Shown in pieces: positions 1 to 64,000 of a stretch of DNA of 64,000 nucleotides. The stretch lies in NCBI RefSeq assembly GCF_044704955.1, contig NC_091981.1:148676001-148740000 (forward strand), given 5' to 3'. Position 1 is the first letter of the stretch. The number at the start of each line of letters is the position of its first letter. The notes below the pieces were generated by a model that was given only the letters and a program-made list of their open reading frames with translations, ran no database searches and was not told where the DNA came from. Made by a program: the position numbers and the translations under genes. This stretch comes from Pristiophorus japonicus. Its lineage: Eukaryota.

Positions 1-1430
1 CGCAGCCTTTCCTCCAATTGCTGCTCCGATAGAGCCATGATGTTTGCGGCTATTGTCGTCATGGCATTGAGCAGCTCTCGACCTATGTCGATGCTGGCCT
101 GTTACAGACGCACCATGTCCTGGTACCTGCCGACAGCAACCAACCTTTTCTAGAAACCAACCTCCGTCGCTGCGACAAAGGTTCTGCAACACTGGGGGTG
201 CCTTGCTGGCGCACCACTTGGTCCCACAGAATCAGAGGAGCCATGGGGGCCTCCCCTGAATACAGACTCCGTGGTGGAGGATGTTCCAGCTGGCCCACAT
301 GGAGCTGGTGTATCCTCCTCCATCTCCACCCCCACCTCCACCTTCACAGGCTCCAGGATCAGCGGCTCTTCCTCTTCCTCTTCGTTTTCTTCATCTCTGC
401 CAGTGGGGAAGTCGGGAGAGGGCTGAGTGACGCCAGAGGTGGAGGCAATGGGTCTGTCATCTGATCTCTCTGTGTCGGTGTGGTCTGAATCATCTGAGTC
501 TGGAAGTACAAAACAACATTTAAAAATGCTTGGCACCAGGGGAGGGGTCAGGGTTACATGAGTACATAGTAAAGTGACTTATCGCAGTCTTACTTAAATG
601 TCCACCACTGCTGCAGTACTGCTTTACAAATCGCAGACAGACAATACATATATGCATTGCGTTACATGCCCCCAACTTTGCAGTACATCACATGAGGCCA
701 ACATTACAGTGCAATAAACTTACATTACATTACATCAGGCTAACATTACAGTTACATTACATGACATGACAGGACCGCAACACAGACTGGATTGTATTCA
801 ACTTACCATCCTGTGTGAGTGGGTCAGCTCCAATGCCGGTGGTCGCACGGTTGCTATCCACAACCAAGGACAGGGCACGGATCTCGATGTCACTCAGAGG
901 CTCTTGGGTTGTGGGTCCTCCCCCCGTACGCCACTGATCGGCTGCTATTACAGATGTCTTCTTCTGCAAAAAGTAAAGTAAATGAAAGTAAAATTCTTCA
1001 ATCCATGTAACATCGCAGATACACAGGGTCATACACACACACACACACACACACACACGAAAACACTGCGTTAATTCTTTTGCCGTTGCCTGAAAGCACG
1101 ATTACATCGTCGTAACTTTAAGATAAATAGCATCATCCGTGTGACACTGAACCTACATTTACATGACACATGGGTGGTGCATAAATAAAATCATTACTTA
1201 CTCTTGCTACCCTCACCAGGTCGTTCCACCTCCTATGGCACCTTTCCCCAGTGCGTTCCAGGGTACTTGTGAGGACACAGCTGCCCGATCTTGTCCCATA
1301 TCCTGTTGTATTCCTTCAGGGGGAGGGGGCATTCCACGGCCACCCTTCGTTAGGTCGGAGTACCTCTCTGTAATATTCTCGAGAAGCACAGGTAATTCCT
1401 TCTTGTCGAAGGCGGGCGCCCTCAACCTCC
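1..1430 (-). pseudogene. Spliced Myb/SANT-like DNA-binding protein gene of a PIF/Harbinger transposon (frameshifted, runs off the window start)
   Basis: Exon 1 (~1430-1202) reads RAPAFDKKELPVLLENITERYSDL...RIWDKIG...RCHRRWNDLVRVAR across frameshifts, followed by GTAAGT. Exon 2 (~964-807) follows TTTTTGCAG, encodes KKTSVIAADQWRTGGGP (RTGGG motif of Harbinger Myb/NAIF1-like proteins) and is followed by GTAAGT. Acidic exon 3 starts at 499 after TACTTCCAG. Confidence 0.8.
1034..1058. repeat. (CA)n microsatellite; a short (TTACA)n tract also lies at ~705-765
   Basis: Directly visible simple repeats within the Harbinger introns. Confidence 0.9.
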
Positions 1431-2784
1431 AGTCCTTTTCAATGTTCCTGCGCTTCGATGTTTTTCAAAAATATTTCTGTAATATTTATATTGTTATGAT
1501 TTTTGCTTTGTAAAATATGTCTTCTTATTCTTCAAACTGTAGAATTATTAGTTGTTATGAATATTTTTTAACTCTGCAATGTGTTTTTAAAGTAACTGCC
1601 TGCTGACTAGCTTGCTGCTTCTTCTCACTCTCTCTCCCCCCTCTTCAACTCACTGTGCACGCATGGGTGACCCCGATCCCTGAAATCGCGGGTATAAAGC
1701 TCCTGTGAAAAAAACGGGGGGGGGGGGAGAAAATCGTGCATGCGCAGTTCAGTGCCGCACCGTCCATCGAAGAGAAAGTCAATCTGGATTGACTACTGGG
1801 TTACATACTGCCCGCTGCAGACCGCTGACATACCGGCAACATAACGCCAAAAAAAATCGACCAATTTTGTCCTCTTTGGTCTCGGTGGTATGCCAGCGGT
1901 TTGAAATGATGCACTGCTGGCACACCACCGAGAAATGGGCGGACTTTATGCATCGACCAATTTCGGTCTCCTGGTGTTTTTGTACTTGCTACATTGGTGA
2001 CTTTCATCTACTCCATCTTTTTAAACAGAGTTGGGTCCCAGCAGACTTATTCCGTAATACTCTCAGCATAGGGAGACACTAATTTGGATTTATGATTCTC
2101 TATGCCATTATTCTTTTATAGTCATTGGGTATTGACATATGTAGAAATCCATCAGTCACTAGAGTTTAGACATAAGTTGGCAAGAACCAATACTGAGGTA
2201 ACCCCAAGTTTGAACAGGGGTATAGCTGATGTCAAAACAGCACAATGGATGGGCAACCTGCCCATTGCTTCTTTAGCCAGGACTAACCTACCCATTAAAG
2301 GGTCAGAAGTTAATGTTTAAAATCTCATTCAAGAGCCTGAGCACGTCATCTAAGCTGTCACTTCAGCACAGTGCTGTATTGTTGGAAGTGCCGTCTTTTG
2401 GATGAGAAAAAGAGGGAAGGAATGAAGGGGAGTTGAAGAACAATGGCCAGGGAAAAGAAGGGTGAGGGGAGGCAAAAGAGGGAGAAGAAAAACAGGATGC
2501 AAAGAGGAGAGAAAGAAATGAAAAGGTGAAGAGAATGCAAGAGGTGAGATACATGGGGAATGCTAATGGAAAGACACATGTCAGGGAATGAACAGTAGAA
2601 GCTAACAAATAGCATTAGCAGACAGGATGGGACAGCAACAGATCAAAGGGTTTTATGTGACAATAGTGAAACATTGCAGACAATGAAGATCTGAGCACAT
2701 GGGATAAAGAAATTATAAGAATGGGAAGAGAGGAGGGAAACACACACCTAGCAACCCAATGATTACAGAGCAAGGTAAGCATAG

Positions 2785-3150
2785 TGCTATAGCATAGTGG
2801 TTATGTGCGGTATCTTGTTATCCAGTAGGCCTGGACTAATGATCCAGAAACATGAGTTCAAATCCAACAACATAATTATAATAAAAAGCTAGTATTACAA
2901 AAGGTAACCATGAAATTACCAGATTGTTGTTAAAAACCCATCTGGTTCACTAATGTCCTGTAGTGAAGAAAATCTGCTGTCCTTACCCAGTCTGGCCTAT
3001 TTTTGACTCCAGACTCACAGCAATGTGTGACTCTGAAATGTCCTCGCAAGCCTCCTGGCTCACTGCCACCTGCTCCAGGGCAATTAGGGATGGGCTATAA
3101 ATGCTGGCCTTACCGGTAACACCCACATCCCAGAAACAAATTTTAAAAAC
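2785..3150 (+). mobile_element. tRNA-derived SINE (MetaSINE-like central domain) with LINE-derived 3' tail
   Basis: A-box-like GCATAGTGG and B-box GAGTTCAAATCC. Central AAAACCCATCTGGTTCACTAATGTCC... block recognised from memory. The 3' tail CAGGGCAATTAGGGATGGGC..TAAATGCTGGCCTT matches the 3' end of the LINE at 31460-33045. Confidence 0.75.
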
Positions 3151-3914
3151 ACATAGTGCAAGACTTAATTTATTGTAAATCTTGCTATCTGGGAACAGCT
3201 TTCTAGTTCAAACATGTTGACTGAAGATAAGAAAATAAATAGTTGAATGCGTTAAAGATATTGCACACATGTGGTGGGGTGGGATCAGTTGGGGATTGCT
3301 GGGGTAGCAAATGATGTAGGCAAAGGATAACCTGTTTCTTTAACACATTGTTGTTATTTGCATTTCTCTTCTGGTGTATTTCTCACCGGATTCCTTTACA
3401 ATTCTGATGCTTTTTCTACTTTGTTCTTCTTTGCAATAATAATCCAGCTCTGAAAGCACTACCGAGTGTAAACAATACTGCAGAAACTCATAAATGAATG
3501 CACAGTTTGCATAGAAGCGATCTGTTCATCTGCATTCACACTGCGCTTTTTCAGAAAGATTTTCAGCCAGAAGGTAGGAAAGCTCAAATATGTGTAGTGA
3601 CAAAGGATTCAATCAATCATGATATATCTCTGAGGGTTAAGCAGCAAACTAAATTGAGAGTTTGATATGATCCAACTTAAATTTATTTATGGACCTAAAT
3701 TTTGATCAGATTTAGGTCATTTCAGGTTTGGAGCCATTGCTTTCTTTATAATATAGAGGGAAATTATATGAGACTATTGAAATGAATATTTGCAAGATCG
3801 TGCGCAATATGTGCCAAAATTTTCAATTTTCACTGCTGTTGCAAACAGAAGTAAATTTAATCCCTATGATGTCAGCAGACACAAACAGTGGGCCAAAAAA
3901 ATTGTATTTGTCCT

Positions 3915-4120
3915 CTTTCCCCCAAAATTTTCCCCTCTTCTCATCAAGGTATTGGCTCAGATTGGAGTGCAGTTCCTTAGGTGTTGGCCACATTTCAGTA
4001 ATTTGCCCAAGTGGCTATATTTCAGCCATGCGTTTGGACCGTGAGTGTTGGGGAGTATCATGATAAAAAGCCTGATCCTATTCTCACCTAATAGTCAGAC
4101 ATGTGCCCTTTTCAGCATGC
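3915..4120 (-). mobile_element. Old AmnSINE2-like SINE fragment
   Basis: Reverse complement resembles the SINE pieces at 11058-11275 and 39215-39480 (GGTGAGAATAGGATCAGGCT...GCCACTTGGGC...GAGGGGAAAATT). Confidence 0.55.
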
Positions 4121-4544
4121 TGTGTGACTCTTTCCCACTTGGCAGCACATTTACCAACTAAATTGGCGAGAATGGGGATAAAATCAACCAGGACACCATT
4201 TATGATCCAGTGACCCCTACTAGAAAATGTGTGTGTGTGTATAGAGGTGTGTGCCTGTGCGTAAGGTATATGTGTGCAGGGAGAGTGGGGGAGGTTTGCA
4301 GGGGGTCTCCATTGCCAGTGCTGTCATTAGACAATTGGGTTAAATTTTGCAGAGGTCCAAAATTTCATGAGGCTTATGGACATCCTTTATTGGTTTCACA
4401 TACACATCACATTTTTCTGGGCCACTGTCCAACAGTGTAAGAGAGTGAATGTGTGAATATGAGTGTCAGCAGGGCGAGGGAAAAGAGAGGCGGAGGAAAA
4501 AAATATAATTGGTCCAATTTGCTTTCATTTGGATTACATTTTCT

Positions 4545-5240
4545 ACTTATCAATTTCCTTCTCTCTTGAAGGCAATGAGCCCTTACCAAGTATCTATCAC
4601 ACCTATGTGGGCCTTGACGGTGAGTGTTAGCAGACTATTTGACCACAGGAAGCAACATAACTGAGCCAGTTCCAGTCCTCACTGAACATGTGCCCTTTCA
4701 GTAGGGATCAGTGTATAGCAATCAGCAGCAAGAACTTCTGATAGTTTTCCCTTTCCTTGCCCATGGTGTTGAGGACAATTATAGTACACCTCATCTTAGG
4801 CAGTCCTTCGAAATCGAGGAAGACTTGCGTCCACTCTAAAAGTGAGTTCTCAGGTGGCTGCACAGTCCAATGTGGGAATTACAGTCTCTGTAACAGATGG
4901 GGCAGATAGTGGTTGAAGGAAAGGGTGGGTGGGGAGCCTGGTTTGCTGCACGCTCCTTCTGCTGTCTGCGCTTGATTTCTGCATGCTCTCGGCGATGAGA
5001 CTCGAGGTGCTCAGTGCCCTCCTGGATGGTCTTCCTCCACTTTAGGCGATCTAGGGCCAGAGATTCCTGGGTGTAGGTGGGGATGTTGCACTTTATCAAG
5101 GAGGCTTTGAGGATGTCCTTGAACATTTCCTCTGCCCATCTGGGACTTGCTTGCCGTGTCGGAGTTCCGAGTAAAGCTACTGGCAGAGACTGGGAATCAA
5201 ACCCAGATGCTTCCTGATCTACAGGGCTCAGATAGTTATT
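4545..5240 (-). mobile_element. AmnSINE2-like SINE interrupted by an RTE insertion
   Basis: SINE body at 4545-4790 and tRNA-like head (GGGAATCAAACCC on + strand) at 5176-5240 flank the RTE. Confidence 0.55.
4791..5175 (-). mobile_element. RTE-clade LINE 3' end
   Basis: ORF FKDILKASLIKCNIP...CPICYRDCNSHIGLCSHLRTH, typical RTE C-terminus; 3' end GGACTGCCTAAGATGA. Confidence 0.9.
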
Positions 5241-8139
5241 GGATAAAGTTGCTACAAAATTAAATATTTTTATTCCAATTAAGAAGCTTCACTTTGAACT
5301 TTACACAACAATTATAACCTCTATCTTATTTAAGTATCCACTCGTAAAAGCTAAAATAATCTTTGCCAACAATCCATCTCTCAATACTACATCAGGCTAA
5401 GCAGTTCAGTGTCAGTGGCATTGATCCCCATACAGGAAGACAACTGTCAGTAATACTAAACATAAAAACCCTATGGTTCAATTTCAACAATTGTATGTAA
5501 AATAAGGTGAATAACCATGTCTGTAATTATTCTTTTTAGTAATGGAAATTCTTTGGTATATTAAAATTTACACAATACTATATAAAAGCCCTTCATTGCA
5601 GAACCCATTCCATGTTTTAAAATGTTTTGCATTTAATAATTCATTAATCAGTGTTCAGGCTTTTATTCTTTTTTTCCACTTTATTTTCTTCTTTTAGATT
5701 CACATCAAGAAATGTGAGAAGCTTTATAAAAAGGGCATTCTGTTCATGAAGTTGTGTTTGATAAATGTTTATTTGTTAATCATATTGCTGTGCATCATCA
5801 TATCACTCGCATTACACGTCACCAGGACACAAATAGTGTAAGTTTCCTCTGGCTCTTTTCTTCTCCAAAACTAAAAAGGGATCAATTTTCTCCTGTTGAT
5901 AATTCGACTGAAAAATCGTTATGAACAGAAAACAAGACTCACGCTGAATCTTCCAGCAAAATTATTGATGGGAGGCCTTTGTTAAACACTTTTTGATGAA
6001 TGTGGTGCCCCTTTAAAGACAAATAACTGGAGTAAAAATAAATGACAGACATACAACCTGGGCTTTAAAAAAATATATTTTATCATGTACAGTATTTACA
6101 AAAGAATTCTTAGCAACTAAAATTGAGAAAAGTTGATAAATGAGAAAGTCTGCTCTGCTGCCACATGTATCTGTCCAGCAACATGCTGTATCGGCAACAA
6201 TACACCCATCGACAAACGGAAAACTTGTTGAATCCCATTTTTGAAAAACGACCAACAAAGACAGACGAAGCCTGTGATGAGCATTCTGCGCAGTTTGAAA
6301 GTTCCCATTTAGTCACCATCTGGCACAACCATAGATTATTTAATGATACAGTCGCACATTCGGTCCATGCTCAGTTTTGAAATACTCTAGATTAGCTGAA
6401 GCTCTCAGCATTTATTCTTGAACAGATTCAAAAAACTGCCAGCTTAGCCTATGTTATTAACTCTGAACTAGTCATAAGCCAAAATAAAATTAGCATCACT
6501 TATTCGACAAGGAGATTATTTTCTCAGGATGATTTAGGGCCTCACATCCTGTACTGACTGTAATTATAATTAGAGAACATAGAGAGAGTCAATTTTCATG
6601 GACTTTTTCCCCCCTATTCATCTCTAATGCTTTTGAAGAAATCAATTTTAACGGATGTGGCCCACCCTGTCTCTCTCTATCAATAGGAGCAAACTGCTAT
6701 ATCTATCTGTCTATTGTTTCACCGCAGGCCTTAGCCAATGGGTGGATTTCAAAATTTGCTTAGAAAAGACTGTTCTGTTGGAAGAGAGGTATCAGATTGA
6801 TGCAGAATTGATATATGAACTTCACTGTGGGATGCCATGCCCCTTTATATTCAGCTGTTGGTGCAGCCAGTAACACTGGACTTGGAAATTACCCACATCT
6901 GTGCCTCTTTTTCAAAGTGCAGATCATTAATATTCTGACAGGAAGGAATTATTTAACTGTTATACTGGCTAAAATGATTGAAGGGCTTGAAGACCTCTTC
7001 TTAACAGGTCAAGCTTTGCCAGTCACCCGGCACTTGTGGTTTTCACATGCAAATAGCTGCCCTGGAACAACTATAGAGCAAAAATGTCTGTTGACACTAC
7101 AGACCCACATGTCTGCATATCCATGATAAAAGAAATGGGAGAGTTACAACACAGTATAGACTCTGGCATTATTCATATCTATCACCTGTCGCTTCTCTAT
7201 TTAGGCACGAAAATAATCTAGAAGACAGCACCAGAAGCTCATGAATAAGCAGCCATTCCAAATGCTGGAATTCAACAAACAATCTCAATTAGTTTTGTTT
7301 TCATCTGCAACAGCCTGATTGTAAAATACATGAGAAGATTCTACATTTGTCACGGTTTAAATAAAGCATTTTAAATGAAAGATGCCTACAAAATAAATGC
7401 TCTTTTTAAATCATTCTGCCAGTTATTATCACTGAGTAAAGTGAAGAGAGTCTAAATTTAGAAAGACACAACTATTTAAACCCTGCTAAATAATTCATTA
7501 AATAGATCACGCAGGTTATTATGCATTCTGAAATGTAGACAGTTTTACATTGGGTACTTTATTATTATGCTGCAAAATATGCAATGTTGTTCATTTTTGA
7601 GGATCGCCTCTGATGGCCCTGCATTGGCTGATCCATTCAGGAAGGTCAAGGCTCATTCACTGATCTGTGGTGAGTTACGTAGGAGGCCGGCCAGGAGTGC
7701 ATTGGAATGGTCAAGTCTAGAGGTAACAAAGGCGTGGATGAGGGTTTCTGCACAGGTGGTGGACTAGACACCCTGATTAAAAAATACTTTTTTGTGATAA
7801 ACCCATTTTCAGCTGTGTTAATAAAACTGTGCCAGGTTACCACTCTTAAATATATCAAGGAATATTTTTTAATGCAAGAAAAAAAATGACATGCTAAAGC
7901 GCTACCCGATGGCGCTGGTACATGGATGATTTTATGTTTGTAAATTATGCAAATTAGTTTTAGTGGAAACTTGAACCATAACTTAATTTCAGAAAACTAG
8001 TGTAATTTTACGCACAATTGAGCCCAGATTGCTGATTGTGGCCAAAGCGCAAATTCTACGGCCTGGTGAGGAAGGATTGGCTTCAGCTATGATGCATCCC
8101 CACAATCGACTAGCCTGCTAACATTAACTTGGTAAAGTA

Positions 8140-8660
8140 ACAAACAATAACAACTTGCATTTATATAGCACCTTTAACCTAGAAAAACATACTAAGGTGC
8201 TTCACAGAAGCGTAATCAGACAAAAATTGACACCGAGCCAAAGGAGGAGATATTAGGAGGGGTGAACAAAAGCGAGGTCAAAGAGGTAAGTTTTAAAAAG
8301 AAGGGAGAAAGGTGGGTAGGTTAAGGAGGGAATTCCAGAGTTTAGGGCCTAGACAGATGAAGGAACTGCCGACAATGGTGGGGCGAAGGAAGTGTGGAAT
8401 GTACAAGAGACCCGAGTTCGAGGAACACAGAGCTCTCAAAGGGTTATAGGGCTGAAAGAGGTTACAGAAATAGGGAGGGGTGAGCCATGAAGGGATTTGA
8501 ACATGAGGATGAGAATTTTAAATTGGAGGCTTAGGGGAACCAGGAGCGAATGTAGGTCAGTGAGGACAGAGGTGATGGGGAATATGATAGAATATGGGCA
8601 GCAGAATTTTGGATGAGCCAATGTTTATAATGGTTGGAAGATGGGGGACTGACTAGAATA
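8140..8660 (-). mobile_element. L2 LINE 3' end (further L2 fragments at ~7600-7770 and 8860-9320)
   Basis: Tail GCTATATAAATGCAAGTTGTT and ORF PITSVLTDLHSLLVPLSLQFKILILMFKSLHG, the L2 C-terminal signature. Confidence 0.85.
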
Positions 8661-9650
8661 GCACTATGGAATCTTTACGTCCACCTGAGTGGGCAGACTC
8701 AGTTTAATGTCTCATGTGGAAGATGACAAGGCAGCACTCCTTCATTACTGCACTGAAATGTGTGAAAATGTCTGTGGAGCAGTGCTTAAATTACAACCTT
8801 CTGACTCAGAGGAAAGAGTACTATCACTGAGAAAAGATCGATACTTTAATGATGGACAGTGTGGTGGAGAGACAGAGCGGTTTAAGGAGAGAATTCCAGT
8901 GTGTGAGGCCTAGACAGGTGACAGCATGACTGCCAATCATGGGTGCAGAGAGGAGAGTCCAGAGTTAGAGGAATGGAGAATGGGACAATGCAGGATAGGA
9001 TATAAGCAGCAAAGTTTTGGATGAGCTGAAATTTACTGCGTATGGAGGATGGGAGACACAAAAGGAGGGCATTGGAATAACTGAGTCTGGAAGTGGCAAC
9101 GGTGTGGATGAAAGTTTCAGTGGCAGATGGACTGTGGTGGGGTGGACCGAGGCAACGTTATAGAGGTGAAAATAAGCAATCTCTATGATGGAAAGGATAT
9201 GGGATTGGAAGCTCATCTCAGTATCGAACAGAACGTCAATGTTGCGAACAACTTGGTTTGGCATGAGACAGGGGCCAAGCAGTGGGGCTGGAGTAAAGAG
9301 TTGGTGCCAAATCTCTCCCACAAACTCCTGCCTCCTTATGACCCACCATGTAAATACAGTAACCAGTGTATTTAAAAAAAAATGTCCTTGAGATGTGAAC
9401 AAAACTGGCAAGCCAGTACTTAATTCCCATCATTGGTTGCCCCGATGGGATTTGAACTCACAATTTGCCATGGTGGGATTCAAACTTACAACCTCTATGT
9501 TACTAGTCCAGTACTATATCCACTAGGCTACTGCACTGTACTGTACTAGAGAGTCATATAGATCAGGTAGGTCCCAGGTTTGATCCAGGTCTGTACGAAG
9601 TTAACTGATTTCAGCTGGGGGAGAAAAAAAAAATCATTCAGGGCCCTCAC

Positions 9651-11057
9651 AACTTGGGGGGTGCCAGGACCGCCCTCCGGGAGCTGCCTGTCTTTTACAG
9701 GGAACTCATCAGGGTCTGGAACAAAGTCTCCACCAAGCGCAGCTCTCCGCCGGCTGGAGTGGCGGCCGTCCTGCAGGAGCCGCTGCTCGGGAATCCGTAC
9801 CTCCACGGCCAAGGTTTTATGTGGCGGTCGGAAGAGAGGGCTGTGGCTGGTGAGGTGACCAGGGTCAGGGACCTGCTCGATGGCGGAGGAGCGGGCTGGA
9901 TGGCGCCAGTCACGCTGGCGCGGCGCCTAAATTCTGCCAACGTCCGCCACGCGGCCGATGCCATCGAGTCGCTAAAAACAGCTCTGGGCCCTGACTCCGT
10001 TAGGTGTATCGAGGAGGCTCAGGCACGTGGGGAGATCCCGTCCGAACTGACCCCCGTCCGGACGGAATTCCTCATCGGCGCCAAACCCCGGAACCTCCCT
10101 CGGGGGCCGGCGCCTCACAACTTGAGCCGCCTCGGGGAAATCCCCTCCGTGCCTTTCAGTTCCGCGCGGAGGGGTTTCCTGTACGGGCTGCTCCTGCACA
10201 CCCTCAACTTTGCCATCCTCGCCGGCCGTCCGGACACGCCATGGCGTACCATCTTGCCGTCCGGAGGAGGCGGGGGTCCCCGATGGAGGGCACTCTACGC
10301 AGGGGTCCTCCCACTATTCATCGGGGACTTGGCCTGGAGGGTGGTGCACGGAGCAGTGCCGTGCAATAAATTTTTAAGCCGGTTCACGGACTCCCAGGCC
10401 GCCTGCAATTTCTGCGGTCTGGAGGAGTCCGTGTTCCATGTTTTTATTGAATGCACGAGGTTGCAGCCCCTGTTCCACTATTTGAAGGGGCTGCTCCTGA
10501 AATTCTGGCTGCACTTCAGTCCCACTCTCCTGATCTTTGGGCACCCTGTGCGGAGGGGAGCGGGTAGGTCCGAAGGCCTCCTCGTAGGACTGCTCCTGGG
10601 CACGGCCAAGGGTGCCATCAGCCGGTCCAGGCAGCGGGCGGTCGAGGGGGTCGTTCAACCTGACTGCCTGCCTCTCTTCCGCTCTTACATCCGGTCCAGG
10701 GTGTCCTTGGAGATGGAGCACGCGGTGTCCACCGGTACGCTCGCGGCCTTCCGCGAGAGGTGGGCACCGGAGGGACTGGAGTGCATCATCACGCCCGGCA
10801 ACCAAATTTTAATTTGATTTTACGTTTTAAAGTTTAATTTGTTTTAATTGCAGGTGCTTTTAGTGTCCCCCTTCCCTTTTATAGGGGGCACTGGGGAAAA
10901 TTGTGATTTTAGTGCCCAAAAAAAACCCAAAAAAAAACAAAACACAAAAAAAACAAAAAAGGGGGGAAAAAAAGGGCCTTGTAAATGTCTGGAGTGTCAC
11001 CCAGGTCGGGTGGCACCGTTTAATGTCTTTATGTTTTGCAGGTAAACTCAAAAGAGT
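9651..11057 (+). mobile_element. 5'-truncated Tx1-clade non-LTR retrotransposon with 14-bp TSD
   Basis: TSD TTCAGGGCCCTCAC at 9637-9650 and 11058-11071. The 3' UTR has GGGGCACT/AGTGTCCCC motifs and ends CAAAAGAGT. Confidence 0.9.
9654..10817 (+). CDS. Tx1-like ORF2 C-terminal part (387 codons open) with zf-RVT/CCHC knuckle; lacks RT and endonuclease
   Basis: DLAWRVVHGAVP...CNFCGLEESVFHVFIEC motif. No stops or frameshifts, GC- and CpG-rich, so a young copy. Confidence 0.85.
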   Translation: MGGARTALRELPVFYRELIRVWNKVSTKRSSPPAGVAAVLQEPLLGNPYLHGQGFMWRSEERAVAGEVTRVRDLLDGGGAGWMAPVTLARRLNSANVRHAADAIESLKTALGPDSVRCIEEAQARGEIPSELTPVRTEFLIGAKPRNLPRGPAPHNLSRLGEIPSVPFSSARRGFLYGLLLHTLNFAILAGRPDTPWRTILPSGGGGGPRWRALYAGVLPLFIGDLAWRVVHGAVPCNKFLSRFTDSQAACNFCGLEESVFHVFIECTRLQPLFHYLKGLLLKFWLHFSPTLLIFGHPVRRGAGRSEGLLVGLLLGTAKGAISRSRQRAVEGVVQPDCLPLFRSYIRSRVSLEMEHAVSTGTLAAFRERWAPEGLECIITPGNQILI

Positions 11058-11473
11058 TTCAGGGCCCTCACTCTTGAACACTATCCACTGACCCCTAGTT
11101 GCAATGTCAGAAGATTGTATCAGTAGCGATACTTCCCCCAGTTGAATAGCTTGATGACAACTCCTGTTTAATGTCACTCATGAAAAATAGTTACTTGAAC
11201 AAGCTTTTAGGTCCCATAGAAGTGTATCATTTCAGCAACTTCAGATGGGAGGGGAGAAAGTAGAGGGGAAAATGCAGTCACTATGTTACAATCCTTAATC
11301 ATCCAGTACAAAAGTCGTCACTTTTCATTTGAGTCGTGACATGGAGTCTGTAAGTGTCCCAACTGTCAACAGCTAATAGCTTACAAGCAGACCTAAAACT
11401 ATCCCATAAAGTACGCAATATACACAATAGAAATGTAACAGGTACTTTTAAAACAGTGCTTTTAAAAGGCATA

Positions 11474-11632
11474 GGGATAGATTTTCAACTTGCCGCCTGG
11501 TCACAAAACTGGCGTTGTGGATTGGCCTCCCATTATAGAAACTGCCTGGTTTTCATTTCCATGAAAATTGACATGGTTTCTATCAAGCGGGCCAATCCAC
11601 AACGCCTGGGTGGTGGGTTGAAAATCTACCCT
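11474..11632. mobile_element. Short hairpin-type MITE (Harbinger-like TIRs)
   Basis: TIR GGGATAGATTTTCAAC / GTTGAAAATCTACCCT and inner arms GGCGTTGTGGATTGGCC / GGCCAATCCACAACGCC. Flanks are ATA and GTA. Confidence 0.75.
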
Positions 11633-12699
11633 GTAATCTAAATCTTGGGTGCACATAAAAGTTACAAAGTGTCATGCTTTGCCCTTGGCAGTTTCTAACA
11701 TTATCTGAACCTTTTGACTAGATTACTGCCAAGGACTCTCAGCTATTCATTATCCTCTCTCTATATATTAGGGAATAACTTTTGAACAACAACACTACTG
11801 GTAAAGTGGCTCAAAGCTAATAAGTCATTGTGGTGGTGAACCTATGCCAAATGTGTGCACTTGTTGATGTCCTGTTGGAATGGAACTTCTATGACCTTCT
11901 AGGCAAATATTCTGGATTCTCAGTACCAATCAGGAGAATATTTAAAGGCTTCAATACAGTCATCTAATTCATGTCAAAACTTGCTGCTTTAAAAAAAATA
12001 CATGGGGCTAGCTTCACCAAATTAAGTATTTGAGATGTACAATCATCTTTTGAAGCAGCACCACACAAATTATTGGTGCATATATCAGACTTTTATGCCA
12101 GCAACACAACAACTATGGCAGCTGCACCTCAGTATTCTGCATTAACTCAAGAATAACAGTAGCACCATTTCTACTGACTGTGGAAGTCCCTCCCAAATTC
12201 TGTCATCCCCGAGGACCTTGGCCCTTGTGTGCAGAAATTTACACATAGTTAAAGTCACTTGCTGAAACATGAAGCTATGGCAAAATTGCCATTGAAACCC
12301 AGCAGAAATTGCTGTCAGCAACCACCTGGGTCAATCATATGAGGCATCTGACTGTATAATGGCACGGCACCCAATATACAAAAAATACTGCTCCCAGAGT
12401 ACCAGTGAGAAGAAGTTCCATATCCACTGCAACTAATTCAGTGATATTGGCAACTGCTGGTGGCGCTAAGTCTCCTAAATGTATATTGGGTTGATAAATG
12501 TGATTAGAACTATTTGCTCACGTGGAGGGCAAATGCTACCGTGAACTGGTTGGGCTGAATGCCCAGTTTCCAGGTTACAGCTTCCACATATTTTTATTTG
12601 CTGCAGAGTGAATTCAGCAACAACGAGAAACTGCAAGCGTGTGAGAATTACACAGGCACAGCGGCTCCAAAGCTGTTCTTGTGTGCTCACAGAGCTGGT

Positions 12700-13260
12700 G
12701 CATAGAATCTACAGCACAGAAACAGGCTATTCAGCCCAGCCAGTCTATGCTGGCGTTTATACTCCATACCAGTCTGCTCTCATTCTAATTACTTCTGTCC
12801 ACCGCCCTCCCAAATTCCCTTCTCCCTCATATATGCATCAAGCCTCCCCTTAAGTGCAGCAAGTCGATCTAAGAATTCCACATCCTCACCACTCCATAAA
12901 GAAACTCCTCCTAAATTCTTTACTTCATCTGTTGATGGCTAACTTATATTTATGCCTTCTTGTTCTGGACTCACCCACATCCACCTTATCGAACTCCTTC
13001 ATAATTAAAAATCTTCTACCAGGTCTTCTATTTGAGAAAAAAGCCCCAGCCTGGTCCATCTTTCTTGACAGTTACATGCTCCCAATTCTGCTAGTAGCGT
13101 ACTTTTAGTCATTTATATTATATCCGTATTCCCAGATCTCTTTTCCCCATTTAGTTTCTCACCTTCCAAGGAATGAATGGCCTTCTTATTCCTCCTACCG
13201 AAATGAACTATCTCACACTTCACTATATTGAATTTATTTTGACAATTATGCGGCCACTCT
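12700..13260 (-). mobile_element. Old degraded CR1 3' fragments
   Basis: CATAGAATCTACAGCACAGAAACAGGCTATTCAGCCC 3'-end signature and ORF piece KFNIVKCEIVHFGRRN. Confidence 0.7.
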
Positions 13261-13724
13261 GTGAGCCTGTGAGTCAGTGTTTTGGTGCAGACCTTCACAT
13301 TATAAGAATTTCCCCCTCCCACCCTCCCCCCGCGCCCCCTTCCCATGCCCAACCCTCCCTCTCCCGCCCCACCGCCCCACATGACCCTCTGAATTAGGCA
13401 TTATTTTAAAATTTTGAAACCAAAACAGATCGGTTGGGGTCAGATGGGAGGTTAAACTGTTAAAAATCTGAATCCCAACCCCAACCCGCCCACTTCCGGT
13501 TTTAACAGAGGGAGGATGGAGAGCTGTTGGCCAAATATTATAATAAAGCTGCATGCCTCATTTTGAAGCTCCATTTTAAATTTAAGTCTGGCTGGCCTCG
13601 GGCTCTGGAAATTCGACAGCTAAAGGAAGGCGAGGACTGCTGGATCTAGGATCCAGGATTTAAGTGCCTTTCTACTTACCTGCTGGATCTAGCATCCCTG
13701 TCTCCCCAGCGATTGGACATCCCG

Positions 13725-14400
13725 CCCCCACCCACAAGGTCTCGGATTCCCGCCTCTGGCCTTCTGACGCCACCCCCCCCCCCCCCACCCCTCCCACACA
13801 CAAGGTCTCCGATTCTTCCCTCTGGCCTTCTGAGCTCCCTCCCCCACCCCTCCTGCCCACAAGGTCTCCGATCCCCCTGTCTGGCCTTCTGACCCCCCCC
13901 ACCCCTCCCGCCCACAAGGTCTCCGATTCTTCCCTCTGGCCTTCTGAGCCCCCACCTCCACCCCTTCCTCCACAAGGATTCTGATCCCTCCTCTGGCCTT
14001 CTGACCCCCCGCCCACCCCTCCCGCCCACAAGGTCTCCGATTCTTCCCTCTGGCCTTCTGAGCCCCCCCCCCCACCCCTCCTGCCCACAAGGTCTCCGAT
14101 CCCCCTGTCTGGCCTTCTGACCCCCCCCACCCCTCCCGCCCACAAGGTCTCCGATCCATCCTCTGGCTTTCTGACCCATGCACTCCTCCCACCCACAAGG
14201 TCTCCGATCCCCCCTCCGGCCCTCTGACCACCCACACATCACCCCCCCCTTCTCCAAGGCCTCCAATTCCCCCTCCGGCCTTCTGACCTCCCACGCCCCC
14301 ACAACCTCCGATCCCCCCTCCGACCTTCTGACTCCCCCTGTCCACGGTCTCAGATCCTCTTTCTGGCCTTCCAATCTTCGATCCCCAGCCTGCGAGCCCT
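13725..14400. repeat. C-rich minisatellite, about 12 units of ~45-65 bp, core CAAGGTCTCCGAT...TCTGGCCTTCTGA
   Basis: Directly visible tandem units. They explain the overlapping Gly/Pro-rich ORFs in the ORF track. Confidence 0.95.
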
Positions 14401-15189
14401 TGTCCAGCCTCCGATCCCGGAATCAATTTGAGGCCTAACTCTGGATTCACTCTACAACTTTAAAATTGGTGCAAAGCAAAATCACATTTTACTGATGCTG
14501 CCTTTGTAGTGGAAATGCACTGTTAAAAGACATGTTTTTTATGCAGTTCGACAAACTAGAAGAACTGCAGCAGAAGTGGTAGCAGGGATCAGAAACCCTC
14601 CAGTCAGCAGGAATGTTCATTACAGAAATTACTAATTACGTGTTTTGATCACAGCAGAATTAGAGTAATGCAAAAAAATCAGTCAGATCTGGCAGAATAT
14701 TAAAAGGTCATGTAATTTTTGGGTCAAAAGATATGTTACGGCTGTGAGATCTTTGAGGATGATCTGTGTAATGCTACAAGGCAGAAGAGAGATGTTCTGT
14801 GGTGGTAGACTGCTGAGCAGAACACTGCAGGCTTTACGAAGGACTTCAGTTTGATGACTCCTTACCAGCGTGTTCGGCTGGTTGCGTATATCGTCCTCCA
14901 GAGAGCTGGGTTACCAATTAAAATATCTTAATCAATCAATTCCAGTAATATTCTAATGTACATTCAAATTTAACGGTGCATCCATGGGTTTCCTGGGATT
15001 CCCGAAAATCACCATTGATACCAAGACGAGAACAGAATAGCAATTCATGGAGCTCATTAAAAGTCAGGTAAATACAGCAATACTCAATGCTTCCAGCTAC
15101 TTTCTTACCTACCATGTGGAAAGGGTTTATTGAGAGCAATAGTGGTGAGGTTAATTTCTGAACTTTGGACATTTTGAGATTCAATATCA

Positions 15190-15785
15190 GGATGAATGGC
15201 GCCAAGACTGCCTAGACTAGACCTCGGACAAGGAGAAAGATGACCATCACCAGCATCAACAGCCTGCTGTGGAGATACCAGCAGGCGGTCAGCAGAGAGG
15301 GGAGAAGCAGAGGGGTGGAGCTCGTAGGAGGCACAAACCGCGTAACAGGGTGTACAGGCAGAGGCTCAGCTTCCTAGACCTCTCGGAATAGCAGTGTTTC
15401 CAGAGGCTGAGGTTGTTGCATCAGGTGGTGGCAGACATCTGCTGCCTTCTAGAAGCAGACCTGCTCCTTGCTGGACCTGGTGGCCAAGCATTAACAGTGG
15501 TTGTGAAAGTGACCACCGCCCTCAACTTTTTTGCCTCCGGATTCTTACAGGGCACTGCCAGAGACATATCCAGGATCTCCCAGTCAGTTGTATATATATG
15601 CATAAAATAGGTCACCGATGGATAGTTTGCCAGCGATGACACCAGTCAGAATGAGCGAACACTTGGGTTTGCATCTCAGGCTGGCTTCCCACAGATGCAG
15701 GGCATCATTGACTGCACACATAGCAATCCGTGCAACCCCAGATCAGCTCGGAGTATTCGTAAACTGCAAGGGATTTAATTCCTTC
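15190..15785 (+). pseudogene. HARBI1-like Harbinger transposase, N-terminal fragment
   Basis: RVYRQRLSFLDLSE*QCFQRLRL..QVVADICCLLEADL...VKVTTALNFFASGFLQG...SRISQS, then GIIDCTHIAIRA...FVNCKGFNS. Contains stops and frameshifts. Confidence 0.9.
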
Positions 15786-15786
15786 A

Positions 15787-16212
15787 TGGGGCGAAAGTTA
15801 AAGGGGAGGTGCACTCGTCCGCGTGCCGCCATTTTTTTCTTCCCGACTTACTTCCCGGTTTGCTGGTGAACGATGTCGCGGGGGCCGGGCTGCGCTCGTG
15901 CAGCCCAGCACTCCATTTCGATGCCGGGTTGCGACCATGGCACCCCTTAGCTCTGGAGGGCATCAAAGGGCCTGCAGAGCTCACAGAGTCACTCTTCTTT
16001 AAAGGAAGAGAGGGGCGTTGAAACACGTCAGTGCTACGCGGAGAGGCCATAACGCTCCATGTCTGTATAGTGTCCCCGATCACACCCCGAAAGGCGCTCC
16101 CTGTGAGGGGCGGTAACCCGAATTTCGATTCTGGGTGGGACTTCTGCGGCAGGCACAGAATGTCCGAAACCTGAGAGGTTACCGCCCCCAACCAGGGCGA
16201 CTGTTAATTTCA
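15787..16212 (+). mobile_element. Right half of a Harbinger MITE (family of 50753-51401)
   Basis: Ends GTTACCGCCCCCAACCAGGGCGA...AATTTCACCC, like the ends at 51361-51401 and 62125-62164. Confidence 0.7.
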
Positions 16213-16455
16213 CCCGCCTTTCCCTTTGTAATAAAGATGAACAAACCATTTGCTTTCCTAATTGCTTGCTGTACCTGCATGTTAACTTTCTGTGATTTGT
16301 GTACAAGCACACACAAATCCCTCTGAACACCAAAATTCTTTCGCCATTTCAAAAATATTGTACTTTTCTATTTTTCCTACCAAAGTGGATATCTTCACAT
16401 TTCTCCATATTATATTCCATCTGCCATTTTCTTGCCCACTCGCTTAACCTGTCTA

Positions 16456-17052
16456 AGAACATAAGAACATAAGAATTAGGAACAGGAGTAGGCCATCGGG
16501 CCCCTCGAGCCTGCTTCGCCATTCAAAAAGATCATGGTTGATCTGGCCGTGGACTCAGCTCCACTTACCCGCCCGCTCCCCATAACCCTTAATTCCCTTA
16601 TTGGTTAAAAATCTATCTATCTGTGATTTGAATACATTCAATGAGCTAGCCTCAACTGCTTCCTTGGGCAGAGAATTCCACAGATTCACAACCCTCTGGG
16701 AGAAGAAATTCCTTCTCAACTCGGTTTTAAATTGGCTCCCCCGTATTTTGAGGCTGTGCCCCCTAGTTCTAGTCTCCACGACCAGTGGAAACAACCTCTC
16801 TGCCTCTATCTTGTCTATCCCTTTCATTATTTTAAATGTTTCTATAAGATCACCCCTCATCCTTCTGAACTCCAACGAATAAAGACCCAGTCTACTCAAT
16901 CTATCATCATAAGGTAACCCCCTCATCTCCGGAATCAGCCTAGTGAATCGTCTCTGTACCCCCTCCATGGCTAGTATATCATTCCTTAAGTAAGGTGATT
17001 AAAACTGCTCGCAGTATTCGAGGTGCGGCCTTACCAATACCCTGTACAGTTG
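16456..17052 (-). mobile_element. Young CR1 3' end, (TTCTTATG)n-tail family
   Basis: ORF EGVQRRFTRLIP...RTRGHSLK...FFSQRVVNLWNSLP. Nearly identical to 26862-27460. Confidence 0.95.
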
Positions 17053-17068
17053 CCTTTGCAGCCACTTT

Positions 17069-19709
17069 GGGGTGAAGTTTCGGCCGCCCGCGAGAACGGC
17101 GCACATCGGAGAGGCCCGCCTAATTTATAGAACAAAAATTGCGCCAAATACATACCTCGCGATTCTCCAATAGCTGTAGGCCCAATTCAACCTTAGCGCA
17201 GCGCAGCAGGAGCTGCTGGGGGTGGAGCTACAGCCCTGAGCCGAAAACAGTACCGGCAGCTGCGTGCGTGCGCAGTAGCTGCCGACGTCCTGTCTCCGGG
17301 GTGACGACCCTATCCCAGGCCGAAGAGACGTCGCCCCTATCCCCAGCCGAGTGGCCTGCGCAGCTTACCTCGGCGGCGGGGCCCGCCCGCCTGGCCTCTC
17401 ACTGGGGCGGGCCCCGCCCAAAGAGTCGGCGGCATTGGCAGCAGCCCGGCATCTTCTTCTCTCTCCCACCACATCATCTTAGAAACATAGAATCATAGAA
17501 ACATAGAAAATAGGTGCAGGAGTAGGCCATCCGGCCCTTCGAGCCTGCACCATCATTCAGTAAGATCATGGCTGATCATTCCTTCAGTACCCCGTTCCTG
17601 CTTTCTCTCCATACCCCGTGATCCCTTTAGCCGCAAGGACCATATCTAACTCCCTCTTGAATATATCCAATGAACTGGCATCAACAACTCTCTGCGGTAG
17701 GGAATTCCACAGGTTAACAACTCTCTGAATGAAGAAGTTTCTCCTCATCTCAGTTCTAAATGGCCGACCCCTTATCTTAAGACTATGTCCCCTGGTTCTG
17801 GACTTCCCCAACATTGGGAACATTATTACTGCATCTATCCTGTTCAGTCCCGTCAGAATTTTATATGTTTCTATGAGATCCCCTCTCATCCTTCTAAACT
17901 CCAATGAATACAGGTGCAATCGATCCAGTCTCTCCTCATATGTCAGTCCTGCCATCCCAGTAATCAGTCTGGTGAACCTTCACTGCACTCCCTCAATAGC
18001 AAGAACGTCCTTCCTCAGATTAGGAGGCCAAAACTGAACACAATATTCCAGGTGGGGCCTCACCAAGGCCCTGTACAACTGCAGTAAGACTTCCCTGCTC
18101 CTATACTCAAATCCCCTTGCTATGAAGGCCAACATACCATATGCCTTCTTCACCGCCTGCTGCACCTGCATGCCAACTTTCAATAACTGATGAATCATGA
18201 CACCCATTTTTCGTTGTACCTCCCTTTTTCCTAATCTGCCACCATTCAGATAATATTCTGCCTTCGTGTTTTTGCCCCCAAAGTGGATAACCTCACATTT
18301 ATCCACATTATACTGCATCTGCCATGCATTTGTCCACTCACCTAACCTGTCCAAATCACCCTGCAGCCTCTTAGCGTCCTCCTCACAGCTCACACTGCCA
18401 CCCAGTTTAGTGTCTTCTGCAAACTTGGAGATACTACACTTAATTCCATCATCCAAATCATTAATATATATTTTAAAGAGCTGGGGTCCCAGTACTAAGC
18501 CTTGCGGCACTCCACTAGTCACTGCCTGCCATTCTGAAAGGGACCCGTTAATCCCACCTCTCTGCTTCCTGTCTGCCAACCAGTTCTCTATCCAAGTCAG
18601 TACATTACCTCCAATACCATGTGCTTTGATTTTGCACAACAATCTCTTGTGTTGGACCTTGCCAAACGCCTTTTGAATACACCACATCCACTGGTTCTCC
18701 CCTGTCCACTCTATTAGTCACACCCTCAAAAAATTCCAGAAGATATGTCAAGCATGATTTCCCCTTCATAAATCCATGCTGACTTGGACCAATTCTATCA
18801 CTGCTTTCCAAATGTGCTGCTATTTCATCCTTAATGATTGATTCCAACATTTTCCCCACGACAGACTGGTCTATAATTACCCGTTTTCTCTCTCCTTTTT
18901 AAAAAAGTGGTGTTACATTAGCAACCCTCCAGTCCATAAGAACTGATCCAGAGTCGATAGACTATTGGAAAATTATCACCAATGCATCCACTATTTCTAG
19001 GGCCACTTTCTTAAGTACTCTGGGATGTAGACTATCTGTCCCTGAGGATTTATCAGCCTTCAATCCCATCAATTTCCCACCTAATAAGGATATCCTTCAG
19101 TTCCTCCTTCTCACTAGATCTTCGGACCCCTAGTACAGCTTCTCTCCCCCCCTCCATCATCTCCGCCCCGCCCATCATCTTGTCTTCCCCTCTTCTCCCT
19201 GGTGCTGCAGTAGGTGAGTGGAAATAATGTTTTTATTTATTGAGTGATTTTTAATTTTTTTTTTATATTATATTTTTTAATTTATTTTGATTGATTTATT
19301 GGTTTATTTATCATTTATTATTGATGATGGCTCTTTATTTGTAAAAGTGAAGTGTTTAGTGTTTGCTAACCCCCTCCCCCGCCGCCCCCCACCCCCCCCA
19401 CCCCTAGTTCCCTACGCCTGATTTGTAACCTACGCCTGATTTTCTAAGTGCAGGCAAGGTTTTTTTGAGCGTACAAAAATCTGCACTTACTCCATTCTAA
19501 GTTAGTTTGGAGTAAGTTTTCGCTGCCTAAACTTGCAAAAGAGGCATAAGTGGCCGGACACGCCCCCTTTTGAAAAAAAAATCTGTTCTAAAATGAAACT
19601 GTTTTAACTCACTAGAACTGGAGCAAACTAAAGGCCGAGAATTGCAATTTCTAAGATACTCCATTCTAAACTAGTTGCTCCAAAAAAACTCAGGCCGAAA
19701 CTTGACCCC
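17069..19709 (+). mobile_element. Non-autonomous Harbinger-type DNA transposon carrying a nested CR1
   Basis: TIRs GGGGTGAAGTTTCGGCC / GGCCGAAACTTGACCCC (16 of 17 match); TSD TTT. Confidence 0.85.
17480..19135 (-). mobile_element. CR1 RT and 3' end, (TTTCTATG)n-tail family
   Basis: GVPQGLVLGP...KFAEDTKLGG...RPHLEYCVQFW in broken frames. Confidence 0.95.
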
Positions 19710-19893
19710 TTTGTGTCCTCCTCAAAACTTACTTTCCCACTAGTTTTGTTACGTCAGCAAACTTGGATACATTACACTTTGTCCACGCATTGATATAGAT
19801 TGTAAATAGCTGAGGCACAACCACTGACCCTTGGTGGTACCCCACTAGTTATAGGCTGCCAACCCGAAAATTACCCATGTGTTCCAACTCTGT

Positions 19894-21021
19894 GGGCTCA
19901 AGTTTTGGCTCGAGTTACTCCTATTTTTTTGGAGCAACTAGTTTAGTATGGAGTATCTTAGAAATTGCAATTCTTGGCCTTTAGTTTGCTCCAGTTCTAG
20001 TGAGTTAGAATAGTTTCATTTTAGAACAGTTTTTTTTTCAAAAGTGGGTGTTACCAACCACTTACGCCTGTTTTGCAAGTTTAGGCAGCAAAAACTTACT
20101 CCAACCTAACTTAGAATGGAGTATGTGTAGATTTGTGTACACTCAGAAAAACCAGCATAATTTTTAAATCACAATAAATAAACATTAAATCAAGTAATAA
20201 AAATTCGAAGTCCTACCTTACTGACTGGAGCACACACCGAAATTGACGTATTTTGTATCTAGACGCTTATTAATTTAGGTGTTTATTAATTTGCTGCTTC
20301 CAGATTGCAAGATTCCACTTTTAGAATTCCAACCAGTCCGGAATAAAAGCCGGGCATTTCTCCCCCAGTCTAGGCACGCTCCCCGCGGATGCGTTCTTGG
20401 AGTGTCATCTCCTTACTTTGCCGAAATCTGTGGATGTCAGAGAATGTTCAAAGAGTCCAGCTCAGAGATGTCAATATCGGGCAGGTCCCACATCTGAGCT
20501 TTTCAATCACGAGTCTGTATCAGTCACTTACCTGGAGTGTTTTCTCACAGCCAGAACATAGTCTTGTTAAATGAGGCACGCTGCATCTGTCAGCAGGAGT
20601 TGTGTGCCCTGTTTTCTGCCCTGTTACTGATCATCATCCCAGCGATAATCGGTGTGGGTGTTTCTAGGAAGCCCGAGTCCCGATAACTATTTAAGCACAT
20701 CTTCAATGCCCAGGGAGCCCATCTGGCCAGGGCTAGGGGCAGCATGCTTCGGCCCCTCTCAGCGTTGCAGAGATTCAGGCTGCGAGGAGCTACTGCACAT
20801 GCGCGCGCACTCTAGCACGCATGTGCAGAGGTCCCGACACTGTTTTCAGCGCCGGGACCTGGCTCCGCCCCCCACCCCTTGTGCTGCACTACGCCAAGAC
20901 CGAAGACGTACTGTGGAGCTCGGAGAATTAGAAGGTAACTTTTCGCCACCCTATTTATTCTAGAAAGTCGCCGCACCTCATGGAGGTGCGCCGTTTTTAC
21001 AGGGGCCGTAAACTTGAGCCC
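19894..21021 (-). mobile_element. Second copy of the same Harbinger-type family, inverted orientation
   Basis: TIRs GGGCTCAAGTTT / AAACTTGAGCCC; TSD TGT. Segment 19894-20155 is the reverse complement of 19440-19709. Confidence 0.85.
20254..20688 (-). mobile_element. Probable solo LTR nested in the MITE
   Basis: Starts TGTATC and ends GATAACT (CA to CT change), flanked by ATTT on both sides. AATAAA on the minus strand near 20285. Confidence 0.55.
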
Positions 21022-21654
21022 TGTATTCTGTCCATTAACTAATATATTACCCCCATCCCATGAGCACTAATTTTGTTTAATAACCTCTTGTGTGGCACCT
21101 TCTTGAATGCTTTTTGAAAATCCAAATACACTACATCCACTGGTTCCCCCTTATCTACCCTGCTAGTAACAACATCAAAAAACTCTAACAGATTTGTCCC
21201 TTTCATAAATTCATCATGACTCTGTCCAATAATATTATGATTTTCTAAGTGCCCTGTTACCACGCCCCTAATAATAGATTCTAGCACTTTATCTACTACT
21301 GATTTCAGGCTAACTGGTCTATAGTTCTCTGTTTTCTCTCTCCCTCCTTTTTTGAATAGTGGGGTTATGTTTGCTTCCTTCCAATCCATGGGGACTGTTC
21401 TCGTATCTAGGGATTCTTACATTTTATCATGTGTAATGAAAAAGTGGCACGATGGGAATTTAGGTAAGGGATAGATCCTTCGGACCAGGAGGAAGAGATA
21501 GGCAGGCTACTTTGGATGAGAAAGGATAACTTGTTTGTTGTATGTAACCATGCAAATCAACTGAGAACAGTTGACCAGCTTGATTAAAACAATTTTGTCC
21601 TCCCGAAGGATTTAATCCATGAAAATACCTAATAATGGTGGGAGGACTCAGTGA

Positions 21655-23960
21655 TAGAAACATAGCAACATAGAAAATAGGTGCAGGAGTAGGCCATTCC
21701 GCCCTTCAAGCCTGCACCGCCATTCAATAAGATCATGGCTGATCATTCCTTCAGTACCCCTTTCCTGCTTTTTCTCCATATGAATTGATCCCCTTAGCCG
21801 TAAGGGCCATATCTAATCCTTCTTGAATATATCCAATGAACTGACATCAACAGCTCTCTGCGGCAGAGAATTCCACAGGTTAACAACTCTCTGAGTGAAG
21901 AAGTTTCTCCTTATCTCAGTCCTAAATGGTCTATCCTTATCCTAAGGCTATGTCCCCTGGTTCTGGACTTCCCCAACATTGGGAACATTCTTCCCTCATC
22001 TAACCTGTCCCGTCCCATCAGAATCTTATACATTTCTATGGCATCCCCTCTCATCCTTCTAAACTCCAGTGAATAAAGGCCCAGTTGATGCAGTCTCTCC
22101 ACATGTGACAGTCCAGCCATCCCTGGAATCAATCTGGTGAACCTTCGCTGCACTCCCTCAATAGCAAGAACGTCCTTCCTCAGATTAGGAGACCAAAACT
22201 GAACACAATATTCCAGGTGAGGCCTCACTAAGGCCCTGTACAACTGCAGTAAGACCTCCCTGCTCCTATACTCAAATCCCCTAGCTATGAAGGCCAACAT
22301 ACCATTTGCCTTCTTCACCGCCTGCTGTACCTGTATGCCCACTTTCAGTGACTGATGAACCATGACACCCAGGTCTCGTTACACCTCCCCTTTTCCTAAT
22401 CTGCCGCCATTCAGATAATATTCTGCCTTCGTGTTTTTGCCCCCAAAATGGATAACCTTACATGTATCCACATTATACTGCATCTGCCATACATTTGCCC
22501 ACTCACCTAACCTATCCAAGTCACCCTGCAGCCTCTTAACGTCCTCCTCACAGCTCATACCACCATCCAGTTTAGTTTTATCCACAAACTTGGAGATATT
22601 ACAATCAATTCCTTCATCTAAGTCGTTAATGTATATTGTAAAGAGCTGGGGTCCCAGCGCTGAACCCTGCGGCACTCCACTAGTCACTGCCTGCCATTCT
22701 GAAAAGGACCCATTTATCCCGACTCTCTGCTTCCTGTCTGCCAACCAGTTCTCTATCCACGTCAGTACATTACCCCCAATACCATGCGCTTTGATTTTGC
22801 ACACCAATCTCTTGTGCGGGACCTTGTCAAAAGCCTTTTGAAAGTCCAAATATATCACATCCACTGGTTCTCCCTTGTCCACTCTGCTAGTTACATCCTC
22901 AAAAAATTCCAGAAGATTCGGTCAAGCATGATTTCCCTTTCATAAATCCATGCTGACTTGGTCCAATCCTGTCACTGCTTTCCAAATGCGCTGCTATTTC
23001 ATCCTTAATGATTGATTCCAACATTTTCCCCATGACTCATGTCAGACTAACCAGTCTATAATTACTCGTTTTCTCTCTCACTCCTTTTTTAAAAAGTGGT
23101 GTTACATTAGCTACCCTCCAGACCATAGGAACTGATCCAGAGTTGATAGACTGTTGGAAAATGATCACCAATGCATCCACTATTTCTAGGGCCACTTCCT
23201 TAAGTACTCTGGGATGCAGACTATCAGGCCCCGGGGATTTATCGGCCTTCAATCCCATCAATTTCCCTGACACAATTTCCCGCCTAATAAGGATATCCTT
23301 CAGTTCCTCCTTCTCACTAGACCCACTGTCCCCTTGTACATTCGGGAGGCTATTCGTGTCTTCCTTCGTGCAGACGGAACCGAAGTATTGGTTCAATTGG
23401 TCTGCCATTTCTTTGTTCCCATTATAAATTCACCTGAATCCGACAGCAAGGGACCTATGTTTGTCTTCACTAATCTTTTTCTCTTCACATATTTCTAGAA
23501 GCTTTTGCAGTCAGTTTTTATGTTCCCTGCTAGCTTCCTCTCGTACTCTATTTTCCCCCTCTTAATTAAACCCTTAGTCCTCCTCTGTTGAATTCTAAAT
23601 TTCTCCCAGTCCTCTGGTTTGTTGCTTTTTTTAGCCAATTTATATGCCTCTTCCTTGGATTTAACACGATCCTTAATTTCTCTTGTTAGCCATGGTTGAG
23701 CCACCTTCCCAGTTTTATTTTTACTCTAGACAGGGATGTACAATTGCTGAAGTTCATCCATGTGATCTTTAAATGTTTGCCATTGCTTATCCACCGTCAA
23801 CCATTTAAGTATCCTTTGCCAGTCTATTCTAGCCAATTCACGCCTCATACCATCGAAGTTACCTTTCCTTAAGTTCAGGACCCTAGTTTCCGAATTAACT
23901 TTGTCACTCTCCATCTTAATGAGGAATTCTACCATATTATGGTCACTCTTCCCCAAGGGG
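21655..23960 (-). mobile_element. CR1 ORF2 (2.3 kb, frameshifted) with (TTTCTATG)n tail
   Basis: Serial ORF pieces from GKSDHNMVEF through KSPGPDSLHPRVLKE and DFQKAFDKVPH to RTRGHSL. Confidence 0.95.
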
Positions 23961-24199
23961 AAGATGGTGGTACCCTTAATTGTTAGGGAGAATGGCTGGA
24001 CCTGTTCTTGATTGAGGTGGCCAATACTTGGCACCTATGTGGCACAAATATTACTTGTCACTTGCCAGCCCAATGTTTACTTCAGCAGAACCTTCATGGA
24101 TGAGCAATTGTTACCAAAAATGTCAGCTTTATGGATAGGGAATAGGAGTTACAGTTTAGGATATTTTTGACTTCACAAAGGGGTTACAGATGACAAAAG

Positions 24200-24850
24200 C
24201 CATTCACATTCGATCATTGGCCAAAAAAATCCTCCATTCCTTCAACTGATGCCAAGGCTCCTGCTTTCACTAATTGGAAGTGAAATTCCAAGTGTCAATT
24301 GTGTCAGAAATAATTTCCAATATGAGTCTTAAATTTGCCTTTCACTAATTTGAATCCATGTCTCCTTGTCCTACTCTTATGGTTTAGTTTGAAGTAATTT
24401 TTCAGATTTACCTTTCCATACTGTTTACTATCTTATATTCCTATAAGATCATCTCTCAGTCTTCCACCTTCAAGGCTGAAATGCCTACATTGTTCCAGTA
24501 TTTTCACATACCTGTCCTCTAACATCAGGGATCATTCATGTGGCTCTATGAACCACCTCCAGGGCCTGAATGTCTCACTTAGTCTTGGCACAGTACTCAA
24601 GTTGTGGTAGGATCAAAACACTGCACAGACTTAATTATACAGTACAGCCTCTATTTGATTTGCTAATTTATGTTCTGTAATGATTCGATATGTTGGATCT
24701 ATTAAACCCTGCAGATCCCTTTCAATTTCATCCAGAACTCTTTCAACGCCATTTATGAGGTGCATGTTCTGCTCATTATTTCCTCCGGTGTAGTACTTTA
24801 CACTTCCCCATATTAAATTTCAAGTGTCATTGATCAGCTCACTTATATAT
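24200..24850 (-). mobile_element. Highly degraded CR1 3' region (a further old fragment lies at 26335-26860)
   Basis: Residual similarity to CR1, including GGAAGTGAAATTCCA, TATAAGATCATCTCTC and SKHGLRWGRSCQTNLLD. Confidence 0.6.
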
Positions 24851-25656
24851 GAGAGTAGATTTTACAAATTCCTATTCCTTGCACGGACCTTCACCTGCTG
24901 GGAAAGCACATTGGGAATACAAGAGCATAGATCAGCACCAGCAGGGCTAACTGACCTGCATGCCTGATGAACTGGCTGGGAGTTTAACCCTCCTCGCCCA
25001 ACGTCAATGGCTTCGTGGGATGGGCTAAAATTTGAAAAACTAGCTTCTGGCTCCCACCCACCATGTACCCGGATGCCATCATTTTTATGACCGGGAATGA
25101 TGCCATCAACAAGGCTCCAACCAAAGGCAGGCAGGGGCTAAATTAATATTCAAGAGTCAAGGCTCGAGTCTCGCAGTGTCTGCTCTACAGTCCGGCAGCA
25201 GAACCACAGCAGGAGGTGCCGACTGGCCAGAAGAGGCCCAGTAAGTTTAAAACATTTGCTTCTGTTAGAGATCCATGTGGGCCAGGAGGAGCAGAAGTGC
25301 TCCCCCGCCTCAGGCCTCGCAAGGGATCCTTGGGCCGCCCCAGCCTCAGCCTTGCCCTGATCGCGCTGGAACCTCCTTCCCCCTTGATCCCTGATCACCT
25401 CCAGAACCCTCCTCCCACTGTCTGACAGGGATTGTTCCCACAGGTCCCTAGCTAAGGCCTCCTGCCACCAAATTCTGGCTCCCACCAGGCAGCCAGATAA
25501 TGAACCTGGTTCGGTGTTAGACGGGAGTCCGAGAAGTTTTATTTAAACGAGGCCCTGCTGTTAAGAATGGTAGGGCCTCCACATCCACGAATTCCCCATG
25601 TGCGGTGCCACTTTGGGCACACAAAACAGGATTGGGAATTCATAAAATCTACCCTC
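24851..25656. mobile_element. Non-autonomous Harbinger-like element
   Basis: TIRs GAGAGTAGATTTTACAAATTCC / GGAATTCATAAAATCTACCCTC (19 of 22 match). TSD not conserved. Confidence 0.7.
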
Positions 25657-25750
25657 CTTTGTCCAACGCAGTTTATAGTATCTGAATTAACTGAATTAGT
25701 TTGGCATCATATGCAAATTTGGCCAGTTGGCATTCAGCTTCTGAATCCAT

Positions 25751-26245
25751 GGGCTCGAAATTAACTCCCCACCCTCCTGCGCGACAGGCGGGAGAGAATC
25801 AGGAAGTCTGAGTGTCCTGTTGTGGAGAGGCGTATTTAAGTCGGGCTCCCACAGTCAATTGGGAGCCCAATTTAAAATTCACTGCTGTTGCGCAGGTTTC
25901 CCAGGGATTGGGGAAAGGGAGGTGGGAGCTGCCGCCTTCACAAGGTAAGAGCCTTTCTCAGCATGCCTTGTGGCCCAGGAGGATCAAGAGTGTTAACTCC
26001 TGAAGGGAGCTTTCGGTCTCTCCGCTGCCCATCGTGGACTCTCTCTAATCCCACCCCAATTAGCGGCCTTCCCCCTTCCCGATTGCTGGGGATTGTCCCC
26101 AAGAGTCCTTGGCTGCAGCCTCCTGGCACTGGGTTATTCATCCAGCTGCCGGCCAGGCTGCCAATTTGGCCAGCTCCCGGGCAGGAAAACGGGTTCTTCG
26201 GCTGTTTCCAGCCTCCCTTGCACCCACCCTGTAAATATCGGGGCC
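25751..26245. mobile_element. Non-autonomous Harbinger-like element
   Basis: Ends GGGCTCGAAATT / AAATATCGGGGCC; TSD CAT. Confidence 0.65.
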
Positions 26246-26861
26246 CATGTCACTGATGTAAATTTTAAAATGCAGCTGTCTCAATTCCAATTCCTGGGGC
26301 ACCCCATACGGCACTTGGCCCATCCCTACATGGTTCCTTGTAATAAATAGGTATAGTTTCCTATCTTTCAAACAACTTCGTATCCATTCCCAGCGTTTAT
26401 CCTAAATCTCCACCACTTTGAACGTCAATATCCTTTCAGACTGCAATTTGTCAAATGATATTTCGAAGTGTAGGTGTGTGACAGTCCACTTCGAACGTTG
26501 CTTTCTTAATATATCAAGGAGGTTTGTCTGGCAGGACCTTCCCCATCGAAGGCCATGTTTACTACTATTTACTACGGAATTGTCATACATCTTTACATCA
26601 TTGTCCTCACCTTTACTTCAGTTCCGTTATTTTACACAGCATGGTTGCAAGATTAATTGGTTGAATCTGTTTACTCACCCTTTTGAAAATAGGCACCATG
26701 GTAGCCAGTTTCTGCTTGAACAGGTCCTCCACACTTTTCATTAACTTATTTATAATGGCAGCCAATGCCTTGCAAATCTTATCCTTTGTCTCTCTTAGTG
26801 CTCGGTAATCAATGCCGTTCAATATTAGAATTCATTTGTTTTGAGTAATTTTAGCCTATCT

Positions 26862-29495
26862 ACATAAGAACATAAGAACATAAGAATTAGGAACAGGAGT
26901 AGGCCATCTAACCCCTTGAGCCTGCTCCGCCATTCAAAAAGATCATGGCTGATCTGGCCGTGGACTCAACTCCACTTACCCGCCCGCTCCCCATAACTCT
27001 TAATTCCCTTATTGGTTAAAAATCTATCTATCTGTGACTTGAATACATTCAATGAGCTAGCCTCAACTGCTTCCTTGGGCAGAGAATTCCACAGATTCAC
27101 AACCCTCTGGGAGAAGAAATTCCTTCTCAACTCGGTTTTAAATTGGCTCCCCCTTATTTTGAGGCTGTGCCCCCTAGTTCTAGTCTCCCCGACCAATGGA
27201 AACAACCTCTCTGCCTCTATCTTGTCTATCCCTTTCATTATTTTAAATGTTTCTATAAGATCACCCCTCATCCTTCTGAACTCCAACGAGTAAAGACCCA
27301 GTCTACTCAATCTGTCATCATAAGGTAACCCCCTCATCTCCGGAATCAGCCTAGTGAATCGTCTCTGTACCCCCTCCAAAGCTAGTATATCCTTCCTTAA
27401 GTAAGGTGACCACAACTGTATGCAGCACTCCAGGTGCGGCCTCACCAATACCCTGCCCAATTGCAGCAGGACCTGCTTTTGTACTCCATCCCTCTCGCAA
27501 AGAAGGCCAACATTCCACTCGCCTTCCTGGTTACCTGCTGCACCTGCAAACTAACTTTTTGGGATTCATGCACAAGGACCCCCAGGTCCCTCTGCACCGC
27601 AGCATGTTGTAATTTCTCCCCATTCAAATAATGTTCCCTTTTGCTGTTTTTTTTTCCAAGGTGAATGACCTCACATTTTCCAACATTGTATTCCATCTGC
27701 CAAACCTTCGCCCATTCGCTTAACCTATCCAAATCTCTTTGCAGCCTCTCTGTGTCCTCTACACAACCCGCTTTCCCACCAATCTTTGTGCCATCTGCAA
27801 ATTTTGTTACACTACACTCTGTCCCCTCTTCCAGGTCATCTATGTATATTGTAAACAGTTGTGATCCCAGCACTGATCCCTGTAGCACACCACTAACCAC
27901 CGATTTCCAACCCGAAAAGGATCCATTTATCCCGACTCTCTGCTTTCTGTTAGCCAGCCAATTCTCAATCCATGCTAATACATTTCCTCTGACTCCGTGT
28001 ACCTTTATCTTCTGCAGTAACCTTTTGTGTGGCACTTTATCGAATGCCTTTTGGAAATCTAAATACACCACATCCATCGGTACACCTCTATCCACCATGC
28101 TCTCTATATCCTCAAAGAATTCCAGTAAATTAGTTAAACATGATTTCCCCTTCATGAATCCATGTTGCGTCTGCTTGATTGCACTATTCCTATCCAGATG
28201 TCCCGCTATTTCTTCCTTAATGATAGCTTCAAGCATTTTCCCCACTACAGATGTTAAACTAACTGGCCTATAGTTACCTGCCTTTTGTCTGCCCCCTTTT
28301 TTAAACAGAGGCGTTACATTAGCTGCTTTCCAATCCGCTGGTACCTCCCCAGAGTCCAGAGAATTTTGGTAGATTATAACGAATGCATCTGCTATAACTT
28401 CCGCCATCTCTTTTAATACCCTGGGATGCATTTCATCAGGACCAGGGGATTTGTCTACCTTGAGTCCCATTAGCCTGTCCAGCACTACCCCACTAATGAT
28501 AGTGATTGTCTCAAGGTCCTCCCTTCCCACATTCCCGTGACCAGCAATTTTTGGCATGGTTTTTGTGTCTTCCACTGTGAAGACTGAAGCAAAATAATTG
28601 TTTAAGGTCTCAGCCATTTTCACATTTCCCATTATTAAATCCCCCTTCTCATCTTCTAAGGGACCAACGTTTACTTTCGTCACTCTTTTCCATTTTATAT
28701 GTCGGTAAAAGCTTTTACTATCTGTTTTTATGTTTTGCGCAAGTTTACTTTCGTAATCTATCTTTCCTTTCTTTATTGCTTTCTTAGTCATTCTTTGCTG
28801 TCGTTTAAAATTTTACCAATCTTCTAGTTTCCCAATAACCTTAGCCACCTTATATGCATTGGTTTTTAATTTGATACTCTCCTTTATTTCCTTGGTTATC
28901 CACGGCTGGTTATCCCTTCTCTTACTACCCTTCTTTTTCACTGGAATATATTTTTGTTGAGCACTATGAAAGAGCTCCTTTAAAGTCCTCCACTGTTCCT
29001 CAATTGTGTCACCATTTAGTCTGTGTTCCCAGTCTACTTCAGCCAACCCTGCCCTCATCCCACTCTAGTCCCCTTTATTTAAGCATAGTACGCTCGTTGA
29101 GACACTACTTCCTCACCCTCAATCTGTATTACAAATTCAACCATACTGTGATCACTCACTCCGAGAGGATCTTTTACTAGGAGATCGTTTATTATTCCTG
29201 ACTCATTACACAGGACCAGATCTAAGATAGCTTGCTCCTTTGTAGGTTCTGTTACATACTATTCTAAGAAACAATCCCGTATGCATTCTATGAATTCCTC
29301 CTCCAGGCTACCCCGTGCGATTTGATTTGATCAATCGATATGTAGGTTAAAATCCCCCATGATTACTGCCGTTCCTTTTTCACATGCCTCCATTATTCCC
29401 TTGATTATTGTCCGCCCCACCGTGAAGTTATTATTTGGGGGCCTATAAACTACACCCACCAGTGACTTTTTCCCCTTACTACCTCTAATCACCAC
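26862..29495 (-). mobile_element. Longest CR1 copy: part of endonuclease, RT and 3' tail
   Basis: 449-aa ORF 27442-28791 with RT motifs, in which FADD has become FADG. Upstream sequence encodes VIMGDFN (APE domain). Frameshifts present. Confidence 0.95.
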
Positions 29496-31459
29496 CCTCG
29501 AACTCCTCTTTAATAGATCACCGTGGATAATTTTACTTGGATTATTTTTATTTCGGGAGGTTGCTCATCTGTCCCCCTCCTGAATACTTTGATGAAATAA
29601 TCATTTATTATATTTAACTAGATTATACTCATCCTCACACTTTGCATCATTTGCATTTTTATGATTGCTTCTTTTTCTCTGACTACCTGCTTCCTGTCAC
29701 AATACTGGAAAAAAACGATCATCAGCATGCTTGCATCTGTGACCAGATTTCCATTCCCCCCCACCCACCCTCGGACACTCTATTCATCTTTTTCCATCCG
29801 TTTAAAATATTTGTGTATGTTTGAACCCCTTCACCTTTTTTTCTTCAGGATTGTACAGGTCATGTTCCTTATTTTCCTTCTAATTAGTTTGTTAAGCTAT
29901 TTGGGGTCACATATTTTAGTCCACACTTGATAATCAGATTATAGTTGCAGCTGCAAATTTAATTATCAGGATCGAGGAAATCTGAATTGTTTAACCAATT
30001 TGTTATAAAATCATGGTGTTGGTGTGTGTAAGGGGAATACATTTTCCAGAATAAAACTGAATAAATACAATGTTACTGCAGCATACTAAGATGCTACACA
30101 GGACAATTACCTGTTTACATAACCAAAGAAACAGATGTCACAGACAGACAGCAATAGAAACAGATGCCACAGAAACACCCTCGCACAAGAGCACCACAGA
30201 AACAGATGTTACAGACACGCAAAGCAGCAAGGAAACAGACATAGTGGTCAGTTTCTGCTCTCTCCAGACCACCAAATAGGCACTAGGTGCGGAGCTGCTC
30301 GACCAGCATTAAAATCAAGCAAAAAAAAGTCTGCCAATTATAAAGTCAAATGTGAACCAAACTGAACAAAAACAATAAATCCTTTTTCTTTCTCTATCTC
30401 TGACACCGTCAATTTGGAAACAAAGATGAAGATTAAGGGGGCTAAATTGACTACCCCCGAAAATGGGCGGGTGATCGTGATTGACGGTCACATGGTGCCC
30501 TTGCGCTCCTGCGCAGCCGGTGAGTCGGCCTTTACATTGAAAACAATGCGCTTGTGTGGAATTTTGAATCGGCGGCACGGCCCAAATAAAAATGACAGGG
30601 AACATTTATCATGATGTGCGATTAGCCTGCACCAGTTCAGTGTACTACAGGCAGCACACCATTTTTGTGCTGCCTGCTCAGTATAAAGAGTTCTGTGTGT
30701 AGCCAGCACTACTCGTTCTGGTCATTGACTGCACACATCAACAGGGAGCCCCAATATGGTTATTAACCTACACTACTGAAAAGCTAATCTGCACTCCTTA
30801 AAGCAAGCCTGTACATCTTAAAGGGGAGGTGTACTGTGGCTGGAGCAATTTCTGGACATCGTTCTGCAACTGAATCTGACTTGGGAAAGAATGGAAAATG
30901 GCTGACGATGGAAGAGCACGGGGGACCCAAGTTTTGTACTGCATTGGAGGTCTTGATGGAGGAGGTGGATAGGAGGAGAGATGTCCTGTCTCTACAGGAG
31001 AGCAGGAGGTCATCCAAACACACAATGAGAAGGCAGTGGGAACAGGAGCCGCAGAGGTCAATGCCAGGAGTTTAACCCCGAGGACCTGGAGGCAGTGTCG
31101 CAAGAAGTTTAATTAACTCATATAAACTCATAAAATCTTATAAACTGCGAGTAAGAAGCAGCTACTGCTCAATTCACTAGACCCCCATCACTCACCTACC
31201 AAGAATCTCTAACAATCAGGGCTCATACCTAACATCCATATGCTTCACTTCATCATCGCACATTTAGCACTGTTGAAAGTCTCACACCCATATCACATAG
31301 CTTGCACACACTGTCAGCTGTTCAGCCATGACAGCAACACCACCCAAAAATATTGCAGGACACTCACTGACACACTTCCCTCTCTCTTGCAGGAGAAGGT
31401 GGCGTACAACCGGAGGCAGCAGGAATTAACCACAGGGGTAGAGGCGTGCCTGGATTTTT

Positions 31460-33045
31460 AAAAATTCATTTCAGTATGTGGACATCGCTGGCAACGCCAT
31501 CATTTATTGCCCATCCCTGATTGCCCTTGAGAAGGTGGAGATAAGCTGCCTTCTTGAACCGCTGCAGACCTTGTGGTGAAGGAACTCTCACAGTGCTGTT
31601 AGTGTGGGCGTTCCAGGATTTTGACACAGCGACGATTAATGAACAGTGATATATTTCCAAGTCAAGATGTTGCTTAACATGGGGGGGAGCTTTCAGCTGA
31701 TGGTCATGCATCTACTGCCCTTGTCCTTCTAGGTGCCACGGCTTTGGGAGGTGCTGCCGAAGAAGCCTTGGTGAGTTGTTGCTGTGCATCTTGTAGATGG
31801 TACACACTGCAGCCATGGTGCATTGGTGGTGGAATGAGCGAATGTTTAAAGTGGTGGATGGGGTGCCAATCAAGCGGGCTGCTTTGACCTGGATGGTGTC
31901 GAGCTTCTTGAGTGTTGTTGGAGCTGCAATCACCCAGGCAAGTGGAGAGTATTCCATCACACTCCTAACTTATGCCTTGTAGATGGTGGAAAGGCTTTGG
32001 GGAGACAGGAGGTGAGGCACTAACCGCAGAATATCCAGCTTCTGACCTGCTCTTGTTGCCACAGTATTATGTGGCCGGTCTAGTTAAATTTCTGGTCAAT
32101 GGTGACCCCCAGGATGTTGATGGTGGGGGATTTGGCTATGGTAATGCCATTGAATATCAAGAGGAGGTGGTTAGACTCTCGCTTGTTGGAGATGGCCGTT
32201 GCCTGGCACTTGTGTGGCGTGAATGTTCCTTGCCACTTATAAGTCCAAGCCTGAATGTCGTCCAAGTCCTGCTTCAAGTGGGCATGCACTGCTTCATTTT
32301 CTGAGGAGTTGAGAATGGAACTGAACACTGTGAAATCATCAGTGAACATCCCCACTTCTGCCCTGAGGAACTTCTGCAGCGATGTCCTGGGGCTGGGATG
32401 ATTGACCTCAAACAACTATAACCATCTTCCTTTGTGCTAGGTATGACTCCAGCCCGTGGAGAGGATTATCCCCGATTCCCATTGACTTCAATTTTACTTG
32501 GGTTCCTTGATGCTGCACTCAGTCAAATGCTGCCTTGATGTCAAGGACAGTCACTCTCACCTTGCCTCTGGAATTCAATTATTTTGTCCATGTTTGAACC
32601 AAGGCTGTAATGAGGTCAGGAGCCGAGTGGTTCTGGCGGAACCCAAACTGAGCATCAGTGAGTAGGTTATTGGTGAGTAAGTGCCACTTGATAGTAGTGT
32701 CAATGACACTGTCCAACATTTTGCTGATGATTGAGAATAGACTGATGGGGTGGCAATTGGCCAAATTGGATTTGTCCTGCTTTTTGTGAACAGGACATAC
32801 TTGGGCAGTTTTCTACATTGTCAGGTAAATGCCAGTGTTGTAGCTGTACTGGAACAGCTTGGTTAGAGACATAGCTAGTTCTGGAGCACAAGTCTTCAGC
32901 ACGACAGCCGGGATGTTGTCGGGGTCCATAGCCTTTGCTGTATCCAGTGGGCTCAGCCACTTCTTGATATCACATGGTATGAATCAAATTGGCTGAAGAC
33001 TAGCTTCTGTGATGGTAAGAAGCTCAGGAGGAGGCCAATATGGAT
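31460..33045 (-). mobile_element. CR1-group LINE of a distinct family (3' half)
   Basis: NCHPISLFSIISKML...DAQFGFRQNHSAPDL, MFTDD and MEYSPLAW..AAPTTLKKLDTIQ. The 3' tail is shared with the SINE at 2785-3150 and a fragment at ~51830-52000. Confidence 0.9.
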
Positions 33046-33499
33046 CATCCAATCATCCATATGGAAGAGACAGTGCTGGCCATTATGGGAAGAGCCATTG
33101 CTGAGGCCATGGCCAGCGGCGGAGCTGAAGCCATTGAAGATGACGGTATTATCATACCTAATCCTCCTTCTCACATCCAATTTCTCCCTCATCCCCAAAT
33201 CTCTTCTGACTTACAAGCTGCAGATGCTGTAATCATGCATTTCCTACTTTCTCCTCTCCCCTTACTACAACCCAACCCTTATATATTTTTCATTTCAGAT
33301 ACCCAAGAACGGTAAGCTGCTCAAGCTGTAGTGGAAGAGCAGGAAGACAGTGATGACGAAGACATAGCACGTCATTCGATTTCACACTCGCAGCCACCAG
33401 CTCAGATACTGACACTGCGCTTAATTTAAAGTATAGCATAAAGGAGGGATCTGCATGTGGTGAGACACCGGGACAAGTGCACTGAAGTCGGCACGACAA

Positions 33500-35003
33500 C
33501 AGGCTTTTGATAAGGTCCCACATGCGGACTGGTCATGAAAGTAAAAGCCCATGGGATCCAAAGCAAAGTGGCAAGTTGGATCCAAAATTGGCTCAGAGGC
33601 AGGAAGCAAAGGATAATGGTCAATAGGTGTTTTTGTGACTGGAAGGCTGTTTCCAGTGGGATTCCGCAGGGCTCAGTACTGGGTCCCTTGCTTTTTGTGG
33701 TATATATCAATAATTTGGCTTGGAGTGCATGTCCACAGATCCCTGAAGGTCGCAGGACAGGTAGAGTAGTTGGTTAAGAAGGCATACAGGATACTTGCCT
33801 TTATTAGCCGAGGCATAAAATATAAGAGCAGGGAGGTTATGCTTGAACTGTATAACACACTTGTTTGGCCACAGCTAGAGTACTGCCTGGAGTTCTGGGC
33901 ACCAAATTACAGGATTGCACTGGAGAGAGTACAGAGGAGATTTAAGAGAATGTTGTCTCGACTGGAGAATTTTAGCTAAGAGGAAAGATTGGATAGGTTG
34001 AGATTGTTTTCTTTGGAACAGAGGAGGCTGAGGGAAGACCTAATTGGGGTGTATAAAATTATGAGGGGCTGAGATAGAGTGGATAGGAAGGACCTGCAGC
34101 TGTACAGGGCCTTGGTGAGGCCGCACCTAGAATATTGTGTTCAGTTTTGGTCTCCTAATCTGAGGAAGGACATTCTTGCTATTGAGGGAGTGCAGCGAAG
34201 GTTCACCAGACTGATTCCCGGGATGGCAGGATTGACATATGAGGAGAGACTGGGTCTGTATTCACTGGAGTTTAGAAGAATGAGAGGGGACCTCATGGAA
34301 ACATATAAAATTCTGACGGGACTGGACAGGTTAGATGTAGGAAGAATGTTCCCGATGTTGGGGGAGTCCAGAACCAGGGGACACAGTCGAAGGATAAGGA
34401 GTAAGCCATTTAGAACCGAAATGTGGAGAAACTTCTTCACTCAGAGAGTTGTTAACCTGTGGAATTCTCTTCCGCAGAGAGTTGTTGATGCCAGTTTATT
34501 AGATATATTCAAGAGGGAGTTAGATATGGCCCTTACGGCCAAAGGGATCAAGGGGTATGGGGAGAAAGCAGGAAAGGGGTACTGAAGTGAATGATCAGCC
34601 ATGATCTTATTGAATGGTGGTGCAGGCTTGAAGGCCTGAATGGCCTACACCTGCACCTATTTTCTATGTTTCTATGTTTCTATGACCGATTCCCCTTAGC
34701 AGAGTGGTCAATAGCCAGGTGCCATAGATTTAAAGTAATTGGTAGGAGGTTTCGAGGAGATTTGAGGGGAAATGTTTTCACCCAGAGGGTGGTGGGGAAT
34801 GGAACTCACTGCCTGAAAGGGTGGTAGCAGCAGAAACCCGCACCACATTTAAAATGTACTTGGATATGCACTGGATAGCCTACAAGGTTACAGACCAAGA
34901 GCTGGAAAGTGGGATTAGGTTGCATAGGTCTTTGTCGGCTGGAACGGACACGATGGGCTGAAATGGCCTCGTTCTGTGCTGTAAACTTCTATGGCTCTAT
35001 GAA
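33500..35003 (+). mobile_element. CR1 3' region with a younger CR1 (34095-34684) nested in the same orientation
   Basis: GIPQGSVLGP...PQLEYCLEFW resumes after 34684. The nested copy ends in (TTTCTATG)n. Confidence 0.9.
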
Positions 35004-36019
35004 TCTAAGAATAGTGCAGACGCCATCTTGCTGGAGGGTGAGGTCGCATGTAAGTTCTGCTGCAGAGTACTCAGATGAAGACTTCAATGGTCCAGACTAC
35101 AGAAAAAGGCTGAAGGATATACATATCAAAATGTTTGGGGCATTTGCCTGCTAGAAAGCCTGCGTTCAATGTCAAGGAGCATGGAGGAGTCCGGCACCAA
35201 TTTGGCACAGGGCTTTGGCAGAGCTTGGAGCTCATCCTTTCCAGCATGGAACTGGTGGCCAACTCCATCAGTACACTTGTGGATACAATGATGATGCAGT
35301 GTCTGATGGCCGAAGTCTCAGCTTTCATTGCAGTACAAGTACAAGCCACCTAATGTCTGAGTGTTGCAGTGGAAGCTAAGGTTGCTGCCATCATGGCATT
35401 GGATACCAGTGTTCAAAGGGGCTTCCAGCATGTTACAGCAGTCCATCAATCTGTCCTCCAACAGATTACCAGGATTGCTGAGGCACCGCCCGGTGGAGTG
35501 GCATTTGTTCCTTGGTGCACAAACCTGCTGGCCTCTCTCAGGGTGACAGCATTTGTGCTCGCACCCCTGTCACTCTGCCAGTGCTCTTGCTGTTGCTTGT
35601 CAGCTAGCCAGCCGTCCAGTCTGCTGCTGCCTATGCCGAGATGGTGCAGTCTGAAGCCGGGCCTTCTAGGCCCATAGTTGCTCGAGGTCATCCTGCAAGG
35701 CCATCCGCAATCTCTTCCACTGAATATCAATAGACTTCCACCAGCCATGCTGCAGCCATTGGGGTAGCACTTCATAAGTGCACCAGGACAGGCAAAGGCA
35801 CATGCACAACAGGCACTAAGGGAATGCACAAGGGTGATTAGTTTATTTTTGTATGCAATATGGCATGATTTAATTAATACATTTGGATTGGAATATGTAC
35901 TTTGTGTTGGCATTTATTTTTGCATTGTGGGCAAGAGGATGATGTGATCGTCATTGACAGAGAAAAGGTAAGGTGTGGGTCTGTTGATGAATGAGGAATT
36001 GGGTTTGAGGTTATTGGTA

Positions 36020-37140
36020 TCACACTTGAATTAGTTGTTCACGTACAGCCCGGGAAAAAGGGGCTGTCTCAGTTGCAGCCTCCCTTCCACTTTTGCCTCC
36101 TCCCTTTCCACCTCATTCTTCTGCTCCTCCACTGCTCATTTGATAACTGGGGCAAGGGCTGTCCCCTCATGATGGCGGGGTTGTGCAGCATACAAGCACA
36201 AATCTTGAGACCTGCTTCGTCGAGTACTGCAGGGCTCCTCCAAGAGTGATCCAGGCAGCAGAATCGTTGCTTCAGGATGGCAATGGTCTGATCTATCAGA
36301 TTTCTTGTGGCAGCATGCCTCTGATTGTATGCCTGCTGCACACATGTGCGTGAGTTGCGAACCAGAGTCATCAGCTATGTCATCAGCGGATAGCCCTTGT
36401 CGCCCAGTAGCCACTTTTTGGTTTGCTGTGGTGGTTGGTATATCCGGCACAGAGGGTTGCCACAGAATATAAATCATGATTGCTGCCAGGATACTGGGCT
36501 TTGACCAGAATGATGCGTTGCCTGTGGTCACACACCAACTGCACCTTGAGGGAATGGAATCGCTTTCAGTTCAGGTACATGGCAGAGTTGACATGAGGCA
36601 TCTGCAAAGCAATGTGCAGTCACTGAAACTCTGCACCATTCGGAAGCCTGCAATCTTGTGCTCATTCCGCCTGCTTGTCTCTGGCAAAAGGGAATGAAAA
36701 GAAGTTATCTCTCTTTGTATAGAGAGCCTCAGTGACCTTCCTTCTGCAGCAGTGCACTACAAACTGTGAGATGTTACTAATTACTACCAACAGCAACCTG
36801 GAAGTAGCCAGATGCACAAATGTTCATAACCACGGTCACCTTCACAGCCACAGCAATGCGATCCTTGCGCTGCTCTAAGGTTGGAGTTGTGTCTGCAACA
36901 GTTGGCAGATTTCAGTAACAACCACCTGAGTGAAGCACAGATGTTTCAAACATTGATCGCCACTGGAGTTCAGGTAGGAAAATTGCTCCCTGAATACCCT
37001 GGGTGGATATGGCCTCCTGCTGAGAGCCCTTCCCCCCGCTCCTCCTCCCTCTTCTAGCAGTTTGGCCTGCTCTGTGTGGTCTCTGCTCATGCTTCAGGTC
37101 ATGCTTGATACCAAGAAGGAGACCTACTAGTGCACTCATG
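36020..37140 (-). pseudogene. HARBI1-like Harbinger transposase (decayed)
   Basis: RRPYPPRVFREQFSYLN...QVVVTEICQLLQTQLQP and QQAYNQRHAATRNLIDQTIAILKQRFCCLD. Confidence 0.9.
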
Positions 37141-37500
37141 TCTGGGAGCAACTGGTTTGTGCAGAAGCCTTGAAGTCAACAAAACAAACTTTTGCTTCTG
37201 CTACATCAATTCCTGTAGAGTTTTGAAACTTGAAACAACTATGGAAAGCACAAAAAACATGTAAAATTGTTGCAGCTGACAGAAGAAAAAAAAACAGCAA
37301 CAAACTGCAAGTTGATGCTCCCTTTAAATAGCACTTGCAGGGGGGTCTTCATGCCGCTTAACATCGTGTTCAACTGTGCGAGGTTAAGAGAGGGCATAGG
37401 CTGGATTGTGGAGCTCTAAAATGGCAGCACTGGCATCAAATCAGTATTGCACATTGATTGATATCATGATCTGCCTACTCTGCATGCTATCGGTGGACAT

Positions 37501-38220
37501 TCATCATCATAGACAGTCCCTCAGAATCGAGGAAGACTTGCTTCCATTCTTGAAGTGAGTTCTTTGGTGGCTGAACAGTCCAATACGAGAGCCACAGACT
37601 CTGTCACAGGTGGGACAGATAGTCGTTGAGGGAAGAGGTGGGGGACTGGTTTGTCGCATGCTCTATCGGCTGCCTGCGCTTGATTTCTGCATGCTCTCGG
37701 CGTTGAGATTTGAAGTGCTCAGCATCTTCCCAGATGTACTTTCTCCACTTAGGGCGGTCTTCGGCCAGGGACTCTCAGGTGTCAGTGGGGATGTTGCACT
37801 TTATCAGGGAAGCTTTGAGGGTGTCCTTGTAACGTTACCATTGTCCACCTTTGGCTCATTTGTCGTGAAGGAGCTCCACATAGAGCACTTGCTTTGGGAG
37901 TCTCGTGTCTGGCATGCAAACTATGTGGCCTGCCAAGCGGAGCTGAGCGAGTGTGGTCAGTGCTTCAATGCTGGGGATGTTTGCCTGGACGAGGGCGCTG
38001 ATGTTGGTGCATCTGTCCTCCCAGGGGATTTGTAGGATCTTGTGGAAACATCGTTGGTGATATATCTCCAGCGACTTGAGGTGTCTACTGTACATAGTTA
38101 ATGCTTCTGAGCCATACAGGAGGGCGGGTATTACTACAGCCCTGTAGACCATGAGCTTGGTGATAGATTTGAGGGCCTGGTCTTCGAACACTCTTTTCCT
38201 CAGGCGGCCGAAGGCTGCAC
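37501..38220 (-). mobile_element. RTE LINE 3' part
   Basis: AAFGRLRKRVFEDQALKSITKLMVYRAVVIPALLYGSE; (GAT)n tail. Confidence 0.95.
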
Positions 38221-38424
38221 TGGTTAACCCCTTTACAAATATGGCATCCATAACACTACACATCAGAAGTGTGTGCATGCACCGCAGCCACCATTTTGGA
38301 ACCCTAAGGGGCCCTGTCGCACCCAAAAAACATGCACTACTGAGCACAATTTTTCCTCATAATTTCCTTCAGCACATTTGTCAAAATATCATCAGACTCC
38401 TGCAGAAAAATATGAATTCACAAA

Positions 38425-38810
38425 GCACCTTTTATCAATTCAGAGAGACATCACAATGTGCTTCACATAAAATTACCATCAAGACTGTTGTAATATGGAC
38501 AAACACAGCAGCTGTTTTACATACAGCAAGTTCCTGCAACCAGCAATGAGATAAACGACCCGTTACTCTGTTTTTGATGGCAGAGAAATGTTAGCCAGGA
38601 TACCAGGAGAGATCCCTGCTTTTTTTTTTATATAGTACCATCTTTACAGTCTACTATAACAGATAGACAGGGCCTCAGTCCTCAGTTTAACATTTCATCT
38701 GAAGGAAGGCACCTCCAACAATGTTGCACTCCTTCAGTATATCAGTCTGGATTATATGCTGAACTCCTGATTTGAACCGACAACCATCCAATTCAGAAAC
38801 AGTACTTACA
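38425..38810 (-). mobile_element. Deu-domain SINE (SacSINE1/AmnSINE1-like)
   Basis: Similar to 43545-43930, including ATCTCATTGCTG...GGAACTTGCTG on the minus strand. Confidence 0.65.
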
Positions 38811-39003
38811 AATCAGTCAAGCTTATACAATAACAGTCCAAGAAATAACAATGTATGTCTATTTGTGGCATGACTTTGTTTTACAGGCTGTAAACTTTGC
38901 ATTTGAATGGCCCAAGTGAGGCCAAAGATTTGTGAATAATTCCAAATCAGCCCAGTTCAGCCCACTTACAGAAAGTATTTTAGAATTAATCTAAATATAC
39001 ATA

Positions 39004-39155
39004 TCCTAAAAGCAAACACATTATGAATATTGTGGACTTCATTTCCATCACAATAAGAATATTTAATATAGAAATGGAAAACCATTTCTATATTAAATAT
39101 TCTTATTGTGATGGAAATGAAGTCCAAAATATTCATAACGTGTTTGCTTTTAGGA
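39004..39155. repeat. 152-bp near-perfect palindrome (74-bp arms, AAAA loop)
   Basis: 39004-39077 is the reverse complement of 39082-39155 with 2 mismatches. Confidence 0.95.
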
Positions 39156-39214
39156 CACATTAAAATGTTGACTTTAATCTCTCCATTGTTTCATTATTAA
39201 AATCTTTCTCCATG

Positions 39215-39480
39215 GCTCCCTCGATAGATCAGTTGATAAAAGCAGAGTGCAGCTGATCCATACAAGTCAGATTTAGTCCCTGGTCTGTACTGAGTTAACT
39301 CATCTCAGCAAGGGTAGCAATGGGAATGCTATTGATAGCTTCAACACCACTGATCACTGCCCATTGATATCCGCTAGAAATGTACAAAAGTAGGCACTTC
39401 AGGAGGACAGGATGTCCCTGTGGTCGATGCTAACACTGACTACCCAGGCTTAAATATAACGGGAAGAGCAGTCATTTGGT
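39215..39480 (+). mobile_element. Degraded AmnSINE2-like SINE
   Basis: CCCTGGTCTGTACTGAGTTAACTCATCTCAGC head, as at 9580-9615. Confidence 0.55.
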
Positions 39481-39484
39481 GAAC

Positions 39485-41225
39485 AAATATTTTGTATCAG
39501 TCTTTACGATAGAGGACACTAACAATATTCCAACAGTGGATAGTCAAGGGGCTATAGGGGGGAGGAACGTATCACAATCACTAAGGAGGTGGTACTCAGT
39601 AAGATAATGGGACTAAAGGTGGATAAATCCCCTGGACCTGATGGTTTGCATCCTAGGGTCTGAAGAGAAGTAGCAACAGGGATTGTGGATTCATTGGTTG
39701 TAATTTACCAAGATTCCCTGGATTCTGGGGAGGTCCCAGCAGATTGGAAAACTGAAAATGTAACGCCCCTATTTAAAAAAGGAGGCAGACAAAAAGCAGA
39801 AAACTGTAGACCAGTTAGCCTAACATCTGTGGTTGGGAAGATGTTGGAGTCCATTATTAAAGAAGCAGTAGCAGGACATTTGGAAAAGCAAAATTCGGTC
39901 AGGCAGAGTCAGCATGGATTTATGAAGGGGAAGTCATGTTTGACAAATTTGCTGGAGTTCTTTGAGGATGTAATGAACAGGGTGGATAAAGGGGAACCAG
40001 TGGATGTGGTGTATTTAGACTTCCAAAAGACATTTGACAAGGTGCCACATAAAAGGTTACTGCACAAGATAAAAGTTCACGGGGTTGGGAGTAATATACT
40101 AGCATGGATAAAGGATTGGCTAACTAACAGAGAACAGAGAGTCGGGATAATGGTTCATACTTTGGTTGGCAACCAGTAATTAGTAGGTGCTGCAGGGATC
40201 AGTGCTGGGACCCCAACTATTTACAATATGCATGAATGACTTGGAAGAAGGGACTGAGTGTAATGTTGCCAAGTTTGCTGACAATACAAAGCTGGGAGGA
40301 AAAGCAATATGTGAGGAGGACATAAAAAATCTACAAAAGGACATAGGCAGGCTAAGTGAGTGGGCAAAAATTTGGCAGATGGAGTATAATGCTGGAAAAT
40401 GTGAGGTCATGCACTTTGGCAAAAGAAAATCAAAGAGCAAGTTATTATTTAAATGCAGAATGATTACAAAGTGCTGCAGTACAGTGGGATCTGGGGATAT
40501 ATGTGCATGAAACACGAAAGGATAGAATGCAGGTACAGCAAGTGATCAGGAAGGCCAATGGTATCTTGGCCTTTATTGCAAAGGAGATGCAGTTTAAAAG
40601 CAAGGAAGTCTTGCTACAGCTATATAAGGTATTGGTGAGGACACACCTGGAATACTGTGGCAGTTTTGGTTTCCATATTTACGAAAGGATATACTTGCTT
40701 TGGAGGCAGTTCAGAAAAGGTTCACTCGGTTGATTCTGGGGATGAGGGGGTTGACTTATGAAGAAAGGTTGAGTAGGTTGGGCTTCTACTCATTGGAACT
40801 CAGAAGAATGAGAGGTGATCTTATCGAAACATATAGGATTATGAGGGGACTTGACAAGGTGGCTGCAGAGAGGTTGTTTCCACAGATGGGGCAGACTAGA
40901 ACTAGAGGGCGTGATCTTAGAATAAGGGGCCGCCCATTTAAAACAGAGATGAGGAGGAATTTCTTCTCCTCATTTACAAGGAGGGTTGTAAATCTGTGGA
41001 ATTCGCTGCCTCAGAGACCTGTGGAAGCTGGGACATTGAATAAATTTAAGACAGAAATAGATAGTTTCTTAAACGATAAGGGGATAAGGGGCTATGGGGA
41101 GCAGGTGGGGAACTGGAGCTGAGTCCATAATCAGATCAGCCATGATCTTATTGAATGGCGGAGCAGGCTCGAAGGGCCGTATGGCCTACTCCTGTTCCTA
41201 TTTCTTATCTTCTTATATTCTTATG
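39485..41225 (+). mobile_element. CR1 RT and 3' end with (TTCTTAT)n tail
   Basis: DWKTENVTPLFKKGGRQK...DFQKTFDKVPH, KFADNTKLGG and RRVVNLWNSLP. Confidence 0.95.
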
Positions 41226-41380
41226 ACTACCAGAGTGTAATTGGCACCTGTGGAACTACATCCCAGCTCCAAAATTCCTGTGTATATTGTCTAGAGAATG
41301 CTCATTTCCCAGACTGTATGGCGAAGAACTATAGGTTATGTTAAACCTTTACATTGAAAAGAAGGACTTAAGAACATAAG

Positions 41381-42402
41381 TATTGTGTTCTTAACACAGA
41401 TGAGGCTGCACACAGGGAGATTAAAGTAACAGTGACCTCAGTCTTTAATAAGACACTCCAGAGTGAGGAACAGGCCTTAGGGGCCGACTTATATACAGTG
41501 CTCACAAGGGATGCTGGGATCCCTTGGGACTTCAGGGGATGCGCTACCTGGTAACGGAACATGGAAGTGCATGCTTTACAGATACACAACATCACTCCCC
41601 CCCAAAGTCAAAGTGAAAACTATTTACAAGGTGAGGCGGTCGGGAGCCTTTCTTTCCCTGGTGGACCGCCTCGGTACAAATATCTCTTCTGGTGTGTTGG
41701 CTGTGCCCTCGCTGGGCTGGTGTGTTGTTGGCCCTGCAGGGCTGCTGGGTGAGCCTGGCCTTGCTGGGCTTTTGGGCGTGATGAGTCCAATTTCCTGGTC
41801 CGGGGTGGTGTCGTTGATCCTTTGGGTGTGTGCTGTGGGCTCGAAAAAGGTGGTGGGTTGTTCAGGGCAGTCTGTGAACCGCAACCTCGTTTGGTCCAGG
41901 TGCTTTCTGTAAATTTGTCCAATGTCTAGTTTGACTACAAACACCCTACTCCCTTCTTTAGCTATCGCCGTGCCCGCGATCCACTTGGGACCATGTCCCT
42001 AGTTTAGCACATACACAGGGTCATTCAGATCAATTTCCCGTGACACAGTGACGTGACCATCGTTTACATTTTGTTGCTTCCACCTGCTCTCTACCTGATC
42101 ATGCAGGTTGGGGTAAACAGGCGAGAGTCTGGTTTTAAGTGTCCTTTTCATGAGTAGTTCAGCTGGGGACACCCCTGTGAGTGAGTGGGGTCTCGTGCGG
42201 TAGCTGAGCAGTATTCGGGACAGGCGGGTTTGGAGTGCGCTTTCTGTGACTCGTTTAAGGCTCTGTTTGGTTGTTTGTACTGCTCGCTCTGCCTGCTCAT
42301 TGGAGGCTGGTTTAAACGGGGCCGAGGTGACATGTTTGATCCCATTGCGGGTCATGAATTCTTTAAATTCGGCACTGGTGAAACATGGCCCGTTGTCACT
42401 GA
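41381..42402 (-). mobile_element. Gypsy LTR retrotransposon 3' end: integrase fragment, polypurine tract and 3' LTR (41381-41591)
   Basis: LVSDNGPCFTSAEFKEFMTRNGIKHVTSAPFKPASNEQAERAVQT integrase core. On the minus strand the PPT GGGGGGGAGTGA directly precedes TGTTGTG. Confidence 0.92.
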
Positions 42403-43544
42403 CCAGTGGAGGCCTTAAGGCAATGGGCAATCTTTCAGTTGCTGGCCCTTTATCAGGTCTTTTGCTGCACAAAGCCCTGGCAGAGGGCAAGCCTTTGTAA
42501 GGGTGTGACTGGGCTATATTAATGACCCAGCCCACCAAATTTGGGAGTAATGAGGCCTGGACAAGCAGAGTTAACTTTGGGAGCACTGCACCCCTCCAGC
42601 AAAGTGAGGGGGAGGTTTATCGGGGTCAACATCTGCAGGCGAGGAGGGGAGCAGGAAATTTTCAACAACAAAAAAAATCTTGCTTTATTGCAAATGTTAG
42701 TGAAACTTGCTGTGGAAAAGCCGACCTGTTACAATGGTTACCTTTGTAATGTTAGGCTTTCGAGCACTTGGGTGGTTGTATTTGCAGCTTCCTTCAGACA
42801 TTTTAATTCGAGCAATGTGATCAAAGAAGTGCTCATAATGATATGTTTCACATTTCTGAAGGTGCAGTTTCTCTCTAATAAGCTAGCTCCTAATGATCTA
42901 ACAACTATAATCATGTCAATGATGTTTTATTAAATACAGAGAATGTGTACACTGTGCATTTGTCCTTTAAAAAAAATTGTTGTTAACAGAGGTGTTCAAT
43001 GAGAAGATTCATTGTTGTTGACTTTGCCTTTTGATGTTGAAAAAGTCTGTGAGCTGTGAATGTGTTATCAACACACACAAAGTGATTTATTTCCAGAGAC
43101 CCACTTGGAAGCAGTTTAAAGCCAGCAATTCTATTAAATTTATAAGCCCTGAAATAACCCAGCCTTCATGAAATGTTCCATATTTTTTCTTACACACCTA
43201 CTTATTTCATTAAAAGTACATTCAACTAATACTGTGTGAAATTTAACAAGAATTATTTCCCCATGAATACTTTCAACAATATAGTAGATCAGTATTTCAA
43301 ACATGATGGCCTAGATTTACCCAGGCCCTTCAGAAACATGGTGGCATGAGACTTTTGCCTACCCATTTGGTCTCGCCAGCAATCAAGTGCATTTTCCTGC
43401 AATGGCAGAGGGGGGATAATTTTGTATGCAGGGCAGGTTAAAGGCAGCAATGCCGGCTGCTAGGGAAGGAGATTCCAGTTTAGCTGCACCAGTTAAAATG
43501 CTGCTGCAGCTTAAAAGAATAGAAGGCATTGCAAATCTTAAAGA

Positions 43545-43930
43545 AAGAACTTGCATTCATATAGTGCATTTCACAAGGTAAGAATACCCCAAAGCCAATG
43601 AGATACTTTTTGAATTATAGTCACTGTTGTAATGTAGGGAAACATGGCAGCCAATCTGGGCACAGCAAAGTCCTACAAACAGCAATGAGATAATGACCAG
43701 ATAATGTTTTTTCTGAAGGATAAACGTTGGCCAGGAGAACTGCCCTGCTTTTCTTTGAATAATGCCTGGGAGCTTTTACAGCTAGCTGAGAGAGGAGGCA
43801 AGCTCCCATCCAATGCAAGGCATCCCTGAAAGTGTAACACTCCTTATGTTCTGCACTGAAGTGTCAGCCTGGGTTATGTGCTCAAGTTTCTAGGGTGGGA
43901 CTTGGATCCATGAATGCTACCACTGAATCC
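43545..43930 (-). mobile_element. Deu-domain SINE with L2-like tail
   Basis: Minus strand TCTGGTCATTATCTCATTGCTGTTTGTAGGACTTTGCTGTGCCCAGATTGGCTGCC...TACATTACAACAGTGACT and tail GCACTATATGAATGCAAGTT. Confidence 0.8.
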
Positions 43931-44104
43931 TAGTGAGCCTAAGCCAGAACAAGTTGGCTGCTAGGAGTGATCACATGATAGTAACAAATGCAGCTGCATC
44001 AATCTAGCGCCCTGCAATCCCAGCACACGATGGAGCTTCTGGCCTGGGCTCGATAGGTATTGAATTCATTGTAATGTATGCACCTGTGAGTATGCTCACA
44101 GGTT

Positions 44105-47100
44105 AAAAAACAGGAACTCATCAGGGTCTGGAACAGAGTCGCCACCAAGCGCAGCTGTCCACCGGCTGGAGTGGCGGCTGTCCTGTAGGAGCCGCTGCTC
44201 AGGAATCCGTACCTCCACGACCAAGTTTTAGGTGGCAGGCGGATGAGAGGGCTGTGGTTGGCGAGGTGACCAGGGTCAGGGACCTGCTCGATGGCGGAGG
44301 AGCGGGCTGGATGGCACCAGACGAGCTGGCACGGCGCCTAAACTGGGCCGATGTCCGCCCCGCGGCCAATGCCATCGAGTCGCTAAAAACAGCTCTGGGC
44401 CCTGACTCCGTTAGGTGTGTCGAGGAGGCTCAAGCACGTGGGGAGATCCCGTCCGAACTGACCCCCGTCCAGACGGAATTCCTCATCGGCGCCAAACCCC
44501 GGAACCTCCCTCAGGAGCCGGTGCCTCACAACTTGAGCCGCCTCAGGGAAATCCCCTCCGTGCCTTTCAGTTCTGCGCGGAGGGGTTGCCTGTACGGGTT
44601 GCTCCTGCACACTCTCCAGCTTGCCATCCTCGTCTGCCGTCCAGACACGCCATGGTGCACCATCTTGCCGCCGGAGGAGGGGGGTGCACTCTACACGGGA
44701 GTCCTTCCACTATTTATTGGGGACTTGGCCTGGAGGATGGTGCATGGAGCAGTCCCGTGCAACAAATTTTTAAGTCGGATCACGGGCTCCCAGGCCGCCT
44801 GCAATTTCTGCGGTCTGGAAGAGTCTGTGTTCCATGTTTTTATAGAATGTGCGAGGTTGTAGCCCCTGTTCCATTATTTAAAGGGGCTACTCGTCAAATT
44901 CTGGCTGCACTTCAGTCCCACACTCCTGATCTTTGGGCACCCAGTGCGGAGGGGAGAGGGTAGGTCCAAGGGCCTCCTCGTAGGACTGCTCCTGGGCACG
45001 GCCAAGGGTGCCATCAGCCAGTCCAGGCAGCGGGCAGTCAAGGGGGTCGTTCAGCGCGACTGCTTGCCTCTCTTCTGTGCGTACATCCGCGCCAGGGTGT
45101 CCCTGGAGATGGAGCACGCGGTGTTCACTGGTACGCTCACGGCCTTCTGCGAGAGATGGGCGCCGGAGGGACTGGAGTGCATTATTACCCCCGACAATCA
45201 AATTTTAATTTGATTTTATATGTTTTAGTGTTTAATTTGTTTTTATTGCCGGTTTTAGTGTCCCCCATCTTTCAGCCAGGGGGCACTTGTAAAATTTATG
45301 TTTTTAGTGCCCAAAAAACCCCCCCAAAAAAAACAAAAAAACAAAAAAAATCACAAAAAAAGGGCACTTGAAAAGTGTTTGGAGTGTCCCCCAGATCAGG
45401 GGGCACTTGATTTAATTGATTTATTGTTTCACAGCCAAAAGTGTTGTAGAGCTGTTGCACTTGAAAAATGTTTGGAGTGTCCCCACCAAAGGGGGCACTT
45501 GATTTAATTGGTTAATCATTTACAACCAAAAGAGTTGTAGAGCTGTTGGATGAGAGGGGACCTCATAGAAACATATAAAATTCTGACGGGGTTAGACAGG
45601 TTAGATGCAGGAAGAATGTTCCCAATGTTGGGGAAGTCCAGAACCAGGGGTCACAGTCTAAGGATAAGGGGTAAGCCATTTAGGACCGAGATGCGGAGGA
45701 ACTTCTTCACCCAGAGAGTGGTGAACCTGTGGAATTCTCTACCACAGAAAGTTGTTGAGGCCAATTCACTAAATACATTCAAAAAGGAGTTAGATGAGGT
45801 CCTTACTGCTAGGGGGATCAAGGGGTATGGCGCGAAAGCAGGAATGGGGTACTGAAGTTGAATGTTCAGCCATGAACTCATTGAATGGCGGTGCAGGCTA
45901 GAAGGGCCGAATGGCCTACTCCTGCACCTATTTTCTATGTTTCTATGTTTCTATAAGGGCACTTGTAAACTGTTTGGAGTGTCCCCCCCCCTTTAATAAG
46001 GGGTCACTTCATTTAATGTTTATATTTTGTTTTGCAACGAAGAAGTTGTAGAACTGTTGGGTAAGGGCACTTGTAAACTGTTTGGAGTGTCCCCTCCCAC
46101 CCCCCCTTTAATAAGAGGGCACTTGATTTAATGTTTATTTTTGTTTTGCAACAAAAGAGTTGTGGAGCTGCTGGGGTGTCCCTGGAGATGGAGCACGCGG
46201 TGTCCACTGGTACGCTCGCGGCTTTCCGCGAGAGGTGGGCATACATCATCACCCCCGGCAACCAAATTTTAATTTGATTTTATATGTTTTAAGTTTAATT
46301 GGTTTATTGTGCCAGTTTTAGTGTCCCCCTCTCCTTTTAGCCAGGGGGCACTTGCATAATTTGTGGTTTTAGTGCCCCCAAAAAACAAACAAAAAAAAAA
46401 AACCCTCCCCAAAAAAACACAAAAAAGGGCACTTGAAAACTGTTTGGAGTGTCCCCCCATGCCACTCCCCCCCTAACCCCCCCCCCCCCCACCGCTTTTA
46501 ATCAGGGGGCACTTGAACTAATCGTTTAATTTGTTTCACAACAAAATAGTTCTGGAGCTGTTGGAGTGCCTTTGGAGATGGAGCACGCGGTGTCCTCCGG
46601 TACGCTCGCGACCTTCCGCGAGAGGTGGGCGCCAGAGGGACTGGAGTGCATCATCACCCCCGGCAAGCAAATTTTAATTTGATCGTAATGGCTAAAGTTT
46701 AATTTGTTTAAGTTGTCGGTTTTATTGCCCCCACCGCCCTGTTAGCCGGGGGCACTTGTATAACTTGTGTTTTAGTACCCTCAAAAAAAAACCCTAAAAA
46801 AACAACGGGGCACTTGATTTAATGATTGTTTTAAGATTACAACAAAATAGTTGTAGAGCTGTTTTGCCTGGAGGGTGTTGCACGGAGCAGTCCTGTACAA
46901 TAAGTTTTTAAGTCGGTTCACGGGCTCCCAGGCCGCCTGTAATTTCTGCGGTCTGGAAGAGTCCGTGTACCACGTATTTATTAAATGTGCGATGTTGCAG
47001 CCCCTCTTCCAATAGTTGAAGGGGCTGCTCCTCAAATTCTGGTTGCACTTCAGTCCCCACACTCCAGATCTTTGGGCACCCTGTGAGGAGCGGAGTGGGC

Positions 47101-48172
47101 AGGTTGGAATGCCTCGTCGAAGGACTGCTCCTGGGTATGGCCAAGGGGGCCATCAGCCGGTCCAGGCAGCGGGTGGTCAAGGGGGTCATTTAGCCCGACT
47201 GCCGGCCTCTCTTCCGCGGTTACATCTGAGCTAGGGTGTCCCTGGAGATGGAGCACGCGGTGTCCACCAGTATGCTCGTGGCCTTCCTCAAGAGGTGGGC
47301 GCCGGAGGAACTGGAGTGCATCATCACACCCGGCAACCAAATTTTAATTTAATCCTTAATGTTTAAAGTTTAATTTTTCTATGCTTGTTGGTTTTAGTGC
47401 CTCCCCCCCCCCTTTTTAGCCAGGGGACACTTGTATAATTTGTGTTTTTGTACCCTCAAGCAAGGGGGCACTTGAAAGTTCTTTGGAGTGTGCCCCCCTC
47501 CCCCGCCCTCCCTTTAATCAGGGGGCACTTGATTATTAGTTTACAACAAAATAGTGGTAAAGCTGTTCCGCCTGGAGGGTGTTGCACGGAGCTGCCCTGC
47601 GCAATAAGTTTTTAAGTCGGTTCACAGATTCCCAGGCCGCCTGCAATTTCTGCGGCCTGGAGGAGTCCGTGTTCCATGTTTATGTTGTATGTGTGAGATT
47701 GCAGCCCCTCTTCCAATATTTGAAGGGGCTGCTCCTCAAATTCTGGTTGCACTTCAGTCCCACGCTCCTGATCTTTGGGCACCCTGTGCAGAGGGAAGCG
47801 GACAGGTCAGAAGGGCTCCTCATAGGACTGCTCCTGGGCATGGCCAAGGTGGCCATCAACCGGGTCCATGCAGCAGGCGGTCAAGGGAGTCATTGAGCCC
47901 GACTGCCTGCCTCTCTTCCGCGGTTACATCTGTGTCAGGGTGTCCCTGGAGATGGAGCACGTGATGTCCACCGCTATGCTTGTGGCTTTCCGGGACAGGA
48001 CGGACTGGATGCACCATCACCCCTGGCAACCAAATTTAAATTTGATCCACTAATCTCTAAAATGTAATTTGTTTAAGTTTGTTGGTTTCAGTGCCCCCTT
48101 TTTAATCAGGGGCCACTTGATTTACAGGTGCAACTTAAAATAGTTGTAGAGCTGTTGATTAAAATTAAAATA
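44105..48172 (+). mobile_element. Head-to-tail array of nine 5'-truncated Tx1-clade insertions separated by a 15-bp target duplication
   Basis: Copies of GTTGTAGAGCTGTTG (0-3 mismatches) start at 45443, 45534, 46045, 46159, 46549, 46850, 47554, 48143 and 48173. Each is preceded by the A-rich Tx1 3' end (typically CAA(C)AAAAGA or AAAATA). Unit bodies match 9651-11057. Confidence 0.9.
45549..45953 (+). mobile_element. CR1 3' end inside the Tx1 array
   Basis: MRGDLIETYKILTGLDRLDAGRMFP...GMGY* and (TTTCTATG)n tail. Confidence 0.95.
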
Positions 48173-49234
48173 GTTGTAAAGATGTTGAATTGGGAGTGGC
48201 TTAGCCAGTCATGTGATATTCATAAGACTCAATAAAACCCCAGTCAGATGAGTTTAGGGGATCCACTATGAGGCATACGGTTGTGAGCCTAGTGTATGAA
48301 CTGGTAATGTGTAGTGTGATTGTTAATTAACCAAATAGTTCTTAATAGCAATGTGTTGCTATGAATTCTTAAGTAAAGAACCCATGAAGCAAATACATTA
48401 CATGCACAAACAACATTATACCAGAACTAGGTCTTGGAAGGACATCAGCGTCACTGAGACAAGTGTCACTGCAATCTTCGAAGGCTCTATGGTGCAGTCG
48501 CAGTGCAATCTCCTAACCTCCTGGCAGTGAGGTACCATCACATGGGAGTAAATGGTCAGGTTTATACGCGAGAAGAGCTTTTAGCACAAGAGGTAGACAT
48601 GGTGATAAAAAACAGTATGAAGAGACTATCTAGAAAAAGCTTTGGCAAATTGGTGTGTGTGTGCGTGCATGTTGTGAGTTACTGATTTGTATCAGATCTT
48701 ATTCCCACTACTAATTTTTGTCTCACAAAAATTTGGAGGGTTTTGCAGCCAGATCTTTAGTTGCTGCAATTATAATTGTGAAAAAGGATATTTCTCTGTG
48801 GAAGACAAAGAAGATAGTGAAATCAGGGATGCAAGGCAGGTCAGATTGCATAGAAACATACTGTCCCTAATCCTCTGTCCCTTTCAGAAGTTGCTAGGTT
48901 CACACTGAAACTAATTATAACATTTTCCACATTTGGAAGCTTTAAAGTAAGGATGGTTGAAACACACAAGAATTCTGTAAAGGATAATCCATTGTAAGCA
49001 GTTAATACCTAATAGCAGAGAATGGAGAGCTTAGATTATAGTTTGCTTACCAATGAACACAGAATAGATATTGAGCAAAAATGAGTAAGGGTAGTCATTT
49101 TTGTTGCTGTTGACAATGTACAACATACATTAAATGCAGTAAACATGAATTAATTGTAGTAGTTCTGAATGAGCCCTTAGATCCATGGCTAAGTAAATAC
49201 CACCTAAGTACATCATGCTCACATGATGAATAAT

Positions 49235-49907
49235 GGCCCTGAGTTTGCATAATCTCAGAACACTCCACCATACCTCTTTTGAAATCCAGTGCAAGTTCTG
49301 GATTTCCGCACACGCTTGCTCACGCACGAAATACGAAACTTGTGGTCTGTCAACATATGTGTTGACAGGCCATCCGCACGGCCCACAAAAAACAATTACT
49401 GCTGCAGAGTTGGGCCATCGACTGGCCAACAATTGTTTACAGAAATGTTACAGTTGATGCAAACAGACACAGGCCGTGTTTGTTCATTTTCATCTTGGAA
49501 ATCATACAATTTAACTGTATCAAATGAGATTTTCAATGTTTCTGCAAATATAAGAGTCTTAATGATGTCAATTTTTTTAATTAAAAATTACATTTTTGTG
49601 AAGTTGGTGGGATCAAGCTAATTAGGATTTAAATCCTGTAAATTGTATTTAAATCTGATTATGGGATTCATTTCAGAAATATTAAAATCTAATTCTGTTT
49701 TGTGATTGGAGGACCAGGCCCATGTGATCCCAGGTACGCTTCTGCACCGCCTGTGTCCCTGGGATCCGTGGGCCATTACCCTGCACTCTGCCTCACAGCG
49801 TCACACTGCAGGTTTCCATAGGAGGGCCAACATCAGGTAGGTGTATATTTCTTTTGCAGGTTGGAGGCATTCTCTGGAACTACGCTTCTGACTGCAATTT
49901 TTGGCCC
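49235..49907. mobile_element. Degenerate Harbinger-like MITE
   Basis: Ends GGCCCTGAGTTTGCA / TGCAATTTTTGGCCC; TSD AAT. Confidence 0.55.
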
Positions 49908-50752
49908 AATAATTAGGCTGAAGTTCATTCTCTTGCAGCAGCTGAGCATTAAGTCATTTTACCTATGAAAACGTTGCAATACCTGTATGTTCTGTATCTT
50001 TGTAATTGAATGGAAGAAAATGGCAGAGTGGAAATTAGTTACAAACACTAATATGATATTACTTAATATACCAATATATTTGCTTGTATTGTGGGAAGTC
50101 AAGAAGTGGTATCTTTATTAGTCCCTGTGTGGACTGGACTCAGGGTGTACAGTTATGATTACTGAACAGTTTGTTTAAAACAGATGAGGAAGGGGAATAA
50201 AATGCATTGGCCAGGATTTCCCCAATTGACTCTTGATAAGGAACAAATTCGGCTAATTGAATGCATTGCTTTCCATTTCCCATCTCTTCTGGAGGCACAG
50301 ATTCATCCTGTATTACAGGTCCACTGCTGGTAGTTGCCTTCCAATATCTTTCCTAAATGCCTATTCTTCTGCTAATTCATGTATTACCTGGACAGTGACA
50401 GTTACCAGACTATTGAAATTGGGAGTGTCACCTGTCGTCACCAGACAAGCACAAATGCCCACTTTCTAATTGGTGTTATTGGATAATGAAGAGGAGTAGG
50501 AATTCTGAATGATTTTCTTCTCTCTAGTCTAAACTGGCGACACCAATTGTAGCATCTGGCTGGCCAGTTTGAGATCAGTTAGCTGCATAGACCAGGAATC
50601 GAAGCAGAGTCTTTAGGGTCTGTATATTCCATGTAGCCTTCACCAGCTAAGCCATTGAGTGAGCTTCCTATGGTTTTTGATGATGTCAATATAAAATACT
50701 ATGGATTATAGGCTTCTTTCCTCAAGTTTAAGTCAGGTTAAGTCAGTTCTAA

Positions 50753-51401
50753 GGGCTAGAAATTCAGTGCATTTGCACCTCCCATGGCACTGCACAGACA
50801 ATGACACCTGCCATATTGGGCGGGAGTTTAGCAGCGGCATTACAGCGTTGCGCCCTGATCTCCTGCACCCGGAGATCATGACGCCATTGCCGTGCGCACC
50901 GCCACGTTAGCACCCCGGCCCCGAACTTAGCTGATAACATCCACAGCATCAGGGGATGCGTATCGGGCGGCCGGCCGCTACCGGGGTGAAGGTGAAAGGC
51001 CAGGTGGCCGAGTGCAGAGAAAAAAAAGTACCTTTTTGTTGCCGCTCCTGATGCAGTTTCTTCGCGGAGTCGTGGCTGCGATCGCTCAGCCTGGCACTCT
51101 GCTTGAATGCCAGGCTGATCGCGCTACACCCCCCGCTCCCTGGTGGTGTAGGTAGGTGCCTTTTGATTTTGCAAAGTCGAGAGCGTGGGCCCTTCCATTT
51201 AATTGAGGGAAGAGCCCCTTGGATGTGGCAGTGATGCGTGGCCAAGTGCGTACCGCTGCTGAGGTGTCGGCTCGTTACCACCCCAGCTTTTGTGCTCGAT
51301 TTCCTTGCGGGGCAGTAACCCGAATTTCTTGAGTGGGCTGGGAGTTCAGCACTTCCCGAATGTTACCCCCTCCAAACGGGGCAATAATGAATTTCACCCC
51401 C
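50753..51401 (+). mobile_element. Harbinger MITE
   Basis: TIRs GGGCTAGAAATTCA / TGAATTTCACCCCC; TSD TAA; GC- and CpG-rich body. Confidence 0.9.
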
Positions 51402-52004
51402 TAAATGTTTAGAATTAATGTAAATCCCACAAAGAAGGTCAAATTCAAATAGCACTCAATTCTCCTGTCTAAGCTAAGTTTTTCACAACAGTAGGTGTGG
51501 ACTGCTGACTAATGATGGGAGAGGCAAACCAAATGTAAGGTAATTTGGGCAGTCTCAAAAAGCATCTCCATCCATTAGCTGCCTTTCCAAGGCTGAAGGG
51601 CCAGAGGATTAAAAAGGGACAGAACAAAATCAAAGTAAATTATAAGTCTACAGACAAGTGATAGGGCAGCCCAGCACCCAACCTGTTTGAAGGCTGCTAA
51701 AATCAAGGTGATGCTGCATGAGGTAGGTTTAAAGAAGGGCTGGGTGCTGTATCAGCCCCCTAAATCAGCACTGCAGCATGCCTGCACAGAGCTATAACCA
51801 AGGTTCAAGCCACAGCTGACCATATATCATCGCTCCTTTATTATTGCTGGGTAAGTATCTTCGAATTCCCACCGAACACCATCATGGGTGCACCATCACC
51901 ACAAAGATGGTTTAAGAAGGTGGCTCACATTTATCTTCTCAGGGCAACAATTAATGGGGAATAAATGTCCCCTTTTCAGTGTCACCCACAATCCAAGAAC
52001 AAAT

Positions 52005-54328
52005 AACATCAACAATTTGTACTTATATAGCACCTTTAAAGTAGTGAAATGTCCCATGGTGCTTTACAGGAGCACTGAGACAAAAAATTTGACATATAGA
52101 GAAATTAGGGCAGTGCCCAAAAGCTTGGTCAAAGGGGTAGGTTTTCATCATCATCATCATAGGCAGTCCCTCGGAATCAACGATGGCTTGCTTCCACTCT
52201 AAAAATAAGTCCTTAGGTAGCTGAAGAGTCCAATTCGAGAGCCACAGTCTGTCACAGGTGGTACAGATAGTCATTGCGGGAAAAGGTGAGTGGGATTGGT
52301 TTGCCGCACGCTCTTTCCACTGCCTGCGCTTGACTTCTGCACGCTCTCGGCGATGAGACTCGAGGTGCTCAGCACCCTCCCGGATGCACTTCCTCCACTT
52401 AGGGCGGCCTTTGGCTAGGGACTCCCAGGTGTCAGTGGGGATGTTGCATTTTATCAGGAAGGCTTTGAGGGTGTCCTTGTAATGTTTCCTCTGCCCACCT
52501 TTGACTCATTTGCCGTGAAGGAGTTCTGAGTAGAGTGCTTGCTTTGGTAGTCTTGTGTCTGGCATGTGAACAATGTGGCCTGTCCAGCAGAGCTGATTAA
52601 GTGTGGTCAGTGCTTCAATGCTGGGGATGTTGGTCTGGTTGAGGATGCTAACGTTGGTGCGTCTGTCCTCCCAGGGGATTTGCAGAATCTTGCGGAGACA
52701 TCGTTGGTGGTATTTCTCCAGTGACTCGAGGTATCTACTGTACATGGTCCATGCCTCTGAGCCATACAGGAGGGCAGGTATTTCTACAGCCCTGTAGACC
52801 ATGAGCTTGGTGGCAGATTTGAGGGCCTGGTCTTCAAACATTCTTTTCCTCAGGCGGCCGAAGGCTACACTGGCGCACTGGAGGTGGTGTTGAATCTCAT
52901 CGTCAATGTCTGTTCTGGTTGATAAGAGGCTTCCGAGGTTTGGGAAATGGTCCACATTGTCGGGGGTCGCACTGCGGATCTTGATGACTGGGGGGCAGTG
53001 CTGTGCGGCGGGGACAGGTTGGTGGAGGACCTTTGTCTTACAGATGTTTAGCGTAAGGCCCATGCTTTCATACGCCTCAGTAAATACATTGACTATGACT
53101 TGGAGTTCAGCCTCTGTATGTGCGCAGACGCAGGCATCATCCGCATCCTGTAGCTCGACGACAAAGGTTGGGACGGTCTTGGATCTGGCCTGGAGACAAC
53201 GAAAGTTGAACAGGTTCTCTGTTAAGGAGCATCTTAAAAGCGGAAAGAGATGTAGAGCAGCGGATAGGTTTAGGCAGGGAATTTCAGAGCTTAGGGCCCA
53301 AGCAACTGAAGTCACGGCCACCAATGGTTGAGCGATTATAATCAGGAATGCTCAAGAGGGCAGAATTAGAGGAACACAGATATCTCTGAGGGTTGTGGGG
53401 CTGAAATAGATTATAGAGGTAGGGAGGAGGGAGGCCATGGAGGGATTTAAAAATGATGAGAATTTTGAAATCAATGCATTGCTTAACCGGGAGCCAATGT
53501 AGGTCAGCGAGCACAGGGATGATGGTTGAGCGGAACTTGATGCAAGTTAGGAGATGCGCAGCCAAATTTTGGATCACCTCAAGTTTACATAGGGTAGAAT
53601 ATGGGAGGCCAGCTAGGAAAACTTGGAATAGTTCAGTCTAGAGGTAATAAAGGCATGGATGCAGGTTTCAGCATTAGATGAGCTGAGGCAAGGGCGGAGA
53701 CGAGCGATGTTACGGAGGTGGAAATAGGTGGATTTGGTTATGCTGCAGATATGTGGTCGAAAGCTAATTTCAGGGTCAAATATGACACCAAGGTTGCGAA
53801 CAGTCTGGTTCAGCCTCAGACAGAAGTTGAGGAGAGGGATGGAGTCAGTGGCTAGGGAACGGAGCTTGTGGCAGGGACGAAAAACAAAGGCTTCGGTTGT
53901 CCCAATATTGGAGAAAAATTCTGCTCATCCAGAACTGTTTGTCGGACAAACAGTCTGACAATTTAGAGACTGTGAATGGAGTCAAGAGAAGTGTTAATGA
54001 TGTAGAGCTGGGTGTCATCAGCGTACATGTGGAAATTGATGCTGTATTTTTGGATGATGTCATCAAGGGACAACATGTAGATGAGAAATAGGAGGGGACC
54101 AAGGATAAATCCTTGCGGGACACCAGAGGTAACAATGCGGGAGCGGGAAGAGAAGCCGTTGCAGGTGATTCTCTGGCTACGATTAGATCAATAAGAATGG
54201 AACCAGGTGAATGACAAAGGCAAACTATCCCTTCTTGTCCTTCTTGACTTGTCTGCAGTCTTTGACACGGTTGACCACTCAATCCTTCTCCAATGCCTCT
54301 CCACCGTCATCCAGCTGGGTGGGACTGC
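52005..54328 (-). mobile_element. L2 LINE (3' part) with inverted 5' segment (54211-54328) and a nested RTE
   Basis: IIPVLADLHWLPVKQCIDFKIL. The plus-strand piece DKGKLSLLVLLDLSAVFDTVDHSILL...GGTA is the upstream continuation in inverted orientation. Confidence 0.9.
52146..53218 (-). mobile_element. RTE LINE 3' part nested in the L2
   Basis: ELQDADDACVCAHTEAELQ...GLTLNICKTKVL...YGSEAWT; (GAT)n tail. Confidence 0.95.
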
Positions 54329-54744
54329 TTAATAAATAAACTATTGTCACTGTATGTGCCAGCCTTATGCTGCATGTTAGCTGCAGTTGCCCTTTCAGCA
54401 GATGGCACATCTCTGCTAACCCAAAAACCTGAGACAACTAGTCACTACAATCTTTTCCTAGTCGATGTTCCAGGCTCAGAAGAAATGGCTGTTGATATCA
54501 CGTTAGATGTGGCCAATCTGCCAACACTGGCTCTTTGTCACCTGGCTTCCTTCATGCAGTGCCACTTAAAGCATGACATTCTGTTATTGGGTGCTTTTGA
54601 TGAACTAGCTAACATAATAGTCACATATTCACATATGTTAGTGATGGCACTGGGGGTCTGCTACTATGCACTTGCCAAACAGAGAAATTTTCACTTGTCT
54701 CTGCAGATGATGTGAGCACACAGGGTTGGGCAGAAAGCACTTAC

Positions 54745-54817
54745 CTGCAATTGTGCAGCCTGACCGGTCTAGCATCTTCGAAAGGTCCTCTTCTTCTGAA
54801 CTGGTAAAGAACTGGTT
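54745..54817 (-). other. Candidate 73-nt exon of an unidentified host transcript
   Basis: Branch-like TACTAAT, AG-free pyrimidine tract ...CCACTTTTACCAG and donor CAG|GTAAGT. Two frames are open. Confidence 0.5.
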
Positions 54818-54884
54818 CTGGTAAAAGTGGTATGGACAAAAATAATAATTAAATTAATTAGTACAAAGGTGCATCGAAGACAAA

Positions 54885-55470
54885 GTGGTTGAAATTTGTT
54901 TTTTAATGGCACCCATTAGTGCTGGAGAGGGGCGGCTAACGGGCAGCTAAGGACTTACCGATGCAGCAGAGCGGTGTCATCTCCTGAAAACTTTAGTTGG
55001 GCGGTGGGGGCGAAGCTAAGCTCTACCATCACCCACGTGGTGACATCAGCGAGCGAGCATTGCCCCATTGGCGCCGCGGCAGAAAATTTCAGTTAGATCG
55101 CCTGCTTTACTGGCAGGCGCTTTTCCCGACTGGATTCTGGGGTGTTAAGTTTAATATTTTTAGCTTCTATTTATTTATGGCAGCAGTGGGGAAGTGTGGG
55201 TGTGGGTCACTGAAATTTTCGGAAATTCTTTTTCATTTTCAAGCGCTTGAATGCTGGCATTCTCGCACCAGAAAATTGAGTAGGCCTCCTGAGCTAGCGT
55301 TCCGTTTCCATCCCAGGACGAGTGTGCAACACCTCTTTTAGCACTGCAGTTTCATCTTTGGGGAAAAAAACCTGAATTTTTCAATTTGAGGCAGTAATTA
55401 TCGCCTGGCGGTAAAATCACCGCCTGGTGGTGTCACCGCCTCAAAATGGATGGTACCGAATTTCGACCCC
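54885..55470. mobile_element. Harbinger-like MITE
   Basis: Ends GTGGTTGAAATTT / GAATTTCGACCCC; flanks AAA and TAA. Confidence 0.7.
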
Positions 55471-56435
55471 TAACTGCCAACAGGAAGGAAAAAAAATAAT
55501 TTTTAAGAAAGTTAGGAAACAATTCAAATACAAACAAAAACACTTGCCTGATCCATTGTAGGCCTTTTAAATACCCATTCATTGGAAATGTTTGTTCCGA
55601 GGCACCCTCTCTCTGTCAGAAACATAGAAAATAGGTGCAGGAATAGGCCATTCGGCCAGATAACAGGCTGCAAAGTGGGGAGAGTATACATGAAAATGGG
55701 CGCTGTTTCTTTTAATAATTATTGCTGTTCACTAGCCTTGGAGAATGCAGTAAATTTACTTTGGTTTTCTACCAGGTGCAGGAGTCCTCAGAATCTAGTG
55801 GCACTAACACAGCCCAGTATAAGATCAGCTATAGGTGTGCAGCCAACAGCAAAAGAAACAATCATTTTCCATTGGCTGATGTAAAAATATAATATTGTGG
55901 AATAATTAAGACATGACTCCATTTGGCATTTAACTAAAGTACACAGTCATCAGTGGTTATAGCAAAAACAGCAGGTAAAAGTCAGCAAAGATGACTCCTG
56001 TCACAGAGAGGCAGTGAATGTGCAGTAAGAGCAAAAAAAAGCTATTTGTTTTTCAAAAAAACATTTCTGTATAAGCAATTCACAACATCACAAGATAGAT
56101 ATTGATCAGGAAGGCTATTCATCCATCTTTGACAAACCAGAAAAATGCTGCACTTGTCCCCAAAACAGGATCCACTCTATCTGGAAGTCCATTCTATGTA
56201 GTGATCACTCTTTAAAGCTGATTCCACACCCCTGTTCCCTGCTTGAAGCACAGCACTCATGGCAGTGCACCAGGAGATCCACATGGCCTGTGCTTTTCTA
56301 CCCGTTCCAATCAATGGGTGGAAAATCACAGACTGTTGCACCCTCTGCCAGATTCCATGCTCCTAACAGGAAGTAGCACTAAGTCATGTGAAAATTTACC
56401 TCGCAACAGATACAATAGGGTTAAGTGAAGTCAAT

Positions 56436-57381
56436 GGAGGAGAAATTCTGGTTGTTTGCCCCTCCCGTTAGTGCCTCCGAGGGGTGCTAACCGGGCGCAA
56501 ACAACTTCTCGGCTGGGGCTCTGCGTCACGACCAACTCTCACGAAATTCCGTGGGAGTTAGTGGTGGTGCTAAGTGGTAGCGTGTGTGCCGCTGCGCCGG
56601 CGATGATGATGTCAACATCGCGTGCATCGACCTGTTTTTGCCCTGGAGTGAAAATCCGGTAGCACCTCGTGAGGCTGCCGCAGACGATGTCCTTGTTATT
56701 CTTGAGCTGTTTTATGGCTTTGCCTACTTCATACAGCATTAGGGTTTCACTGAGGTGGTGGCGGATCGCATGCTGCGGGATGGAGTTGAGAACACTCGAG
56801 TCAAAGGCAGAGTGTCGATTGAGGAGATCTTCAAAGTGCTCCTTCCAGCGGGCCCTGACAGCCTCGGTGTCCTTGATGAGTGTTTCCCCGTTCTTGGCCA
56901 GGAGTGGAGTGGGGCCTTGGGAATTTGGACTGTAGGCGGCCTTGACTGCAATGAATATTCCTTGCATATCGTGGCTGTCGGTCAGTTGTTGTATCTGCTG
57001 TGCTTTCTCCATCCACCACCTGTACTTTAGGTCCCGGTTTTTTTTTTGGACGTCAGCCTTGAGCTGTCTGTAACGTTGCTTTGCAGCTCCCGAATTGGGT
57101 GAAAATTAAAGGGGAGGTGCAGTGCTGACATTTTTAAAAGTGGCCGATTTACCAGTCGAGCCTGCAGCGTGCTCTCCTCTTTAATGGAAGGGGAGGGCCC
57201 TGTGTTCCCGTGTAGCGCTGGAAAATTCCTGAGGTTCGCCCCCGAGAAGAAGTGAAGCACAATAATTTGCACTCTACTTCCTCTCGGGGATGGTAGGCCC
57301 AATTTAGCTGCTGGGGCAGGACTTCTGTGCCAAGCGCAGGAAGTCCTGCCTTGTAGCTGTTAGGTAAACAATTTCGCCCCC
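56436..57381 (+). mobile_element. Harbinger MITE containing an internal RTE ORF fragment (~56665-57095, minus strand)
   Basis: Ends GGAGGAGAAATT / AATTTCGCCCCC. Insert encodes ETLIKDTEAVRARWKEHFEDLLNR...AIKQLKNNK. Confidence 0.8.
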
Positions 57382-58339
57382 ATGTCTCATAGAAATTTAT
57401 AGCCACCTGAAGGTACAACTTTTCTCATTATACCTCCCTTCAGATTCATTAGCTGTAACCAGTAGTGAATAAATATGATGAACTTGTGCTACTGATTGCC
57501 CATCGACATTTCACAGTGAATAAATGTTGCAAGTATTTATCACTGCACATGACTGCAAACGCTGTGGGACTAATGAGCTAAAATTTTTAAATTTGATTTT
57601 CTCAGCAACTGTTGCTAAGGTATCAATGTATTCATTATATCTATGTTCCTGCGTAAACAATATATACAGTTACGAGCATGATAATACTGACAACTGCTTG
57701 TTCTGTGCAAATATTATTGATAATTCTAGGATTTATCAAACGTTTCCTCTTATACACTGGTCAAGGTAACCCTGAACCACTGCCTTCAAGGCTAAATAAC
57801 GACCTCATTTTCTGCCTTTTTGGAGTCAAAGTTTGGATGTTGGGAATACAATTTGGAGTATTTTTTGTGCCAGTATCAAATTACATCAAAACTATAATCT
57901 TCAGTATGTTTACTGTTGGATCACTCAGATTCATTAGCATTTCAGGTGTAACCCTTCATCAGAACTGGGAAAAAATGAAAGTAGAATCGCATTCTAAATG
58001 TTGACTCTTTCATATACCTCTATAAAATATTGTTCAAATGCCTTCCATCAATGCTGAAAAGCCTAAGCTTCTCCAGTTTTTTCTCATATCTAAGCCTTCT
58101 GATGGAAGCACTCTCGGAGATCCTGGGGTGCCATGCACCTGAACCTTTTAGAGATGGATGTGTAGGAAGGCCAATGGGACCTGCAGATTTTATCTGGACC
58201 ACTTTAGTTTGCTTGCCTGTATAATGGTTTGGGAGCACAAACACATTAACAAGAAACATGATCGGGCACATTCAAAAGCTACAGAGGAACTGACGTGATA
58301 GCTGCACAAACTTATAGCATCTTTTCAATTTCTTTTCCT

Positions 58340-60720
58340 CTAGATAACCTAAAGCAAGATGTGTGAATGAGCAAAAGGAAGATGAGGAGAAGGAAGAAGA
58401 AAGAAGCCAACGCACTCCCACCTCTGCCCAACCAGCTCCATCCTCATCCATGCCATCATTAACACTCTCTCGCTCACACTCCCTCAAAGAAATCCAGATG
58501 TAGATAGTTCCGATGAAGGGTTTTCACTGGATGAAACACAACAAGGGAGGGTGCCGGAGGAGTCAGTGATAAAAATACGATCTGACCACGGGAATAGAGG
58601 ATCACCAGAAGTCAGCCCCAGATCCCGAGCCTGCTGAGATCTGGGGCTGACTTCTGGCGATCCAAAAAAGGGCACTTGATGAGGATCACACTCAACTGGA
58701 AACATTGAAGATCTGAGACAAATTGCAAGGCTCATGGTGGAGTCCAGTGCCCTCCTCAGTGTCAACAGCAGAGAAGGATTTAACATAATGCAGTTCTACC
58801 TGGAGCAAGTGGCAGCAGCAGGAACACTTGCATCTACCACACCTGACTGGTCTCTATCAATGTGTCCAATGTGGATGCTTTGGCCACTGGGCTTTAGGTT
58901 TTGGGGTACCATTTGTAGAGAATAAAGGCAATAAGCTTCCGAAAGATTTGGGTTACCATATCTCAGGGTCTAAAGAAACTAAATGCCACCATCAAGTCAG
59001 TTCTCCCGCTGATCAGTGAACACTTAGATCCAGGACCCAGCACAAGTGGCATGGCTAGAGCCTGCCTTCATTATGCCATCCTCTCTCCTAAATCCCACTC
59101 ACATGGCTTTTCCAGCCAATCCTCTTAGATACCTGCAGTGGCAACACACCATGCTGGAAATATCTCCCAAGACTCAAAATCCTCGAGACAAAGGTAAGCT
59201 CGATTCCAAGAGGCGTATGCTACCACAGAGAAGACAAGCATTACTGGCATCTCTGACCCTTTAGGTATCACCTCGGTGCAGAACTAATAATAGGTTTAAG
59301 AACAGCACAGAGAGGCACCAGGATAGGGATGGTATTAAAAGGAAGCATGTGTTGTAAATATATATTTGCACAGTAAAACCATTTGTGATATAAAATCTAG
59401 TGTTCTGAAGTATGTCTGTTCTTTGCTTATCATGTTTGAAAGAATGTTTGGAAGTCATTCTGCAATAGAACATACAGTTCCTTCCATGCTTAATAAACTA
59501 TTGCCTCCTTAAACATACATTCTTGACAAAATGGCATGGTTTGTAGACTCTGGTGGAAGGATGCCTTTAGAGGACAGCCTTGGCTCAGTGGTAGCACTCT
59601 TGTCTAAGTCAGAAGATCACGACCTTGAGAAACTATTAGCGGAGAAAGAAGCAACTTCCAAAGCTGTGTGGAGAATGTCTCAGGGTCTACAGGATTTAAC
59701 TGATACCATCAAGTCTGTCTTCCCTCTGATCAGACACCAGAACCAAACTTCTGATCAATGGAAACTCAGATCCAGAACTCAGTACAAGTGACGTGGCTAG
59801 ATCGCTCTTCATAATGCTTTCCCCATCTCTGGTGACAGCTCATTTCAAGCCAATCTTCTCAAATGTCTTCCCATGTAGGTGGTAGGACACAGGACCAGGG
59901 TTCTCGTGCACCTGCAGTGGAGGCCTAGGATTTAGAAGCCTTGAGATGTACTAAGAGGCTGATGATACTACAGTGTCACCAAATATCACTGGTCCTCAGG
60001 AATCACTTCAGCTCAGATAGGGTTAAGAACATCACAGAGAAACACAAGGGATGGGCATGATAGCAAAAAGCACCTGTTGCAAATATATATAGGCATATAG
60101 TTTTAAAGTGCAACATCCCCACTGGCACCTGGGAGTCCCTGGCCAAAAATCGCCCAAAATGGAGGAAGAGCATCCGGGAGGGCGCTGAGCACCTCGAGTC
60201 TCATCACCGAGAGCATACAGAAATCAAGCGCAGACAGCGGAAGTGGCATGCGGCAAACCAAGCTCCCCACCTTCCCTTATTTTCAACCACTCTCTGCCCC
60301 ACCTGTGACAGAGACTTTAATTCCCGCATTGGACTGTACAGCCACCGGAAAACTCACTTTTAGAGTGGAAGCAAGTCTTCCTCGATTCCGAGGGACTGCC
60401 TATGATGATGATGATGTTTCTTCCATGTTGCCTTAATAAATCACTGCGTCCTTAAACAGACATTTTCTGATATATTCTCAAGAGAGCAACATAGTCCATT
60501 GACTCCAAATTGCATGTCTTCTTCTTTGGTATAGCCATAACCTGGCAGGTTTCCCCTGTAATTTCCTCTTCCTCCTGATCCAGTTCTGTCTCTACTATCA
60601 GGACATATATGAGGATGCCCACAATGAATCCCATGGTAGAAGATGCTCTATGACAGAAGAACGGAATGTAAAATATTTCCGTGTGAACGTGCTGATAAGA
60701 GCTTGTTGAATCATTTTTTA
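58340..60720. mobile_element. Very degraded, probably Harbinger-derived region with an internal tandem duplication
   Basis: An acceptor plus acidic segment at 58343 resembles Myb-gene exon 3. 58920-59550 is duplicated at 59640-60510. The minus-strand MGFIVGILIY..EEEE weakly resembles a transposase N-terminus. Confidence 0.35.
60106..60416 (+). mobile_element. RTE LINE 3' end
   Basis: Reverse complement of 4791-5100; tail GGACTGCCTATGATGATGATGATG. Confidence 0.95.
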
Positions 60721-61442
60721 GCAGCACAGCTGAGAGAAGAATTTTCCAATTGCTTCATTTAATCTACAGCAAAAATACAGACCATTTGGCACAATCGAAT
60801 GTCTGTGTTTATACTCCACATGAGCCTCCTCTCACTCTAATTACCTCTCCCCACCCTGCCCCCAATATCCCTCTATTCCCTTCTCTTTCATGTATGCACT
60901 TAATTCCATCTCCTCTCTCATTTACAAGTTAGAAAGCTATTCCAGTAGCTCCGCTCCCAGTATCTTTATTGCCCTGGGCAAATTGTTTGAAAGTTTGAAG
61001 GCCAGCCAGTTTGACAGGTACTATGGTCTTGAATTATTCTACGACAAACAGGGCATGCATAAGCAGTACAATCGGGCTGCAAAATGCAGTCTAAGACAGA
61101 ACTGAACACAAACAGATACCAAAGCAAAATACTGCGGATGCTGGAATCAGATACCATGCCCATGCTGCCCATGGCCAACACTCAAAGCTGACATTTCAGA
61201 CAGAATTTGTAGATATTCAAAATCTGTGAATGCAACCATTTCCTGGTTTGATCAGTCATGCAGGTACCTTGGCCGTCTTTTCTACAGGCCGAACTTAAGC
61301 CAGAATTTCAGGACTGCTTTTGCCTTCATTATCCTGTCAATTGTATACATGCACCACTTTGGGGGTTGGAGCATTTTCTGCCAGCATCCAGTTCCCCCAG
61401 AATTTAGTCCATATTTTACAATAAATGTAACTTAAACCCCAA

Positions 61443-62164
61443 GGCCTAGAAATTCGGTGCATTTGCGACTCCCATTAGTTCTCCCAGGGGCGCGAACGGG
61501 TCACAAATGCATTAGCAACCGGGTGCGGCGCTGGCAATGACTTCCGGCAGGAGTCTAGCAGTGGCACTACGCGTTGCACCCCAATCTCCCGCACCCGGAG
61601 ATCATGACATCATCGGCGTGCGCATCGCCCTGGACCTGAAATTGACATTTGCCCCCTTCAGCAGCACTGGTCGAAAACACCAGCAGCTGCAGGAGGCATG
61701 GATCGGACAGCCAGCCACAGCCAGGACGATAATTAAAGGTGAGGTGGCCGAGGTAAGTAAAAAACACCTTACCTTTGTTCCTGCTGTTTTGATCCATTTT
61801 CTTTACGGGATCCTTCCCACGATCGCTCAGCACGGCAATCTGCTGGAGTGTCGGGCTGATTGTGCGGTGCTTCCTAGCTGGTCCAGATAGGTGGATCTAT
61901 ATTTGCAGAGCCTGTAGCAATGGCCCTTCCCTTTAAGGGAGGGAAGGGCTCTTTGAACGTGGCAGCGCTGCACGGCCCAGTGTGCATCGCTGCTGAAGTG
62001 TCTGCCCCAAGAAGGAAGTGGAGCGCTTGATTTAGCGCTCCACTTCCTTTTGAGAGCGCTGAAACCAATTTTTTGAGAAGGGGTAAACATTAATGCCTGC
62101 TGCTAAGTTTCCAACCTCTCAAAAGTTACCGCCCCCAAACGGTGCGATCATCAATTTCTCCCCA
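61443..62164 (+). mobile_element. Harbinger MITE (same family as 50753-51401)
   Basis: Starts GGCCTAGAAATTCGGTGCATTTGC and shares GCACCCGGAGATCATGAC; TSD CAA. Confidence 0.85.
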
Positions 62165-62189
62165 CAAATTCCAGATCTACATCACTTAC

Positions 62190-62231
62190 CCCTCAAAATC
62201 GTTCTGCTGGTTTTGTTGATTGCTGCAGTGA
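62190..62231 (-). other. Candidate 42-nt exon of an unidentified host transcript
   Basis: CACTAATTCTCAACCTGTCCAG| acceptor and |GTAAGT donor; length divisible by 3. Confidence 0.4.
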
Positions 62232-62614
62232 CTGGACAGGTTGAGAATTAGTGCTACTATGCTAGATTCCCTTTAACTTTATCCTTAGATATTTCAAAAC
62301 CATTCATACAGAACTTATTCCATTATCTTTTTCTTCTACCTGCATGAAACACTTTAGCCTTGTTCCGAATAAACTTAATCTGCTAATTTGTCTATTTTAT
62401 CTAAATCTTTGCAGTTCACAGGCGGATTATGTTGTATCTGAATTGCAGTACTGCATTTGTTGTGGTTGCAAACAGGTCGATATCTGCAATAACAGGAACA
62501 TTATCTCGGGTAAAATCTGGCTGACGAATTGCAATTGCAGGAACATAACTGGATTAATTATGAACAAATATACAAAATGTTTATAATCATCTATCTGGGT
62601 AATAAATGATGCAT

Positions 62615-64000
62615 TGGCCGGAATTTCCAAATTGCAGAGTGTGCTGATTTGGGAGCGGGTCGGGAGTAAAAACATTGAAATTGACAGTGCATCGGGAACC
62701 GGCCGTCACCTTACTGACTTTCACATTTAACTGGGGCATTTATCAGAGCACACCATGAGCCCACTCGAGAAAGGCAGGCAACCTTATTGAGGCAGTTAAC
62801 CCTCGAGAGCCTTTTTAATGTCAGTATCAACTTTAACTGCTTGCGCACGAGATACATGGGGCTAGAAATTGCCCCTCGCCCCGATTGGGGGCGGTAAACT
62901 TCCAGGGCTGGGACATCCTGCCGCTGGCCCAGAAGTCCCGTCCCCACTGCGGAATTGAGCCGTGCGCCCCTCGAAGGAAGCGGAGTGCTGTTTCCGGCGC
63001 ACCGCTTCATTTGAGGGGCGCAGCCAGGGTGGTAGCATGGCGCTGAGTCCAGGGCCGTGCGAAGCAGGCCAGCACTACATGAATGCACCACGTAGCTTGA
63101 TGCCTCTCCCCTTCCATTAAAGGGAAGGGCCGCTGTGCTCTCTACATGGCCCTTTGGTGGCCACCACTCGGCCACTAGGGACGTGATCGACCGAGCCATC
63201 GGCCTGGCACCCAAAAAGGAGTGCAGAGCAGCATGATGGTGGCCCGGTCAACGCGACGGCCGCCATTGTCGGGCCGACCCAAGATAAATAAAGATGACGA
63301 CCTGCGAAGCTGCCGGTGATCTCGACCCATGTCAGCCTCACCCCGTGGGGTGGAGAGGTGTCTGCGCAGGGCACTGTGGAGTCAGCATGCACGGCGATGA
63401 CATAATTGCTGTTTGTGCATGGCCCGGGGTGCTAATCGCGAGGTGCGGTGTTGCTGGGAAAGCGCCCCCACCCCCCCCCACCCCCAAACCTCCGGGGCAA
63501 TTTTCCAGGAGGCGGTAGCGCCCCCCTCCCCCGTGCAAAATTACCTTTGCACCACGTTATCGCCCCACGGAGGCACTAACAAGGCTATAAAAGGGGGCAA
63601 TTTCACCCCCATGGACCTCGGGAAGCTCAGCTGTGAAGGCAAGGCTGGGACCAAGTGGCCATTGTGCTAGTTCATTAAATGACAGCTAGAAAAAGCAAAT
63701 AAATACACACATTTTACACCTGCTTCTTTGCCAAAGGCAAAGATTATTACTAACACCATTTTGTGCAGAGATTTTGCTTTCAGGAGTTTGCAGGTCATTT
63801 CTGTAACCTCGGAAGCTACTCTCACCACTTTACTCATCACTCTCAATAGATTTGAGGATTATGCCGCCGATCTCCACTTTCCCTGGCATCTATCAGATCA
63901 ACATGCGTGCTGTTTATGATGTTTCGTCTTGGACGTGAGAATCGGACCAAGATGAGCCCCAACACCAGCAACACCAACCACATCAGGAGCAGCAGCAACA
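62615..64000 (+). mobile_element. Probable left end of another Harbinger element, interrupted by the MITE and running off the window
   Basis: TIR-like GGCCGGAATTTCC. From 63903 there is an ATG then an acidic and Gln/His-rich segment like the transposase N-terminus at 15190-15300. Confidence 0.4.
62859..63610 (-). mobile_element. Harbinger MITE, reverse orientation
   Basis: TIRs GGGCTAGAAATTGCCCC / GGGGCAATTTCACCCCC; TSD ATG (or CAT). Confidence 0.9.

Follow-up and report, generated by a model that had tools for sequence, protein, structure and literature searches.

The window, a 64,000-nucleotide (nt) stretch of the Pristiophorus japonicus genome, carries on its forward strand a solo long terminal repeat (LTR) of a Gypsy-type retrotransposon, interrupted by a stack of nine 3′ fragments of a LINE that belongs, judging from its encoded protein, to the Tx1 clade. 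The LTR opens with a 34-nt 5′ arm (44070–44103), which is contiguous with the target site in empty copies and flanked by PBS-like and purine-tract sequences in two-LTR copies, and resumes beyond the array with a 215-nt 3′ arm (48188–48402) bearing AATAAA and the terminal inverted repeat. Unit 1 (44104–45443) comprises the ORF2 C-terminus, with a zf-RVT match (E 2.7e-5) under the curated cut-off, and a long 3′ UTR ending in a G-class-like tail; its best genome matches are ~90% alike, and it is probably the youngest of the nine. The first 14-bp target-site copy (45444–45457), delimited by motif match and empty-copy comparison, separates it from unit 2 (45458–45534; 77 nt, G tail, with a start of its own), which is followed by copy 2 (45535–45548), the composite unit 3 (45549–46045) and copy 3 (46046–46059, one mismatch). 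Unit 4 (46060–46159; 100 nt, G tail) precedes copy 4 (46160–46173), which has an A>G variant in common with copy 5 (46550–46563). Around the latter lie unit 5 (46174–46549; 376 nt, T tail) and unit 6 (46564–46850; 287 nt, T tail), both starting at position 7270 of the full-length element. Copy 6 (46851–46864) leads into a second such couple, unit 7 (46865–47554; 690 nt, T tail) and unit 8 (47569–48143; 575 nt, short T tail), which flank copy 7 (47555–47568, three mismatches), start together at position 6932, and are 87% alike in their bodies while their tails differ. After copy 8 (48144–48157) comes unit 9 (48158–48173), a 16-nt T-tail remnant that is presumably the oldest, and copy 9 (48174–48187) then runs straight into the LTR 3′ arm. 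Units of 19–22 nt resembling unit 9 are present in other arrays as well.

The original prediction had placed nine Tx1 3′ fragments, which within its boundaries measure 1341, 76, 496, 99, 375, 286, 689, 574, and 15 nt, in a single LTR, and both a motif scan and comparison of the units bear this out. Nine motif matches lie at 45443–48187 with 0–3 mismatches each; the whole window holds 11 matches against 1.85 expected by shuffling, a count reached in 0 of 100 shuffles; and the units are 82–91% alike where long pairs overlap. Nine units are indeed present, but the bulk of the third is a 405-nt LINE 3′ end (45550–45954), presumably CR1-like and with a further copy elsewhere in the window (76% alike over 391 nt), inserted later at the head of a ~92-nt Tx1 unit with a G-class tail whose start lies no more than 3 nt from that of unit 4. 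Contigs of public runs have loose ends at 45550 and 45954, the edges of this fragment; such contigs also connect 44104 to ~48183, possibly through paralogous empty copies. With the nine units excised, a TG...CA element of 263 nt remains, its terminal inverted repeat measuring 10 bp, in keeping with the ~260 bp foreseen, and natural empty copies measure 263–276 nt, with one T more at the real empty site than in the join originally drawn. The 5′-most junction has lost its target copy except for a single T, after which come ~8 non-matching bases. A simple satellite, which the original prediction had judged not to fit, and a tandem origin from one local copy are both ruled out for the window array by the unit comparisons, as all five units tested match another locus better than their own array.

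The parasitised repeat is, as had been supposed, the LTR of another retrotransposon. A second LTR arm in the same orientation was found in 8 of 16 fetched host copies, and the two-LTR copies have in common a PBS-like start and a purine tract (PPT). The host's 5-bp duplication is perfect in six copies (L003, L008, L014, L015, L016, and L115); the flanks of the window LTR agree at only three of five positions. In L124 an RNase H domain precedes the integrase, L120 shows a weak reverse transcriptase (RT) match, and the integrase matches are named K02A2.6-like and Gypsy integrase-like, a domain arrangement that points to a Gypsy-type element. Together with the two-LTR copies, these protein domains exclude a short-inverted-repeat DNA transposon as the host. 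Exact-pattern counts gave 2,780 filled and 1,075 empty LTR junctions, the single-motif empty copies that the original prediction called for being abundant also among non-self loci (13 of 29). With ~72% of junctions filled, one might suppose that a host already holding Tx1 fragments in its LTR was itself amplified. The starts of the 59 first-in units are scattered, 9 of 1,711 pairs lying within 3 nt of each other, and in three two-LTR copies (L116, L122, and L124) the 5′ LTR is filled while the 3′ LTR is empty; both observations refute such hitchhiking, which we regard as scarcely conceivable.

The identity of the inserted element is best read from a full-length copy, L091, whose 1,296-aa ORF2 product contains an N-terminal, apurinic-type endonuclease domain (PF03372, E 3e-12) and an RT domain (PF00078, E 4e-38), and is 48% identical over 99% to the 149-kDa ORF2 protein of Xenopus Tx1 (UniRef YTX2). 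Its copies are 5′-truncated and flanked by target duplications, and they fall into two tail classes, G and T, called from seven bases, some units (e.g., in L177) being misclassified. Comparison of empty and filled sites shows that the leading G of the motif, which had been counted as target, is the element's 3′ terminus (joined, off target, by the T that follows), which makes the duplicated target, otherwise correctly recognised, 13–14 bp long; it sits 34 nt into the LTR. Among 30 G-class 3′ ends found without using the motif, 17 carry the full target, 18 lie in the LTR and 12 fall outside it, and manual reading of a match list placed 22 of the 29 best Tx1 matches in the target. Kojima (2015, PMC4494074) regards a family as target-specific when >20% of its flanks are of one type, a proportion that these 17 of 30 G-class flanks exceed. 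The site specificity originally proposed therefore holds as a preference, not as exclusivity: this LINE inserts preferentially at one LTR site. Off-target insertions bear duplications of their own, 13–16 bp long, whose upstream copy could be located at 15 of 18 ends, and target copies along one array have point variants in common; for these reasons the motif is derived from the target. That it might instead be a segment of the Tx1 3′ UTR, a check the original prediction had proposed, is ruled out by these same observations and by the empty copies.

Ninety-nine arrays of the several thousand in the genome were compared, mostly from contig C1 and exact-pattern lists, after 7 of 106 had been left out as duplicates. 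The arrays are polarised, with the younger tail class in front. Junctions adjoining the LTR 3′ arm make up 39.0% of 6,456 T-tail junctions versus 10.2% of 2,562 G-tail junctions (odds ratio 5.6), and where adjacent units differ in class the G unit lies 5′ of the T unit in 130 of 136 pairs, the contrary order occurring in six; among listed coordinates, 14 loci supply 20 such pairs, all of them with the G unit 5′. The G class is also the less diverged (median 0.055 versus 0.076, p 1e-9). Target variants form a 5′ block sparing the last copy in L099, L100, L138, L158, L165, and L187, against one 3′ block (L061) and several scattered cases. Array order and junction counts thus indicate, as in R1 arrays, that new units are added at the 5′ target copy, and newcomers likely enter there by target-primed reverse transcription. 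Neither the polarity nor the common 5′ truncation points described below had been noticed in the original prediction.

Adjacent units frequently begin at the same position of the element. Since 46 of 234 units had no reference mapping, many of them close to where the reference copy has a deletion, starts were recounted reference-free: 65 of 126 adjacent pairs have the same start, versus 216 of 25,363 (0.85%) cross-array pairs. The reference-mapped count gives 53 of 87 versus 183 of 16,090 (seven units shorter than 25 nt were set aside). About half of adjacent pairs differ in start; the same start was found in 20 of 44 pairs in sets not selected for array size, in 30 of 54 when one pair was taken per array, and also in the off-target stacks L094 and L108. 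Where a newcomer extended as far as its neighbour's start (62 cases), it ended there 53 times, and 25 of 87 newcomers were shorter than the resident. Could a few places in the element simply be prone to truncation, whether through microhomology with the target end or because short non-autonomous subfamilies, each with its 5′ end fixed, re-insert? First-in units do show some target-end microhomology (mean 0.81 versus a background of 0.39 nt, n = 58), and a few starts recur across different arrays. The cross-array null is decisive: sharing there amounts to 0.85–1.1%, versus 52–61% between neighbours. The dispersal of first-in starts tells the same way, as do the locus-private features that neighbours have in common: 31 of 50 non-family bases within the first 6 nt, an internal deletion in L187, and a rearranged 50-nt head in L177, the latter two in neighbours with different tails. 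Hot spots as the main cause are refuted, and we consider them most improbable.

Same starts and same junction bases would also be accounted for directly by an initial tandem duplication of the unit, through slippage or an unequal crossover between target copies, after which cDNA from a younger subfamily overwrote the 5′ duplicate's tail. The bodies of same-start neighbours are, however, not duplicates. Only 1 of 65 same-start pairs has a near-identical tail, and 20 of the 53 reference-mapped ones consist of a G unit and a T resident; among 18 long pairs the neighbour ranks first as distal match once and as proximal match six times. Rare variants are shared with the neighbour at 36 of 133 sites within 120 nt of the start, 21 of them supplied by L187 and L174, versus 33 of 422 beyond 200 nt, a distal value near the 7 of 98 of adjacent pairs with different starts, and a paired proximal-versus-distal test of the long pairs is not significant (p 0.25). 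At the five G/T-diagnostic sites available for a test of chimerism, no difference from the control appeared. The overwriting would need to span almost the entire unit, and would be expected to reach the last unit too, yet in nearly every case that one is of the older class. A small excess of distal identity to the neighbour (+1.2 points, in 16 of 18 long pairs) fits duplication and weighs against annealing, and L182 and the 19-nt units of L061 resemble plain duplicates. For long pairs, duplication followed by overwriting is largely refuted, and we hold it to be improbable.

Any mechanism must accommodate what was observed: the preferred site, the length of its duplication, the polarity of the arrays, starts common to neighbours, the copied junction bases, and bodies that are not duplicates. 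It is probable, in our judgment, that the LINE inserts preferentially at the LTR site with a 13–14 bp duplication and builds arrays with the younger tail class in front, about half of the newcomers inheriting the 5′ end of the older neighbour, likely through annealing of their cDNA to the resident copy. The endonuclease would nick the bottom strand at the TG(T) core; the front target copy, retaining its upstream LTR context, would be cut again, and the new cDNA would be extended as far as the resident's start. At that point the top strand, made up of the target and a few to ~150 nt of the resident's head, could pair with the cDNA and then prime second-strand synthesis, a strand geometry that is read back from the end products. 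The newcomer would thereby be truncated where the resident is, carry the same junction bases, and sometimes pick up the resident's private mutations, and the first truncated copy would limit the length of most later arrivals at the same site. A related route dispenses with the early second nick: the cDNA stops anywhere in the region homologous to the resident and switches template, then running back over the resident's head and on into the target in a manner resembling synthesis-dependent strand annealing (SDSA). This would account for the private tracts of 50–160 nt that match the older neighbour in a few cases (L174, L177, L187, and L198), and human L1 has templated insertions of <250 bp drawn from within 15 bp of the site (10.1101/2024.08.27.596794). 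It predicts, however, tracts across the whole unit length, where sharing drops to near background by 200–300 nt, and rescue of nearly all short cDNAs, where the 25 newcomers mentioned above are still shorter than their residents. Template switching is thus possible, albeit on the unlikely side.

Annealing of cDNA to the top strand has a precedent in the R1 arrays of Drosophila 28S rDNA, for which such pairing was proposed to prime the second strand (Stage & Eickbush, 2009; PMC2718515). There too a 14-bp duplication lies between units, and an array lengthens when a new copy enters the duplication at the resident's 5′ end. By analogy, the Tx1-in-LTR arrays would work like R1-type polarised tandem arrays without being members: R1 belongs to another clade, uses another target, and its copies turn over fast, whereas the arrays described here are dispersed and 5–8% diverged, and therefore keep an age-ordered record. 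As far as consulted, the R1 account does not describe newcomers taking over the truncation point of a neighbour. The targeting likewise has relatives. The original prediction knew of no such target pair, yet Tx1 insertion into LTR elements had been published for crocodilians: Tx1-8_Crp and Tx1-4_AMi, of the Keno/Tx1-Mar group, prefer a group of LTR retrotransposons (Kojima, 2015; PMC4494074), a likeness by description, as the LTR family, site, polarity, and any shared truncation are not named in the main-text passages. Tandem SINEU-3 insertions with a target duplication between them are described in the same source. Xenopus Tx1 (Tx1L) resembles the present element in its endonuclease- and RT-bearing ORF2 and in targeting another transposon, Tx1D (PMC4494074); Tx1D, however, is a piggyBac-type DNA transposon, and the target here is an LTR. 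In templated and chimeric L1 insertions, growing cDNA pairs with nearby homologous DNA in an SDSA-like manner; as far as these sources describe them, they are rare (22 cases) and use non-L1 templates (10.1101/2024.08.27.596794; PMC8087252). Here about half of stacked insertions would be affected, because a homologous copy always lies 14 bp from the nick.

LTR targeting by Tx1 in crocodilians and 5′ stacking in R1 were thus already known, and the targeting of an LTR and the stacking are in themselves ordinary for the Tx1 clade. What appears new is that neighbours have a common 5′ truncation point despite different tails and non-duplicate bodies; no description of shared truncation in tandem insertions was found in the literature covered, which left most subscription papers and Repbase Reports outside. 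The observation bears on how the 5′ junction and the second strand of a non-LTR insertion are formed, the latter being called not understood in a 2026 abstract (PMC13486585), and on why most copies are 5′-truncated. With a homologous copy 14 bp from the nick at thousands of loci, and about half of newcomers adopting its start, homology-guided junction formation becomes measurable in a genome and testable in cells. For site-specific insertion tools, re-targeting an occupied site could give truncated products. In a wider reading, to which we assign an even chance, a truncated LINE already in place works as a truncation trap that captures later cDNA and imposes its own 5′ end on it. A family that fills ~72% of its targets would then turn most of its new insertions into dead fragments and curb its own spread, and its thousands of age-ordered arrays would record in what order its subfamilies followed one another and provide natural data on the sealing of LINE 5′ junctions.

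On the forward strand at 44070–48402, a solo LTR is interrupted by nine same-strand Tx1 3′ units (window 44104–48173), each trailed by a copy of a short motif. This bears out the original observation. The whole window has 11 motif matches, against a shuffled expectation of 1.85, and nine of them lie inside the array. The long units encode the C-terminus of a LINE ORF2 in translation and are 82–91% identical where they overlap, with differing 3′ UTRs. The rejection of a simple satellite likewise held: Tandem Repeats Finder called no repeat across the array interval. Elsewhere in the window, a tandem repeat with a 57–59-nt unit runs for ~9 copies (13777–14292). Unit 3, counting from the 5′ end, is mostly a CR1-like insertion of later date, and the 5′-most junction has lost its target copy. 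At least three arrays (window 45550–45954 and two other loci, L100 and L107) carry CR1-like LINE fragments inserted at or near Tx1 unit heads, immediately after a target copy. Minimal units of 16–22 nt, barely more than the element terminus, are found at window 48158–48173 and at loci L061 and L175; the three at L061 resemble one another. Two tail classes, G and T, are named after one differing base; read 5′ to 3′, the window array has four G units followed by five T units. Starts (the 5′ truncation points) coincide exactly in units 5/6 and 7/8, and differ by at most 3 nt in units 3/4.

Querying this 5.9-Gb animal genome with the LTR 3′ arm yielded 3,544 candidates, of which 40 were scored and 30 fetched. 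The 29 non-self loci comprised 13 empty copies and 16 with Tx1 at the identical site; a second set of 30, chosen by LTR 3′ end, held 15 filled, 9 empty, and 6 unclassified. The empty LTR copies, 263–276 nt long and flanked by 5-bp duplications, are natural counterparts of the ~260-bp TG...CA element previously restored on paper. The proposed search for full-length proviruses turned up two-arm copies: of 16 fetched copies selected for a shared PBS-like sequence after the LTR, 8 have another LTR arm in matching orientation, and a purine tract precedes it in most of those 8. In the degraded internal region, open stretches taken unaltered match RNase H and, after it, integrase, with weak RT matches; the integrase matches K02A2.6-like/Gypsy proteins. 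Paired LTRs are 89–94% identical (7 pairs). We identify the host as a decayed Gypsy-type element. Five two-LTR copies (L112, L115, L116, L122, L124) retain a recognisable 3′ target; every one of them has an empty 3′ LTR, and three have a filled 5′ LTR. The 3′ LTR of L121 is filled, and the two-LTR sample is too small to claim a 5′/3′ bias.

The inserting element is a member of the Tx1 clade. At locus L091, a 7,622-nt copy sits between two target copies inside a solo LTR; its 1,296-aa ORF2 carries endonuclease and RT domains and is 48% identical to Xenopus Tx1 ORF2 over 99%. Among named Tx1 pieces the closest (69%) are from cartilaginous fishes, which makes the source animal likely a cartilaginous fish too. 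[quoted passage not shown] The array at L096 (G000:C19:56505500-56515000) includes a copy with a full-length-like beginning, in front of which lie a second long copy and a short unit. Some arrays also contain, between target copies, 5S rRNA-derived units that end in the Tx1 tail (Rfam RF00001, 54–77 bits; L183:3711-3829, L183:4641-4757, and L109:5977-6096 on the minus strand). These are probably a 5S-headed SINE or a 5S–Tx1 chimera, mobilised by Tx1 into the identical site.

Tabulating the flanks downstream of Tx1 3′ ends, the check suggested with the original prediction, drew on 30 G-class ends gathered with a pattern that omitted the motif in order to test targeting: 17 had the full target, one more had a shortened target within an LTR, and the other 12 lay elsewhere. 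Tx1 thus prefers one site, and the family is target-specific under Kojima's 20% criterion. The duplication within the LTR is 14 bp, and an upstream copy of 13–16 bp was identified for 15 of 18 off-target ends; Tx1 duplicates 13–14 bp of its target. In 11 of 14 clean off-target cases the downstream copy starts with a T where the upstream copy begins with a different base; this T therefore comes from the element, and TG(T) would be the core that is cut. Exact tail–target junctions number 2,562 (G) and 6,456 (T), of which 261 and 2,519 abut the LTR 3′ arm; with 1,075 empty sites by exact count, LTR sites are ~72% filled, all these counts being lower bounds and the ratio approximate because exact patterns overlook diverged copies. 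Starts of first-in units, the earliest arrivals of their arrays, are dispersed, and in two-LTR copies a filled LTR is found together with an empty one; the insertions are therefore independent of one another and later than LTR integration.

Arrays are ordered with the young in front. After duplicates were removed, 99 arrays with 234 units remained; of their 136 unlike pairs, 130 have the G unit 5′ of the T unit, as do 20/20 pairs from 14 loci at listed coordinates on one contig, C1. Divergence from the class majority is lower for G (0.055, n = 65) than for T (0.076, n = 80), and the less diverged unit is the 5′ one in 25 of 34 adjacent pairs (12/17 same-class). In six arrays, target variants make up a block at the 5′ side that leaves out the last copy; one array has such a block at the 3′ side, and elsewhere the variants are scattered. 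The polarity matches that of R1, which inserts into the 5′ duplication (PMC2718515).

Neighbouring units begin at the identical position in 53 of 87 reference-mapped and 65 of 126 reference-free pairs, against ~1% in a cross-array control. The proportion is 20/44 in sets not selected on array size and 30/54 when limited to one pair per array; of the 34 pairs with unshared starts, 25 have a shorter and 9 a longer unit on the 5′ side. Same-start neighbours are not duplicates, since near-identical tails occur in only 1/65 such pairs, differing tail classes are joined in 20/53, and in the distal part of long pairs the best match is the neighbour in 1/18. The head, by contrast, does follow the neighbour. 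Within the first 6 nt, 31 of 50 non-family bases are common to neighbours, and a private deletion (L187) and a rearranged head (L177) recur in neighbours despite different tails. Common starts with copied junctions are joined to foreign bodies. Over 22 long pairs, neighbours have 27% of rare variants in common within 120 nt versus 8% past 200 nt. Of the 36 variants shared proximally, however, 21 come from two pairs. A paired proximal-versus-distal test over 18 long pairs did not reach significance (p 0.25), distal likeness to the neighbour remains in slight excess, and a diagnostic-site test for chimerism came back empty; copied tracts are therefore short or undetectable in most pairs and 50–160 nt in a few. 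Two off-target sites stack likewise with common starts, which makes the LTR unnecessary for the effect. L094 (G000:C9:137334000-137343900) holds three Tx1 copies, T class last, and L108 two, each stack with its own 15–16 bp duplication.

Homology-guided joining of the newcomer's 5′ end is, in our estimation, quite probable. On the established scheme of target-primed reverse transcription, a new nick would be made in the front target copy and cDNA would extend from it; at the start of the resident, the older copy behind, this cDNA would anneal to the top strand at the head of that copy, and the top strand would then prime the second strand. An SDSA-like switch would be an overlapping variant of this annealing model. 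As a consequence, residents would limit the length of later arrivals. At L014, two neighbours have their first 7 nt in common and then diverge, one continuing at element position 7190 and the other at 7164; this looks as though a short resident overhang had annealed at another microhomology. For human L1, pairing of cDNA with nearby homologous DNA is described as a rare event (10.1101/2024.08.27.596794; PMC8087252). PMC4494074 reports both that Tx1 inserts into LTR elements and that tandem insertions occur around a duplication. Literature searches on neighbours with common truncation points found no description. The LTR-stacking observation is real and well supported. It is largely of a known kind, and the inherited 5′ ends may be the new part.

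Follow-up and report, generated by a model that had tools for sequence, protein, structure and literature searches.

A long stack of Tx1-type LINE 3' ends in an LTR-like element of Pristiophorus japonicus

The stack and its host element

The window, a 64,000-nucleotide stretch of Pristiophorus japonicus contig NC_091981.1, is rich in decayed LINEs overall. It contains eight 3' ends of a Tx1-type LINE (U1–U8; 78 to 1,340 bp) and a 17-bp stub (U9), arranged head to tail on the plus strand with nine target copies between. All units are 5'-truncated and end at a common 3' end, and target copies of 12–13 bp separate them. The Tx1 stack almost certainly sits in a native site of an LTR.

The host is a solo-LTR-like element on the plus strand. 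Its left part (44070..44104) starts with TGTAATGTAT; its right part lies, together with target copy 9 (11/13), at 48175..48402, carries AATAAA at 48231, and ends with ATACATTACA. Once the insertions are removed, the element is 263 bp long (44070–48402) and is a common repeat. The public contigs used here come from four of five listed runs, three of one sample and one of another study. Tallies are taken from the best-supported matches, so that joints, differences, and loose ends are lower bounds, and contig depth is not taken as copy number. About 980–1017 contigs per DNA run or more have loose ends before 44070, and at least 905–961 have loose ends behind 48402, indicating that 48402 is the right end of the LTR.

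The features of a solo LTR are present, namely TG..CA ends, short inverted termini (the element start at 44070 pairs with 48393–48402 over 10 bp), AATAAA, and dispersed copies with sharp ends. When a 4–6-bp target duplication was looked for, the flanks TTCAT and TGCAC agreed at 3/5 positions. No internal gag-pol region tied to the LTR is present in the window, and the collection scans yielded no true LTR copy: an 18-base LTR pattern had no match among viral contigs, and the five matches of a second pattern to metagenome contigs (18–29 bases each) were all chance. The host element may instead be a non-autonomous DNA transposon. The flanks of LTR copies at 44070 and 48402 show a weak mirror consensus, with ..GGCAGC before and GCTG/GTTG.. 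after the element (agreement 0.32–0.38), hinting that the LTR itself has a palindromic insertion preference.

The target lies 35 bp into the LTR. Other LTR copies continue after 44104 as T-GTAGAGCTGTTG-AATTG (agreement 0.63–0.65, with 649–716 contigs in each of three runs from one sample), and 44104 is joined to 48183 or 48194 in at least 23–24 plus 9–10 contigs per DNA run. The empty site in these contigs reads CAGG-TT-TGTAGAGCTGTTG. The 649–716 contigs match through a palindrome immediately upstream and then continue into the empty site, indicating that palindrome and target are native to the LTR, that many LTR copies are empty, and that the native upstream sequence is GG-TTT rather than G-TT. 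Many LTR copies with an intact target have thus remained empty.

U1 (44105..45444) has five extra A residues at its 5' junction, lacks a left duplication, and contains two stops and five indels. It is followed by a perfect target copy 1 (45445..45457; 13/13). U2 (45458..45535) is a 78-bp end of the Tx1 3' UTR and is followed by target copy 2 (45536..45548; 13/13). The 3' end of an unrelated abundant LINE, presumably of CR1 type (45549..45954; 406 bp; plus strand), is 84.8–88.4% identical to three other copies in the window. Its first base directly follows target copy 2, it abuts U3, and no duplication of its own is seen; it could stem from a template switch during a single insertion or have been inserted there later. 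U3 (45955..46046) is a 3' UTR end as well and precedes target copy 3 (46047..46059; 12/13). U4 (46060..46160) has the same 5' start as U3, after three extra bases, and precedes target copy 4 (46161..46173; 11/13), which has one change in common with target copy 5 (46551..46563; 11/13). Between these two copies, U5 (46174..46550) is the unit nearest to a young Tx1 copy at 9651 (5/104 coding bases differ) and has a 15-bp deletion.

The 5' start of U6 (46564..46851) equals that of U5 within 2 nt, and its 3' UTR is different. Target copy 6 (46852..46863), with its first 12 bases intact, separates U6 from U7 (46864..47555; three stops and one indel). After target copy 7 (47556..47567; 10/12 of the first 12 bases), U8 (47568..48144) shares the 5' start of U7; it is the most decayed unit and has one stop and three indels. 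Target copy 8 (48145..48157; 13/13) is followed by the stub U9 (48158..48174), which belongs to a 27-nt direct repeat (89%) and is probably a local duplication of the U8 end. With three perfect target copies and a fourth intact over 12 bases, three or four intact targets are still in the array. At several unit 3' ends (e.g. 45405–45444), a weak 5–7-bp stem stops 4–6 bases before the target, probably an RNA signal for priming.

The palindrome, the left junction, and the copy at 9651

By sequence comparison, the units end in the C-terminus of a Tx1-type ORF2. The C-terminal 390 residues match proteins of 1,088–1,300 residues (E 1e-20 to 1e-27) in which endonuclease and RT domains are present, and one homologue cluster is named 'transposon TX1 uncharacterized 149 kDa protein'. 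A zf-RVT match (E 2.5e-5) stays under the Pfam cut-off. The Tx1 copies in the window have no RT domain. An extended homologue search gave no match, and a protein-led locus search in prokaryote genomes gave none. In viral contigs, the protein-led search gave one weak match (25% identity, 69% GC), which was not used.

The comparison copy is a younger, 5'-truncated Tx1 end on the plus strand at 9651–11057 (9637..11071 with its perfect 14-bp duplications, 9637–9650 and 11058–11071). Taken for an intact ORF in the original prediction, it retains only about 390 C-terminal residues of an ORF2 of about 1,300 residues, without endonuclease or RT. It is young, with one private amino-acid change in 156 codons, and sits outside any LTR. 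In one register, chosen by us, its duplication is identical to the LTR target at 6/13 positions and agrees at 11/13 by purine/pyrimidine, a level equalled by 0.6% of the 13-mers in the window. Upstream, it differs from the LTR flank and has no hairpin (z 0.55). If this copy and the array use a similar enzyme, the comparison suggests that insertion specificity lies mainly within the duplicated bases. The extreme 3' end of the 9651 copy differs from those of the array units, and the copy may use a different endonuclease. Its surroundings (9540–9636) are a decayed dispersed repeat, which we take to be SINE-like, 79% identical over 42 bases to 39279–39320.

The 20-bp palindrome that had been predicted beside the target is present at 44083–44102 and extends to perfect 9-bp arms (44082–44090 and 44095–44103; the whole, 44082..44103, has no strand) around a 4-nt loop. 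The 20-mer occurs once in the window (0 expected, 100 shuffles) and is native to the LTR, starting 12 bases inside it. Folded as DNA, it reaches -9.3 kcal/mol (z -4.4), and 0/200 shuffles fold equally well. Six stems of this size are observed across the window, as compared with a mean of 1.65 (range 0–5) in 20 shuffles; the palindrome is therefore real, yet not extraordinary. It is retained in hundreds of LTR copies. Its end lies 1–2 bases from the nick site inferred below; the idea that it ends on the first G of the target motif does not hold, as the empty site in other LTR copies reads GG-TTT before GTAG. The palindrome core (44088–44097) agrees at 9/10 positions with the p53-family half-site pattern RRRCWWGYYY and is a candidate host-factor site; no second half-site was seen near it by eye. 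Rfam has no match in the whole window.

At the left junction of the array, the target duplication is absent, as predicted. The GTT thought to be its surviving remnant is mostly the LINE's own 3' end: GTT precedes each motif in the array, and the 9651 copy ends likewise before a different duplication. With AGT taken as the last bases of the element, the duplicated stretch is the 13-mer TGTAGAGCTGTTG, and the break at the left falls exactly at the inferred nick, a position that may shift by one or two bases because of microhomology. U1 looks like an insertion without target duplication, an outcome described for SINEU-2 insertions in the parts of Kojima 2015 covered (PMC4494074). The contigs show at least 14 differences in U1 that are nearly fixed among the 40 best-supported of 509 entries, a subset that was not used to measure age.

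Among the 12 best-supported of 734 entries, there are at least two further LTR junctions occupied by Tx1. One matches through 44104 and keeps the left duplication. The other, in a contig of run X5 from another study (44098 joined to 47896), has two changes in the right arm of the palindrome and a 4-base gap in the duplication; the damage to the right arm could be later than the insertion. A target-to-Tx1 junction, 45548 to 47896, recurs in at least 5–8 contigs. In a contig of depth 164–299 (about 10 for the listed pieces), a LINE tail is joined to Tx1 near the U5/U6 start (45954 to 47236), indicating that this start recurs elsewhere.

Ages and 5' starts of the units

U2–U4, which contain no coding DNA, were excluded from the age tests, and the stub U9 was excluded from both alignments and age tests. 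Over the 92–117 bases common to the five coding units, the distances to the 9651 copy are 0.049 (U5), 0.068 (U6), 0.085 (U7), 0.103 (U1), and 0.142 (U8). Over the 475–486 bases common to three units, the distances are 0.099 (U1), 0.119 (U7), and 0.133 (U8). The leftmost unit had been expected to be closest to the 9651 copy; the longer comparison gives the order U1, U7, U8 in agreement, but the shorter one places U5 nearest.

Private amino-acid changes per 156 codons number 10 in U1, 11 in U7, and 17 in U8 (U1 vs U8, p 0.25), and the count for U1 may overstate its age because it includes the subfamily branch, U7 and U8 being relatives. CpG decay is 7/19, 10/25, and 14/22, respectively (p 0.12). 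Over 91 common sites, there are 6 private changes in U1, 1 in U5, 4 in U6, 2 in U7, and 8 in U8. At 77 conserved residues (153/155 homologues aligned), changes are found at 1/69 in U1, 2/41 in U7, 2/40 in U8, 1/5 in U5, and 0/5 in U6. Lesions per 100 bases amount to 0.63 in U1 (over 1,105 bases), 0.82 in U7, and 0.84 in U8 (p 0.62). The rank correlation between age and position is positive (0.3–0.6) and not significant (p 0.28–0.62). None of the age contrasts between units is significant (p 0.12–1.0), including U5 vs U1 (p 0.13–0.21).

All array units are much older than the 9651 copy, and U8 is probably the oldest unit. The data do not establish a left-to-right age gradient in this array. Decay is greatest in U8, but U1 and U7 are changed to a similar degree, U5 and U6 are the least changed, and nothing reaches significance.

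Three of the seven adjacent pairs (U3/U4, U5/U6, and U7/U8) have the same 5' start in the element within 2 nt, which has a probability of 3e-4 to 0.03 if each pair matches with a probability of 0.02–0.1. The proximal UTR differs by 33% between U5 and U6 and by 21% between U7 and U8, indicating that the pairs are not plain duplicates. The common starts do not lie at the bases of RNA stems: in one predicted fold, 0/3 are within 3 nt of a helix start (background 20%), and neither are the 5' starts of U1 and U2. The common starts may reflect hot spots, a short non-autonomous family, unequal exchange, or neighbour-templated joining. In each case, about five of the 5' ends in the array are independent, and the eight units do not simply list eight events. 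We consider it unlikely that the 5' ends were copied from the right-hand neighbour with the palindrome irrelevant, and very improbable that the palindrome is a leader confining Tx1 to the adjacent site while each new cDNA often borrows the previous unit's 5' end by pairing.

Reuse of the target

The array is one more case of a Tx1 family parking in another mobile element; the behaviour is known, and the stack is unusually long. In the parts of Kojima 2015 covered (PMC4494074), Tx1 families (crocodilian Tx1-8_Crp and Tx1-4_AMi; Tx1-Mar; also SINEU-3) are described that prefer specific LTR retrotransposons, LTR targeting being assigned when >20% of copies are flanked by the target repeat. As in our array, tandem insertions there sandwich the target duplication and are read as sequential, and insertions show target duplication, truncation, or no change. 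The host and the target sequence are different, and here there are eight or nine units; insertion order and an upstream palindrome are not discussed in those parts. Xenopus Tx1L likewise uses an APE-type endonuclease with a specific site inside a mobile element, Tx1D, but that target is a DNA transposon, about 10 bp are recognised, and no palindrome is mentioned in the sections covered (PMC1950540, PMC1919474).

In Drosophila R1 arrays and TE dimers, according to the covered parts of McGurk and Barbash (10.1101/158386), insertion similarly preserves the target and makes a new one, and dimers can then expand via unequal exchange, a general route to arrays. Six of 10 jockey dimers in that work have clearly different 5' ends, whereas three adjacent pairs in our array share starts and differ in their 3' UTRs. 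Trypanosome ingi/RIME/SIDER tandems are also separated by only a 12-bp duplication, and the upstream consensus read by their endonuclease is the best precedent for left-biased growth; they belong to another clade, however, and the upstream signal in the sections covered is a short degenerate motif with no palindrome (PMC3820030). In the literature covered, to which subscription papers and Repbase do not belong, neither this element nor a polarity that depends on a palindrome is the subject of any paper found. The order of tandem Alu insertions has reportedly been treated by El-Sawy and Deininger in 2005.

We put at about even chances that the array grew at any junction with some copying between units. 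A Tx1-clade LINE would insert by target-primed reverse transcription at a short site within a very common LTR. Its endonuclease would nick the bottom strand at about GGTT/TGTAG, and of the ten or so bases that it reads round this nick, most would fall within the duplicated part. With a top-strand cut about 13 bases further, each insertion would leave two targets. The LINE's own end (..AGT) would partly restore the upstream context. As targets multiplied, so would insertions, both at the left and at internal junctions. Some units would have taken their 5' ends from a neighbour, by homology-guided joining or unequal exchange, and U1 would have entered the leftmost site without duplication. The palindrome would be an LTR feature, probably bound by a factor, and the overlap of its right arm with the upstream flank would be a positional coincidence. 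The array may have stopped long ago simply because no further events occurred at the site, and need not be locked.

Growth at any junction is favoured by the change that target copies 4 and 5, flanking U5, share and copies 3 and 6 lack, although such sharing arises by chance in 23% of simulations, and by the fewest private changes being in U5 (1/91). It is also favoured by the number of units. With rates equal, treating all junctions as targets makes eight insertions 10^4 times more likely than allowing a single target does (3e-7 vs 1e-11 at an assumed occupancy of 15%; 4e-3 vs 7e-7 at an assumed 50%), an argument that unequal rates among loci would weaken. The three pairs with common 5' starts speak for the copying. 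The 9651 duplication resembles the LTR target with no hairpin upstream, but the different 3' end of that copy leaves room for a different endonuclease. In the parts of the Tx1L studies covered, a duplex with seven flanking bases per side lets the endonuclease find its site (PMC1950540), and about 10 bp are read (PMC1919474). Against growth at any junction, the array is a single locus, agreement of the regenerated junctions with the native upstream flank is limited to 1–2 bases beside the nick, and U8 is the most decayed unit and the sole duplication-free junction is leftmost, as growth from the left only predicts. Growth from the left only, in any form, is possible but in our view less likely than not. 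Its form in which the enzyme needs 5–10 native bases upstream of the nick, i.e. the right arm of the palindrome as plain sequence, strikes us as somewhat unlikely; only the leftmost site would then be good, and the array would be roughly chronological and ended by the blunt insertion of U1. In its favour, beyond the decay of U8, U7 is less decayed than U8 and U5 less than U6, the changes at conserved residues number 1/69 in U1, 2/41 in U7, and 2/40 in U8, the missing leftmost duplication gives a rough likelihood ratio of 1.4–12, and the ingi-clade consensus extends 10 bases upstream of the nick in the sections covered (PMC3820030). Neighbouring units are alike (permutation p 0.008, 8 units), but the effect falls to p 0.14–0.24 once two look-alike pairs are each reduced to a single unit. 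Against this form, neither private changes nor CpG decay make U1 younger than U5, U6, or U7, the rank tests give p 0.28–0.62, a change is shared around U5, a single-target array of eight is very improbable at equal rates, and the upstream flank of the 9651 copy differs. It seems highly unlikely that the palindrome as such (a hairpin, cruciform, or dimer site) must be present for cleavage and serves as a leader. The stem is stable and real, its end lies within 1–2 bases of the inferred nick, and hundreds of LTR copies retain it, but the 9651 insertion has no upstream hairpin, the occupied contig of run X5 has two right-arm changes (possibly post-insertion), and the isolated Tx1L endonuclease needs short flanks only, with the string 'palindrom' absent from the covered parts of both papers on it (PMC1950540, PMC1919474). 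The right arm is within the reach of about 10 bp or seven bases and could therefore be read as plain sequence, like ingi-clade upstream motifs; the left arm, by our analysis, would lie beyond the reach reported for the Tx1L endonuclease.

That recombination made most of the array, starting from four or five genuine insertions that unequal exchange between units doubled or that were copied together with the LTR, is in our view quite unlikely. The common starts of U3/U4, U5/U6, and U7/U8 fit this, as do 13 informative sites common to U7 and U8 (3 for other groupings), the resemblance of U9 to a local duplication, and the recurrence of the 45548-to-47896 junction; but the first 46–47 UTR bases differ by the 33% and 21% given above, and no stop or frameshift is common to U7 and U8. 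Growth from the right only, requiring the downstream LTR flank, is hardly credible: target copies 7 and 9 share one change, but the intervening copy 8 lacks it, and U8 is the most decayed unit.

The high-copy LTR provides many natural replicates in which to ask on which side a duplicated target is used again and in what way LINE 5' junctions close. If polarity or neighbour-templated 5' ends hold genome-wide, such arrays would allow LINE subfamilies to be dated with no need for a molecular clock and would bear on second-strand resolution, a poorly understood step. If leader and 5' borrowing were both true, the arrays across thousands of LTR copies would record Tx1 subfamily activity in order, each closed by a blunt insertion.

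Other features of the window include an inverted repeat with 74-bp arms (39004–39155; 97% complementary, 4-nt spacer), probably a small foldback element or an inverted duplication, and a C-rich minisatellite (13777–14292; unit 59 bp, about 9 copies). Two LINE fragments, 16454–17053 and 26865–27464, are 95% identical and form the youngest pair of their family in the window, and an open RT frame spans 27442–28812.
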